The position numbers and the translations under genes were made by a program. Positions 1 through 64,000 of a stretch of DNA of 64,000 nucleotides are shown here, one piece after another; within the stretch, counting starts at the first letter, position 1, and each line of letters begins with the position of its first letter. A model generated the notes under the pieces. That model was not told the DNA's origin. It saw nothing but the letters and a program-made list of their open reading frames with translations, and did not search any database. The stretch covers positions 310,001-374,000 of the forward strand of contig JAPMXV010000043.1 in the NCBI GenBank assembly GCA_026936335.1. Direction: 5' to 3'. The DNA is from Mantamonas sphyraenae STR306 (Eukaryota; Protista; CRuMs).

Positions 1-3000
1 TAGTCCATCAGTTCCCGGTCTGCATCGGTACGTGCATGACACAGGGAGGGAGGGGGTGGCACATGGGGTGGTGAGTGAATGTGAGTCAAAAGTTGTTTGG
101 GGCCGTCCATCCTGCTGCCCAAGGCAAAACGTACACGAGTCCTGGTAGTTGATGGCCACCAGCGGGTTCTCCCCATCGTCCTGCGGCACAGGCGTCACAT
201 CCTTCCATTCCTCCTGCTCAGAAAGCGGCACGTCCTCGACGTCGGACATGCTGGTGATTTTTTTTGTGATGGATGTGGTGGAGCTGAAAGCACAGGACAA
301 CTTCTTTGGCCATCTGCGGTTGACAGTGGTTGAGGGGATGCCACGTTTGGATGGGAGGTCCACATGGAGCTGCTATGGTCAAAGCCCGACTCAACCCACA
401 CAAAACTCTCATTTTCTCGCACCCGGACGCGAGATGGGCAACGAGCAGTCACAGGTGCATCGCGAGGTGCTCTCCTCTCTGCAGTCCATCACATCCGCCA
501 ACTGGCGAGAAGTGTTGACGTCGTTTGTGGATCGAGTGCCAGCGGATGCGTCCATCGACTGCACCGACAAAAAGGTGCTCACAAAGCTATTTGCCCTGCT
601 CGAAACGCAAGTGGCCCTACGCATGGAGCAAGATGACATCCACGGACTCCCATCCATGCCCTCTGCTTCTGGACCGGCTTCCTCCAGCGGCGGCGCCGAC
701 CCGGAAAGCGTGTTTGATCCGAAAGGGGTCCAGCTCCTTCTGCAGTCGCTCTTCCGCCTCTTTTCCTCGCTGTCCATGTTCAAACTGGCAGCCACCGTGC
801 GTTGGGATCTCCTCAACGACCTCCTTACCTTTTGGGAACACCCCGAGTGAGTGAAATTGCCTGCGTGATTCCTCGGAGGGTTGTGCTTGGACGACGACAA
901 CATCGCTCGTTTTCTCACTGCCGTCTCTCATGCCTGACCTTGGCCTTCTCCCTACCCTTCCCACCCCCTTCCCGCACACAACAGCGTGGTGTGCGACACA
1001 CTGGACCTGATCCATCGGATGGTGCAGTGCAGTTTCGAGCCCAAGGCCAACGAAGAGAGCAAGTGCGACGCAGCCGAGGCGGCCAACAAGTTGGCGTTTG
1101 CCGGCGAGGACCGCCTCAACTCGCTGCTGGCCATGTTCCATGCACACAGCTATGGCAAGAACAGTGTGCTCCTGTGCAAGCTCATGCAACTGTTGGTGTC
1201 GCTTTTCTGCGAGCGGCAGCACACGACTGCGTTTGAGCAGGTGCAGAGCTTGCACAAGATGTTCCTCCCGTACGACACCGTCCTCTACGACCTCACTCGC
1301 CATGCCCACCCGCAGCTGCGCATCCTCTCCACTCGTTTCCTCGTCCAGCTGTTTCTGGAGAGCGATGAGGCCACGTACAGACAGTTGCAGGCGTCGTCTC
1401 TCGCCGCAGGTGTCCTCCTCTGGCACATGTTTTCTGCCTTTGAACCCAGGGCAGGCATGTGGTCGACGCAATCACAGGATAACGATGCTGGGAATGCAGG
1501 AGACGGCAGTGGTGACGTGGCTCAGGCAGAAGCACACAAGGACGACGCTGCGCACAGTGACAAGCACGAACAGACACAGACACAGGGAGAAGGTGTCGCT
1601 GAGGTGGGAGACACCAAGGTGAAGAAGGAACAGACAGAGGTGGTGGAGGTGGATGAGGATGAGGTTGAAGAGGAAGAGGAGGATGATGCCATGGCTTCGT
1701 TGGAACGATCGTCCACAGCGTGGGGATCGGCCCTCACGGTTGCCAACGAGGACAACCCAGAGACAAAGGCCACGGGCCAAGGTGAGAGCACGGCGGCAGG
1801 CGTGAGTGGCACCAATTCATCTGCGTCCAACACACCGAACGCAAGCAGCAGCGGCACGACCAACATTGGCTCCAACACACCGTCGAGCATTGCCACGCCG
1901 TCTCCGCTGCAGGCCACCCTCAGTGGGTCTGAATCGGAGCCAAGCACACCCGTGGGTGGGTTTGAGGGCTGGGAAGTGGTGGATCACCACTCGTTGGATG
2001 GGGAAACCACAGCGACGTCGTCGTCGCTGGCAGCGGGCATTAGCACCAAGCCCATGGCTCTGACTGAGATGCAATTGCTGAGCATCGACCTGATTGGTGT
2101 CATGTGCGACAGCAACGCAGAGGCGTTGGGAGCGCTGGGTCGCATGGTGCCGCACGCTCTGCTGAATCGGTATCCTCCGTCACCCGGACTGGATGCGCGT
2201 GCAGACACACACGAAACGTCGGGGTTGAGCAGTCTGTTTGGGAGTGGGGCCAGCAGCTCTACACACAAGCTGACCAAGGCAGAGGCAAAGACGGCGCTGT
2301 TGAAGGTGAAAAACATGACGATGGATCGTGTGAATTGGCACGCCCTCTTCCTGGACCTTTTGTCGTTGGAGGCCAATCTGCCGCTGTTGCAATGGAACGA
2401 CCGTTGTCGTGCGCAACTGCTGGACGCCCTCAACGCAGAGATTGTGGAGCTGGACGAGCGACGCCGTAGCACCACGCGTCCCATCGATTGGGAACATCGC
2501 GCCATGGTCGTGCACTACCCGGACATCGACAGCAAACTGTGTGTGGACGGCGTGTTTCTGGACGCCCTGTTCAATTTCCACACGCTGCTGGGCCACTGGA
2601 CCTTTGAGGAGGAGTTTGTGGAGCGCAGCAAAGCCGTCATGGACGAGCACCTGGGCCACCTCAGCCCTGCTGTGCTTCTGGAGGAACTCTACCACGCCAG
2701 CGTGGTGCAGGAGTCGTCTGTGTTGCAAATGCGTCTGCTGCAGAGCATGCGTATTGTCTTTGTGTGTGCCATGGACGCAGACGACGAGTCGCAGGTGACC
2801 GATGTTCTCGACGCCGTCCATGTGCCGTACATCCTCCATCTCCTGCGTCCCGGTCGCTTTGATGACACCGTATCCCACTCTCTGCTTCAATTCCTGGCGG
2901 AGCTGTGTCTGCACGAGGAAAAGATGCCGCAGGTGCTTGCACATCGTAGCGGCCTGCAGCACGTGTGTGCCCATCTGGACACCGTACACGCGCACAAGTG

Positions 3001-6000
3001 GCAAGACGGACACAATGCCCTGCAGATGGCCCTCACCTGCATGGAAATCCTGCACGCCGTGGCACAGGAGCCGCTGGGAAAGCGTGCGTTGTGTCGCTTG
3101 CCTTTGCTGCAATCCATCATCCAGGCGCTGTTGCACGAAGACGCACGCATCTTCAAGGCCACTGTCAAGGTGCTGCAAACCCTGCTGGCCAACAGTCCCC
3201 TGGTAGCCCATGCACTGGCCACCACGGGCTTCTTTGAGTTCATTCTGTATGCCCTGTGCAGTGCGGCAACGTCGGAAAAGGCCACGGCCGTACGTGCTGC
3301 GTCGCTGTTGCTCGATGTCCACCAGCTTGGAGGCGCGACGGCCGCCAGTTCCTACCTGTTGCAATACCTCCCGCGTCCGCTGGTGGTGGTGCTGGAGGCA
3401 CAGGGACCCAAGTTGTTTGTGGAGTATCTGCGCAGCGAGGATCTGAAGGCACCCACCATCATTTGGAATGTGGACATGCGAAAACAGCTCAAGACGGCTC
3501 TGAGCGGCATCATTCGTCCATTCAAGGCCACGTTGAGGGAGACGCCGCAGGAACGCTTCGTGTTGGATGTGAGCAACACACCTGCGCTGCACTACGCCAA
3601 TCTGGAGGACGAGCTGTTTGTGGGAGGAATCTACATCAGCTACTTCATCAACAGCGAGAGCAATGACATTTTTGTGGCCGATCCGGAGCTGTTGATTGAG
3701 GAGATCAGCGAGTATCTGACGGCAGTCCAGCCGTCGGCCAAGCTGCTCAAGGCCTTTGCCCTGGCCATGAGCTACTTCTCTGAACTGCCCGCACTGGCCA
3801 CATACAAACACTGGGGTAAGCTGGTGCGCATCTGGAAGGTGTTGAGTGCAGAGCTGTCGGAGCTGGATCAGGATGAAGACGACGACGATGCCACGGCTGT
3901 TCAGGAGCGCAAGCGTGTGCTCGTGAACGAACTCGACGCACTGCTCATGGGCTTTGTGGTCTTGTTTCATGTCGGCGTGGCCAACAAACAGGGCCTCAAT
4001 GTGCATCTGGCACAACGAGGCTCCATGGCCCAATCGGCAGGGAGTGAATCCCCGTCGACCACGCAGGCATCCAGCAGCAGCAGCAGCAGCAGCAGCAGCT
4101 CGTCATCGCCGGCGGTCACCGATTTTGGTGCAATGGATTGCACGCAGAACCAGCAGGCGTTTGTGGAACACGGGGGATTGGAGGCCGTGATGGCCGCGTT
4201 GCCCGAAATCGCGCGTGTGCGTGACGGGGTACGTTTCGATGCACTGAGCAAGGTGATGAGCATGGTGGGTTGCCTGTGTGCACACCAGCCCGAGGCAGCA
4301 GCACGCATTGTGGCCCACCATCCAGAGTTTCTGTCCGCTTGGTGCTTCAAGAGTCTGTCGCTGGGCGTCATCCGCGCAAACACCCGTCTGGGCCTGCAAA
4401 CCATTTGGTGTGTGTCCAACATGTTGCAAGCCCTGGCTGTGCTCCCGGATGCCTACACACCAGCAGCAGCAGCAGCAGCGGCTGGAGGAGGAGGATCGAC
4501 CACGACCAACACGTCCAACACGACCAACACGACCACGGCATCCTCGACCGCGGGCGGCTCCTCCTCATGGCTGGAGCGTGCGGCTGAAATGGTGGTGCGA
4601 TCGGGAGGGTTCATCAAGGTGCTGTTTGTGGCCGTGTTCTACGTGCCGCATGCGGCGTCGGCTGCGACGGCGTTGGAAGAGCTGACCATCATCGAGCACG
4701 CGGTGGTGTCGCTGCGTCTGATGGCAGGAGTCATGCCAGAGCACGATCTGGACAAGTTGCGCATGGGAGGCACTGCAGGACGACGGCTGGAAGGGCAGGG
4801 ATTGGAGTCACCCTCGGGACGGGAACGCACAACATCGCAATTCATGCATGCCGGAGAGGCGGCCCTACAGGCACGTGGTGTGTTTCAGGTGGTGCGTGCG
4901 TTGATTGGAGGATGGTTCCCACACGCGCTGTGCCAATCGTTCTTGGACGACACAGCCATGTCGTTTATGCAACTGGTGCGAGGGACCATGGGCACGCCGT
5001 TGCTCATCTGGAACGACGTGACACGCAAGGAGCTGCGTACCTTTCTCGAGGCACAAATGGCCACGCTGTTGACGCAGGCGCAGCGCGACGCGGTGCAGGC
5101 GCAAGGGGAACCCCTCATGCCCGGCCTGGACGTGATGGAACACTGGCCCGGATGGGAGGCCCCACAGGACGTCACCTTTGTCTACGCCAGTCTCCAGGAC
5201 GAGTTGGAGGTGGAGCACGTGTACGTGTCTGTGTTCAACTCCCAACCCGGGTTTCCCCTGCCCGATCCTGCCGCTCTTCTGCGTGGATGTGTGCGACGCG
5301 TGGCCAACGCGTACGCAACCCAAAGCAAGCCATCCTCATCCTCGTCCTCCTCCACTCCATCCTCGGCCGTTGTCGTGTCCGAGTGCGTGCGTTGCATGGG
5401 CAATGTGCTCACGCACCAGGCGCTGGAACGCAGCGTTCTGGCGCTCGCCTTTGTCCAGGCCGCCAAAGCGCTGAAGGAGGATGTGCAACCGCATCTGGTG
5501 CTGGACAGCAGTCGAAACGACAGTGGAAGCGCAGAAACCCTGCAGTTGCATATGCTGGTCATCTGCGAACGACTCGTCACGGCAGGCAAGGAGGCAAGCG
5601 TGGCGGCCATTCGCATGATGCAAGGGTCGCCCTGGATGCGTCAGTTGCACCGGATGCTCGTGGAAGGTTCGCATGTGGTGAAAACCATGGAGTTGCTGGG
5701 TCTGATGTGCAGCAAGGTGTCGGATGTGGTGCGGCAGGTGCGCGACGAGGGGCTCCTGATCACACTGTTGCGGTTGACAGTGAGCACGTCGTGTGTGGAT
5801 GCCGTGCGTGTGGCGGGCGCACGTGTGTTGGCCATCATGAGCAGTGATCAGGAACACGGGGAATCCGTGACGCAGCTGCTGACGCTGTTGCTGACGTCGC
5901 AGAAGTTCCAGCGGGCGCTGCGAACTGCGTACGAGGAGCCGACGGTGTTGGTGGACATGCTGGACAACCAGTATCGCTATCCGGACTTTGTGTGGAATGA

Positions 6001-7447
6001 GGGCACGCGAAGCGATTTGGAAGAGGCGCTGGTGGCCGAGGAGGCTGCGGTGATGGATGAGACAGCAGCGAACGCGAAGAAGAAGAAGAATGCGTCGCCC
6101 ACGTGGCGACACAGCACACTGGAGGAGAGGTACACGTCACCGAGCCTGGCACAGATGGAGCGTGTGTACGGCGTGTACGTGGAGGTGTTTGTGGAACAGC
6201 CATACTACCAGTTTGCAGATCCCCTGGTCGATGACCGCCGCGGTCGACAGCAACACGTGTACAATGAGGGCGACTTTGTGGTGGCCCTAATGGGTGCGGC
6301 TCAGGTGGCACGCAAGGAGTACGACGATGCGTTGGAAGCCATGGTGGCGGCGCCCGAGACAGATGCGCAGCGTGCGGTGCACGCGCAGGTGGATGCACAG
6401 GACGTGCGCTTGCAGATGCTGTGGCGTGCATTGGAACTGGTGCGCAGTAACGCACGTATGGCAGACATGGTGGCCAAGCACACAGGGGCAGTGACCTCCC
6501 AGGTGGAATCCTTTGTGGCACAACAGGGAGGGTCTGCACAGGGGGTCATGAGCGATGCCGTGCGTGCCAGTGTCCTGCGTGTGTTGGCTGGCTGCTGTGG
6601 GGACAAGCGCGTGGCACGAGCCCTGTTGCATGACGCCATGCATGTGCGACGTCTGCTCTGCGCCCTCGTGCTGGCCTTCCACGCCGATTCCGATGACCTG
6701 TGTGCTCAGATGCAGAGTGACGTGCTCACCATCCTCGCCACTGCGTTGTCCATCGATGGGGTCGATGCCCAATGGCACGTCCTTCGTCGTAGCACGGCCA
6801 TCCTGTCCCTCGTGCGCCTCGTGGTCTCGCAAGGAGGCGCAGGGAAATCCACCCTCAGCTTTGCACGCGATGGCACTGAAGACGGAGACGAGGGCGTGAC
6901 ACGCGAAGAACGTGTGCGCACCGAGGTACGTGTGAGTGCAGCGGATCTGCTCATCGCCGTCTCCACACGAGGCAAAAAGACAGCCGCCGATGCCCTTCGC
7001 TACGTCGCCGCCCTCTTTGGCCCCTGGGCCTCTGATGTCCAGGTTCTCCTCAGGGGCGGCAAACCAGAAACCCTTCTGGCCTATGTCGACGGACGCAAGG
7101 CCAAAGGTGCCGCTGGTTCCTCCTCAGACTCGCCCGGCAGCAGCAGCAGCAGCAGCAGTGGAAGTGGAAGTGGAAGTGGCGCCGGATCTGGCGCAGGCAG
7201 CAGCGGCGGAAGCAGCAGCGGCGTTGGAAGTGGTTCGGATGACGACGATGGGGTCACGGGCGGGGTGGCGGGCGTCGCCAATTCGGATCGCTCTCGCTTT
7301 GTGCCGATGCGGAAGTTTCTCGTCGAGGAGTGCCACGAATTGGCAAAGTATGTGCTTCTGGACTCTGAGGCTGCTTCAGAGTCGGAGGAGGCCTGGGATC
7401 CCAGCAGGATGCAACGCATGTGGCAAGAGCAGCAAGAGGAGGGGTGA
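1..7447 (+). CDS. RME-8/DNAJC13-like large alpha-solenoid protein (5' partial, spliced)
   Basis: Long exon 986-7447 follows intron ~847-985 (GTGAGT...ACAG). Four IWN-type repeats (LQWNDRCRAQL, IIWNVDMRKQL, LIWNDVTRKEL, FVWNEGTRSDL) are each followed by a Y..L..EL.V.G/H.Y-like motif, as in RME-8. No HPD J-domain motif seen. Confidence 0.65.
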
Positions 7448-7924
7448 CCCGAGACAAACACGAGAGCAAAAGACAGGGCTAGCTTGATTGAATGAAGATA
7501 TGTATTCATTTGCCCTTTGGGAAATGGTGTGGAAGGCGGCGTGCATGCAGTGGAGTCGAATTGCATGCAAAGGCTTCCGTTCCGGGCGGCGAAGCAGCAG
7601 CCAGAATCCACATGCGGAAAGTGTGCGCAAGGGCCAGGCAAACTGGCGTCCACACATGCACACAGAGGGAACACATGCACATACACAGTAGAAAACACAT
7701 ACCGAGGCACACGTGGCCCCATCCATAGGTGTGGTGATGCACACCACGGCGTCCGTCACGCTGTGCGGGGGTTGGAAAGACACGGGCGCGGATTCCGGGC
7801 TCTCAGTCCGCGTGCGGAAGAGAAACGCGAACGCGCTCCTCAGCCACGCACAGACGTCACACGCACACAACAAACACATGGATGCACAGACACACTAGCT
7901 ACACAGTGCGCTAGGCATGCAAAA

Positions 7925-8163
7925 CATGGAACGAGGTCAGCTATCTCTGGGTTTGTCAGGCTTGGGGCCTGAACAGACACGGCGCCGCTGCGGTGCGTTA
8001 CAACCCCGAAGGGGAACAGCGGTGCAGCCGCAACTCCGAGTCTGTTCGTGATGGCTGCCTGATTGGGTTGTGGTAACATCCTCCCTCGTATCGTAAAATT
8101 AATTATGTTGCGGTTTTCTGAGAAGAAAACGATTGGCAGCCGGAGCGCATCGGGCGCTCCATG
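7925..8163. ncRNA. Candidate structured non-coding RNA / structured leader (unidentified)
   Basis: Dense set of inverted repeats: 7971-7978/8040-8047, 8053-8059/8135-8141, 8113-8119/8124-8130 with GAGA loop, 8142-8148/8154-8160, and terminal 7925-7933/8155-8163. Confidence 0.3.
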
Positions 8164-8288
8164 ATCCACTGTATTCCGGCACAGAAACCGTGTTCACCCG
8201 AGTCACCTCCTCACCAGTGCGCACAACGGTCACCACCTCTGCTCCCGCCTACTCCAACCTCTACCACTATCTCAAGCTGGGCAATTCA

Positions 8289-9057
8289 ATGAGTCTTGAC
8301 ACCACGGAGTACTCCGGGGAAACCAAGTCGGGTCGCACTTGGACCAAGAAGCTGACCAAGACACAGGCCAACGTGTGTCTGCAGGCTGGCACCGAACGGG
8401 CCTTTTCTGGCGAGTACTGGGACAATCACGACGCTGGCACCTTTGCCTGCCGCTGCTGTGACCAGCCTCTGTTTGATGCCAGCACCAAGTTTGACTCGGG
8501 CACGGGTTGGCCTTCCTTCTACGCGGAGGCCGTCGAGGGCAACGTCAACCAGAAGAAGGACGGAAGCCACGGCATGATTCGTGACGAGGTGCTCTGCAAC
8601 GACTGCGGTTGTCACCTCGGCCACGTCTTTGGGGTAAGGTGTTCCCCTTACTTTGTCCTCCACACTCCATACAGTAGCATGCAGCAAACCCGCCCGACAC
8701 TCCATACAGTAGCATGCACCAAAACCGCCCGACACCTTATGGTGTGCCCTCACGCCCTCGTGCAAAGCCATTTCGCGTCGGCGGAAACCGTTTTCCGGCA
8801 GGGCAGCACAAATTCCCCTCCAAACTCGCCGTCGCTCTTTTGCGTGTCCCGCTCACACCGGCCAGCGCAAACGGCAATCGTCGTTGAAAACACAGGACGG
8901 ACCCAAACCCACTGGACTGCGATATTGCATCAACAGCGCCTCCATCAAGCTGTGGAAGGACAAGACCCCGGAGGAAGTGGTCGCCGCCATCAACGACGAC
9001 GAGCAACAAGACGCCGAGGACAGCAAGAAGGAAGAGGCCAGCAACAGCAGCGAATGA
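8289..9057 (+). CDS. msrB: Peptide methionine-R-sulfoxide reductase B (Cys form, Zn-binding)
   Basis: [38 protein letters not shown] in exon 1 (8289-8633); intron 8634-8895; exon 2 (8896-9057) [16 protein letters not shown]. Confidence 0.95.
8662..8735. repeat. ~35-bp tandem duplication within MsrB intron
   Basis: acactccatacagtagcatgcagcaaacccgcccg followed by near-identical acactccatacagtagcatgcaccaaaaccgcccg. Confidence 0.8.
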
Positions 9058-9101
9058 ATGACGGCCAAACTTTGAAGAACCTAATCTCCATTCATTCCAG
9101 G

Positions 9102-11665
9102 TCATTCCAGGTTGAACAGGGTCTCTGCAAACTGCAGGTACACGTACTGAGGATAGGCCCTCCTGAACACCACGTACACAGCCCCTTCCCCATCCTTTTC
9201 CGACCACATTTCCATCGTATCTTCCTCTTCCAGACTCTCCTCCTCCTGTGTTCCTGTGCCCTCACGGTTGCCATCCACCTCTGTCGTCGTTCCACCATGT
9301 TTGCTTCCTCCTTCATCCTGTTCCGTCTCTGACGTCGTCGGCTCCGCCCCGTTGCCATGTTCCTCATCCTTTGTGTCCTCCGTTGCGTCGGGTTGCCCAC
9401 GGTGCATCTGGTCACCTCCTTGCTCCTGCCGCGCCTCGCCATTCTCTGTGTCCGCCACCAGCAGCCCCACCACCACCTCCTCCTCATTCTCATCACCATC
9501 ATCGTTGTGTTGTTGTTGTTGTTGCCAACCTGATCACCCACCTCCTCCACAGGGATGCGCTCACCATCCAGCACCACTTCCTTCACCAGCTCGGCAAACA
9601 CACCCATCGAATCCGAGTCCGATCGTGTGTATCGCTGCTCGGCAAACTCGTCTGCCAGCTGTGCCTTTCGTCGTGCACTCTCCTCTTCCGCCGCCTCTTT
9701 CTTCTCATTCTCCTCACGAGCCAGAGCCAACCTTGCTCGGAATGCCTCTTCCAACTCCTCTCGCTGTTCCAGCAACGCACCAAAGTCGCTGCTAAACTCC
9801 CCGTTGCTCTTCTTCTGCGCCAGAGACAAGCCCACACACTCCAGAATCGGTAGGATCATCTCCAGGGTAAACAACAGATCCCGTCGATGGTTGCGGCTCA
9901 GTCGGAACGGCTGGTAGTGGCGCACCCTGCGGTTGCCCAGTCGAATGAACAGGTCTGTGAGCCACGTCACAGGCGTGAGCGATTCTGCAAACGCATACAT
10001 CTGTCCCGCCATGATGCGACGTCCCACATTGGTCGACGACGACGATGAGGAGGCGGATGAGGAGGCGGATGAAGAGGAGGATGACGACGACGACGACGAG
10101 ATACCGTTCTCCTCCGCTCCGACACCGATGCGCGGCAGATTCAGCCCCAACGTGCCTGCACGCAGCTGTGCCTTCATCCGTGCAAGCTCCAATTCGTTGT
10201 CTTGTGTGTCTCCACTTGCCATTGAGTCCTGCATCCCAAGCTCCATCATCTGCGTGGCCAGCGTCAACAGGTTTGCGTTCAGGCTTGAGTAGGCATCGTC
10301 CTCCTCGTGTTCCTCCTCCTCCTCCTCCTCCCCACTGCCTCCATCCTTGTCTCCCTCTCGCCTGTCTGTGGAAGACCCTTGGGCCTCGTTGGTCTTGTTG
10401 CCTGTGCTACCGCCATTGTTATTGTGGCTGTCGTCACTGCCCCCCTGCAGCGTCTTTGCCAGCAGCAACGGCAGCGTCTCTGCGCTGCTGTCGTGTGCCT
10501 CGGCGTCGCCGCCCAACGCTGCGGCGTTGTGTCGCATGATGGCAGCTTTGCGCTGGTGGCTGGCCTCGTTGAACTTGGCAAACTGCTCCAGGCAGGTGTC
10601 TCGCAGCCGTTCGCACAGGATGTACACGGGCACCAGTGTGCCGTCGTGTTCACGCACCTTCCAGTCCAGCGTCTCAATGTACATGATGCCGGCCTCCAGC
10701 GTGGCCAGGCGGTACTCTGCACTCGATGTGTAGCCCAGCCGCTCATCCATAAAGTGCTTCATGAACTGGTACTCCGAATACAGGTCCGGGATGCGTGATT
10801 TGATCATTGTGTAGATGTACAGGGCCAGCATGCTGTCTGTGCCCAGCTCGTAGTCCTCCGGCACCACATCCATGTGGGACACGTACTCTTCGATCGCCTC
10901 AAACACACCCATCAATACCTCCAGCTTGTTTACGGGGGTCTGGTGGCACGGCAGGATACGCAGCAGGTTGATGGCACGTGCAAACGGCACGCTTTCGTCC
11001 ACCAGGCCGTACACCACGGGCTGATCGCCACGCGAAAACATCAGCCGCGAACTCTCCTTGCCCTGGCCATTGTTCTTCTTTGACGAATCCATATACTCGG
11101 GTTTGGGCGGTGTAAACGAGTGCGACTTGACACGCAGGCTGATGTCGCTCTCGCCCGAGGGAAAGTCCACAGCCGCCATTTCGTCGTCGTCATCCGCCTG
11201 CGCACGTTGTGCCATCGCACTGCCGCTCACCAGCGATGACGACGCTGCAAAAAAAGCTGTTTCCCCTGCATTGGCGCTGCCGCTGCTGCTGCTGCCGCTG
11301 CTACTGTCGCCAACCTCCAATTCAAAGTGGTTTGAGGTGATGCTCGGCAGCGACGACGCTGTGATCGGCACCTGCTTGCTTGTCAGCACGTCCGGCAGAG
11401 CTCCCAATTCAAACAGGGTCACTTCGCTCAACGATCGCATCTTGGCCGTCAGTTTGGTGTTGCGTGCGGTGTCCGCCTGCCGTCGCAATCGGAACAGCAC
11501 GGTGTACACCTTTTCAAACAGGCAGTTCTCCACTGCCGCATTGATTTCCTCATGCTTGCTCAGCTTCTTGAACTTGGGGTACTTGTCCACCAAAATCTGG
11601 CTCAATTGTTCTGCATGGAGTGGAGTGATGGGGTGATGGTGTGAGTGAGTGGCGAGTGTGTGTGT

Positions 11666-11724
<59 letters not shown>

Positions 11725-13231
11725 AAACACGCGAACACGTCAATCCCTCATCCCCCCGCTCTCTCCAATTCCATGATACTCACTCTTGAATGACACCAAA
11801 TCCTCGATGGCGTTTGTGAGCCGACTCAGCACTGCGCTGGGACTCTCTGTTGCGGGCGCATTGAGCGGCTTCTGGCCGTACACGGCGTCGAAAAAGTTTG
11901 CAAAGCGATGGATGATTGCGCCGAGTTTGTGTTCCTTGGAGCGCAGTCTCTTCTCCAGATAGAACTGAAAGTTGGCAGAGAGGTCGGGTTGGGTGGAGGG
12001 AGTGTACCCATCCCGCACCTCCTGGAAGAAACCCTGCCATTTGGTCATCTGGAACTGTTTGTGCAGCTGTGCGTTGGGAGTGCCACCCCCGCGGTGGTGT
12101 TCCAACTTGGACCGCAGTGCTTCGATGGTAAACAGGGGACAGTCCTTGAGCTGACCCTTGCGGAATTCGGCCTCGTGGATGTCATTGCCCAACCACGTGC
12201 CATCGATTGTGTCCCCTGTGGCCAGACGCATGACCCCATGACCCTGTCGCTTGTCCTCCACCCATTCCCCATAGTAGATCGAGCCATCGGCGTACATGAA
12301 ACATCCAACGCCGTCGCGCAGGTCCTCCCGGAACGCCCCGTAGTACCGTTCGCCGTTGGCATACATCAGGATGCCAAACCCTGTGCGCACGTTGTACTCC
12401 CAGTCTCCAATGTAGATGTTGCCTGAGAAGTAGTGCATCTCTCCGTGGCCGTGTGCCATGATGTTGTGTCGCTTCGTCGGCGGCTTGCGGAACAGCGCAA
12501 GCGCAGACGTTGGCGCCTCCTGGAAGGTGATCCCACCCACATAGTCGCCAAAGTTGGGGAATTGCAGCAGTCCTGTGTGTTTGTGGCGTGGTGTTCCCCC
12601 CACCCATGCACAATCACCGTTGTTTCCGTGCACGCGTGCCTTTGGGTCAGCGAGGCATTCTCTCGCTCTCTCCTCGCTTGCTCCCCCCGCTTTGTCTCTC
12701 GGCGTGTTCTTCGTCCCCTACCTTTGTCAATGGGCACGTCGTCGTCGTAACAGCCCGTAAAGCACCATTCACCATTGCCCTGACCCGACTTGACCACACA
12801 GTCGCCCTCTCTGCTCAGCACGAGCGTGGCGGAGTGTTTGCGTCAGCCCCTCTTCCTCCCAGCTCCCCCCACCACTCCCTAACCCCCCCTCAAAATCATC
12901 AACAACCCACCGCTTGTCTCGCACCCAATACCCCTCGTGCACGCTGCCGTCGCTAAACACAAGGGTGCCGTTTCCGTGTCTCTGCATGTGTGTGTGTGTG
13001 TGTGTGTGTGCGTTGTGCGGTGTGTGTGAGCCACGGCGCCTTTCCGCACTCCCGAGGGCAACACACGCGCACACAACCAAAACATACAAGTTCCTTGCCA
13101 TTGTTGGCTGGCACCAGATACTCTCCTTGGTAGTACGAGTTGTCTGCATAGTCCAGCCGCCCAGAGAACACAATGTCCCCCACTTCCAACTTCTTGTCCG
13201 ACATGGACAACGCTCTGAGCAAACGTGACAT
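9102..13231 (-). CDS. MORN-repeat + VPS9-domain protein (alsin/ALS2-like Rab5 GEF), multi-exon
   Basis: MORN repeats (YIGDWEYNVRTGFG, YYGEWVEDKRQGHG) at 11.8-13.2 kb; VPS9 motifs (TPVNKLEVL, GTDSMLALYIY, EYRLATLEAGIMYI) at 10.6-11.0 kb. Probable indel near the (CAA)n tract at ~9510 shifts the C-terminus into the 9102-9476 ORF. Start approximate. Confidence 0.75.
11657..11723. repeat. Intronic (GT)n/(CA)n microsatellite
   Basis: ~33 GT units; similar tracts at ~14005-14055, ~55545-55575, ~56256-56291 and ~57027-57051, all intronic. Confidence 0.9.
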
Positions 13232-13455
13232 CTCTTGCTTCCCCAAACGCACACACAGCATGCACCCAACCACACCCAACCTGGAGCACAGGTGGTCCTC
13301 TCCACTCGGAATCTGCCCCCACCCCCCACCTCCTCCCCTTTGACACCCTCCTGTGTGTGTGTCTGTGTTGCGCCTTGCCAACCATCCCAATGCGAGCTCG
13401 GTTGGCCCCTTGCACTGCAGACAGTCTCTCTCTGTCTCTGTCCCTGCACGGGAGC

Positions 13456-14003
13456 ATGGCACGCACTGGCATTGCCACACGTGTGGCTGTCCACGGTGTC
13501 CTTGCCTCCCGCCCTGCCTCTGGCCTCGGTCGAAACGCCGTCGGCGTCTCACGCGGCCTGATCACATCCTCCGTCTCCTCCCGCTGCTCCACACGCATGT
13601 CCACTCGTCTCCATACGCTCTCTCCCTCCTCCTCCATGGCCATGATTTCTCGTGGCATGGCCTCTGTCTCTCGCACCTCGCCCCTGGTTGTGTTCAGCCC
13701 TCCTTCTGCTTCCGTCGCAGCCGGGGTCTCGAAGAATCCCCGCGTCCTCCTCCGTTCCTGGGCTGGTGCCTATCATGGCCCTGTGGTCCCTCGTCCTCCC
13801 ATTGTCACCATGCCAGCCACACTCATGACCAGTGCCCATGCACTGCGACAGACGGCCATCGAGGTGGCCCCGAGTGCCTTTGCCTCGACAACTCAGCAGC
13901 GCATCGTCGCCGCTTGGGTTGCCGGTGGCTGTGCACTTGTCTTTGGCATGGTCGTCCTTGGCGGCGTCACACGTCTCACAGAGTCGGGCTTGTCCATGGT
14001 ATG

Positions 14004-14058
<55 letters not shown>

Positions 14059-15206
14059 TCTCGGCGAGACGTGAGGCGTGGGTGGTCGCCGGCATTTCCG
14101 AGCGTGATCCAACCCTCACACCTTCCCCCGCTCCCAACTCAGGTCAACTGGCGTTTTCTTGGTCGCATGCCTCCCAGCACAGAGGAGGAATGGCAGGCTG
14201 AGTTTGACGAGTACAAGCAGTATCCCGAGTGGGACAAGTGAGTGCCTCACCCCCTCACAGTGTGAACCTCCGAAGAGCGCCCGCTCGCTGACACTGCACG
14301 TGTGCGCATGCACATCGTCACAGACTCAACCGAAACATGACTTTGGACGAGTTTAAGCGCATCTTTTGGTACGAGTATGCACACCGGATGCTGGGACGGG
14401 CGATCGGGGCGTACTGGTTGTTGCCCATGGGTGGCTTCTGGGCCGCCGGGTGGTTTGAACACTCGCGGTTCATGAAGCGTCGATCCGCCCTCATTCTGTC
14501 CATGATTGTGGGACAGGGGTTGATTGGATGGTACATGGTCAAGAGTGGCCTGGAGGAGGAACGGTTTGCAGGCAACAACTCTCGCCCCACCGTCAGCCCC
14601 TACCGTCTCGCCTTGCATCTGGGTTCCGCCTTTGTCATTTATGTTACCATGTTGGCCACCTACATGAATGTGGCCCCGTCTCGGGACACCCTCTTCCGTG
14701 CCATGGCCCCCGTCTCCAAGCGCTTGCGCTTCCTGCGTGGTGCCTCCCACGGCCTCATGGGCCTCGTCTACCTCACCGCCATCTCGGGTGCCTTTGTGGC
14801 CGGTCTCGACGCAGGTTTGGTGTACAACGAGTTCCCCTGGATGGGCGAGGGGCTCGTGCCGGAAGACCTGATTGACCCCAATCTGACTCCTGCCTGGCGC
14901 AATCTGTTTGAGAATCACACCACCGCCCAGTTTGACCACCGCTACCTGGGCATCACCACGTACACGGCCATCACCGCACTGTTTCTCTATGCCCGTCGTC
15001 ACTTTGGTGCGCTGCCGCCCGTGATGCGTGCTTCGTTGTGGTCCATGCTGCTCATGGCCAACGTCCAGGTGGGGTTGGGCATCTGGACTCTCCTCGAGTA
15101 TGTTCCTGTGCACTTGGGTGCCATGCATCAGGCTGGCTCCCTCACCCTCCTCTCCGTTGCTGTCTGGCTTGCCAACAACGCCAAGCGCATGCCCCTGGCC
15201 AAGTGA
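13456..15206 (+). CDS. COX15: Heme A synthase COX15 (mitochondrial)
   Basis: GGVTRLTESGLSM | VNWR..EFDEYKQYPE | FKRIFWYEYAHRMLGR, QGLIGWYMVKSGL, VSPYRLALHL, AGLVYNEFPWMG, HQAGSL; introns ~13999-14142 and ~14238-14323; basic N-terminal presequence. Confidence 0.95.
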
Positions 15207-15323
15207 TGTGTGTCTGTGTGTGCATCAATGAAGCGAGAATGAAGAGAGGGAATGTGCTTTTGCATTGCACGACAACGTTGCATTGACAGCACAACGACAC
15301 ACAGACAGACATTTGCTCAACAC

Positions 15324-18114
15324 TCATTGGCGTCCACCCACACCGCTGCCTGCGTCGGTGCTTGCCACCACGCCGCTGGCACTGGCCACGGTGGTCACCT
15401 TGCCAAACTGCGCCTCGTTGGCCGGGTACATGGCATCGATGAGGTCCCCGTAGCGCTGCTGCACAATGCGTCGCTTCATCTTGAGGGTGGGTGTGATTTC
15501 ACCGTCCTCCACGGAAAAGTCCTTGGGCAACAGGCGGAACTGCTTCAGCTGCTCGTACTTGGCCAGCTCCTGGTTGGTGCGCTTAATCACATCCTCCACG
15601 TACGTCTTGACTGCCTCCTCCTTGATGAACGACTCCAGACCTTTGAAGGGCAGACCCAGCCTGCCCGCAAGCGCCTCCGCCTGCTCCGGATCCAGCGTGA
15701 TCAGCGCCACCAGATACTTGCGCTGGTCGCCAATGACACAGGCCTGCGAGATGACAGGATCCAACTTGAGCTTGCCTTCGATGTTCTGCGGCGCCACGTT
15801 CTTGCCACCGGCAGTGACGATGATGTCCTTCAGGCGATCGGTGATCTTCAGGTAGTTCTCGTCCGTCCAGGTGCCCACGTCGCCCGTGTGCAGGTATCCG
15901 GCGGCGTCCACCGTCTCGGCCGTCTTTTCCTCGTTCTTGTAGTAGCCCAGAAAGACGTTGGGGCCTCGGCAGAGGATCTCGCCGTTCTTCGGGTCCAAAC
16001 GCACCTCCACACCGGGCAACGCGGTGCCCACGGTGCCCCCTCGGATGCCGTTGATCGGGTTGGCACTCAGCACACCCGTGGACTCTGTCTGGCCGTACAC
16101 CTCGCGGATGTCCAACCCCATGGCGCCAAAAAAGTTGGCAATCTCACCGGCCAGCGGCGCAGCACCGCTGATCAGCGTTTCGCATCGGTCCAACCCCAAC
16201 GCAGCACGGATCTTGCTGGCCAGAAGTGCGTCAAACAGGGCCCAACGGAAGGCCAGCCAGCCTGTGGGCAGCTGGCCGTTGTTGCGCAGGTCACGCACCT
16301 CTGCGCCGGCCTCCAAGGTCCAGTCGATCAGCTTGCGCTTGATGCCTGTGGCCAGCGCAAACTTGCTCTGCACACCGTCGTAGAACTTCTCCCACAGACG
16401 GGGCACACACAGGAGCACGGTGGGGCGCACCTCGGTGATGTAGTCCTTGACAGCCTTGATGTCGGCAAACTTGACGGTGTTGCCCAGACGGATGGCCACC
16501 AGTTCGCCCTGCAGCCGTTCCGCAATGTGACACAGGGGCAGGAAGGAGAGCGAGATGAGGCCTCCCACGCCGCCCATCATGTCACCCAGGGTGCTTGCCA
16601 TAAACATCAGGTTCTTGTGCGTGTACATGGCTCCCTTGGGCTTGCCTGTGGTGCCACTGGTGTACACCATCATGCAAAACGTGTCCGGCGTCACACTGCG
16701 TGCCATCTTCTCCACCGTGTTGCGCTTCTGTTCGTAGATGTCGTCGCCGGACGTCAGAAAGTCGTCCCAGCCCAGCACGTCATCCGGCAGGTCGTCTCCA
16801 GGCTCCAAACACACCACCAGACTCAGTGCCTTGCCATCTTCATCGCGATCACGCCATCCATCGGTCTTTGCCAGCTGGGCGGCGTTTTCCACAATCAACA
16901 CCTTGGTGTCGCTGTGTTCCACCACATACTGCACGTTTTCGGGCGTCTCGTTGGGGTAGATGCCCACTCCAACACCTCCCAAGCACATGGCTGCCAGGTC
17001 GCAGTACAGCCACTCGGGTCGGTTGCTGCTCAGCACACACACCTTGTCCCCGGGCTCAAACTCAAACGCCTGCAGCGAGCACGCCACACGCGACACCCAC
17101 TCGCCATACTCCATCCACGTGATGTCGTTCCACGTGTCTATGGCACACGCATGGTGTGAGTGATCTCATGGGGTGGCAGTTGGGCCCACGGCGCGGTAAA
17201 GGGCACGCGACACAGAAATGGGGAAATGAAATGCAAACGCCGCGCCAAAACAGGGAAGCGCGTTTGGATGGGTTTCCTCCATCACGTACTGTTCTTCTGC
17301 TTGATGCTGAGTGCTGTCTCCTTGAGACCCAAGTCGTGCACCTGGCGGAAGAACACCTGCAAGATGGTCTTTTCCTGGGTGGCAAGCACAGACTTGGAGG
17401 CCACTGGGGGGGTGAGGGAAAATTGGGGTGTCAGCGAGACGGTGTTCGGGCCCGTATTGCGGCTCACAGGGAGACGGAAGGCAGGAAGCAAATGGGTGAG
17501 GGGTCAGCATGGCAACGTACTGGATCGCTCCTTGGCGAGGAGGGGCGTACGCACGTCTTCAACGTCGATGGCGGCGTCGCCAAGTTGGCGCCAACGATTG
17601 GGCTGAGCACAGAAGAGGAAGAACTGGGCCAGGGCGGCGGCGTAGGACCACACAAACAGCACAAGGGTGGTGGCAAGGGCAGCGGCAGCCTGGCTGTTGG
17701 CCAGCTTGGCGGAGAGGAAGGCAATGGAGCCGACAGTGGTGAAAAGGACGGGCAGCAAGCTGAACGACTGGGCGCCCGTGTACGCGACAATGAGAATGAC
17801 GGCGCGCACAATGGACAGAAGCTGCGGGAGGAAGGGGTCGAGGCAAGCACACACATGGGTGGGTGGGATGATGGAGGGTCGTGTCAGCATGGTTGTGGGA
17901 GGGCGAGCATGTGCAGTGGAGCAGTGCGTACCAAAACGTCTGCGTTCGACGTGGCAAACGAGTACTCGTCAACCTGGGTCCGCAGATACCCGGACAGCTC
18001 TTGGTTCCATCCAACAATCACAAACACAATTAAGGACACAATGACATCGCACAGGGACACAAAGCCCCACACCCATCGACCCTGCTGGGCCATGGATTCT
18101 TTTTGAGCTGCCAT
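15324..18114 (-). CDS. MENTAL (MLN64/STARD3 N-terminal) domain fused to long-chain acyl-CoA synthetase (ANL/AMP-binding), ~803 aa
   Basis: Exons 18114-17932, 17821-17521, 17403-17290 and 17137-15324 join in frame via GT-AG introns. ACSL motifs YTSGTTGKPKG, SFLPLCHIAER, YGQTE, LHTGDVG, RLKDIIVTAGGKNVAP, TPTLKMKR. The N-terminal 4-TM region matches the MENTAL pattern. ACSL identity is near certain; the fusion is inferred. Confidence 0.75.
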
Positions 18115-18567
18115 GTTCGCTCGCAAAGAAGAGTTGGCGAAATCGACGCCGGGGCTGACCGAACGGGATGGACCCAATGAATGCAAATGCTCGTTGCGAT
18201 TCTTCCCTCTGCGTGGGCATGTGTGAAGGTCGGTGAAAACCGTGGTAGGGACAGGAATGTCCCCGGGGGGGGGGGGGGGGGAAGGCAACGAGAATCGACG
18301 CACGAAGGACCTTGCATGACCACGTCAGCTCTATGACCACCCGATTATGTGCAGGGCCGGGAAACGGCAGCACTATTGGAATGGAACACGTCGAGTTGGA
18401 CGCACTGTGAAGCAAATGGTCTGCTGAAAACCTTTGATCCAATTCCCCGATCCTGGACAGCGAGTCGAGCACACAGCCACCTCCTACATGCGCGTTCTTG
18501 CTCCTGGGCTGGTTGTTGGGTCGATTGTATGATGCAGAATTCATTGGGGTCTAGCTTTCAATGGGTT

Positions 18568-19028
18568 TCATTGGCTGCTTGAGGAAGACGCAGACGCAGC
18601 AGAAATGGAGGAGGAAGAGGAGGAGACAGAGACGGGTGTGCTGTCGTCGTTTGCAAGAGTGGCGTCGTCGACAGAGGGAGGGCTGGGATCGTGGTCGATG
18701 ATGTCTCGTGTGGGCCCATCGAGACCCCGCTCGTCGACCGGCCGGGGAACACCGTCACGAGGCAACCATCGTCCATCCTGAAACACAAGGCCGTGCTTGT
18801 CACCGTATTCTTTCATGAGAGTACGCACACTGAGAGGGCGCATGTCGGTCCACTCCTTCTCGATGTAGTCAAGGCAGTCGTCTTTGGTACCTCTCACGCC
18901 AACCTCCTTCCACCCCGATGGGATGCCGTCCCCCACCATTCACCCCAAATGGAGTATTGCAACTCGTCGTTGATCACCACTGTAAACTCCTGGTGCTCGT
19001 CCGGGTTGTATTCGTCGTCACTATCCAT
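18568..19028 (-). CDS. MbtH-like protein with acidic/Ser-rich C-terminal extension (1-nt frameshift at G5 run)
   Basis: FTVVINDELQYSIW in one frame and IPSGWKEVGVRGTKDDCLDYIEKEWTDMRPLSVR in the next match the MbtH signature NxExQxSxWP..PxGW..L..I..WTDMRP. One extra G at 18930-18934 restores a 153-aa ORF. Confidence 0.85.
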
Positions 19029-19378
19029 CTCGGCCGCGTCTCGTTTGCCAAACTTGGGCTCCGCTGCGCACCATCCTCATTCCCTTGCCTTGCCCTCCCT
19101 TGATGGTCGTTCATACGCCCTGGCATGTGCCTATGCATGCACAGCTGCTGTGGAGGAGACTGCGCCAAGAAGTGTCTCCCCGACCATGGGTGGTTGCAGC
19201 AACCTTCAGCGGTGTGCTCGACAATTTTCAGGCGTGTGGGAGATTCAGTCGGAATGGGTACATGTGCATAGTGTGTGGCATTTGTGCGCCATCCACACAC
19301 CCTGTTGTCAACCACCAGTGATGCCAACATGGGCGTGAGTGAGGGGCGCCGGAAGGACCAATCCTTCCGTGGACAAAG

Positions 19379-21028
19379 ATGAGCACCGCCAAGTCGTTGG
19401 ACGACAAGGCCATTTGGGAGGATGACGAGTCGGACGTGGATCTGTCGGAGTTGGAGAAGCTGACGGTGGACGAGATTGAGGCTCGCAGCCGGGCTCTGGA
19501 CAACGAGATCAAGGTGATGCGCAGCAGCGAAACCAGCTACTCGCACGACATTAAGGAGCTGCAGGCCCAGCTGGCTGAGAACAACTCCAAGATTAAGCTC
19601 AATCGCCAGCTGCCGTATCTTGTGTCCAATATTGTGGAGGTGAGTGGGAGTGTGAGTGGGAGGAAAGAGGGAACCAGGAGTTGGATGCTCACACGCCAGC
19701 GCCGGGGGCGGAATTGCCAACAGATTCTCGACCTGGACGACGAGGATGAGGAGGAGGACGGCGATGCAGTGGAGCTCACAGCACAGATCAAGGAGAAGTG
19801 CACGGTGATCAAGACATCCACGCGACAGGTAGGTTGTGGCATGTGGAGGAGCATGGCCGGAAAGGGAAGGGCGAGAGGCACATTTTGGCGGGATCGACCC
19901 ACTCACACACACACTCATGGTGCGGCGTTTGTGTCCACACAGACCATCTTCCTGCCCGTGGTGGGCCTTGTGGATGCCGACAAGCTGCGTCCGGGTGACC
20001 TCGTGGGCGTCAACAAGGACAGCTACCTGGTGCTGGACACCCTGCCGGCCGAGTGCGTTTGGAAGCGTTTTCCCCTCTTCCGGCCCCATTGCTTTTGAGA
20101 TGCCAAACGTGCTGACACCCCTGGGACGACCATTGTGGACACGCACACGCACACACATTGCACAACCCACGGCACACGCACACACGCACCCAACCACACA
20201 ACCACACAGGTTCGACCCGCGTGTCAAGGCCATGGAGTGGATGAGAAGCCGACGGAGACGTTCAACGACATTGGCGGGGCGGACAAGCAGATCACAGAAC
20301 TGATGGAGGCAATTGTGCTGCCCATCGAGCAGGCAGACCGGTTTGCGGCCGTGGGCATCAAACCGCCCAAGGGCTGTCTGATGTACGGACCTCCGGGCAC
20401 GGGCAAGACGCTGCTTGCGCGTGCGTGTGCGGCACGCACCGAGTCCACGTTCCTGAAGCTGGCCGGCCCGCAGCTGGTGCAGATGTACATTGGCGACGGC
20501 GCACGAATGGTGCGGGACGCCTTTGCGCTGGCCAAGGAGAAGGCGCCGGCCATCATTTTTATCGACGAGATCGACGCGGTGGGCACGAAGCGATTCGACT
20601 CGGACAAGAGCGGAGACCGAGAGGTGCAGCGTACAATGCTGGAGCTGCTCAATCAACTCGATGGCTTCTCCTCCCACGAGGCCATCAAGGTCATTGCGGC
20701 CACCAACCGCATCGACATCCTGGACCCTGCCCTGTTGCGTTCGGGCCGTCTGGACCGCAAGATTGAGTTTCCGCTGCCGAATGAGGACGCACGCGCACAG
20801 ATCATGCGCATCCACTCGCGCAACATGTCTGTGGACAAGAATGTCAACTATGAGGAGCTGGCACGTTGCACAGAGGACTTTAACGGCGCTCAGCTCAAGG
20901 CCGTCTGTGTCGAAGCCGGCATGCTTGCCCTGCGTCGTGGCGGCGTCAAGCTCAACCACGAGGACTTTATGGATGGCATTGCCGCCGTGCAGGCCAAGAA
21001 GAAGGCTTCGCTGCAGTACTATGCGTGA
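19379..21028 (+). CDS. PSMC3: 26S proteasome AAA-ATPase Rpt5 (subunit 6A)
   Basis: [18 protein letters not shown]|[33 protein letters not shown]-terminal LQYYA; three introns (~19640-19723, ~19829-19943, ~20052-20209). Confidence 0.97.
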
Positions 21029-21109
21029 GTGGGGAGAGCTGTTGAATACACGTCGCTTCAAAAACACCGCAAACTCGTTTGTTTCTTCCCGGTTGTGAAG
21101 TGCAGGTTC

Positions 21110-21511
21110 TCATGACACCACAACAATCCCTGCTTCATCCTGTTTGACCGACTCCTCCATCGCTTCGCCGTTCAGCTGAGGAAGGCCGTCCTCGTCCAGC
21201 TTGTTTTTGGCTTGTTCAAGGCTCTCCGCGTACACCACAAGATGCTGGACTGTCTTCATGAGCTGGGACATCGAGTAGATGGCCGTAAGGTCCGACAACA
21301 CCGCACCACCAATGTAGATGTTCGCCGTGGTGTTGGACGCGGACGATCGCAAACCGAGTCGATGCAACACCGCTCGGTACGCCACCTTGCGTTCGAAGCC
21401 AATCAACGGGTGCAGCCACTTTGCTGCCAATGGATACTCGTTGGCGTACTGGCCAATTTGCTGCTCTGTGATGGCATCCTGTGGTCGTGGTGCGCTGCCT
21501 CCCGCTCCCAT
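21110..21511 (-). CDS. Small hypothetical protein with MGxxxS myristoylation-like N-terminus
   Basis: ORF MGAGGSAPRP... of 133 aa with coding-like codon use, filling the gap between RPT5 and the AlkB gene. Confidence 0.5.
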   Translation of the reverse strand: MGAGGSAPRPQDAITEQQIGQYANEYPLAAKWLHPLIGFERKVAYRAVLHRLGLRSSASNTTANIYIGGAVLSDLTAIYSMSQLMKTVQHLVVYAESLEQAKNKLDEDGLPQLNGEAMEESVKQDEAGIVVVS

Positions 21512-21558
21512 GGTTCCTTTTCCTTCCTCCCGCAGGCGCACATAGCACATCCCACTCC

Positions 21559-21566
21559 ATGTCGTC

Positions 21567-21601
<35 letters not shown>

Positions 21602-23329
21602 CCCCAGAACGATGCTGCGACATGGAGGAGTGTCCCTGTGCCACGGCACACGTGGACATCCCGGGTCTGCTGATCCTGCCAGACTTTGTGACCTCTGACG
21701 AAGAGCAGGCGTTGCTGGCACTCAAAGACTGGGAATCCAAGCTGGGCAACGACTCTGCACGACGCAGGGTCCAGCACTACGGACGCGTGTTTGACTACAG
21801 TCGAAGTGATGTTGCACAGGAGGCGCAGGAGGCACCGGCCGCGCTTCAGGCAGTGGGTGACCTCATTGTGTCCAGCGTGCCGCTCTTGTCTCACCTCTCC
21901 CACCTCGATCAGATCACATTGAACGAGTACGAACCGGGACAGGGGATCAAGGCCCATGTGGATAGGCACAGCGCGTTTGAAGACGGCATCATCTCCTTGA
22001 GTCTGGGCAGCGCCACAGTGATGAACCTGCGCGAAGGAGGCAGCAAGAAACGGCTGTTGAAACGGTTGTGGCTGCCTCGGCGTTCTCTCCTTGTGCTCAC
22101 GGGCTATGCACGATACGCAGTGCTGCATGAAATCGAAAAGCGCAGCGAGGACGCCTACGCGGGGGAGATGCACCCACGTGCACGACGCGTGTCAGCCACG
22201 TTTCGACAGGTACGCACGTGTCCATGTGCATGCCTATGGCCGCGTCTGTGTGATGCTGCCCATCTGCAGGACGGGTTTGCCAAGTTTCTGGCGGAGAACA
22301 CGGCAGAGGAGACACACATCGACCACGCATCCACGCCACCCGATTTCCCAGAGGATGTGTGGGCTTGTGTGGCGGAGCATCTGGACTTGTGTGACTGAAA
22401 GCTCTGGAAGAGGCGCTGGGAGTGGCGCTCAACGTTGCGCGTGTGCGTGGGGTGCACACAATCGCCAAGCCACACCTGCGTGTGTTTGATCACATGACAC
22501 AATTGCAGTGCGTCGATTTGCAGGGTTCCAAGATCAAGGACAAGACATGTGTAGCACTGGTTCGACGCTGTGCGGACACGCTGCACACGTGGCACATGGC
22601 CGAGTGCCAGAGTGTCAGTGACAAAACCCTGGATGCATTGGCACTGTACGGGACCAGGTTGCTCAGTGTCGATGCGTCGGGATGCACACGTATCACCCAA
22701 GACGGCGTGGTGAGGGTGGTGGAAGCGCGCGGCCACACCCTGCACAGCCTGTACATAGGACATGTAAAGACGGTGGATGACACCACCTTGTACACAATCG
22801 CACAGCACTGCTCGGCACTGCGTCGTCTGGACCTCCGTGGGAATGAGGAGGTGGGAGACGACGGCGTGTGCGGTGTGCTTCAGGCCATCCCAGGCCAACT
22901 GACATGGCTCAGCGTGCGAGGCTGCAGGAAACTGAGCGCTCACACACATGGACAACGCTTATGGGCAATGCAGGCAGTGCACTGTCCCACTTGGATGTGG
23001 AGGAGTGTCTGGGCATGGGCAACGATGCCCAACTCATCGTCACACAAGTGTCCACACAGACGCATACGGGGCCGCTGTTGCGCCATCTCAACCTCAAACG
23101 TACCCGTGGCATTGCCAACACGCTTCCATCCATGTCATGGCTATCCTGGACTGCCCTGCGTGAGCTGAATCTGTGTGTCACCGACACCGACGTCGACACC
23201 CTGGCCCATCTGCTTCATCACATCGACCATGCTACTGTCCTCGATGTCTCCTTTACTCCTGCCGCCCTCCTCATGACCGATTCCCTCACGGCAACTCTGG
23301 AAGCGTGTGTGGACCATCCAATCGCATGA
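21559..23329 (+). CDS. ALKBH8-like 2OG-Fe(II) dioxygenase with F-box-like and LRR domains (two probable indels)
   Basis: RRVQHYG, DQITLNEYEPGQGIKAHVD, ISLSLGS, HEI, RRVSATFR and the CPCACLWPRLCD Zn motif; then F-box-like FPEDVWACVAEHLD; then cysteine-containing LRRs. Frame breaks at ~22395 and ~22945. Confidence 0.75.
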
Positions 23330-23377
23330 TGATGACCCTTCCCTCCCCTCCCCTCCCCCCAAACCCCCCCGTGTCTC

Positions 23378-24541
23378 TCACTCCACACGCTGCCTCTTGC
23401 CACCCTCTGCGTCAGAAAGGACGGTGACGTGTGATGCCCCTTCATCCATGTCCTCGCGTGAACGCTTGACACTGCTGGGAAAGGTGGGCAGGGCCGTGTG
23501 GTGCACTGGCAGGGGACTCTCTGAGAACCATGGGTGCAAGAGTGCGTCTGCTGCAGTGATGCGTCGTTGTGGGTCGTATGCCAGCATGCGCATGAGCAGA
23601 TCCAGCCCTGTGTCGGAGAGAGGCACGTCTTCAAGCAGACTGCGCAGGTGATTGTATGGTTGGGCACCGAAGCTGATCCCCTTGGGATTGGGCATCTCCA
23701 TGATGTCTGGCCAGATGTTGCGTGTCGGTGCACCCAGCACCTTGACAATGGCTCGGAACTGCGACACCTCCGAGTCGCCCATGAACAACGCCTTGCCACT
23801 CAGCAACTCCGCAAAGATGCACCCCACACTCCACATGTCCACCGCCGTCCCGTAGGTCTTTGCGCCCAGTAGCAGCTCGGGGGAGCGGTACCACAGTGTC
23901 ACCACGTTGTTGGACGGCGTAAACACACGCAGAGGTTCGCCGTACCTGCGCGCCAACCCAAAGTCGCACAGTTTCAGCACGCCACGGTCGCCCATGAGGA
24001 TGTTTTCCGGTTTGATGTCCCTGTGGATGACCCATCGGTCGTGGAGGTAGGCCACACTCAGCAGCAGTTGTTGTAGCAGACACTTGGTGTGGGCAATGCT
24101 GAACCCACCCTTCCTCTTGCTCGTCAGCGTGTGCAGGTCGTGGTCGCAGAATTCCATGGCCATGTAAAAGTTCATGTGGACATCCACCACCACTTCCAAC
24201 ACATTGACAAGGTTCTCATGCTCCAGTGCCACTAGCAGCGACACCTCCCGCAGACTGCTCAGCGGGAACCCCTCCTCGTCCTGCAACGCCTTCCGGATCT
24301 TGATTTTCTTCAGTGCCACAATCCTTCCCGTTTCTTTCTCCTTGGCTTTGACTGTGTGTGTGTGTGTGTGTGGTGTGGTGTTGGTTGCTCATTGCTACGT
24401 CCTCTCTCCTCTCCCACACTGCCAGGACCACTTACACACAAGGCCGTACGTGCCCTCGTTGATGGTTCCCAACTGTACATACGCCTCGTCGATGTCTCGG
24501 CATCCCGACCACCATGTGGACGGCTTCTTCGCAACCGACAT
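23378..24541 (-). CDS. Cyclin-dependent kinase, CDK10/CDK11 (PITSLRE) family
   Basis: GTINEGTYG, VALKK, EEGFPLSSLRE, HRDIK, CDFGLAR, VVTLWYRSPELLLG; intron 24352-24435. Confidence 0.9.
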
Positions 24542-24607
24542 GCCAGCTCTCTCGTCCACAACAAACCCTGGCCGTCCTGGCGCACTCCATTCCACACCTA
24601 TGTGTGT

Positions 24608-27164
24608 TTACTCTTCATCCCTCTCGTCCCCTTCGACATCCACAGTGACGCCTCGCCTGATCTGTCCCCATCCAATGAGTCTGTGCAAGTCGAGTTGTTC
24701 CCCCGCCACGTCGGACTTGTGTGTGAGTCGCTGGGCATGCGTACCGTCATCCAACCTTGGCACACACTCCTCACGCTCACGTTCTCTCACATGCACCTTG
24801 CACACACATTGTGGGTATCTCAGTCAAGTGATTCTTGGGTGTAAAGTGTCTTTTTCCTCTTCAGGGCCGACGAAATCGCACGAGTGCGTCGCCAACTTCG
24901 TAAGAGTGGTGCAAGACAGTCATCATCATCGATACCCACCCATGCACAGGAACAGGTGCACACATGCAGACGTCCATACACACACACACACGGAAACAAC
25001 ACTGGGGCAGACACCCACGGGGAAATACTTACCGCCAATGCTTGTCCACACGTCGACTGAGAGCAATCTTCTCTCCCTCCTGGGTGCACACAGGCGATGT
25101 GAGCACAATCTTGGCCAGGTCGTTGCGTACGGCAAGGATACGGCCACCGGTGGAGGTGGAGCCGATGTTGACCATGAGGATCTCGCCCTTGACGAGCTTC
25201 TGCACCTTGCTCTGCTTCTCGCCGGTCGTCTTGACACCCAGCAGACGACGCAGGAGGAAGAAGCTGATTTCCAGCTCCGTGTAGATCTCGGGCAGGGAAC
25301 CGACAGCGCCGAGGACCTGGCCCACCAGACGATCGGCACGACACAGGGTGGGGTCGATCTTGGTGCCCACACCAATGAGGCCACCGGGGGCGGCGTACTG
25401 CAGTTCGTTCTGTTCGGCAAACAGAGTGACCACCTTGGAACGAATCGGGGCACACTGCATCTTGCCCTTGGAGTCCTTGGTCACAATGCCCGGACGCACC
25501 TCCACCTCGTCGCCCAGACGCAACACACCACGCAGAATGGAGCCGCCAGCCACACCACCCTTGAGGTCATCCACCTCACTGCCGGGCTTGTTCACGTCGA
25601 ACGAACGAATGACAATCAGTCTCGCCGGGGACATGTAGTCACGCACAGGCACAGGGATGGTCTTGACAATCATCTCACAGATGACATCGATGTTGTAGCG
25701 TTTGATGGCTGAAATCGGGATGATGGGTGCTCCGTCGGCCACCGTGCCCTTGACAAACTTGAGGATCTGCTGGTACTGCTCGTGGGCATTGGCCTCCTTC
25801 ACCAGATCCATCTTGTTCTGCAGGATGATGATGTGCTTCAGCTTCATGATCTCAATGGCGGCCAAATGCTCGCTTGTCTGCGGCTGCGGGCAGCTCTCGT
25901 TGCCTGCCACCAGCAGCAGCGCCGCATCCATCACCGCCGCTCCGTTCAGCATCGTGGCCATCAGGATATCGTGACCGGGACAGTCCACAAACGACACGTG
26001 TCGCTGCAGCTCCAGGCTGCCTCCACATCCGTCCACCTTGCACTGTGGCGTGTCCGGCGTTCGGCTCCCGTTGGACGAGTAGCACCCCGGTGCTGCGCAC
26101 GACTCGTTTGTGCATTTGTACACCTTGGCGTTGGCATAGCCCAGCTTGATTGTGATGTTGCGTTCCATTTCGTTCTTGAAGCTGTCCTCATCAATGTGTT
26201 TTTCTGTGTTAGCTGCGTGCTTGCGGGTGGGAGAGGGCGGGATTTTGCCTGGGCAGGGAGGGCTTGATCAGGTTCATGTGCAACTTACCGGACAGTCTGG
26301 ACACAGAGTCACACAGTGTCCGGTGTGACAGAGAGAGAGAGAGAGAGAGAGAGAGGGTGTGTGTGTGTGCGACCCATGTGTGCGTAGTGTGTGTGTGTGT
26401 GTGTGCGTTGTGCGTGGACGTTTGTTGTGTGTGTGTCAGCCAATTGTGTCGACTCGTGGCACGCTCGCTTCACACGCGTCCCTGCGCTGCACCAGGGTAT
26501 CCATACACCCTGAAGATTGACCCCAGGCATGGCCAGCAACCATCGACTCTGCCCCACAGGCACAGGTGGCACGTGTGTGTGCACAGGGCTGCATGGGCCT
26601 GGGTTTCCGAGAAATGTGGCCTGGCGCATGCGAGGTTGTGAAAATGCCCGTGAAAATGCCCGCAAAACAACCTACCTGCACGCCAGAGATGGCCTTGACC
26701 ACGGTTGACTTGCCGTGTGCCACATGTCCAATTGTGCCAATGTTGATGGTGGCCTGGCGAGACATCACCTCCATGGTCAGCGGGTGCAGGCTCTCCACGT
26801 CCAGCGTTTCCAGGTTCTGTTCCATGAGGCCGTCGTCCACGTTGCCGTTGTTGTTGTTGTTGTTGCTGCGTTCTGCGTCCCTTGACGATGTTTGCAGACG
26901 CTCCCCTGCGTCCTCTTGACCCTCGGCGTCAAAGTGCACGTGCTTGTTCGTGTGGTTCTCCTTCTTCAGGCTGCTCTTGCCAGGTTTCGCATGGTCCACC
27001 TGCTTGCCCGAGTTTGCTTCCTCTTCTTCCTCCTCCTCCTCCTCCAGCTCCTCCTCCTCTTCGTCCACCTCGTATTCGTAGTATGCGCTCGGAATGTTTA
27101 CTTCCTCGTCTGGCTGGTCCAGCAGGTCCAGCATGTCATCGTTTCCTCCCTTTTTGCCGCTCAT
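24608..27164 (-). CDS. EIF2S3: Translation initiation factor eIF2 gamma
   Basis: [48 protein letters not shown]. Exons 27164-26676, 26296-26289 (8 nt), 26181-25033, 24680-24608. Confidence 0.97.
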
Positions 27165-27300
27165 GATTGTCGCTTTGTTGGGTTTCAGGGAAGGGGTTTC
27201 GTTGCGTTTGCATTCGCACGATCGACTCCCACCACACCTCTCTCAACTCACACCACCCTCACTTTCCACTCTCACTCATCATCAGCACACCCTTCTTCAA

Positions 27301-29262
27301 TCAGTCCTCGTCGTCGTCATCCACCTCGATGTCAAAGAACTTGCCCAGGTACGACAGATCCTCCAGCTTCTCCAGCTCAATCTCCTCAATGGGATGCTTG
27401 CGTGACTTTTGCAACACCTCCAAGTGGCCACGTGACTCCTTGTCGTACACCAGCGTGATCGACGTTCCCTTGCGTCCGAAGCGTGCCGTGCGTCCGATGC
27501 GGTGCAGGTACATCTCCTCGTCCACCTCGTTCGTGCGCTTGTTGTTGCGATCGTAGGTCATCGGCATGTCAAAGTTGATCACCAGTGCCACCGACGGGAT
27601 GTCAAAGCCACGTGCAATCACGTTTGTGGAAATCAACACGTTGAACTTCTCCTCACGGAAGCGCTTGACCAAATCGTCGCGCTCCGCCGGGGGCAACCCG
27701 GCCGTTAACGCCTCGGTGGAGTAACCATCCTCATTGAGGGCAGCTGCCAACTCGGTGGCACTCCTGCGTGCCTCACAAAACACAATGCTCTGGGAGACCG
27801 AGGCGAGTGGAAACAGGTACTTGACCACATCCACACGAAGGTCGCCATCCTCGGTCCCACAATCAATGTAGTACTGCTTCAACTGCTCAATGTCCAGCTC
27901 CTTCTTGGCCACACTGATCACGTTGGGGTCGGCATCCTTCCGCTCCACATACTTGGTGGCATTCTTCCGCACCTTCTTGTTGAACGTGGCCGAAAACAGC
28001 GCAATCTGGGTGTCCTTGGGCACGTTCTTCTTCACGTTCACCACCTGCTTCCATGCATTGTACACCAGCGAGTCTGCCTCGTCCAGTACAAGCAGCTTCA
28101 GGTTCTTCAGTGGCACCAGGCTGCTCTTGGACGTCACCATCGTCGACACCGTGCCTGCACTGCCCACCACAACCTGCGCCGTCGTCGTCTCTGTCACTGT
28201 TGTGTGTTTCTGTGTCAGCAACCGTCCACACCCGACCCCACGTCCTCCAAACGCTTCCACGACGGAATCTGCGCTCCTTCCTCCCCTCTCCCCACACTTT
28301 CCTCCACACACCCGTTTCTTCACACACGCACTCTCTCTCCCCCACTTACATTCCACACCAGGAACCAGAGTGAGCACCTCCACCGGCGGGTCCATAAACT
28401 CTGCCAGCTTCTCCACCTCCTCCGCAATCTGGTTTGCCAGCTCGCGAGCGTTGGCCACAATCAGCACCTGCGGCTCCTTCTTGCTTGCGTCCAGGCGAGC
28501 AAGGGCACTCAGCACAAAGCAGCATGTCTTTCCCGTGCCTGCCTGTGCCTGTGCAATCAGGTTGCGTGCCCTGTGAGTGTGGTGTGTGTTGGGTCGGTGG
28601 TTGTGAGTGTCAGCAGCAGCCAATTTCCAGGTCCTTCCACCCCACACACGCGCGCGTGCCCACACCCGTTCCCCCAAAGCAACACAGGGTTCCTCCCTCC
28701 TCCCTCGCCCTCTCCCTCTCTCTCTTCCATCAACATACGGGTTGGCCAGCATCATGGGGATTCCCATGCTTTGAATCTTGGAGGGTCGCTGGTAGTTGTG
28801 TGCATACAGCGCCTTGACCAGCTGAGGGTTGAACTCATACTCCTCCTGCAGCTTCTCCCATGTGGTGGCTGCATACAGGGGCGAATCAGGGTTGCTGTGC
28901 TTCACCTCCAGGTCCGTCTCCAGCTCCTTCAACCTCGACTTTTGGATCATCTTGTTGAAGTTCTCGTTCACCGTCATGCGGCCGATCTTGTTGGCCACCT
29001 CCTTCACATCCTCTGCCTCACCCGACGACGCCGCCGACGACGACGAGGATGCAGAGGCACCAGAGGAAGACGAGGAAGCTGCTGCTGCTGCTGCTGCGGC
29101 TGTGGATTGTGCATCTGTGTTGACCACAGTGCCTCCCTGCACGCTGACCACGCTCCCTCCCTCTGCCTCTGCGGTCGCCTCCTTCACCAACGCTTCCGTC
29201 GTCGTCGATCCTGTCTCGCTTGCCGTCGAAGGCTCTTCCACTTGGTCTGCCCACGAACTCAT
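27301..29262 (-). CDS. DBP5: DEAD-box helicase Dbp5/DDX19 (mRNA export)
   Basis: PDSPLY, RPSKIQ, AQAQAGTGKT, DEAD, SAT, ARGFD, YLHRIGRTARFGRKG; N-terminal SWADQ; two in-frame introns at ~28.2-28.35 and ~28.57-28.74 kb. Confidence 0.9.
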   Translation of the reverse strand: MSSWADQVEEPSTASETGSTTTEALVKEATAEAEGGSVVSVQGGTVVNTDAQSTAAAAAAAASSSSSGASASSSSSAASSGEAEDVKEVANKIGRMTVNENFNKMIQKSRLKELETDLEVKHSNPDSPLYAATTWEKLQEEYEFNPQLVKALYAHNYQRPSKIQSMGIPMMLANPYVDGRERGRGRGRREEPCVALGERVWARARVWGGRTWKLAAADTHNHRPNTHHTHRARNLIAQAQAGTGKTCCFVLSALARLDASKKEPQVLIVANARELANQIAEEVEKLAEFMDPPVEVLTLVPGVECKWGRESACVKKRVCGGKCGERGGRSADSVVEAFGGRGVGCGRLLTQKHTTVTETTTAQVVVGSAGTVSTMVTSKSSLVPLKNLKLLVLDEADSLVYNAWKQVVNVKKNVPKDTQIALFSATFNKKVRKNATKYVERKDADPNVISVAKKELDIEQLKQYYIDCGTEDGDLRVDVVKYLFPLASVSQSIVFCEARRSATELAAALNEDGYSTEALTAGLPPAERDDLVKRFREEKFNVLISTNVIARGFDIPSVALVINFDMPMTYDRNNKRTNEVDEEMYLHRIGRTARFGRKGTSITLVYDKESRGHLEVLQKSRKHPIEEIELEKLEDLSYLGKFFDIEVDDDDED

Positions 29263-29354
29263 TGTTGGTGAGTGTGTGGTGTGCGTGTGTGTGCGCGTGT
29301 GTGGGGGGTGGCTGCCACTGCGCGCAGGTGCACACACACAGACACACACTCAAC

Positions 29355-30297
29355 ATGTCCACCTGGGATTCCCTCACCGCCGGTGCGGTCAAGGAGCAGG
29401 TCAAGACCAAGGAGGTGTATGTGAAGAAGGACACAGAGAGTGGCCTGGACTTTGGGGTCCTTGCCTTTCTGGCCAAGGCCCCGTCCAAGAAGTTTGTCGA
29501 CCAGCTCTTCCTCGACGCCGCCGCTTACAGCGATGGACAATTGCGTCGCAATGCTGTTCCCAACACACCCAAGTGGGCCTCCATTGCTGCCGAGGATAAG
29601 AACTTGGCTGTCGAGGTGCGTGTGGCCGTCAGCAGCCGTCCAAACGCTCCGTGCTGGAGAGGGCAATTCCCACCTCCAGCTCCACAGCACACACACTCAC
29701 ACCCACCCACCGTCCCTTCCCCGTCTCCCAACCCCCCACCCGTCCCCCCCTCGCGGCCTACCGGATCCACAGCTGCTGCATGTGATTCAGTTTCTGATCC
29801 ACGAGAGCGTGTATGCACAGTATGGAAGCAAGGAAGAGGTGCTGGCGGAGGTGTTTATCAAGAACAAGGTGGTCGACTCACCCAAGGATGTGTTTGCAGA
29901 CGACGACGACGACGACGACGACGATGAGGGCAAGAATGGATCATCGTCGTCGTCGAGCAATGGGGAAACGGTGCTCCCTGCACAATTGCTGGACTTGATG
30001 GCAGCCATCCTTGTGGGACACCTGGAGGAGTGGACACAGGCAGCGAGTGCAGGCACGCTGTCGCTGCCAAAGATGGTGGATCTCAATTGGCGCATCGATG
30101 TCATGAGTTCCTCATCAGACATTAGCAAGATGGCACAACCCACAGCCTTGGTTGAACTCCTCCTCCAGGGCAACGCAACACAACAGGGCAAGATGCCTTC
30201 CACAGACTCCGTTGTCCTTGAGATGAACAAGGAGACCCTCACAACCATGATCGATGGCCTCAGCAAGATTGCCAACCAACTCTCATCCATCTCATAG
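29355..30297 (+). CDS. COMMD9: COMM domain-containing protein 9
   Basis: SLPKMVDLNWRIDVMSSSSDISKMAQPT...EMNKETLTTMIDGLSKIANQLS matches the COMMD9 C-terminus; intron 29616-29772. Confidence 0.8.
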
Positions 30298-30372
30298 TCA
30301 CCCCTTCCCCTCCCCCCCCTTGCAGTCTCATTGAACGAATACACTCTCCAGGTGCACCCAATCAAAGGCCCA

Positions 30373-32019
30373 ATGTTCCGTCGATCCCAACCCCTCCTTT
30401 CCTCCCATCCCCTAGAAGCCATGTACAGCACGCAGACAGCTGCACGCATGCGACGTGTCCAGCAGATGGGAATGGTCGGCCACGAGGGTGCCCTTCGAGT
30501 GCGTCGTACCATGCGGAAGCTGCTGTGTCTGCCAGACAGTGCCGACACACTGGCACAGGGCATGAAGAGTCATTTGGCAAGGGGAAGACCCTGCCAGGCA
30601 GTGTCCATGTTCAAGGAGGCTTCTAGGGAGATGCAGATGCACGAGGAGGTGGCCTCCCTCATGCTCCAGGCTCTGGCACAGCAGGGCAAGGGAAAGGCAG
30701 CACTGGTGTTTCTGGAACAGCACCGAATGACCAAAGGGACTGTTTTGCATCGTCCCATGTTCGAATGGACCATGGAGGCACTGGTGCGAAGCAAGAAACA
30801 ACGGCGGGAGGACGTCGACCACACCATGCGTCTGCTCAAGGCCATGATGATGACAACAGAGGGGTCCATGTCATCCAATGACATCAAGACGGCTCCCACC
30901 ACTCACACATTTTCCCTGTGTCTGCGCATGGCAGCAAAGAATGGCCGCAGTGATCTCGCTCTCCTCCTTCTGGAGCTCATGGTCAAACGCACGGTGCCAC
31001 GCACCGAACACACCTTTGCCCTATTGCTCGACTGTGCTTCGTCATGGCATGAGGCACAACAGATGCTTCAACTGGCTCACAGGGATGCCATGCACACCAG
31101 ACCTGGTGTTCGTGCTGCTCTTCTTCGCGTCCTCCTGCGCGACACCTCCGTCTCCGATCGTCATCGGTGGGACGAAGTACATCGTACCATGGATGCTTAC
31201 CCCTCATATATGCCCAATACTGTTGTCGACGCCTGTCTGCAGGTTCTTGCCCATATGCCACCTCAACTCTGGGACAATCCGCTCCCGGCTGCCCGATCTG
31301 TGTTTGAACGTGCCCAGAACCAGGCCAGTCTCACCACCTTGCGTCTAATGCTGCATATCTGCAGGAAACACAACCATTGGCCAGCTGCCATGACTGTGGC
31401 CAATTCTACTGTGGATCACTCCGCAGACCCGTCCTACTCTGACCTTCCTGTGGCATACCGCGATCCACTGTGTCTCTTTCACCTTGTGGCTTTGGCTGCA
31501 GACAATCACGATCTGCCCAAGGCCATGGCCTTGTTGGCCAAACACACACCCATCGTCGTCCAACACAAACCGTCCATGCAGCTCCTCTTTGCCATGGCAT
31601 GCCATCATGACGACGATCAGCTCTTTCACACCTGCCTTGAGCACATCAACGTCTCTCGAGCCTACGCTGTCGCCGTCGATGCCGTCCTGTCCCTCCCATC
31701 TCCCCACCGCTTTCAATCTGCCCTTGTACAGGCTCTGGTGATGCACGACAAGCTTGACATGGCCCTCGAATTGCTCCTACGTACCCAATCGCCCTCCCAT
31801 CATCGCCGAGCGTTGCTCATGGGCTTGCTCCATGCGCCCGTGCGCACGTGGCTGCTCACCTCACGCGACAAGCATCAATGCGTCACCGACATGCTCTCGG
31901 TTGCCTCTCTCATCGCCCTGGACAACACGTCTCCTCCTCAGCATGCCCTTTTGGTCCAGGTCTGGCACCGTGGGCTGCGCATGCTACACAGGTGGAACCT
32001 GATGAACAAGGACACATAA
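30373..32019 (+). CDS. Pentatricopeptide-repeat (PPR) protein, probably mitochondrial
   Basis: PPR-like units (PTTHTFSLCLRMAAKNGRSDLALLLLELMVKRTVPRTEHTFALLLDC); Arg/Ser-rich N-terminus. Confidence 0.65.
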   Translation: MFRRSQPLLSSHPLEAMYSTQTAARMRRVQQMGMVGHEGALRVRRTMRKLLCLPDSADTLAQGMKSHLARGRPCQAVSMFKEASREMQMHEEVASLMLQALAQQGKGKAALVFLEQHRMTKGTVLHRPMFEWTMEALVRSKKQRREDVDHTMRLLKAMMMTTEGSMSSNDIKTAPTTHTFSLCLRMAAKNGRSDLALLLLELMVKRTVPRTEHTFALLLDCASSWHEAQQMLQLAHRDAMHTRPGVRAALLRVLLRDTSVSDRHRWDEVHRTMDAYPSYMPNTVVDACLQVLAHMPPQLWDNPLPAARSVFERAQNQASLTTLRLMLHICRKHNHWPAAMTVANSTVDHSADPSYSDLPVAYRDPLCLFHLVALAADNHDLPKAMALLAKHTPIVVQHKPSMQLLFAMACHHDDDQLFHTCLEHINVSRAYAVAVDAVLSLPSPHRFQSALVQALVMHDKLDMALELLLRTQSPSHHRRALLMGLLHAPVRTWLLTSRDKHQCVTDMLSVASLIALDNTSPPQHALLVQVWHRGLRMLHRWNLMNKDT

Positions 32020-32095
32020 ATTTTGATTCAGAACAAAATCAACCCAAACCCACAAACATCCCAATTTACACATGAATCAAAAATCATGCCATGCT

Positions 32096-34918
32096 TTACT
32101 CAGTCGACGATGACACCACACGCTCAAAGAATTCCTGCAGAACACTGAGCTCTGCACCCTCTCCACGGCTGCTGCTACTCCCCTGAAGCTCCTGCCATTC
32201 GCGCAGCACGTGCAGGCCTGCGCTAACCAGATCCACGCCTTCCCGAAGCACATCCTCCACGCGCTGTCGCTTGCTGAAGGAGTCGTCAGGCAGCGGCACA
32301 GCGCCCAAACCTTGCACCTCCTCCTCGGTATCCAGCGAACGCGCACGCTTCCGCACTTCTGCAGCCTCCTGCTCCACAAAGGCGCGGTCATCCCAATCGC
32401 CCTGCAGGGCAAAATCGCGCAGCTCTCGAGCGAGCGCTGCCTGCTGCTCGCTCAGCTCTAGCTGCGACCCAAGCACATTCTGACACTGCAGCAGAGCCTT
32501 TCGCCCCTCCAGGTTCACCATGTATGAGGTGTCACTCAGCAGCGCGTCAAACATGCGCTGCAACAACGGCCTCGCGTGCTCCATCGTCACATGCTGCCAG
32601 AACGACTGATCCAACCGTGCCAGGAACCGAGCCACGTGTATCTTGAGCTGGCTGGAGCGCAGCAGCGTGGCCACCCCAGCCAGTGCCTCACCCGCTCGGC
32701 TGGAGGACACAAACGTGCCAAGCTGGCCAAACAACTGCAACACAGCCCTCAGCCACTCGCGACGCACACACAGATGCATGCGCATGTTGGACACACTCAA
32801 CAGCCATACCACAACCTCGCACACGTCGTGCTTGGTGCGTGTGTCCATGCATTGATCCAGCACGCTTTCATGGCTTGCCAGAGCCCCCAGCAGACAAACG
32901 CTCCCCTCCACAGCCTCCACCTCGCTGTTGATCAGCGCACGTTCCTCACTGTCCGCCATAAGCTTCTGCACAGCTGCCAACTGGCCAGCAATCCACATCT
33001 GCTGCACCAGATCACGCATATCGCTGCTCCGCTGCACCGTGCGTCCCACGTCGCCCTGTCGCACTAGTACCGCCATCCTCGTCGCCGTCAGACGATTCAT
33101 GCTTCGCCATATTTGCACCTGCTGCCCACAGTCCTTCACCATGCGCACCAGCCGTCCCAGCACACGTAGGAACCCATCCACGTTGTCCTCCGGCAAATTG
33201 CTCGTCTCACCAAGCACCTCTCCAAGCACCGTGGCCATGTGCTTGCAGTGTGCACTCGACTTGCGAGCACTTGCCTCTGCACACACACACTCCTGAGCCA
33301 GTTGCGCCGTCAGCACGTGGTTGCTTGCCATAGCGTCCACCATCGCCGCTTGGATTCCTCCCGTGTACATCGACCGAGCATTCAGCGCAAGCTGGCACAC
33401 GCCGTCACACACTACCTCAAACAGAGGCTGCCGCAGCTCAGGGTTCTCCACCACACTCTGCATCGTCCGTCCTCGCGCGTCCACCCTTTGTACAAGTTCT
33501 GCGTAGCATTCGGGCGCCAAGGTGTGCAGCAATGCGTCCACAGAACCCACCAGCTCCTTCTGAATGATCGACGGAAGCCTGTCTGCCAACCGGTACAGGA
33601 AACACAACGCCAGAATACGCCCCAGCGTGCTTCCACCCTCGCTGCTGCTTGTGCTGCTGCTGGCCTCCACCATCGGCACATCACACAGCACTGTCAACAT
33701 TTGCTGCTTTTCTTGCATGCGAAACGTGTTGCTGTTCAGCTGACTCACCATGTGCTTCGCCAGGGCATCCAACACCCTTCCCACCTTGTTGTATCGCTTC
33801 TTTTCTCCGCGAGCACGCGAAACGTGGTTCACTTCAAGGAACCCGGCCAGAAACGATGCACTCTTGACTAGGGACTGACACGTCGCCTGCTCTTGCACAC
33901 AAGCGAGCATGCTGATGTTACACGCCAGTGCCGTGTTCAGCCGCGAACCCGTGTTCTCCAGCTGTTCCAGCTCCGCTTCACTCAACGCACCCTGCTTCCT
34001 CTGTAGGGCGCGCATCTCTTGCACGCAACCGTCCACAATTCTCTGGATGTCCTTAAAGGGCTTGACCCAGCTCTCTGGCTGGCTGGTCATTCCCTGTCGC
34101 ACCATGCCAAGGATCCGGGTGCACCGCGCAAGCAGCGCCGTCACTCGCTTGTGAACAGCTGACGCATCCATGGACTGGTAGTAGTCTGTACAAATGAACA
34201 GCAACAAACATGTCGCCACCTCCACCAGCTCTCCCTCCTCCATCTCGTTCTTGCTCGCGTGTTCGTTTGCCTTCATGCTTAGCACAACCGACGTGATGCC
34301 CAGCGGCAGAAACACCTGCTCGTGAAACTTGCTCACGTTGCGACGCACCTGAATCAGCTCCACTGCATGCAGTGCCATCGCGTGGCAGACCTTGGCGTGT
34401 CTGTACAGCTCCCGAGCGTCGCTGCACTTGTGCACGATATTCTGTGCTATCTTTACCATACGTGCACACAGACCCACCAATCGTTCGTTCTCCTCGGCTT
34501 CGGCCCCTTTCCCTTCGGTCTCTGTGTCCACCAGCTTTGCAAACAGCCGGGGCACTACGTCGTCGTAGCACGCCAAAAACGCGCTTGCATCCACCTCTCC
34601 CACCTCGACGAGCACCAGCGCACGCATGCACCATGCTTCTTCCCCACACACTTCCTGTGGCCACGAATCCTCTGAGCACGCCAAGTGGTTCTGTGTGTAT
34701 GTGTGTGTGTGCGTGTGTGTCCTCTCTCGTTGTGTAAGCCGAGGTTCCTGATCACCAACGCGGGATCTCGGGAACCTAGTTGTTCCCCGCCCGCCCACCC
34801 TCTTCGCCAGTCCTACCTTCAACCATTCCTTCCGCAGTTCCGTCTCCATCGTCACCCATTCCTCACTCTCTCTCATGCACGACACAAGCTGGTCGTACGA
34901 CTTTGCCTCGTCGAGCAT
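32096..34918 (-). CDS. FIRRM/C1orf112 (DUF4487)-like helical protein
   Basis: ~900-aa HEAT-like ORF; segments LFEVVCDGVCQL..MVDAMASNHVLTAQLAQECVC and HVARFLARL..LQRMFDALLSDTSYMV resemble FIRRM; one intron ~34693-34816. Confidence 0.5.
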   Translation of the reverse strand: MLDEAKSYDQLVSCMRESEEWVTMETELRKEWLKVGLAKRVGGRGTTRFPRSRVGDQEPRLTQRERTHTHTHTYTQNHLACSEDSWPQEVCGEEAWCMRALVLVEVGEVDASAFLACYDDVVPRLFAKLVDTETEGKGAEAEENERLVGLCARMVKIAQNIVHKCSDARELYRHAKVCHAMALHAVELIQVRRNVSKFHEQVFLPLGITSVVLSMKANEHASKNEMEEGELVEVATCLLLFICTDYYQSMDASAVHKRVTALLARCTRILGMVRQGMTSQPESWVKPFKDIQRIVDGCVQEMRALQRKQGALSEAELEQLENTGSRLNTALACNISMLACVQEQATCQSLVKSASFLAGFLEVNHVSRARGEKKRYNKVGRVLDALAKHMVSQLNSNTFRMQEKQQMLTVLCDVPMVEASSSTSSSEGGSTLGRILALCFLYRLADRLPSIIQKELVGSVDALLHTLAPECYAELVQRVDARGRTMQSVVENPELRQPLFEVVCDGVCQLALNARSMYTGGIQAAMVDAMASNHVLTAQLAQECVCAEASARKSSAHCKHMATVLGEVLGETSNLPEDNVDGFLRVLGRLVRMVKDCGQQVQIWRSMNRLTATRMAVLVRQGDVGRTVQRSSDMRDLVQQMWIAGQLAAVQKLMADSEERALINSEVEAVEGSVCLLGALASHESVLDQCMDTRTKHDVCEVVVWLLSVSNMRMHLCVRREWLRAVLQLFGQLGTFVSSSRAGEALAGVATLLRSSQLKIHVARFLARLDQSFWQHVTMEHARPLLQRMFDALLSDTSYMVNLEGRKALLQCQNVLGSQLELSEQQAALARELRDFALQGDWDDRAFVEQEAAEVRKRARSLDTEEEVQGLGAVPLPDDSFSKRQRVEDVLREGVDLVSAGLHVLREWQELQGSSSSRGEGAELSVLQEFFERVVSSSTE

Positions 34919-35124
34919 GGGCTTCCTCCTTGGAAAATCGTTGGGCGCGCATGTGCCAGCTGCCCTCTGCCAGCTGCCCTCACCATCAACATCTCAGCGC
35001 CCCGGATACGCGATGTCAACCCAACTTCTCACGCGGCATGTGCCCTTGCCTCCATGTCCAAACAAATCTTGAGGGATCGACCTGGCCGCCCTCGTCGATC
35101 TATCATCATTCCCCCTTTTCATCG

Positions 35125-38100
35125 ATGCCAAAACTTGAAGCACGTATCGCCAAGAGCAAGCCATGGATGCGTCCTGGTTTGCAAACCGACATTGTGCTGC
35201 ATTCTATGTTCTACAACCATGCGGTGCGCGTGTACAAGCGCCCGTGTTTGTGGATCCTCGTCCCAGCGATCATCGGAATCATGCTCCTTTTGCTCTCCCC
35301 GTGGGCCGGTGGCGATGAACGCTATTCGCAAGTGTATCCCATTCGCAAGTCTCCCTACCTCGACCACCTGGGTGTCTTTGGCTTCCGCGGATTCATCGAC
35401 GTGATTGTCACCGCCAAGGCTAATGCGCCCTATGCAGAAGGGAACACCATGGTAGCAGGAAGTGGCAAGGTCAATGTGTTTACCGAAGCCGGCTTTGCTG
35501 CTCTGCGCAAGGTCCGAGACACAGTGCGCAAGCATTCGTTGCCAAATCCCTTCGGCCCGCCGGGGAGTCCCCCAAATTCCTATGCCCGAAGTTGTCTGCC
35601 TGCACGTCCCACTTACAACCGTGATGTGACCAAGGACAAGCGTATGCATGTCATTGTCCCGGGCAAGGAATCCTGCAAGGAGTTCCACGGTGGCTGGACC
35701 CCGGCCGAAGCAAACGCTCTCGTGAACAGCACCGGGGCTGAAGCAGCCCAGCAATTCATGGGAGAGGTCAAATTTGACTCTAACGGCCAAATCTCAAGTG
35801 CTCGCTCGCTCAGAGCCATCTTTGAGCTGGAACAGGTGGGTTGCGCTTTTCCGAACCAAGCCGTTTTGCGTTTTGAGCGGACCAACTTCTAGACTTTCAG
35901 AGCCTTTTTACAGGAGTGGACATGCATCCGCACCAGCCCAGAAATTCCCAAATCCACCAGGCCCAATGTGGTAATGGACTGGTGGATTGAATGCAGTGTC
36001 CGCCTCTGCAGTCCAACGGCAAAGGCCAACCTTCCTCTTCTGGGACATTGAGCTCACATCTCTTTTGCTTGACTCCCTCCCCCCCTTTTTCTGTGCGATG
36101 CAGCCTACCGACGATCAGGACGACGACCGAAGAATTTCACGCAACTGGGTGAGAAACTTTGTCATCCCGGAAGTCGCAGCGTTGAACCTGGGCGAGTTTA
36201 CGGCGTTTGCAGCAACAGAGGTAGGTCGTGAGACTCTGCTGCTCCATGTCCGGAGCGCGTCCGCCACGTCGGAGACCTTTCTGACACCTTTGCCGAATTC
36301 ACCACCACAGACACCAGTCATCGTGTCTGATAGCGGTGGACTCTTCACCGCTGCATTCATACTGGCTGGTGTCCTGTTCATTGCAGGCTGCCACCCAAAG
36401 ACAGGTCGCGGCGGACTCATGGTCCTGTTCTCCGGGGCTGGATCGGTGTACTTTTCCATTCAACTCATCTACGCAGTTCTGGCTTGGCTGGGCGTGGCCT
36501 TCCACACCCTTCTCTACACGAGCTCCGTGCTCATCGCCGTCATTGGCATGGACGACATCTTTCTGCTTCTGTCCTCTCTGCGTCGATGCCAACATGCCAA
36601 TCCACAGCGCCGACTGGCCACTGCCGTGGGCGAATCGGCCACAGCCATCTTCATGACAACTCTGACCGATGTCATCGTCTTCCTGGCAGGCACCGTCAGC
36701 GCCTCCCCAGTCACCGTGCTCTTCTGCGGCTTCACTGCTGGCGCTCTGGTCATCGATTTCCTCTTGCAAATGACTGTGGTGGTTGGCATTATGGCCATCG
36801 ATGTGCGCATCGATGCACGTGGCTCACGCATTCCTTGTGTTCGCACAAAGGACGCATATGCCGCGCAAATCCAGAGTGCCAGCAACAACACGAACAACCC
36901 TGCCTCTGACGTGGAAATGGCCAAAATGCACACGGCCACCACCATTCCTGCCTCCCCAGCCTCTGGGACGGTGCAGACCTCTACCACCGCCACGGACGAC
37001 AACTCGGACACCAACACCACAACACGCATTGGCGTCCAGCCGCGTGCTCATGACTGGACCCCACGCACAGAGAACAAGATAGAAGATGACCGCATCGCAC
37101 ACACAGTACCCACTTTCCTTGGTCGCACCATGTACTTGCGCTGTGCCCCTGTCATGACTTCGCGTGCCTGCATGGTCATCAACGCCATCATCCTTGCCTT
37201 TCTGCTCGTCACTGCCTTCCTCGGCTACACTACCACCCAAATCAACGTCGTGGGTCCAGACAAGTCCAACGTGGCTGGTTCCCGTGCAGCCTTGTTCGAA
37301 GCCATGCGCTCACACGATTTTCCCCAAGCGTGGGCCGACATGTACGTCATGATGCCCCGTGGGCTGGAGTATCACCGGACCGATGTGCAAGCACAAGTGT
37401 TGGATGCATGTTCCCGCTTGGATGCTCTCAAGTCAAAGTGGAAGGCGCTGGGTGCGCCCAGTCGATGCTGGCTGCGCCGATTGCAAGCATGGACAAACGG
37501 CACCCTGCCCACCACAGAGGCTTCCTTCATCTCAGCGTACAACGCCATGGTCAACAATGGCACGGACGAAGACGTGCAGGTCCGCTACGATGTCATGTGG
37601 AATGGCCCACGCATTCTGACCACTCGCATCGTCGTGCCTGTTCTCCGTGTGTCCACTGTCGATGATGCAATCGCTCTGAATGCCAGCATCAACGGTGCAT
37701 TGCAGGGACACCCCTTGCGACTTGCAGGTGCCCTCGTCACCGTCGCCGATGCCGAGAACCTGCCCGTCATGGTCGAGTCCCTTGCGGTCAGTGGTGCTCT
37801 CGCCGTCATCCTGGTCACTTTGGTCACCAGCGTCCTGCTGGTCAACCCGTTCTCCGGCCTGGTGGTTGGTTTCGTCATGATTGCCATTGTCGGCTGTGTT
37901 CTCATGGCCATGCAGTTGTTTGCCGTCGTCCTCAGCGTGCAGCTGCTTGTCGTCGGCATCATCTCCTTCGGCATGGGCGTTGACCTCGTGTGCCACATGC
38001 TACACGCTTTCAACACGACCCCCGGTGCTTCCGCCAAGGAGAGGCTGCGGAAGGTCATGGGTGGCGTGGGTCCAGGTGTCTGGTACAGTGGTGTCACCAA

Positions 38101-38344
38101 CCTCATTGTTATCACCCTAACCGTCGGTGGCAATTCGCAGGACACCTACACCGCTCTGATTGTTGTGGGCACAAGCACATTCGGATTGCTCTTTGCCTTC
38201 ATTGGCGTTCCGCTTCTCGTGCAGGTCCTTCCTTTTCCCCCCACCCTGCGAGACCTCGCCATGCAAAGCAAACTGCAAGATCGCAAGTATGCTATCCTGG
38301 ACGAAACTTGGGACACCGACTTTGAGGCAGAACAGGCCGCATGA
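35125..38344 (+). CDS. Patched/NPC1-related sterol-sensing-domain RND transporter
   Basis: Two sets of TM helices, SSD motif IGMDDIFLL with ..AIFMTTLTDV, second-half GMGVDLVCHM; introns ~35837-36102 and ~36222-36310. Start approximate. Confidence 0.8.
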
Positions 38345-38396
38345 TCTGCCGCGCGCCCGCAACCAATCGGTGAGATTCCAGGTCACACGTGCCCTC

Positions 38397-39985
38397 ATGG
38401 ACATTGAAAACACCGTCAACGATCTCTCCAATGAGGAGAGCATTGGAGAGATCAGCAGCAGCAGTGGTATGGTCGAAAGCACCAGCCACGGAAAGCGAGA
38501 AAACCACTCATTTCAGCCGATTGTCGGCCATGGTACGTATCTGGTGATGCGACATCATGTTTGTTTCCATCAATGAGTCGAAATGTACACATAGCCCATC
38601 TTATCTGACAAAGTCCTACCTTTTCCCGTCCACCGTAGTGGAGGTTTGCTTGAAATCGTCGGCGAGCAGAGATCAGGATTTGTATTTTGACATCGAAGAC
38701 GCCGTCGTAGAGCTGCTTGCGCTCAAGGGCGACATTGAATTCAACAACACCGATGTGGGCATGGAGGACTCACTGCTGAACCAGCTGAGCGAGCACCAGG
38801 CAAACCTGTTGTGCCAGAACGTCAAATTCATCACAGCCTGCGAGGTGGACGGACAATCGGAATCACTGGACGGTGAACAAGAACTGATGCCCATTGTGCA
38901 CATCTTTGGGCTGAAGTCCGAGCCTGCGTTTGAGCAGGAGATGCGGGACACCGACGAATTTGGCGAAGGCTCACCGGCTTTTACGGCATGGTCGTTGCCT
39001 TCGCAGGAATTGCATGGACTGTGGAGTTCACTGTGCTACGAATCCCACATCAAGGCCAACTTGTTGCAGTACGTGGAAACGGGCATGTTGTTTGGCGACC
39101 TCAAGGTCGATCGCCATCTTGTCAGCTGGAACAAGCTCATCCTGCTGCACGGACCGCCTGGCACTGGTAAAACAAGCCTCTGCCGTGCCTTGGCTCACAA
39201 GGTGAGCGTGCGATGGAGCCACCGCTTTGATGACTGTCGCTTGGTGGAGATCAACGCACACTCCCTATTCTCCAAGTGGTTTGCCGAAAGCGGCAAGCTG
39301 GTCGCCAAAATGTTCCGTCAGCTGCAGGCAATGGTGGAGGACAGCGCCTGCATGGTCATCGTCCTGATGGACGAGGTGGAAAGTCTCACCGCCGCTCGCA
39401 AAGGGGCGTTGAACGGAAGTGAGCCTGGGGACGCTGTGCGTGTCGTCAACGCCATGCTCACCCAGTTGGACAAGATCAAGCAGTACCCCAACGTGCTGGT
39501 GTTGGCCACTTCCAACCTCTCCTCGGCCATTGATGCAGCATTCCTGGACCGTGCTGATATTCGACAGTACATTGGTCTGCCACGCATGCACTCGCGTCTG
39601 CAGCTGCTCGAATCGAGTCTGGTGCAGCTTCACCGTGTTGGGTTGCTCGACCATGCCAAACCCATGTCACAACACGAACGGAAGCTGTGGAATCGCGTTG
39701 GACGAGCCACACGTGGCTTTAGCGGTCGCCAACTGCGTCGCTTGCCCTTTCTCGCCCATGCTCTTTACATTCCTCACCACAACTCTTCCTCATCTACCAC
39801 CTCGCCGGTATCCCTCGAGAACTATCTCTGCGCGCTCGAAAAGGCGGCTCACTCGACCTGCACCTCGTCGTCTGTGGACGACAACGCGGAAGAGGACGAG
39901 GAGGACGAGGATGACGCAGCTGCCTCCTCCTCCCTCCTCCTCCTCCGGCTCGACATCCACCCCGTCTTCCTCTTTGTCCACATGA
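38397..39985 (+). CDS. TRIP13: PCH2/TRIP13 AAA+ HORMA-remodelling ATPase
   Basis: HVEVC (after intron ~38533-38638), [70 protein letters not shown]. Stop at 39985 requires removing one C at ~39934. Confidence 0.92.
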
Positions 39986-41388
39986 CCAGCCTGCATGTCG
40001 CGAATAGTCGTCAGCACCTTTCGCAAGCGCTCGATAAAAACGTCAATGTCGTCCTCGGTGATGCCCAGGGCACACGAAGCTGTAAGGTACACGTGTGGAT
40101 AACCCGTATAATGGGCTCCGTACTGTTCAAACTCCACGTCGCAGATTGTTTTGCGTGCGGATGTGGTGACGATGCGTGTTCCAGACACCCCTCGCTTGTA
40201 CAACATCGATCCGATGAACGAGGCGCCACCTTGGACACCTTCCACAAAAGAATCCATGGTCATGGCCATAGAAACCTTGTTGTCGCGTGTGTCGAGCACC
40301 CGTTCGCCAAACTCGGCTGCGAGTGCGCTCAGCCGATCGTGCATGACTGGAAACAGCTCTTTCCGCGATTTGAGAGCCGCCTTCCATCCACGAGTGCCCA
40401 TCTGAAGCAACGTGACAAACAGATCCATGATTGGGGTGGACGATGCACGCCCACTGTATGTCTTGCTGACGGCAGCGACAAACTTTGCGTTTGTACTTGC
40501 GACGACAGCGCCACCCACAGGGACCATGAAATTCTTGTCTGTGCTCTGCACAAACGCGTCGACACGTCCCACACGGCAGGCCTCGTTGATGAGATGGGTG
40601 GCCTTGGAGGATTGGAGACCAAAGGCGTTGTTGATCACGTGCGCGATGCCCCGCTTGCGACAGAGGGTGGCAATGGCAGGCACGTCGTCGGGTACACGCG
40701 GTGTGAATGCGCTGGTGTTGGACAACACACAGAGCACATTGTCCTGTCCCACGCTGTCGATGGCCTCTTCCAAGGCGGCAAGATCGGTGCACACGGCGTC
40801 GCCATCCAGGGTGTTGTCCACCACCAGGACACGGAAGCCTGCGGTCTCAATGGCCTTGAGACAGCTCTTTTGGTCCACACGAGGCCACACTACGTACTGG
40901 CGCTGGGGTTGGTCAGGGTGCCGAAGGGCACTGAGGGTCAGAGCCACACTCATGCCAGTGGCCATGGGCAGCACCAGAGCAGACTTGGTACGTGTGACCC
41001 CAGACAGTTTGATGGCCTGCAATGCCAGATAGTTGGTCAGCTGTACCATGAGCGAGGAGCCAGCGGCTTTCGGTTGGACGGCGCTGACATCGCCGGAACG
41101 GCCCATGCCATGGCTGAAGCCAAAGTGGCGCCTGCGCACGAGGGAGCTATAGGTACGCCCCTCTCGTTCACCAATGCCCACGTTGTCCACAAAGTTGTTG
41201 GAGTCCATGGCAGCCAGTTCGGCAAGGAGGAGCAGCACGGTGTCCTCGTCCCACCCGCCTTCCGGCATACACCGCTGCGAGAACAGATTGGCAATCAGTC
41301 GTTGTCGCGTGTTGCGTGCTTCCAACGCCAGTTGCACATAGCTGGCATCAATCAGCCCCGCCTGGTCCAGGGTTGTCTTGGAGAGCAT
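39849..41388 (-). CDS. SEPSECS: O-phosphoseryl-tRNA(Sec) selenium transferase
   Basis: MDSNNF, GEREGR, HGMGRSGD..QPKAAGSS, PMATGM, RVDQKSC, NNAFGLQS, VQSTDKNFMVPVGG, YSGRAS; C-terminus corrected by the same indel as TRIP13. Confidence 0.96.
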
Positions 41389-41458
41389 GGCCGTGTGTGT
41401 GAAGGTGGGGGGTGAGTTCCGGTGGCTGACCCAATGCGCTATCATCATCATCATCATC

Positions 41459-42733
41459 ATGTCCAACCCATTCTCCAAACTGATGGCCAAGATGAAGGGC
41501 GAACCTGTGGCCGAGAAGTTCCCCGGCGACGATGAGGAGTTGGTGGCTACGGGGGAGTGGAAGGTGCTGGACGACATCAGCAACAGCAAGCTGCGGCTCA
41601 ACCTGGAGGACCCTGGGTTGACCACACTGGACAGGGACACCCTTGTGGACAAGATCAAGGGTGTGATCTATGGCAACGCTGTGGGCGACGCTGTGGGCTT
41701 GGCCACAGAGTTCTTTGACAAGAACACGGTGGCCAAGGCGTACCCCGACCTTGACTGGGCCAATTTCAACTACGCAGACATTGTGCAGGACATGCACAGG
41801 CGGCGTTGGAAGAAAGGCGACTGGACGGACGACACAGACCAGATGATTCTGCTCATGCAGTGTTTCCTGGAGACGGACGACCCCAAACTCGACGTGCACT
41901 TGTTTGCGCGAAAGATGCTCGCGTGGCACAAGCATGGCTTTGCGGAACTGGGTGATTTGGGTGGCTGTGGATGTGGAGCAAGCACCTACCAGGTCCTCAA
42001 CAGCAAAGGATTCCTGGAAGATCCCCATGGAGCCGCACACAAGGTGTGGGAGGACAGCAATCGATATCTTGCTGCCAATGGCTGCCTCATGCGCACATCG
42101 GTGTTGGGAGCGGTGCGTCCAGGCAATGCAGAGTACAGCGAGGAGAATGTGGTGGCAGCATGCAAGGTGACCCACCCAGACCCACGCTGTGTCTATGCCT
42201 GTGTGTTGGTGGCCGATCTCATCGCATTCATCCTGAAAGGAGAAGCCATCGACACGTTGGAACAACGGGAGGCGTTGATTGGGGCAGCAGAAGTGGCGGC
42301 CAGGTCCTTGGGCATCCCCACCGACGAGGAGTTTCCGCATGAAGACGTGATCCAGCAGTACACGCACGAATGGACGACATTGGAGCAACTGGACCTGGAC
42401 GACGCCATCGGTTATGTGCTCAAGTGTCTCGGGGCAGCTCTGTGGGGCTTTCGCACGGACAAGGGATTTGAGGAGGCGCTGATTGAGCTCATCCGTGAGG
42501 GAGGGGATGCGGACACCAACGGAGCCGTGTGTGGGGCTGTGTTGGGTGCTCGCTATGGCTACAGTGGCATCCCAGAACGATGGTTGGATGAGATGCCGGA
42601 AAAGGCATGGCTGGACACACAAGTGGACGAACTGCTTCGCAGGATGGGTTTGGCGGACGAGCAGGAGCAGGAGGGTGGCACGCAAGGCATTGAGACAGAG
42701 ACAGAGACAGAGGCAATGGATGCAGCATCGTGA
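41459..42733 (+). CDS. ADP-ribosylglycohydrolase (ARH/DraG family)
   Basis: AVGDAVGL, WTDDTD, ANGCLMR, GGDADTNGAVCGAVLGA..G..GIP..W. Confidence 0.92.
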   Translation: MSNPFSKLMAKMKGEPVAEKFPGDDEELVATGEWKVLDDISNSKLRLNLEDPGLTTLDRDTLVDKIKGVIYGNAVGDAVGLATEFFDKNTVAKAYPDLDWANFNYADIVQDMHRRRWKKGDWTDDTDQMILLMQCFLETDDPKLDVHLFARKMLAWHKHGFAELGDLGGCGCGASTYQVLNSKGFLEDPHGAAHKVWEDSNRYLAANGCLMRTSVLGAVRPGNAEYSEENVVAACKVTHPDPRCVYACVLVADLIAFILKGEAIDTLEQREALIGAAEVAARSLGIPTDEEFPHEDVIQQYTHEWTTLEQLDLDDAIGYVLKCLGAALWGFRTDKGFEEALIELIREGGDADTNGAVCGAVLGARYGYSGIPERWLDEMPEKAWLDTQVDELLRRMGLADEQEQEGGTQGIETETETEAMDAAS

Positions 42734-42767
42734 CATCGACATCGTGAGTGCAAGGGGTACGGTGTAT

Positions 42768-44056
42768 TTAATCCGTGGAGCCCCACAGGGCATCACATTC
42801 GTCCTGCAACACGCCTCGCCAACATCGTACCTGTGGTTGAGTTGCTCGTTGGTGTGGACCTGTGCATGCTCATAGCCTCCAAGAGGACCCTGCATGGAAC
42901 TGCCATAGACGACACGTGCCACCCGGCTGTGGGTCAGGGCCATACTGCACATGAGACAGGGCTCTCGTGTTACGTACACCTCCAAGCCCGTGCACAGGTA
43001 GGGCTTGTCTGCAAATGAGTGCTGCATGCCTTCCATCATCTCTCCTTCTTTGTACAGGGCCAGGTCCCGTGTGGACACCAGGCCGATGCAACGCATGACA
43101 GCGTGGGACAACGGATGCGAGTCATCGCCACATCCTGTGTGGTCGTAGTCACAGGCCACCACCACGTCTGTTTGGCCATGGCTATCCACAATGCAGCATC
43201 CAATGGGTTGCTGGCCTTTGCTTGCACCCAGTCGTGCCATGTCCACTGCCACGCGCATGAACGACTCTGCTCGTTCCACCTCCTCTGTGCTCAGCATCGG
43301 AAGTTCCACCTGCATCTGAGCTGGCAACCATTTGCATGGCCACAACCTTTGCCATAGTTCCCATTCCCTACGGTTGTATGGCAATCTTGCTGGCACAGAA
43401 CGTCTCTTCAGCAACTGTTGCCCCTCCAGTCCTTCCACGTGCATTCCCTCCTCCTCCTCCTCCTCCTCCTCCTCCTCCTCTTGGCCATCCATACTTGTCA
43501 GGCACAGTTCCATCAGATTCGGGGTCACATCATCCAACGCCTGCCTCTCTCCGTCGTTGCCCTGCACCCTTTGCACAAGCACTTCCACTCGCTTGTCCCC
43601 GTCTGCATCCAGGTATGATCGGATGCGCTTCAAGAACCCATCCTCCTCCCTCAGTGGACAGGATGTGTTCAACAGCCTGTGTGGAGGACGTGCACGTGCC
43701 TGGTCAGCCTTGCTCGCACTTGCACACACACGTCTCTCTCTCTCTCTCTCTCTCTTTGTGCCTGCCCACCACACCTACTTCAGCACCAGCCCTGTGTTGC
43801 GTGGTGGAACACACACAGCATGAAACAACACTGTGGGCACTTCCTCCTCTCGATTGACGATGGCATCCAGTTTGTCTCGGGTCGACACAGACACCACCGC
43901 CTGTGCTCTCGAACGCCCCCCCTCCTCCTCCTTCTCCTTCTCCTCCTCCACCCGTTGTCGTTTCCCTCCACTCTCCTCTCCCTCCACCTCTCCCCCTCTC
44001 CCCGTCACTTCCCGTCCCTCCTCCACCTCACTCCATTCTCGCTTGCTCTGCGACAT
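42768..44056 (-). CDS. ADAT3: tRNA adenosine-34 deaminase regulatory subunit Tad3/ADAT3
   Basis: FLKRIR, HPLSHAVM (Val in place of the catalytic Glu), YLCTG, EPCLMCSMALTHSR, LNHRY; intron ~43677-43778; indel near 42820. Confidence 0.88.
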
Positions 44057-44140
44057 TTTCACTTCCACAGCTGGCTCCGCCGTCGCCCCCAATTCACACT
44101 TAACACACACACACAACACACACATACACATACACACAGC

Positions 44141-45256
44141 ATGCTGGACGAAGACGCCCCGCTGCTGGCCAATGGTGAACCCGACCTCTCCGCGTATGTC
44201 CGTGTGTTTGTGCCTCAGGTGGAAACAAACCGTCTCCTGCTCCAGTACGAATGGCACGTGCCCTCCTCGTCCTCCCCGTCCTCCTCGTCCTCGTCGTCCT
44301 CCACCACCTCCTCTGAATCATCCCAGTTTCTCGATGATCGTCTGTTCACATTACGTGCCGTCAATCCCGACGTGTTGCTGTCCTCGTTGGAGGCCTTCAA
44401 CTCCCAGCGCCGTCAGTACTACCGGATTCGGAACGGGACCTTGTTTTTCCTGCTTTTCGTGCCTCTGCTCATCATCAGCATCGTCATGGCCACTCTGGGC
44501 AAAAAGGCAGATGCTTCCGTCACAGCTTCCACCTGCATTGCCTCTGCACTCCTCTGCGTCCTTCTATCCGCCTTTGTCCTCGTCCGCAACTACCTCGGAT
44601 TCCTGTCACTTCTGGCCGACGTCGCCCACGACGAAAGCCACCGTAGCGAGTACAAACACGCCGGGGTGGCATGGCAGGCCACACGTCATAACCACCTCTG
44701 TGCCATGATCCATCCCCAAAAGGCCATCCAGCTCAGGGTCGAGCGTACGCTGGTCCCCTGCATCACCAAACGATCCTCCTGGTTCAAGCAGAACCACATG
44801 TGGACCACCGAGTTCCGTCTGGCCTTGGACTCTGACATTGACAGGGAGGCCCACGCCGCCCTTCTGTCCACTCTCAACACACGCATGGCCACCTTTCACA
44901 CACTCAGCACACGTCTCAACTACCTCGTCACCCTGTGTCTCCTCGTCCTCCTCATCCTCCTCCTCTCCAATGGCACACAAATGCCCGTCCGCGACGCCTT
45001 CATTGCCATCCTTTCTGTCGTCGGCGTCCTTGCCCTCCTCGTCAAGTATGCTGCCGCACGTACCTTCCAACGCCACGCCCACCAGGCTGTCAGTGACACC
45101 AACAAGGAGCTGCGTGCCTTTGGTACGCATGCTCATGACCTTCCTGTCTCCTACCACCTCCAGGATGCCCTCTGGTTTGGCTTCTGGATTGTCCCCACCC
45201 ATTTTCAACTCTACGTCTCCACCTCCCAGCCCATTGGCGCCAGTGTCCTCGCGTGA
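44141..45256 (+). CDS. Membrane protein with two repeated 2-TM modules (unknown function)
   Basis: 371-aa ORF with two hydrophobic hairpins, each preceded by an L..LN/FN helix; Erf4/TMEM268-like layout, by impression only. Confidence 0.55.
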   Translation: MLDEDAPLLANGEPDLSAYVRVFVPQVETNRLLLQYEWHVPSSSSPSSSSSSSSTTSSESSQFLDDRLFTLRAVNPDVLLSSLEAFNSQRRQYYRIRNGTLFFLLFVPLLIISIVMATLGKKADASVTASTCIASALLCVLLSAFVLVRNYLGFLSLLADVAHDESHRSEYKHAGVAWQATRHNHLCAMIHPQKAIQLRVERTLVPCITKRSSWFKQNHMWTTEFRLALDSDIDREAHAALLSTLNTRMATFHTLSTRLNYLVTLCLLVLLILLLSNGTQMPVRDAFIAILSVVGVLALLVKYAAARTFQRHAHQAVSDTNKELRAFGTHAHDLPVSYHLQDALWFGFWIVPTHFQLYVSTSQPIGASVLA

Positions 45257-45313
45257 TCAACTCTGGAACCACACACACACACACACATACAAATGCACCT
45301 ATATTGTCCAGTA

Positions 45314-48300
45314 TTAGAACACAGCAGCGTTCTGATCGCCCAGCGCGTGCTCCTCCGCCTTTTCGCGCTTTCGCTCCAAATCCTCTTCCGCCTGATGCAC
45401 CACAGCGTCGTCCACTGCCTCCAAAGTCTCGTCCTCCGCAAACTGCACATACCCACTGATCACCTCACGGCGAACATCGTCGTCAATGGCCGCCTCAGTC
45501 TCTTCCGGATCCACAATGTCCGAATCCGAGTCACCCGACGACAACACGGTCACATCCTGCACATCCACACCATCCCTCTCTTCCACCTCTGTCTTTGTCC
45601 TTGTCTTTCTCTTCTCCTTCTTCATCCTCATCCTCCTCCTTCTCCTCTCCTTCTGGCTTGCTGACAGCGTCCTCCTTCTTCGTGTCGCCCTCTTCGCCCC
45701 CGTTCGCAGCGGTGTTTGACCCACGCCGTGCATTCAATGGCGGGGTGGTTGTGCTACGTGTCACCTTTCGTCCAAACCGTGCCCTCCTGGTCATCATCGA
45801 CACAACCTTGGGGTCATCTCCGTCCGCCTCCTCTTCCCCTTCGTCTTCCATGTCCGCCATTTCCTCGTGCACCTCCTCCACCTCTTTACCCACTTCTGCC
45901 GCACCCAACGTCTCCACCTGACCACGCTGTGTCGTTGTCGTCGTTGTCGTCGTGGTCGTCGTGGTCGTCTTTGTGCTCCCCTCCTCCTCCTCCTCCTCCT
46001 CCTTCCCCTTCCCCACCTCCTTGTCGCCCTTGCTTTCTACCCTTCCGTCGCTGCCTGCCTCCATCAGCATGGCCGCTGCACTTGCAATTGCCCCTCCTGT
46101 CAATCCCATGATCGAACCTGTGCTCACCTTGTCCTGGTCCTGGTCCTTGTCCTTGTTCTTCTTTTCCTTCTCCTCTTGCTCCTTCTTCTTCTTCTTGCGC
46201 TTCTCCTGCTCCTGCTTCTTGCGCCGCAAGTTCATCTTCTTGTTCTTGCCCCCCTTCGCAGCAGCAGCCACCGCAGGCTCCACCGGCGCCACTTCCTCCA
46301 CATAGTCGTCCTCGAGGGCATCCATCACGTACACGAGGTCGTTGATGTCCAGCGAGGTGTTTGCACGCGGGAAGGTCACCACGTACCGTTCGCCCGTCAC
46401 CGTGTCCTCGCGGAACAGTCCCATGACAAGCATTCCTGTGCGTGCGTACATGTACTCCATGAGGTGCTCATACGTGTCACCTGCAAACCGAGGCGGCATG
46501 TTGAACATGCGCAACTGCGTTGTGTTCAGCAACTCCTTCAGCAATCCCACACCGGTGGATGAAAAGTACGCCGCACACGACAACGCATCCATGGTCGAAT
46601 CCACCACAATGTGACCGCCTGCATACGTGGGCGAATTCACCACATTAGGGGCTTGGTTCCACGTCTGTGTCTGCTCCAGAAAGTGCAGGTTTCGCGAGGA
46701 GATCAGCGACGTCAACACACGGCCGTTCGGATGCACCTGGTTGCGACACGAGATGGAATCGCTGACAGTCTGTGCGTCACGCAGCCACACACGGTCAGAG
46801 GCACCGTGGCCAGACGATCCGTCTTCTTCGTCCACGTCGTCGTGGTAGCCACGGCACTTGATGATCACGCAGTACGCGTTGATCAGCCCCACCTTCATCT
46901 GGGCAAACGGGTTCTGGATGTTGCCTCGCACCACATAAACATTGCGGAACTTGACCACTTCCTCCATGATGTCGTCGTCGGGGAGCTCGTCCACAAGCAG
47001 CACAATCGAACGCATGGGATAGCTCTTGCACACCTGTCGCATCAGTGTCACAAACGACACCACCCCACGCATTTCTCCACTCACCACCACGTGGCCATAC
47101 ATCGTCAGTGGTACCCTGTCCACAACCTGTACCGTGCGCTCCTTGCGAAGGACCTCAAAGCTGCTGTTCCCCTGCAACTCCACGGGTCCAAGGTTGGTTT
47201 CTTCTGCGCTGCTGCGTTGCTGCTGCTGCTGCTGCTGCTGCGACGATGCACGTCCACAGACGTGAATGTGCTTGCTGTCTCTTTAAGCTCTGCATCCACC
47301 AGCATGTGAAAGTCCACCATTTCCAGCGTGTCCAACACATCCTGCCGTGTCTGCGAGAACACACCTTCCATCTTGTCCAACCTCTCCTCCACCTGGTTCA
47401 ACATGTCTGCCACTCGGCCCTCCTGCAGATCGCGCTGGAACTTGTGGATCTGTTCCATGTCCTGCGCGATGGCGTATCCCCTGTCGCCACGCTGCACCAC
47501 ATACCCACGCCCTGGGTTCAACAACACAATGCGTCCGTGGCGCTCGTCCACACGTGTTTCCACACCAATCAGCATCATGTCATACCGTTCCGCCATCATC
47601 AGGGTCAGTGCATGCAGCTGGCGGCCCACAAGCAGCCTGCGCCCTGCCAGATCAAACGGATACAGCTCGTGTGCTGCGCCGTAGCTGTACTCGCGAAACC
47701 AAGCCTCGATGCCCTCCTCGTTGCTTACGTCTGTCATGCTCTTGAACAGGTTGGCATACATGGTGCTGCTGCCGGGCACCAACACATTCTGCGCCAGGAA
47801 TTGCCAGCGCAACTCCTCGATGCTCAGGCAGTTTTCAATGCCCAGGTTGCGCACCGTAAAGGGCAACGATCGCTGTGTGCCCTGTGCCACAATGCGCACC
47901 TGTGGGTTGGCCTTGTGTACAGTCAGGAGCGTGAGAACCACGCGGTTGTCGTCCGACGTATGATCGGCGCTGTGCTTGTCCGCAACCAGAAACACACCCG
48001 ACGCACGTTCCACGGCGGCACGTGTCAGGTCCTCTCGCTTCAGAGGCGACCCACGCAGGTACACCACACGGTCGCGGAAGAACGTGGTCTTGAGCAGATC
48101 GCGCAGGCTCTCCGGTGGCATCTTTTCGTCCATGATGGCCACCGTGACCTGATTCCACCTCTCCCTGTCCTCGTGGTACAGCTCCAGCAGAATGGTGCGC
48201 ACCGAGTCGGTGGTAATGCGGCCGACAATCAGCACGTGCTCTGCAAACGGAGGCGGATTGAATGTGCCCAGGAACCCCGAGCGCGTGTACAGATCGGCCA

Positions 48301-50227
48301 GACGGCTCAATTGCACGGGCACAAGCACGGCACCGGCCAGGATGAAGAGGATGACACCGGCACGTCCCCAGTCGGTGCGTGGCGAGAGGTCGCCGTAGCC
48401 CACCGTGGTGAGTGTGACCACCACAAAGTAGAGCGACAGGTGGTACTGCTGGTACTCCAGGTAGCAGTCGTCCGGCGAGCTGTAGATGATTTCACAGGGA
48501 AACTCCAGAGCCAGAAACACACCGGAGGAAACGGCCATGAGGCACACAATGGTCACCGCAAGAGTCACCAGCTGCTTGCGCACCACACTCACCAGATTCA
48601 CCATGAGGGTGCTGTACAGCAAACGCATGGCTCGCATGATGCGCAGAAATCGGAAGGGATACAACAGCAGGATGGGGTTGTACGAGCCCAGAATCACCTG
48701 GTTGTTGCTGGCGTAGATGAGAGGCAGAATCGACGCAAGGTCAGCCAGCGCATACGGCGACAGCAGGAAGGAGAGCCTGTGTTTGGCCGCATACAACCGT
48801 GCCAAATAGTCCATGAGGAAGGAGAGAAAGACGTAAAACTCGGTCATGGACTCCAGCTGCGCACCATCCACAAACGTGTACTGGCGCGTCTGGGCGTTGA
48901 AGCGCACCAGATACGTCAGGGTGACATAGTTGATGCATCCCACAAGGGACACCACCATCATGTACAGCTCCACAGTGAACCCAATCTCCGTGTTGGGTGA
49001 CAGCACGCGCTCCAGCTTCTCGCGCACAGTGCCACTGCGGCCCAGATTCTCCAGCAGCGCACGTTCCTGCTGCACACTCTGGTTGTCGATGGTACGTTGC
49101 AACCGTCGCAACCTGCGCTTGACCCGTCGTGCCTTGCGTGTGTCCGGTGTGATTTCATCTGCTGGCAGCGCCCCCGTGGGACCCTTGCGCGGCCGCAGCG
49201 TCTTGGCCGCCACCGCCTCGCCCTCATCGTCCACCTCCACCTCAATCTCTGTGCTGCTCGTCAACTGGCCAAACGAATTGATCGATCGCAACTTGGAACG
49301 CATGCGTCTCAGCGTCTCCTCTCGCTTCAGCCGAGCATGGGCTCCAGGCTCCTCTTCCTGCTCGCGCATGTCTTTGTACTGCTCCAGCGCCTTCTCCACC
49401 GCCTCGTGGTCCAACTGCGAGCTGTTGGGTTGCAACGAAGGGGGCGTGGTTGCAACTCCGCCTGTGCCTGCTGCTGCTGCTGCTGCGCTTGTCCCTCCAC
49501 CCTCCTCGTCGCCGTTGTCCGTTGACACCGCCGGGGTCACTCGCGGAGTACCTGGCTCTGCACCGGGGTTGCTGCCATCCAGACTGAATGGGGTGGTGCT
49601 GTTGGTGCTACTGGCGTACTGAAGACCCGTGCGTGGCGTGTTGAAGGCTGTGTTGAGCGCACTCTTGGCAGAGAACGGGTTGAGGGTTTGCAAGAGTTGG
49701 CGCGTGGAATCAATGTCCTCGTAGACACTCCGGCGCCAATAATGAAAGACAGCGAGCACCAGATTGGTGGCTGTCACTGGCACAAGCACCGCCAAAAGCA
49801 GTGCATACAACATGAGCAGTGGTTGTGTGCTCACGAGCACCGCAAAGGGAATGAGCACCGCCAGAAAGACCAGAATCGCAAGGAAGTTTCCGATCCACTT
49901 TGCCCATTCCGAACTTCGCTTCCGCAGCTTGCTCAGCAGTCTTGACTCTTGTCCATGTGGCCCTGCATCCTTTTCGTCCCTGTCCTGGCTTCCCTTGCGC
50001 AACTTGCGTGCCCTTTCCTGGTCGTCCATCGTCTCAATCAGCGAGCTGAGTTTGGCCTTTTGCACCGGATCGCTGAAGTCCGCAGCCGCCGTCCTTCGCA
50101 CGCCGTCCCGGCTGTTTGCACTGGACATTTCCAGCAACCGCACCTGCTGCTTTCTTGTCTCGTGGTTCGACGTCTTTTTCTCCAGCCTAATGGACGCTCC
50201 CCTGTCCCTGCGCGTCGGTTCCGTCAT
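45314..50227 (-). CDS. Ca2+-activated K+ channel, BK/Slo family
   Basis: S1-S6 with TLTTVGYGD, followed by two RCK domains (EHVLIVG, YLRGSPL..DL.RA, GHVVVSG, YAGGHIV); probable indels at ~47213 and ~45590. Confidence 0.9.
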
Positions 50228-50362
50228 GGTGGGAGGGATGAAGACGGTTTTGGGTTGGATTGGTTGGCAAATACGGATTCATCGCATCATTCACATTGTC
50301 ACCCAACACCACAACACTTCCAACTCAGTGCAATCCCATTCATTGTTCTCATCATCACCCAA

Positions 50363-50793
50363 TCAGCCCGTGGTGCCCTTGCGTGAGCGTCGCTTCTTGG
50401 CCCCGCGCGACGTGCCACCACCACTGCCAGACGAGGATGAACCAGAGCCTGAGCCTGAGCCAGCGTTGCCGCCACTGGCAGTGGCATCCAACACTTCGTC
50501 GTCCGAGACAATGTCGCCGACATAACCGCGGAGGGTGACACGCACACGAGACGGAGGACCCGAACTCACCGCGGGAGTGCCTCCCTTGAGCAACACAGTG
50601 GTCTCTGCTTGCTTCCACTGGCCCACCATGTTGCCCATCTCCTTGCTACTTGCTTCTGACTTGGGTGCAAACCGGAACTGCACCTGCGCACGGCCACCAC
50701 TCTCCACGGTGCCCTTGGCATTCAACACACTGAAGCCCGCCTTGGTGGCCTCTGCACTCAACGCCTCCACTGTAAACTCTCCTCCTGCTCCAC

Positions 50794-50827
<34 letters not shown>

Positions 50828-52227
50828 GAGGTGTCACCGGTACCACCACCACCACCACCATCGGGTTCCGCTGCCAGGCATCCGACATCAAAGGTGCGGA
50901 TGGCCCCTCCCGACTGCCCTCTGTACTCAAATGTCAGCAAGACTTGGCGCTCTTCCACCTCGTCTGCTGTCTCCATGTTCAGTGGGTCTTCCATACGTTC
51001 CAGGTCGTTGTCCCCTCCCAGTGCATACATCCCATGCCACCATGCCCTTCCCGTGAGTTCCACTCTATGGTTGCTTGTGTTTTCCTTCTCCTGCGAGATC
51101 TCAATGTCCACTCTGTCGTGAAAGTGTTCGCTGGCATGATCCGGCGCAAACGTCACACGCACCTCCTGCGCCTCCCCAGGGGCAATTACAGCCTCCATTG
51201 GACTGCAATCAAACGCATGCATCCGATTGTAGTTCTGAGCTCCGTCACGTGCCATGTGGATTTTGTAGTGCACGTCAAAGATCGACGTGCTGCGAATCCA
51301 CAGGCTTCGTGTCACCGATTGCCCTGCCAACAGGTCGCCCATGTCCATGCGTCCATCGCCTGGCTCCACAGTCACCGTGGGACGCACTCCCACCCCGTGC
51401 AACTGCAAAGCCACGTTGTTCTCCCCACTGTGCAGCACAAGGGTCTCAAAGAACGTCGCTTCCATGCTGGGATGAAACGACAGCACCACGTCGCTGGTCC
51501 CACCTGCTACCACGGGCGACGGCGCATTCAACACCGCAAACGCCCCGTGTGGGCTCAACGGGTCCATGCGCAGCGGCAGATCTCGCGTGCTGTTGTTCTG
51601 GATGCTCACCACCTTGATCACGTGCTTCTCAATCGGCAGTGCACCAAAGTCCACCACATGCGACCCACCCTGGCTTACCACCATCAACGTCGGCTTTACC
51701 ACCGTCGTACGCACGCCCAGGTGAATCAGATGCTTTCCCGCTCCGCCTTCCTCCTGTACATGGCATGGCAGAGTGTACGTGACATGCCTCGACCATTCTG
51801 TCTCCACACGCATGGCCAATTCATCCTCCTCAGCTCTCTCCTCTTCCTCTTCCTCTTCTTGCTCTTGCGCAGCTGCAGTGGTTGTGCCGTCCCTTTCGTG
51901 CTCCTCCTGCTCCTGCACCGTTTCCAGGGCTGCCCCGTGGTGATTGTTGTTGCTGCTGCTTCGTCTCTTCCTCTTGCCCCCCGATTGCGATTCCACCACG
52001 TTGACCATGGCTGCGGGATTGTTGCTCAGTTCCTGTGTGCGTTGCGCAAGAAATGCCATCCACTCCTGCTCCTTCTGTGCGGCTGCTGCTGCTGCTGCTT
52101 CTTCCTCACCCAATCCACTCTCCTTGTCCTTGTCCTTGTCTTTGTCCCGTCCCTTGCTGCTCTTCTCTTTCCGCTTGCGCGAGCTCTTGCTGCCTCGCGT
52201 CGTCTTGCTTCCACTCTTGCTGCTTCC

Positions 52228-52261
<34 letters not shown>

Positions 52262-55200
52262 CTGCTTCCTTGTCCTCCATCCTCTCCACCCGTGGCTTCG
52301 TCCCCGTCTTTGACCTTGCCCGTGTACCACGCCTCAAACTCGGACCGCAGCTGGGCGGTGCTGGGCAGCGCCACGGGCCGAAAGTCGATCTGGATGGGTG
52401 TCTGCCCACCGGGAGGCAACGAACCCACCAGAGGAGACACCGTCAGCTGTGTGTCCTCCGGACGCACAAACTCAAACAGCTGTGTGGTGGAGCCTGTGTT
52501 GCGCAACCACACACGCTCCACGTGGCGTTCACCCAGACCCGTGGCACGCATGCGCACCTCGGGGGCGTCAAATTGCAGCGGAGCACGCACGCCCTGGCCC
52601 ACACAGCGCAGGGGATAGGTGCGGTTGAGCCCTGTCCTGAGTTGCAGCACGTGCGAGTGATCCGTGGCTGCGCTGGGACTAAACACCACATCCATGCTCA
52701 CCGTCTCCCCCGGCAGCAGTGTGCCAAACCCATCGTTGGGTTGCACCGTAAACTCGCTGCTGGCGTTGACAAAGCCGTACTTTTGGGCCAGGCGCGAGCG
52801 GTTGTGCACCTGCACCGTCACCGCCTTGCTTTCGCTGACGTTGCACTCGCCAAACTCGATGCGTGCCGGTGTGATGACCACATCGGCCAGGGTGAGCTGT
52901 GCGCGCAGGTTAAAGTGCACGGGTAGCACCTGGTCGGGCACCAGCACACGGATGGGCACATCGATGATTCCCGTCTCGGCGTCGCCCCACCCGGCAGCCA
53001 CACACCGTGCCAGCAACTTGGCGTTGGGACGGAACTTCATCTGCATGCTGAACGACTCGTGTGCCTGCACATAGCCCGTGCGTGGCACCAGTTCCAGGCA
53101 AGCGCGCAGCTGCGCAGGCACATCCACGCTGCACTTCAGCGTCACCTTGCCCCGGTTGTGCAACACAAGCACGTCCCGGTACAGGCAGTCCACGTAGCAC
53201 ACGCGGTAGTCAATCACAGGCCGCTCCACGTAGATGGGCACGTCTGTGCCATGGCCACTGATCAGCAGTTCCACATCCTCCACATCCGGGTTGTCGAACC
53301 GCAACACCACCGGCAATCCCACAAAGCCCACGTCCAGCGGCTTCATCGTCACTTCCACCGTCGTCTCTGCGTACGGTTTCGCACAGCCTGTGCGCTTGAA
53401 GCGGATCACCTGGTGGGCGTTCATCACCGTGTCTGCTTCAGAGGCCGTGAACAAACTGTCTGCGTCGATGTCCTCGTCCTCCTCAACATCGTCATCATCG
53501 TCATCATCATCATCACCATCAGCCTCGTCCTCATTCTCGTCCTCACCCGCACCGCCCATGGCACTGCTGCTGCCACTCACGGTGCTTCCCCCTGGACTGC
53601 CACCGCCTGCGTGCTTGTGTGCATCCACCACAATGCTCCTCTCCACACGTGCCGCTGCCGACAAGCCCCCACCAAGACCACGACCTGGCCCGTCGTACTC
53701 ACCCTCCTCGTCCGAGTCCGGCTCCGACAGGTCGTCGTCGTCGCCCTCGTCCTCGACATACTCCACAATCTCAAAGTCGCACGGCAGGGCACCGTCGTTG
53801 CGGATGCGCAGGGTCAACGTGCCCTGCTCGCCCAACACCACGTTGCCAAAGTCCAGGTGGTCGTCCGGTGTCACGCTGATGATGGCCTTTTTGGTCAGAC
53901 ACCGGATGGGAATGTCAATCGGACCCGTTTGCGACAGCAGTGGCAACACGTCCACAATGTCCTCGTTCACCTTGGGCGTGAACGTGATGTGCACGGGACA
54001 CGTCAGACCCGCACTCATCCGCCCGGGAGGCTTGTACCGGATGTCGAAAAAGTCTTTGTGCTTGGGACCCATGTCCAGGATCTTGAAGTGGTTGAACGTA
54101 AACGACACGTTGGTCAGCGTGATGGTGCTGCGGTACGTGCTGCCCACGTCAAAGTCCTTAAACTCAATCACCGCCGGCGACGAAATGAAGGCCGGCCCTT
54201 GGAACTCCTTGCCCAGCACGACCTGTTTGCCCGTCAAGTTCTCCCTCTGCTTTGTCAGCCCACGTGCCAGCATCTTGCGCTGGTACACACTCATGCTTGT
54301 CTCGTAGTAATCCTCTCGCGACGCCTGCTTCAGCTTCTTCTGTTCTTGTTCCTGCCACAGGCCGTCAAACTCCGGTGCCACCAGCTCATGTTGTGTCTGT
54401 CTCGCCGCCTCCTCCTCTGCGTCGCTGCCACTGTCGATGTCCTCCTCCTCCTCATCCTCCTCCCCTCCCGACTGTCCACGACGACCACGTCGCCTGTGAT
54501 CCTCATCCGTGTCGTCATCCAGGGCATGTGGTGACCCAAAGCCGCTGTTCCTGCGTCGTGTGGTGCTGCGCATCTGTGCGCGGATCTCTCGCACCCTATC
54601 CACGTCCTGGGCCAACACGGGCGCCATTTGCCTCTCCACCAGCTCCCTGGCTGCAGCCAGCTTGTCAGCCTTGCCCAGGAACTCACTGGGATGGAGGTTC
54701 TGCACGTGGCCAGTGACGTCCAGGATGCCCTTGTCGCCCGCCTTTGTCTTCATGTAGCGCGCCACACGCTCCTCGCGTGCCCCCGTGGTCAGCGCCTTTT
54801 GGTAGCTGGCCAACTGCTGTTTGCGTGCCACCACGGTCTTCTGTTTGGCGTACCACTCCTGCTCCTCCTGCATCACCTTGGCTGCAATCTGCACCTCCCT
54901 CTCCCGTCGGTTGTCCTGCACCCCGCGCACCTTTTCCACAATCTTCTTCTGTTGCGCACGGCGACGAAACACCTCGTAAGGATTGCCTCCTGCGGCCAGG
55001 ATGGCCTCCTTCTCCGCCTCGTAGCGTGCCTTGCGATCCGCCACCCGTTTCGCCTTCTTTTCGTTCTCCGCACGGATGTCCGCGTGTGCCTTTTCGATGT
55101 TTCGTTGCAAACTCACAATGGCTGCTTTGTGCCGTTCCTCCTTCTCCACCGCCAGCTGTTCAATCAGTTCCATGTCCGCTCGCTTGGCCTCTTCCAGCAC

Positions 55201-56254
55201 ACGTGCTCGCTCGTGTGCCACCACACGGTACTCCTTTGCCCTCTCCATGGCCTCCCTTGCCTCTCGTTCCCTCCTGTGCGTCTCCTCCTGCGTTTCCCTG
55301 TGACTTGCCTCCAGCTTCGCCCTCCGTCGTCGTCGTGTGCGCTCCTCCTGCGCCCCGACATGCTTGGCCAGCACCTGCTGCTCGTACTTGTCCAACGCCT
55401 CCATGCGTTCCAACTCCACCTGGAAGTCCTGGATCTTCATAAACTCCAGCTCCATCAGTGCCAGTTGCTTCTCCGCCAATTGCAGGTACTTGTTCTCCTT
55501 GGCAATCGCTGCCTTTTGCGCATCACGCTGTTCCTCCGCCTGTGACAACACACACACACACACACACACACACATGCACATGCACACATACACACGCAGG
55601 GGTTCAACCCGCCATGGACATCTTGTGTGAGTACGAACAAACATGGATAGTCGAAAGGGAGCGGGAAGGCTAGGGGAGTGGGGCTCGGAGCGCGAAACGT
55701 ACCGCTGTAAACTGCTTGCCCAGGGCCTTGAGCTTGGCTTGGGCACTGACGTCGTCTTGGTTGGCCTGGAGGGCACTCATTTGACGTGCCAGGGCCTTGC
55801 TCTCCTGTCCCATGTTCTTGAGGGTGGCCTTGGCAATGGCCAGCCGTTCGCGACTCTCATCCACTTGGCGAGCGCGCTGGCGAACCTCGGCGGCACACTT
55901 TTCGATGTACTCCTTAGCAGCCACGCGTTCCTTGCGGGCCTCACGTGCGTCACGGCTGCGGAAGGAAGAAACCACCCCGTTGGCATCGGCATACTTGGCA
56001 ATGACCTCCTCCTCGGGCGGGAACTCGGGCGCTTGCGAGACAACCGTTGAGGCGTAGGAGACGTCCGACGCAGACTCCCAATCCGAGCCATCTTCGTCGT
56101 CCGATGACCCCTCCAATGCGTCAATCTCCTGCTGTTCGTCAAAGTCGTACATGTCTGCATCCTCATCCGCCAATCCACTGTACAGCGGGTCCTGCCGCCG
56201 CATCTGTTCTCGCTTCTCCATCCACTCGGCCAACAACGCCTCGTTGTCCCTGTG

Positions 56255-56292
<38 letters not shown>

Positions 56293-56454
56293 ATGGTTGC
56301 TTCGGGTTAGTACACACCGGCAAAGAGAGAGTACACGTGGATGAGTGTGTGTGTGTGTTCACCCTTGTAGAGGGACACCCGAGAGAGAGAGCGAGAGGCA
56401 AACGGGGGGTGGGCAAACGTACGAATCATCCGAGTGGACAGAACGAGCACTCAT
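50363..56454 (-). CDS. CFAP74: Cilia- and flagella-associated protein 74
   Basis: N-terminal coiled coil with GGNPYEVFRR, then FISSPAVIEFKDFDVG..LTNVSFTFN..PPGRMSAG and multiple ASH/Ig-like domains; introns 56250-56422 and ~55541-55702; indel ~50793. Confidence 0.85.
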
Positions 56455-56558
56455 GCTACGCATCAGTGTCGTCGCTTGTGTGTGTTGTCCATTCTCTGTC
56501 ACAGCTGCTGTGTTGTGTGTCTGCGTGTGTCTGTGTTGCATCTCCAGCGTCCAGGGCT

Positions 56559-56572
56559 GTTGCCTCGGCAGC
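56559..56572. promoter_or_regulatory. X-box (RFX)-like near-palindrome in the CFAP74/RSPH14 divergent spacer
   Basis: GTTGCCTCGGCAGC versus consensus GTNRCC-N0-3-RGYAAC (1 mismatch). Confidence 0.3.
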
Positions 56573-56582
56573 ATCGTCGTCG

Positions 56583-58038
56583 ATGGAGCCTGTGCTTCGT
56601 GGCGACGAAGGACGCACCCTGCGCGAGCGCAGAGAGGCTTCAAACTCACTGCGCCGCGTGGACGGTTGCACGGGAGCCTGGACTGTGTCTGACCCTGTGG
56701 AGCTGCTCATGGGGACTGTGCGGTGCAGCGGGCAACCCGAAAACGGAGCGTGGTTGATTTGCCCCATGAGCCGCGTCGATTCGGATCTCCTGAAGAACAG
56801 GGTCCCTTTCATGGGCCCAGAGGTCATGAAGGGACATCTCGATGCCGATGAGATTGGCAATGCATTTGGTGAGTGGGGTTTTGGAGCCAGGGAAGAAGGC
56901 ACAACGGGACCAAGGCGACCGTTGCATCCCGTTTCTTCACAATAGCCACACACACACACACACACACACTCGACATGCACTCCTCCCTCATTGCCCCCCT
57001 CCTTCCCTCCCCTCCCTCCCTCCCTCACACACACACACACACACACACACAGGTCATGACGCCATCGAACAGATTGCAGACAAGCTGACGAGCCAGGATG
57101 TGTGGGAGGACAAAAAGACGGAGCTGCTACAGGCGTTGTTGGACAGTGTGGCGTTGGAAAGCACAGTGGTGCGTGTGGTGCAACACGAAAGCCTGCTCCT
57201 GTCGCTCAATGGCTTTGTGGGATCCAAGCTGGCGGAGCAGCGGTCGTTGTTGGCTCAGGTGCTGGGGGCGGTGGCCAGTCTGCCGCAAGGGAAGGAGGCC
57301 ATGGTGGCCTGTGGCTCACTGTACACCCTTCACAAGCTGCTTGGCGATGGTAGCGAACGAGTGCGTGTACAGGCGGGCGAGGCGGTGCGTGTGTTTGTGG
57401 ACACGGCAGCAGGGTGTGCGGCGTTGGAGGCCGACGAGGACTTTCGCCTGCGTACCCTTGTGGATGCCCTTTACGACGAGAATGACGCGCTGGCCTACGC
57501 CATGCTTCGTACAGTGGGCCATTTGACACGAAAGGACAGTGTGGTGGAAGCCATGCTGAATCTGGATCTGGTGGACGCCGTGATGCAGTTTATGACGCCT
57601 GCAGGCAAGGACGAAGCCCATCTGACTCCATACACTCGCCTGGCTGCCAGCCAGTGTCTTTTGAATCTGGCTGTGCATCCCGATGGCAAGGAAGCCATGG
57701 TGGCAGCCGATGTGCTTGCGGTTCTCAGCACCCAGCTCTTCCATCCCCTGTCGTCGCTGGCTGAAACCCTGCATTCCAGTCACACTCAGGTGCGCCAGAA
57801 TCTCGCCGGTATCTTTATGCTTGTGGCCACTTGCTTGTCGGGCAAGAAGGCCATCCTCGCCAACGGCATTGAGGGTCTCCTCTCCTGTGTCCTCGACGAA
57901 CAGCAGGACATTTCCAGCAACGCAATCACTGCTCTGAAACTCACCATGGAACTTCCGGCCGCCAAGCAGGCTCTACTCGTCCAGCTCAAGGAGCAGTCCA
58001 TGGAGGAGGCCGTCAAACCTCTGCTTGGCCTTCGGTGA
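56583..58038 (+). CDS. RSPH14: Radial spoke head protein 14 (ARM repeat)
   Basis: AFG|HDAIEQIADKL, ARM repeats with LAVHPDGKE and MLVATCLSGKKA; intron ~56869-57052. Start uncertain. Confidence 0.7.
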
Positions 58039-58097
58039 TTCTATTGTACACCACAGCGAAATGAAAACGCAACGTCACACACTGTGTCACAATTGGA

Positions 58098-58760
58098 TCA
58101 TGAATTGGACGATGATGCGCGTGCACAGACGTCCATCAGACTGTGGTTGATGGTGTTCAGGCCACACTGGGCCAGTGCAAACGACAGCCACGTCAACAGC
58201 CACTGCGAGTCTTGCTTGTCACCCACCACGTCTTGCATGAGCTCCAGAGTATGGCACGGGTGAAGTGCATAGCACAAAACCTGTGTCATGCTCGGATGTT
58301 CCTGCTGTGTCATGAATGGCGTCCCCGACGAATCGTGTGCGTTCTCACCGCCCACAGCAGGCATCAGCTCACCCAGCTCGTCAAGAGACAACGTTGATCC
58401 TGTAAGCGTCCATGTAGGCATGATAAGAAGGGTGGGCACTGCATATGTGTCCGAGTACACCACAAAGAGCTGTGTGTCTATGGTGCTGCCACTCGCCTCT
58501 GCTTCCAATCGCCCTGCGTCGTCGTACTCGTTCAACCAGTCCTCATCCACGTCGTCCTGCTCATCCTTACTACCTTTGTCGTCGCCTCCTTCCACGTTGA
58601 CCTCCTTGCTGGTCCACCGCAGCGTCACGTGCGTGGAAAGGTACACCTGCACGCTCCCATCCCACTCGTCCACCCGCTCCACACACGTCCACGCCTGCTC
58701 CGTTCCCTGCGTGGCCTTGGCTACCACGCGACATTGCTCTGCAAAAGCATCTGAGTCCAT
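58098..58760 (-). CDS. ATG10: Autophagy E2-like enzyme Atg10
   Basis: VVYSDTYAVPTL, TQQEHP, LHPCHT (catalytic Cys), WLLTWLS. Confidence 0.9.
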   Translation of the reverse strand: MDSDAFAEQCRVVAKATQGTEQAWTCVERVDEWDGSVQVYLSTHVTLRWTSKEVNVEGGDDKGSKDEQDDVDEDWLNEYDDAGRLEAEASGSTIDTQLFVVYSDTYAVPTLLIMPTWTLTGSTLSLDELGELMPAVGGENAHDSSGTPFMTQQEHPSMTQVLCYALHPCHTLELMQDVVGDKQDSQWLLTWLSFALAQCGLNTINHSLMDVCARASSSNS

Positions 58761-58939
58761 GTGCCAACGTTTGTGGATCGGAATGGATGGCGAAAGCAGC
58801 GCGCAACGTTTTTGTTCTTCTCTTTTGCAGTGTGCATGTGTTGTGTGGTTGTGTGTGCATGTGTTGTGTGGTTGTGTGTGCATGTGTGTGTGTGTGTGTC
58901 TCTCTCCTTGTGCGCGTTTTCTCACCCCTGTCCCTCCAT

Positions 58940-61900
58940 CTACTCTGGGATGGGAAAGTTGGGGCCATACGGCCTACCCGAGGTGTTCTCCTTCTCCTCA
59001 TCCTCCCAGACATCGTAGCGCGGGTCGTAATTGGCAATCTGCTTGGAGGCACGCACAAGCTGGTAGGCCACGCCGAACATGGTGCGGTTGAAGAGGAAAA
59101 AGGGCACCAATTCCTGAAGGACCTCCGGACGGAACTGAGCCTGCATGGTTTGCAGTTTGTCCACGAGAGCAGGCAGGTCCGTCATGCGTACGCTCTTGGA
59201 TTCCCTCAGCGAGCGCTGTTCGCTCTTTTCTTCGTCCCACACCTCTGCAAACGCGCTGCCAATCACAGTGATCGGGAACGCCAGGATGAGGATGCCACTC
59301 AACATACACACAACCGCCACAGCCTTTCCCCATGGGCTCAATGGCGTGTTGTCACCGTAACCCACGGTGGTCATGGTGACGAGAGCCCACCAGAACGAGT
59401 CTGGGATGCTCTGGAACGGCGTGACGGTGCCGTCCTGGTAGATGTACAGCGACGTGTCCTTCTCCAATGTGGTGATGCTGCCCTCGGCGTAGTACATGGC
59501 CGACGCAAACACAACAATGGCAATGCCCAGCAGAAAGACAAGCAGCTTCAGGGCGTCTGTGCTCTTCTTCATGGCACGCCCCACAAGCACAAAGCCGCGT
59601 GCGTACTTGCTCACCTTGAAGATGCGGAACACTCGCGCCAGGCGGATCACACGGATGACGGCAAAGCCACCGCCCAGGGCCGAGTCTGTCACACTCAGTT
59701 CGATGTAGTACGGCAGGATGGCAAACAGATCAATCAGGTTCAAGGGCTGAGGAACAAATTCCAGCACGTTGGGGCAGGTGAACAGGCGCACCAGGTATTC
59801 GATGGTAAAGTTGGCCACAGCAATGGTCTCCAGCACAAACCAGATCGGGTTGGAGCTCATGTGGTTTTGCGGCAGCGTTTCCACGCAAAAAGTGATGGTA
59901 CTGACAAAAATGAGCACCATGATCCACACAGTGATGGCCATGGCCCCCTTGCTGCTGTGCGGGTCGTCAAACAGCTGGAACAGGCGGTAGCGACGGATTT
60001 CGTGTTCGCTCAGTTCCGGACGGTACGGTTGCGGAAACAGCTTCTCACACAGCTCCCGCTTCCAGATGATGTCAAAGTGCTCCTCTCCGTTGTTGGCTGC
60101 CTCTTGGATGACACTCTGGAACATGGGCGTGAGTACCTGCATGTCCTTGAAAGCCTGCTCGGTGCTCTCCAGGAATTCGAGGATCTCATCCGTGCGGTTG
60201 TCCGCATCCACCTTGTAGTTCATCAACCTGCCCAGACGTGATTCCATCACTTCGTGTTCCAGCTCCTTGCGCCTCTCCTCGTCCAACACCTCCGCCCCAA
60301 TGGTCTTTTCAAACTCGAGCAGCTTCTTTTCGCGCAGCAGCTGCTTCTGCTTCTCCGCCTGCTTGCTCTCGGTCCACGTCTCGTCAAAGTTTGTGCCGAT
60401 GATGGTGATTGGAAAGGCAATGATGATGACACCGGCCAGCATGGTGATGGAGGCCACCAGCTTGCCCACGGGGGTGATGGGCACGTTGCCGGCGTCACCA
60501 TAACCCACGGTCGTCAGCGTGACAATACACCAATAGAACGAGTCCGGTATACTTTGGTAGCCCGAGCGTACGCCGGCCCCAAACGGCTCCACGTACACCC
60601 AGCCGCCGTACACGCCTTCGTTGGGATCCCACACGGAGCCGCTCTGCTCGGCAAAGTACATGCCCGAGGCAAACACAATCATGGCAATGCCCACCAGAAA
60701 GACCATGAGGTACAGCGCGTCTGTGCTTTTCTTCATGGCCTTTCCCACAAGCATAAACCCTGTGCTGTACTTGCTAAACTTGAAGATGCGAAAGACGCGA
60801 GCCAGGCGGATGACACGAATCACCGCCAAGCCACTCACGCCTGCGCTACTGCCGATGCTGGCTGCATCAATGATCAGTTCAATGTAGTACGGCAAGATGG
60901 CAAGCAGATCCACCAGATTGAGGGGTCCTGTGGGATGTGTGTACGCGATGGTGTGTGGCAACGCGAGAGGGGAATGCGAGCCAAGTCAGGAAAAGTGTGA
61001 GTGGCCGCTCGCAACGAGGCACATGGCACCTTCCTCTGTCGTCCTGCAAGGGGGGAAATTGGATCGCACGTGCCTGTCCATAGTGGACAAGTGGGGATGC
61101 ATAGGGGTACGGGGGCAGGCCCAGGCCCAGGCAGCGGCGCATCTAGTGCGCGGGAAAAGCCGGGCAACGGCAACCCTTGTCTTTGTGGCAGAAATGGGGA
61201 GGTGAATCACACAATGTGCGACGCAGGTGCGATGTACAGACGAGGGAGGCTGGGGTGACAATGAAGATGGAAGACACATACCGACGACAAATGCCAGAGT
61301 GTCCGCGGCGGTGAGGAGGCGGACCAGATACTCGACGGTGAAATGGGCGACGGCGACAGTTTCGAGCGTTGCAAAGACGTCGTCCTCGGTGCGGTTGGTG
61401 CGTGTGCTGGGCAGTGACTCCATGCAAAAGGTCACTGTGGACATGAGAATGAGCAGCATGATCCAACCTGCAATGAACATGGCCTGTGTGCGCAGAGGTG
61501 AGTTTGCGTGTAAGCAACGGGACGAGTTTGGTTTCCAGGATTGACCTGAGTTTGGCCTCCTGTGTTTTCGCCTCGCCGGGCCGCAGAAGGGACGCATGAA
61601 ACAGCCTGCGCCGACAGTCACTCGACTGGCAAGTGTGGCACGTGTGGTTTCACTCACCGTGACGGAGCTCTGTGGCTCGTCGAACAGCGTGAAAATGCGC
61701 TTCTTCCACTTCTGCACGGTGGTCAGCTGCGGTGCCTTGGGCATCATTCCCAGTTCATCCTCGTCGTCCGACACCTCTGATGAGATGGAGCTGCGTCGTC
61801 CGGCCACTGTGTAGGTGGTGACCTCGATGGCATCCTTAAAGTAGTTTTCCTTCTCGCTGGCGACTGCGGTGCCATACTCGATCTCCACACCGGCCAGGTT

Positions 61901-61987
61901 CAACTCAAACTCGCCCAGTTCTGTCCTGCGCTTCTTGTTGGCGCGACCACGGTACACCCGCGACCCCAACGATACAACCCCGGACAT
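58940..61987 (-). CDS. Voltage-gated K+ channel with two tandem 6TM Kv units
   Basis: Two S4 segments (IRVIRLARVFRIFK), two TVGYGD filters, two SIPDSFxW pore-helix leads; introns ~61484-61658 and ~60928-61282. Confidence 0.9.
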
Positions 61988-62101
61988 CGATCAGTGAACG
62001 TGTCTGTTCTTATTGTGTCTCTGCGTGCGCTCGGCACAAGTTTCCTCTCTCCCGCCCCAACCACCCAACCACCTCCTCTCATTTGCCCCGTCTCACAGCG
62101 C

Positions 62102-64000
62102 TCACTTGCGTGCTCGTGCATGCACACTGATGACAACAGTGCCGATTTCCTGGTCCTTGCTGTCGACAAGGGCCACCTGTGTGTCGCGCAAACCATCACC
62201 ACGCATCTGTACCACCGACGTGATGTCCAGTTTGGCCGTGCAGAACGGGGTCATGTCTGCGTCCTCGTCCGCCTCCTCTTCGATGTCGTCGTCAAAGAAC
62301 AGCAGTTCCGTCACCATGGGTTTGTCCTCACGCACCGCTGTTTCCACCAGCTTGCGCATCATGCGGCTCGTCTTGGCATCCTTCTGCACGTCAAACGTGT
62401 GCTTCAGCTCCAGGTTCACCATGCCATCGTTGTTCTTGGGCAGGTCCACAAAGTCAAACTCGTGCTTTTCGTTCACAAACGGCAGTGTCACGCCCACGCT
62501 GTGCATCTTGAACTGTGCAGGATCCACCGCCATCTCCTTCAGCTCAAACGTCACACTTTGGATCTCTGGCAGCGACATTTCCTCTTCCCTTTCTCCCTCT
62601 CCATTCCTTCCTGCCTCCTGTGCTTCATCCTCCGCCTCCTTGTCTTGCTTGTCCTTCAGCTGAGCAACCACGGCCGCCATTCCCTGCTCCTTGCTCTTGG
62701 CCTTGGACTTCTCTTGCGCATACTCATTCCCATTCTCCTCCTCCTCCTCCTCCTCCTCTTTCTCCTCCTCTTCAGCCTTTTTCACCGGCTTGGGTGTCTC
62801 CCTGCGTCCCACCAATCCCCGCTTGGGCTGCGATGGCGGACGCCTGCCACTTGCCGGCCGTGGCGGTGCCGTTCCCCCTCGTCCGCCACTCAGAGGTCGT
62901 CTCAAGCTGCTGCTGCTGCTTCCACCACGCCCTGCATCAGTGCCACCCATTCGTCCCCTGGGTGGAGGCAATGCACGCGACGAGGAGGACGAGGACGATG
63001 GTTGCACCTCCTGCACCTCCTGCACCTCCTCGTCCAAGCCTGTGTCTGCACCATCGAGGTCATCGTACGTCGTGTCGTCGTCCCCTTGGCGGCCTTCCTC
63101 CCTGTCCAGCTGCTGCACCCTGCGTGGCGGCGGTGCACGTGGATGATGCCCAGCAAGTTGATCAGGATGGGTTGCCTGGCTTGCCAGGGCGTGTTCCAAC
63201 TCCTGCTTGCGCTGTGCGTTGACGTCGGTGCGACGAAACTCGACGCTGATGCGAATGGTGCCGTTGCGCTTGTCGTCAGCATCCATGATGGGATACTCGC
63301 TGGTGATGGACCCCTCCGTGAGCAGCATGGACAGATCCACCTCGGCCGTGCCAAAGTAAAACTCCGGGTCCGGGTCGTTGTCGTCAAACACATGCACCTC
63401 CAGCTTCTGCGTGCGCAGGTGGTGCTCAAACTGGTCGGTGACCTGCACGGGGAACCGTTTCGTGTCACGCATGACCGGACTGTCACCCTCGGGCGCCACC
63501 TCGGTGGCATACTCTGCATAGTGGTAGAACTGGTAGACAGCATACGCCGCCGCTCCCTGGCCCTTGTTGCCACTGCACTGCCGCTGCCGCTGCTGCGGCC
63601 CGCACGGGTCTTGAGACCGCGACACTCGATCAGCGAGACAAACACCTCGGTGCGATCCTCGTCGGCAATCACCACACCCACCTCGCTGCGCTTGCCCTCG
63701 CTGAGGTAGGGCAACGGCGCCTCCTCGTGGAAGGCGGTCATGTACCGAGCACGGTCGCGGTAGGCGCGTATCTTGTCGCCCATGGGCTTGAGCATGGCCA
63801 TGGACAGGCGCAGGGAACCCACGCGGCCTGCGTAGGGTTCGCTGATGCTGGTCACTGCCACCTCACGCTCCACACGTGCGCCACCGTTGCGCATGAGTTC
63901 GCGCAGGTCGATGTACGCACGTCCCACCTGGTAGTGGTTGACGCCGTGGCATCGGTTGACCTCGAGACACAGCTTGTGCTGGTCCATGAAACCCAACAGA
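62102..64000 (-). CDS. RPGRIP1L: RPGRIP1L/MKS5-like transition-zone C2-domain protein (5' partial)
   Basis: C2-C2 region (YAVYQFY..P...RFPVQVT..L..HVFDDND..YFGTAEVDL), low-complexity linker, C-terminal C2; indel ~63575. Confidence 0.75.

What the first reader, a model, noticed from the sequence alone, without database searches (positions are those of the whole stretch)
15324..18114. MENTAL (cholesterol-binding 4-TM) domain spliced in frame to a long-chain acyl-CoA synthetase
The MENTAL-like ORF ends ...GAG CGA TCC A|GTACGT. Intron 17520-17404 has a GTACGT donor (used elsewhere in this window), a GCTGAC branch-like site and a CCAG acceptor. Its removal gives TCC ATG GCC TCC AAG, continuing in frame into the ACSL N-terminus. 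The four exons total 2412 nt (803 aa plus stop). The ACSL has no upstream in-frame ATG of its own before 17114. MENTAL is known in STARD3 (with START) and STARD3NL (alone), at late-endosome/ER contacts; I know of no MENTAL-ACSL architecture. Inference: an endosome/phagosome-anchored fatty-acid activating enzyme that could couple sterol sensing to acyl-CoA production.
Basis: partly seen in the sequence, partly recalled or inferred. Interest (0 to 1): 0.8.

Follow-up and report, generated by a model that had tools for sequence, protein, structure and literature searches.

The report
MENTAL membrane domain fused to acyl-CoA synthetase
A protist gene (very probably Mantamonas sphyraenae) joins the four-helix MENTAL membrane anchor, known from the animal endosomal sterol proteins STARD3 and STARD3NL, to a complete bacterial-type fatty-acid-activating enzyme, and a sister species transcribes the same fusion.

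Summary
On the minus strand, four exons (18114-17932, 17821-17521, 17403-17290, 17137-15324) joined by three GTACG-donor introns give one 2412-nt reading frame of 803 codons.

Exons 1-2 encode four hydrophobic helices. Exon 2 alone hits Pfam MENTAL just under the cut-off. Exons 3-4 encode a complete long-chain acyl-CoA synthetase with all catalytic motifs.

- **Transcript support.** A Trinity transcript ORF from Mantamonas plastica (P0121, 800 aa) carries MENTAL (46 bits, cut-off 22), AMP-binding and AMP-binding_C_3 in one frame. It aligns colinearly to all four exons, and its linker has the same length (32 residues).
- **Shared intron.** Intron 1 sits at the same position and phase as an intron in a MENTAL+START (STARD3-like) paralogue of the same genome.
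- **RNA from this organism.** No RNA run was listed, so the junction could not be read directly.
- **Rarity.** No other MENTAL-synthetase fusion appeared in the searches or the paper library.
- **Origin.** The nearest non-Mantamonas relatives of the synthetase are ~600-aa metagenome proteins and Galdieria.

The proposed function is inference only: activation of fatty acids at an endolysosomal or phagosomal membrane. I rate this a new variant of known kinds.

The parts
17932..18114 (-). Exon 1 (61 codons): short basic N-terminus, first hydrophobic helix, and the loop ending ..EYSFATSNADVL
   Evidence: Translation. Hydrophobic segment at residues 13-38. 46% identical to P0121 residues 17-70, with the alignment ending exactly at the donor.
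17822..17931 (-). Intron 1, 110 nt, GTACGC..CAG, phase 0
   Evidence: Same position and phase as the intron in the MENTAL+START paralogue on contig C12 (..TSLFDVA|CLAFVR against ..TSNADVL|LLSIVR).
17521..17821 (-). Exon 2 (100 codons plus 1 nt): helices 2-4 of the MENTAL domain and the first part of the linker (..QPNRWRQLGDAAIDVEDVRTPLLAKERS)
   Evidence: Pfam MENTAL 19.5 bits, E 9e-4, model positions 55-126. Three hydrophobic segments. Aligned to P0121 from residue 72 through its linker, in one tblastn segment that also covers exon 3.
17404..17520 (-). Intron 2, 117 nt, GTACGT donor, GCTGAC branch-like site, CCCCCCAG acceptor. It splits the codon A|TG and holds one in-frame TGA at 17506-17504.
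   Evidence: Removing it gives a 32-residue linker, as in P0121.
17290..17403 (-). Exon 3 (114 nt): N-terminus of the synthetase (ASKSVLATQEKTILQVFFRQVHDLGLKETALSIKQKN)
   Evidence: Matches the N-terminus of the ~600-aa relatives (P0003 starts MPQAHTLLQKFYDQVHRFG..) and P0121.
17138..17289 (-). Intron 3, 152 nt, GTACGT..TAG, splits the codon A|AC
   Evidence: The P0121 alignment resumes at 17135.
15324..17137 (-). Exon 4 (603 codons plus stop): AMP-binding domain (about 17132-15939) and AMP-binding_C_3 (about 15827-15420)
   Evidence: Pfam 218 and 45.8 bits. 68% identical to P0121 residues 209-799. Best NCBIfam match is FadD11, full length, 379 bits, below its cut-off. All columns invariant among 15 relatives are kept.

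Best explanation
This is one nuclear gene of a Mantamonas genome, with assembly statistics matching M. sphyraenae. It encodes an 803-residue membrane-anchored fatty acyl-CoA synthetase.

Shown:
- Exons 1-2 encode a four-helix MENTAL domain.
- A 32-residue linker follows.
- Exons 3-4 encode a complete FadD11/FadD15-type long-chain fatty-acid--CoA ligase.
- The same single reading frame is present in a transcript of M. plastica.

Inferred:
- By the positive-inside rule and by analogy with STARD3, both ends of the four-helix bundle face the cytosol. The enzyme would then sit on the cytosolic face of the membrane that holds the anchor.
- That membrane is most likely an endolysosome or phagolysosome of this bacterivore. 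There the enzyme would convert free fatty acids leaving the digestive compartment into acyl-CoA (vectorial acylation).
- I put this location and role at about 45%. I put any regulation by sterol bound to the MENTAL domain at about 20%.
- The gene most likely arose when a synthetase of a lineage otherwise seen in ~600-aa metagenome proteins and Galdieria was joined downstream of an old MENTAL paralogue. The synthetase's own start codon region became the linker.
For: - **Frame and splice sites.** They are as described.
- **Orthologue.** P0121 is an 800-aa ORF from an M. plastica Trinity transcript. It carries MENTAL at 46 bits (50 bits on residues 1-200), AMP-binding at 236 bits and AMP-binding_C_3 at 48 bits.
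- **Colinearity.** tblastn of P0121 on the window hits exon 1 (46%), exons 2-3 (41% over one gapped segment that spans intron 2) and exon 4 (68%), in order and ending at the predicted splice sites.
- **Linker.** It is 32 residues in both species.
- **Helices.** There are four hydrophobic segments in both species.
- **Shared intron.** Intron 1 is shared in position and phase with the MENTAL+START gene on contig C12.
- **No independent start.** The synthetase has no ATG of its own before 17114, yet exon 3 matches the N-terminus of full-length relatives.
- **Catalytic residues.** The columns invariant among relatives are intact, including the YTSGTTGxPKG loop, YGQTE, TGD, DRxKD and the C-terminal lysine.
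- **Charge pattern.** The N-terminus holds 2 K/R against 1 D/E. The first loop holds 1 K/R against 4 D/E.
- **MENTAL functions in animals.** Endosome anchoring, exposure of the C-terminal domain to the cytosol, oligomerisation and cholesterol binding are described in PMC5430228.
- **Organism.** G000 has 25,061,354 bases in 78 contigs. The M. sphyraenae FALCON assembly has 25.06 Mb in 78 contigs.
Against: - No RNA run of this organism was listed, so the 17521/17403 junction was not seen directly.
- On the window itself MENTAL is sub-threshold exon by exon: exon 2 scores 19.5 bits against a cut-off of 22, and exon 1 gives no hit. Membership rests on the orthologue.
- The Pfam match covers only model positions 1-128 of 176. 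The part that carries the FFAT motif in STARD3 is missing.
- The window linker has no aromatic FFAT-like core.
- Trinity can build chimeric contigs, and a second M. plastica isoform gives only a 480-aa ORF.
- No data exist on where a MENTAL domain localises outside animals.
- The MENTAL part is very diverged from the two STARD3-like paralogues: 28% over 71 residues for P0121, and nothing for window exon 2.
Confidence: 0.8

Rival explanations
1. These are two separate genes. One is a small MENTAL-only protein ending at the TGA at 17504 (STARD3NL-like, 166 residues). The other is an independent synthetase. On this view the M. plastica 800-aa ORF is a read-through or assembly chimera.
For: - The unspliced frame stops five codons after exon 2.
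- MENTAL-only proteins exist in animals (STARD3NL; PMC5430228).
- Trinity gives several isoforms for this M. plastica gene.
- No RNA run was available for this organism.
Against: - The synthetase has no ATG for its conserved N-terminal exon. The only way to an ATG is the splice itself, or an unsupported 64-nt GTGAGC intron from the ATG at 17510 (read).
- Both species keep one open frame across a poorly conserved linker of identical length.
- All five frame-keeping splice options still give a fusion.
Confidence: 0.07
2. One gene gives two products. Splicing of intron 2 gives the MENTAL-synthetase fusion. Retention of intron 2 gives a MENTAL-only protein, so the intron acts as a switch between an anchor/oligomerisation partner and the anchored enzyme.
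For: - Intron 2 is a multiple of three (117 nt) and holds a single in-frame stop, TGA 17506-17504.
- In animals STARD3 and STARD3NL form mixed oligomers through MENTAL (PMC5430228).
Against: - No expression data are available.
- Nothing in the sequence marks the intron as regulated. Its donor, branch-like site and acceptor look like those of the two neighbouring introns.
Confidence: 0.2
3. The fusion is real, but the four-helix part serves only as a generic membrane anchor, for example in the ER. This would resemble the N-terminal anchors of animal ACSL and FATP enzymes, with no sterol binding and no endolysosomal address.
For: - The match to MENTAL lacks the last 48 model positions.
- The window protein has no FFAT-like motif.
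- The domain is far from the STARD3-like paralogues of the same genome.
- N-terminal membrane anchors are usual in eukaryotic long-chain acyl-CoA synthetases (established knowledge).
Against: - The luminal-loop motif and the helices are conserved between the two Mantamonas species.
- The Pfam score of the orthologue is well above the cut-off.
- TPLL after helix 4 is conserved between the two species, and the C12 paralogue has a similar ERTPLI. This hints at a shared sorting or interaction signal.
Confidence: 0.35

Closest known systems
STARD3 (MLN64), animal late-endosomal sterol transfer protein
   Same: An N-terminal four-helix MENTAL domain is followed by a cytosolic lipid-handling domain. 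Mantamonas itself has two such MENTAL+START genes, and one of them shares the intron position.
   Different: The C-terminal domain here is an adenylate-forming fatty-acid--CoA ligase, not a START domain. The window protein has no FFAT-like motif. The Pfam match stops at model position 128 of 176.
STARD3NL (MENTHO), MENTAL-only protein
   Same: It carries the MENTAL domain. The product of the unspliced frame (stop at 17504) would have this layout.
   Different: The spliced gene continues into a 640-residue enzyme. A MENTAL-only product is not shown.
Bacterial FadD11/FadD15-type long-chain fatty-acid--CoA ligases (~600 aa, PF00501 + PF23562)
   Same: Full-length similarity: 51-57% identity to unnamed metagenome proteins, 36-44% to many bacterial phyla, and FadD11 as the best NCBIfam model. 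The N-terminus and catalytic motifs are the same.
   Different: These proteins are soluble single-domain enzymes without a membrane domain and without introns. Here the former start region has become a linker.
Animal ACSL1/3/4/5/6 and FATP (SLC27) enzymes
   Same: A fatty-acid-activating enzyme is tethered to a membrane by an N-terminal hydrophobic region, with the catalytic domain in the cytosol (established knowledge).
   Different: Those anchors are one or two helices unrelated to MENTAL. The Mantamonas paralogues of the synthetase in the same genome are at most 36% identical to it.
Galdieria long-chain acyl-CoA synthetases (P0019, P0020; 723-728 aa)
   Same: They fall in the same clade as the Mantamonas synthetase in the tree and are 44-45% identical to it.
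   Different: Their N-terminal extensions are hydrophilic and carry no MENTAL domain.

Membership tests
MENTAL domain (Pfam PF10457) | Match to the family profile above the curated cut-off (22 bits) | tested here: inconclusive
On the window, exon by exon: exon 2 scores 19.5 bits, E 9e-4, in register (model positions 55-126), and exon 1 gives no hit. The orthologue P0121 meets it at 46-50 bits, E 6e-12 to 4e-13.
MENTAL domain (Pfam PF10457) | Four transmembrane helices | tested here: met
   Kyte-Doolittle scan: one segment in exon 1 and three in exon 2. P0121 shows the same four.
MENTAL domain (Pfam PF10457) | Common descent with the MENTAL of STARD3-type genes | tested here: met
   The phase-0 intron is at the same residue position as in the MENTAL+START gene on contig C12. 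P0121 against that paralogue: 28% over 71 residues, E 6e-5.
MENTAL domain (Pfam PF10457) | FFAT or FFAT-like motif at the C-terminal end (as in STARD3/STARD3NL) | tested here: not met
   Read by eye. The window linker QLGDAAIDVEDVRTPLLAKERS has no F or Y. M. plastica has DDDEFDDDET, a possible weak FFAT-like stretch. The feature is not conserved between the two.
MENTAL domain (Pfam PF10457) | Cholesterol binding, oligomerisation, late-endosome localisation | not testable with these tools
   Known for the human proteins only (PMC5430228).
Long-chain fatty-acid--CoA ligase (ANL superfamily, PF00501 + PF23562) | AMP-binding domain and C-terminal domain above the cut-offs | tested here: met
   218 bits (cut-off 29.9) and 45.8 bits (cut-off 20.8) on exon 4.
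Long-chain fatty-acid--CoA ligase (ANL superfamily, PF00501 + PF23562) | Catalytic motifs: YTSGTTGxPKG loop, YGQTE, TGD, DRxKD, C-terminal lysine | tested here: met
   All lie in columns that are invariant among 15 relatives including the window protein: Y158-G168, Y347-E351, T417-D419, D433-D437, K552.
Long-chain fatty-acid--CoA ligase (ANL superfamily, PF00501 + PF23562) | Membership of a named equivalog (FadD11 and others) | tested here: not met
   The best match is FadD11 at 379 bits against a cut-off of 950. No NCBIfam model is reached. The family is clear, but the exact subfamily and chain-length preference are open.
Long-chain fatty-acid--CoA ligase (ANL superfamily, PF00501 + PF23562) | Acyl-CoA synthetase activity on long-chain fatty acids | not testable with these tools
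   Needs an enzyme assay or complementation.

The most novel reading that the evidence does not exclude
MENTAL is an ancient, modular endolysosomal anchor that eukaryotes outside animals have coupled to different lipid-handling domains. In Mantamonas it carries a synthetase, acquired from bacteria, on the cytosolic face of phagolysosomes. There the enzyme traps fatty acids released from digested prey as acyl-CoA, and its activity or clustering responds to sterol bound in the MENTAL bundle.
Probability: 0.2. Interest if true: 0.7.

Novelty: new variant of a known kind. Interest (0 to 1): 0.55.

Why it matters
- **Scope of the domain.** In the papers read here (PMC5430228) the MENTAL domain is described only in STARD3, with START, and in STARD3NL, alone. 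A fusion to an enzyme, supported by a transcript, would show that the domain is a reusable membrane address or sterol-binding module and not just part of one sterol-transfer machine.
- **Age of the domain.** The fusion places the domain, with three paralogues, in CRuMs, a lineage that branches at the base of Amorphea. This pushes its origin well before animals.
- **A testable question.** It gives a natural construct for asking what MENTAL does by itself (targeting, oligomerisation, sterol binding), with an easily assayed enzyme as read-out.
- **A mixed-ancestry gene.** It is a candidate case of a bacterial-type enzyme captured by a eukaryotic membrane domain.

Tried and rejected
- **RNA evidence.** The look-up of sequencing runs listed no run for 15200-18400, so read laying could not be used.
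- **Whole-library HMMER search with exon 2**. It gave three weak multi-stretch hits to unrelated long proteins and no relatives. P0121 was not returned either; it is not the representative of its 90% cluster. The blank therefore says little.
- **Word search with P0121 residues 1-175**. No hit among proteins of 440-1400 aa.
- **Atlas look-alikes.** The N-terminal part gave MENTAL clusters of plants at a score of only 0.78, a lead and no more. The whole protein gave only synthetase clusters, none with both families.
- **Genome scan with the single protein**. It found nothing. With an alignment it found 600 or more bacterial loci at 36-44% identity, none closer.
- **Context of two near relatives**. 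Intron-less genes on marine metagenome scaffolds with FGE-sulfatase, FlgD_ig and Metallophos neighbours. This looks bacterial but is not proven.
- **MbtH next to the relatives.** The 90-aa ORF upstream of P0005 has no MbtH match. This does not support a transferred MbtH-plus-ligase block.
- **Alternative independent start.** The ATG at 17510 with a GTGAGC donor at 17467 and a 64-nt intron would be in frame. I rejected it because it has no homology support, the intron is much shorter than the three neighbouring ones, and the start would lie inside the upstream coding region.
- **Joined 803-residue protein.** Exons were searched by reference, and P0121 served as the full-length proxy. Local scripts joined exon 2/3 candidates only to test frame and stops.
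- **Structure prediction.** Left out. To my knowledge no solved MENTAL structure exists to compare with, and the alignment would be only two to four sequences deep.

Full report
**Where we are.** The window is contig C43:310001-374000 of an assembly of 25,061,354 bases in 78 contigs. These figures match the FALCON assembly of Mantamonas sphyraenae: 25.06 Mb, 78 primary contigs, 59% G+C (PMC10492846). The closest protein in the public collection comes from Mantamonas plastica. I therefore take the organism to be M. sphyraenae, a small bacterivorous gliding flagellate of the CRuMs group.

**The observation.** Read on the minus strand, the gene has four exons.

| Feature | Coordinates | Length | Notes |
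|---|---|---|---|
| Exon 1 | 18114-17932 | 183 nt | ATG at 18114 |
| Intron 1 | 17931-17822 | 110 nt | GTACGC..CAG, phase 0 |
| Exon 2 | 17821-17521 | 301 nt | ends ..TCC A |
| Intron 2 | 17520-17404 | 117 nt | GTACGT, GCTGAC, CCCCCCAG |
| Exon 3 | 17403-17290 | 114 nt | |
| Intron 3 | 17289-17138 | 152 nt | GTACGT..TAG |
| Exon 4 | 17137-15324 | 1814 nt | includes the stop |

The total is 2412 nt. All three donors start GTACG. The codons split by introns 2 and 3 read ATG and AAC.

The synthetase frame has no ATG upstream of 17114. Yet exon 3 (..TQEKTILQVFFRQVHDLGLKETALSIKQKN) matches the very N-terminus of full-length ~600-aa relatives such as P0003 (MPQAHTLLQKFYDQVHRFG..). Exon 3 is therefore coding and needs a start from further upstream.

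I listed every GT..AG pair that spans the in-frame stop at 17506-17504 and keeps the frame. There are five, and all of them give a fusion. Only 17520/17404 has a strong donor and acceptor and also keeps the TPLL motif shared with the orthologue.

**Is the fusion transcribed?** No RNA run was listed for this stretch, so the junction could not be read in this organism. The decisive evidence came from the cluster of the best hit of the exon-4 search.

- The 480-aa hit P0001 shares its 90% cluster with P0121, an 800-aa ORF from another isoform of the same Trinity gene of M. plastica.
- P0121 carries MENTAL (46 bits; 50 bits on residues 1-200; cut-off 22), AMP-binding (236 bits) and AMP-binding_C_3 (48 bits) in one frame.
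- tblastn of P0121 on the window gives three colinear segments. Residues 17-70 fall on exon 1 and end exactly at the donor. Residues 72-209 cover exons 2 and 3, with a gap over intron 2. Residues 209-799 cover exon 4 at 68% identity.
- The poorly conserved linker between NRWR and EKTILQ is 32 residues long both in P0121 and in the spliced window model.

A chimeric assembly of two neighbouring genes would not be expected to keep one open frame of the same length in two species. I put the fusion at about 0.9.

**Is the N-terminal part a MENTAL domain?**

- Exon by exon the window is just under the cut-off. Exon 2 scores 19.5 bits, E 9e-4, at model positions 55-126, and exon 1 gives no hit.
- The joined protein was not searched. 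Membership therefore rests on the orthologue's clear score.
- Four hydrophobic segments are present in both species.
- The genome holds two STARD3-like genes: MENTAL plus two START domains on contig C12, and MENTAL plus START on C69.
- In the C12 gene a phase-0 intron lies at ..TSLFDVA|CLAFVR. This is the same position and phase as intron 1 here (..TSNADVL|LLSIVR).
- Outside this, the three MENTAL domains are far apart, so the fusion partner is an old paralogue and not a recent copy.

**The enzyme part.**

- Exon 4 has full AMP-binding and C-terminal domains.
- Its best NCBIfam model is FadD11 over the full length, below the cut-off.
- It keeps every column that is invariant among 15 relatives, including the phosphate loop, YGQTE, TGD, DRxKD and the C-terminal lysine. 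It looks active.
- Paralogues in the same genome are at most 36% identical.
- The nearest relatives outside Mantamonas are unnamed ~600-aa metagenome proteins at 51-57% identity and Galdieria at 44-45%.
- In a quick, unrooted tree the Mantamonas pair sits inside a well-supported clade of these sequences (SH-aLRT 99).
- Two of the relatives lie on marine metagenome scaffolds among intron-less, bacterial-looking genes.
- The family is spread over many bacterial phyla at 36-44% identity.
- Acquisition from bacteria is therefore plausible, at perhaps 50%, but it is neither rooted nor proven.

**How it most likely works.**

- What is shown is a four-helix anchor, a 32-residue linker, and an intact fatty-acid--CoA ligase.
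- The rest is inferred. With four helices both ends lie on one side of the membrane. The charge pattern and the STARD3 precedent put them in the cytosol.
- In animals MENTAL anchors STARD3 in late endosomes, binds cholesterol and oligomerises (PMC5430228).
- In a cell that lives by digesting bacteria, an acyl-CoA synthetase on the phagolysosome surface would trap exported fatty acids as acyl-CoA.
- I hold this location and role at about 45%, and sterol control at about 20%.
- The FFAT motif that lets STARD3 bind the ER is not present in the window linker. M. plastica has only a weak candidate, DDDEFDDDET. ER tethering is therefore not supported.

**Rivals.**

- Two separate genes: 0.07.
- One gene with a MENTAL-only product by retention of intron 2, which holds a single in-frame TGA: 0.2, and compatible with the main reading.
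- A generic anchor without MENTAL-type function: 0.35.

**Novelty.**

- None of the 120 best synthetase relatives of 332-1055 aa carries PF10457.
- The region-limited word search found nothing.
- The Atlas showed no cluster with both families.
- The only paper that holds both terms is an unrelated review.
- These blanks have limits. The word search is weak for diverged membrane domains, and the whole-library search with exon 2 alone was uninformative.
- I rate the finding a new domain architecture built from two known domains, so far specific to Mantamonas.

Noticed in passing
window 18568-19028, minus strand: An MbtH-like gene lies directly upstream on the same strand and is split by an intron. 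Both halves hit PF03621 at about 28 bits (cut-off 27). MbtH-like proteins are partners of bacterial adenylation domains and are unusual in eukaryotes. A 90-aa ORF upstream of the bacterial-looking relative P0005 has no MbtH match, which does not support a co-transferred block.
   Followed up: partly
L004 (G000:C12:24300-30300), ORF 828-4139 plus upstream exon ending at 823: A STARD3-like gene with a MENTAL domain and two START domains in one 1103-codon open frame. It also holds long low-complexity His/Gln/Ser-Arg stretches. A double START after MENTAL is itself an unusual layout.
   Followed up: partly
L005 (G000:C69:26600-31600), about 1500-3784: A second STARD3-like gene: MENTAL (model positions 1-74 and 80-126 on two exons) followed by one START domain. 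It lacks the intron position shared by the other two MENTAL genes.
   Followed up: partly
window 18262-18281, minus strand: A run of about 18 C (G on the plus strand) lies about 150 nt upstream of the start codon at 18114, in the 450-nt spacer between the MbtH-like gene and this gene. It may be a promoter-region feature.
   Followed up: no
window 14337-15206, plus strand: A convergent neighbour whose ORF (..FWYEYAHRMLGR..) looks like a haem A synthase (COX15) exon. It ends about 120 nt from the stop of the synthetase gene. Identified by eye only.
   Followed up: no
P0001 / P0121 (M. plastica Trinity gene DN1967): Two isoforms of the orthologous transcript give ORFs of 480 and 800 aa. The shorter starts at an internal Met of the enzyme. 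This could reflect a retained intron or a partial assembly.
   Followed up: no
P0002-P0016, P0017-P0020, P0028 (tree): The Mantamonas synthetase groups with unnamed marine metagenome proteins and with Galdieria enzymes, not with its own genomic paralogues (36% identity or less). This may reflect one or more transfers between bacteria and eukaryotes.
   Followed up: partly

Follow-up and report, generated by a model that had tools for sequence, protein, structure and literature searches.

A nuclear gene for an MbtH-like protein in the flagellate Mantamonas sphyraenae and a giant nonribosomal peptide synthetase as its candidate partner

MbtH-like proteins (MLPs) are regarded as a bacterial speciality, and Mantamonas is a deep-branching flagellate (CRuMs). 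A 64,000-nucleotide stretch of the M. sphyraenae STR306 genome (contig JAPMXV010000043.1, positions 310,001 to 374,000; called the window here, with coordinates counted from its first letter) holds a minus-strand locus at 18568 to 19028 that looks like an MLP gene. The locus raises the question of whether a genuine MLP is encoded in a eukaryotic nucleus and, if so, where the gene came from, whether it is intact and which enzyme it might serve. A review describes MLPs as absent from fungal nonribosomal peptide synthetase (NRPS) systems (PMC8788816). No eukaryotic MLP was reported in the part of the literature that we covered, which is not proof that none exists.

The published data for STR306 comprise PacBio, Illumina paired-end, Illumina mate-pair, and poly-A RNA sequences, and the FALCON assembly spans 25.06 Mb in 78 contigs (longest, 751,365 bp; GC content, 59.19%) (PMC10492846). 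The organism is diploid (PMC10492846). We aligned the contigs of four public runs from the same study over positions 17000 to 20500. Two of the DNA data sets, X1 and X2, are here taken to be two Illumina libraries of STR306, so that differences between them would be heterozygous sites resolved differently.

Two overlapping minus-strand open reading frame (ORF) pieces cover the locus, one at 18894 to 19028 (44 amino acids) and one at 18568 to 18939 (123 amino acids). Against the Pfam profile PF03621, whose gathering score is 27 bits, both pieces scored just over the threshold: the 44-residue piece at 28.0 bits over profile positions 7 to 27 and the 123-residue piece at 27.6 bits over positions 31 to 52 of 53. 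The two halves are thus consecutive stretches of one MbtH domain. This agrees with the first-pass annotation of the window, which had read the locus as an MbtH signature split by a frameshift at a G5 run; the frame changes inside 18930 to 18934. With one G added there, the ORF becomes a single exon of 153 codons plus stop on the minus strand, running from an ATG at 19028 to 19026 to a stop at 18570 to 18568, and it is supported by the ORFs, the Pfam matches, the Illumina contigs, and a translation without internal stop. An in-frame stop at 19077 to 19079 lies upstream of this ATG. Database and profile searches were run with the two ORF pieces separately; the alignment, the tree, and the effects of single-nucleotide differences were worked out on the version of the gene with six letters in the run.

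The MbtH domain proper occupies 18823 to 18985 on the minus strand (approximately residues 15 to 69) and carries VxxN-x-E-x-Q-x-S-I-W, PSGW, and WTDMRPLS. It was delimited by Pfam, by alignment to bacterial MLPs, by matches in the PDB, and by a published motif. The C-terminal half matches solved MLPs, such as PA2412 with an E value of 2e-11 (PDB). A six-frame PF03621 scan of the 25.06-Mb genome found this to be the only real MbtH locus. A second hit, at C45:202142-202228 (E value, 0.033), was rejected as a chance match: it falls in another reading frame of a gene resembling a gamma-tubulin complex component, as the frame-1 translation shows, and it lacks WTDMRP. Taken together, these data show that 18568 to 19028 encodes a genuine MbtH-like protein, far beyond what chance would produce.

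We compared the corrected translation with the motif VxxNxExQxSLWP-x5-PxGW-x12-L-x6-WTDxRPxSL, which is found in more than 85% of 133 MLPs (PMC7593251). The Mantamonas protein contains all elements of this motif but two: the WP pair is WG, and seven rather than five residues precede PxGW, so that the sequence reads S-I-W-G, seven residues, and PSGW. Both the substitution and the two-residue insertion had been proposed from the uncorrected sequence, and both were confirmed in the corrected translation. Of the 113 MbtH domains found in the top 150 of 839 database matches, 108 have a loop of six residues and 3 a loop of eight, and a single one has a glycine after the first tryptophan. The WG and the longer loop are therefore a deviation inside the natural range of the family, rare in bacteria, and do not exclude the protein from it. 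Trp28, Trp40, and Trp60 are all present along with WTDMRPLS, and the C-half columns among them are invariant in 12 aligned sequences. The Ser23-Leu24 pair of TxtH and SlgN1 touches the adenylation (A) domain, and its mutation harms function (PMC7593251 and a review); the Ser-Ile pair of the Mantamonas protein aligns with it.

Beyond the domain, the protein continues into a C-terminal extension of 84 residues (70 to 153; 18571 to 18822, minus strand) that has a high content of Asp, Pro, and Ser and terminates in a Ser/Ala run. An extension of about 85 residues with a Ser-rich character had been noted previously, and the corrected frame bears this out. It brings the protein to 153 amino acids, compared with approximately 70 for a stand-alone MLP. 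No Pfam or NCBIfam family matched outside the MbtH part of the 153-residue protein, and neither a word-based search nor the top 150 of 839 matches of an exhaustive search gave a database protein matching the tail. The tail is probably disordered.

The gene sits between two genes with introns. Upstream and divergent from it lies RPT5, encoding 26S proteasome subunit 6A (19379 to 21028, plus strand; PDB match with an E value of 1e-138), whose GT..AG introns at approximately 19638 to 19721, 19825 to 19938, and 20053 to 20209 are seen in spliced RNA contigs. The spacer of 350 bp (19029 to 19378) runs from the MbtH ATG (19028, minus) to the RPT5 ATG (19379, plus), and the RPT5 RNA contigs start near 19380 to 19429. 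On the other side lies a long-chain acyl-CoA synthetase gene (15324 to 18054, minus strand), identified by the Pfam domains AMP-binding and AMP-binding_C_3 and by an RNA contig. Its introns at 17138 to 17289, 17404 to 17520, and 17822 to 17931 have CT..AC ends on the plus strand, i.e., GT..AG on the minus strand, and their spliced joints appear in the RNA contigs. The first-pass annotation had placed the gene between these two intron-containing neighbors, and the spliced contigs confirm the introns on both sides.

All of the MbtH relatives that we found are bacterial or metagenomic. The closest are MLPs of approximately 70 residues with 61 to 71% identity over the C-terminal half, and the best matches in named genomes come from Acidobacteriota, Pseudomonadota, Actinomycetota, Chloroflexota, and others. 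A tree (92 rows by 82 columns) was built from 80 named bacterial MLPs, 11 metagenomic ones, and the Mantamonas sequence, and in it the last forms a long branch with no supported sister. Its highest identity to the bacterial MLPs in the tree is 56% over the domain. No orthologue carrying the tail appeared in the word-based search or among the best 150 of the 839 exhaustive-search matches, in which the top scores went to bacterial tandem-MbtH proteins. An orthologue from Mantamonas plastica did not surface among the best 150 of 839 matches either, though the database includes proteins from the M. plastica transcriptome.

The tandem proteins have architectures of their own. The database proteins P0007 to P0017, P0025, and P0028 include bacterial tandems of two MbtH units behind a signal-peptide-like N terminus. 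The same set also includes proteins of 483 to 723 residues in which several MbtH units are joined by charged, coiled-coil-like linkers and followed by a C-terminal segment resembling a phage tail-collar domain. Neither architecture fits a classical cytosolic NRPS helper.

Codon usage had been described as host-like, and this part of the first-pass annotation did not hold up. The third-position GC content (GC3) is 0.66 in the MbtH gene and 0.72 in host genes. On one common scale, the codon adaptation index is 0.57 for the MbtH gene, 0.59 to 0.81 for host genes, and 0.64 ± 0.13 for bacterial MbtH genes. Codon use thus does not discriminate host-like from bacterial for this gene, and with values of this kind we set aside codon usage and GC3 as a sign of amelioration. 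Horizontal acquisition from bacteria is the economical reading of the sequence relationships.

A plausible NRPS client is present in the genome. The genome contains 19 matches to condensation domains, and 17 of them lie in one stretch of contig C54. A genome-wide look for NRPS and A-domain genes, a check that the first-pass annotation had pointed to, thus turned up a bacterial-type NRPS of about 13 modules. The giant gene spans approximately 49 kb on the plus strand (C54:71712-120449, loci L024 to L028) and has the architecture A-T-(C-A-T)n, with a fatty acyl-AMP ligase (FAAL)-like starter and a T domain followed by about 13 tandem C-A-T modules. The 13 modules are 3.57 kb each; compared with the first module, 12 are at 98.5 to 99.5% DNA identity and one is at 95.6%. 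Three modules (start positions 84168, 101964, and 116149) differ in one segment of the A domain. The starter is nearest to FAAL families, and the A domains of the modules are amino-acid adenylation domains. The A domain has its closest relatives among bacterial NRPSs (30 to 37% identity), together with one Mortierella protein. Eukaryotic genes border the locus on both sides: CDC5/Cef1 lies upstream, and downstream are genes for a cobalamin adenosyltransferase, an F-box protein, and a WD40 protein. We found no report of an NRPS in Mantamonas in the literature covered, a partial sample that does not amount to proof.

The reading frame of the NRPS switches between overlapping ORFs, so that the assembly contains many frame breaks. 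In the three standard modules that we checked (starting at 73281, 77034, and 91261), the A-domain match ends at the same profile position, beside a (GT)n/G run. Because the breaks recur at the same spot next to this run, they suggest systematic, unpolished indel errors in repeats that are about 99% identical.

The MbtH gene (contig C43) and the NRPS (C54) belong to the same genome and are unlinked. We inspected two close bacterial relatives of the NRPS for comparison; an MbtH gene is present in the cluster of one, and none lies within 10 kb in the other. The NRPS A domain matches solved A domains of both the MLP-dependent and the MLP-independent kind, and to our knowledge sequence gives no prediction of whether an A domain needs an MLP. 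The C54 gene, the one large NRPS of this genome, is the likely client of the Mantamonas MLP. Two other proteins are weak alternative candidates. One is the product of a 1991-residue ORF at C29:155012-160987 (plus strand), in which two AMP-binding domains precede AIR9-type Ig domains; it has no carrier or condensation domain. The other is a stand-alone protein of 678 residues with a condensation-type domain (C4:143137-145173, plus strand).

The domain identity, a frame intact in both alleles, the nuclear eukaryotic context, and the presence of an NRPS are established. From these we think it probable that the locus is a horizontally acquired nuclear gene of bacterial ancestry, intact and partnering the C54 NRPS. 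Binding, activation, expression, and any role of the tail are what we infer on top of that. As in the bacterial complexes, the MLP domain would bind 1:1 to the large N-terminal subdomain of the NRPS A domains, away from the active site. Contacts would be made through the backbone of Ser26-Ile27 and through a cleft formed by Trp28 and Trp40, and the putative interface residues are conserved in the Mantamonas protein. Once bound, the MLP would be predicted to keep the A domains soluble and to boost adenylation. A more far-reaching version, which we offer tentatively and rate at somewhat under even chances, is that Mantamonas kept the bacterial NRPS-MbtH dependency after both genes entered the nucleus. 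This would make the protein the first working eukaryotic MLP, one that a horizontally acquired lipopeptide megasynthetase requires in trans for its 13 amino-acid A domains, and the eukaryote-specific, Ser-rich acidic tail might add a layer such as phosphoregulation or localization.

Whether the gene is in use bears on the strongest of the competing explanations. In the single poly-A RNA data set, no RNA contig covers the gene, with zero contig depth from 18638 to 19339, a result that cannot prove silence since it rests on contigs; both neighbors were assembled from the same data, at depths of 88 and, for RPT5, approximately 1276. The coding sequence shows five allelic differences, of which three are synonymous and two are conservative nonsynonymous changes (G33A and D51E). 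The resulting pN/pS of 0.19 is not significantly below 1 (binomial P = 0.08), and the evidence for selection on the gene is at most suggestive. The allelic diversity of the coding sequence is several-fold under that of the 230 nucleotides beyond the stop. The tail alone has one synonymous difference, compared with many in the 230 nucleotides downstream.

As a separate observation, the intergenic DNA immediately beyond the MbtH stop (18340 to 18591) is strongly heterozygous, whereas the adjoining coding sequence varies far less. Each of its two alleles is represented by a contig at about half depth, and the two contigs differ by many single-nucleotide changes and small indels.

These data could also describe an intact but idle relic, i.e., a gene that arrived with or for the NRPS and is still open in both alleles but has ceased to be expressed or needed and is drifting toward loss. 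The gap in RNA contigs between two assembled neighbors fits such a relic, as do the long terminal branch in the tree, the lost proline with its altered loop, and a pN/pS that is not significantly below 1. However, the 153-codon frame has been kept in both alleles, including the low-complexity Ser run, where neutrality predicts indels. The lower diversity of the coding sequence relative to the adjacent noncoding DNA also speaks against drift, and the three tryptophans and the WTDMRP core are all intact. Secondary-metabolite genes are, moreover, often silent in culture. We judge the relic to be unlikely, with a chance that is modest but real. The first-pass annotation had called the gene a domesticated horizontal transfer, and this claim survives in part. 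The transfer is supported by the bacterial nearest relatives (at most 56% identity over the domain), the nuclear locus, and the in-frame alleles, whereas "domesticated" implies use, for which the missing RNA contig and the P value of 0.08 do not speak.

A second possibility is that the MbtH domain has been repurposed, serving another adenylate-forming enzyme (the downstream synthetase or the C29 protein) or a non-NRPS partner, with the new tail giving it a new function. The MbtH gene lies approximately 500 bp upstream of the synthetase, a member of the ANL superfamily, on the same strand. It is not linked to the NRPS, and its 84-residue tail is shared with no bacterial MLP found among the best 150 of 839 matches. 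Against this, the known clients of MLPs, according to reviews, are amino-acid-activating A domains and not fatty acyl-CoA synthetases. The synthetase also forms a separate transcript: its spliced RNA contig of 4055 nucleotides has an assembled 5' end at 18054, does not reach into the MbtH gene, and differs from it at least 40-fold in contig depth. Because the synthetase mRNA contig begins at 18054, an MbtH-synthetase fusion transcript was rejected as well. No MbtH or NRPS genes lie next to the synthetase's closest homologues in bacteria, and on the same grounds we discarded a co-transfer of the MbtH gene with the neighboring synthetase. The C29 protein lacks carrier and condensation domains. 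Repurposing appears doubtful, with a small chance of being correct.

The synthetase has a history of its own. Its portion from 15324 to 17114 (minus strand) is nearest to a Mantamonas plastica protein (67% identity) and then to proteins of approximately 600 residues on marine bacterial contigs (52 to 57%), and eukaryotic relatives, such as that of Galdieria (43 to 45%), rank behind the marine bacterial ones. Judging from these matches, the synthetase gene, now with three introns, may be of bacterial origin.

The frame break itself could mean that the gene is a true pseudogene, with the C5 run real and the gene broken in the sequenced strain. At 18930 to 18934 (minus-strand gene), the assembly has C5 on the plus strand, i.e., G5 in the coding sense, and in the Illumina contigs the run is six letters long and takes two allelic forms. 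An extra C behind 18929, present in both X1 and X2 at full contig depth, brings the gene back into frame. X1 alone has an additional change of C to G at 18931, so that the alleles are either all C or carry one G. Both six-letter alleles translate to 153 residues without a stop, with either Gly or Ala at residue 33. Because the organism is diploid and two in-frame alleles are seen in the contigs of both Illumina libraries, there is no room for a third, five-letter allele. A tiny intron in place of the frameshift was ruled out since no more than about 14 nucleotides separate the two Pfam halves.

RPT5 offered an internal control for this locus. The assembly lacks one base at 20235/20236 in an RPT5 exon, 1.3 kb from the MbtH gene. 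The missing base is G in the RNA contigs (X3, depth of approximately 1276) and A in the Illumina DNA contigs of X1 and X2, a synonymous heterozygous site, and adding it restores the conserved RPT5 sequence. As a base missing from this essential gene is contradicted by both RNA and DNA contigs, we read the frame break in the MbtH gene as an assembly error too. The deposited assembly was polished with Pilon using Illumina reads and still contains C5, which would favor a real break. At both MbtH and RPT5, however, a heterozygous site coincides with the missing base, and this heterozygosity may explain, we believe, why short-read polishing failed. The C5 frame break is thus very probably an error of the PacBio-based assembly, leaving a broken gene only a slim chance. 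Gene models resting on this assembly may also break in RPT5 at 20235 to 20236. For genome projects, the lesson is one of caution, in that leftover one-base errors can make bacterially acquired genes appear broken.

[quoted passage not shown] The MbtH gene is thus continuous with intron-bearing host genes in independent data.

The preferred reading, a transferred and intact nuclear MLP gene with the C54 NRPS as its partner, has several consequences. The Mantamonas protein departs from its family in three ways, namely its residence in a eukaryotic nucleus, the 84-residue tail, and the rare loop variant. An intact MLP and a bacterial-type 13-module NRPS in one genome would provide a natural test of whether MLP dependence travels with transferred NRPSs. 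The outcome would also be of practical use to those who wish to produce bacterial NRPSs in eukaryotic hosts. The published proteome dropped proteins whose best hit was a GTDB prokaryote with at least 50% identity and coverage (PMC10492846), and bacterially acquired genes may have been filtered from downstream analyses of it.

Lastly, we compared the Mantamonas protein with known systems. It belongs to the same Pfam family as the bacterial stand-alone MLPs, among them Mycobacterium tuberculosis MbtH (Rv2377c), Pseudomonas aeruginosa PA2412, Escherichia coli YbdZ, and Streptomyces scabiei TxtH. Shared with these is a core consisting of N-x-E-x-Q-x-S-[IL]-W, PxGW, 12 residues, L, 6 residues, and WTDxRPxS, including the three tryptophans and the Ser-[Leu/Ile] pair of the A-domain interface, and in each case there is an NRPS in the same genome. 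Unlike the stand-alone MLPs, the Mantamonas gene is nuclear, lies between intron-bearing genes, and stands outside any NRPS cluster. Its product has 153 rather than approximately 70 residues owing to the low-complexity tail of 84, with Gly in place of Pro and a loop that is two residues longer.

Bacterial MbtH fusions show that the MbtH unit tolerates extensions, as it does in Mantamonas. These include SlgN1 with its N-terminal MLP domain, the proteins P0023 and P0026 of approximately 185 residues with a conserved C-terminal domain, and the secreted tandem-MbtH proteins P0008 and P0010. P0023 is similar to the Mantamonas protein in its eight-residue loop, the absence of the proline, and the string ELQYSIW. 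However, what the bacterial fusions add is a folded, conserved domain or another MbtH unit, whereas the Mantamonas tail is of low complexity and matches none of these additions. The P0023 gene also stands in a bacterial context with CusF adjoining, in contrast to the nuclear setting of the Mantamonas gene.

For the synthetase side of the pair, the closest parallel comes from early-diverging fungi, in which Wurlitzer et al. in 2021 reportedly described bacterial-like NRPSs (Mortierella alpina). Like these, the Mantamonas NRPS is a eukaryotic gene with domains resembling bacterial rather than fungal ones. The Mantamonas genome differs from the M. alpina system in that it pairs its NRPS with an MLP gene.
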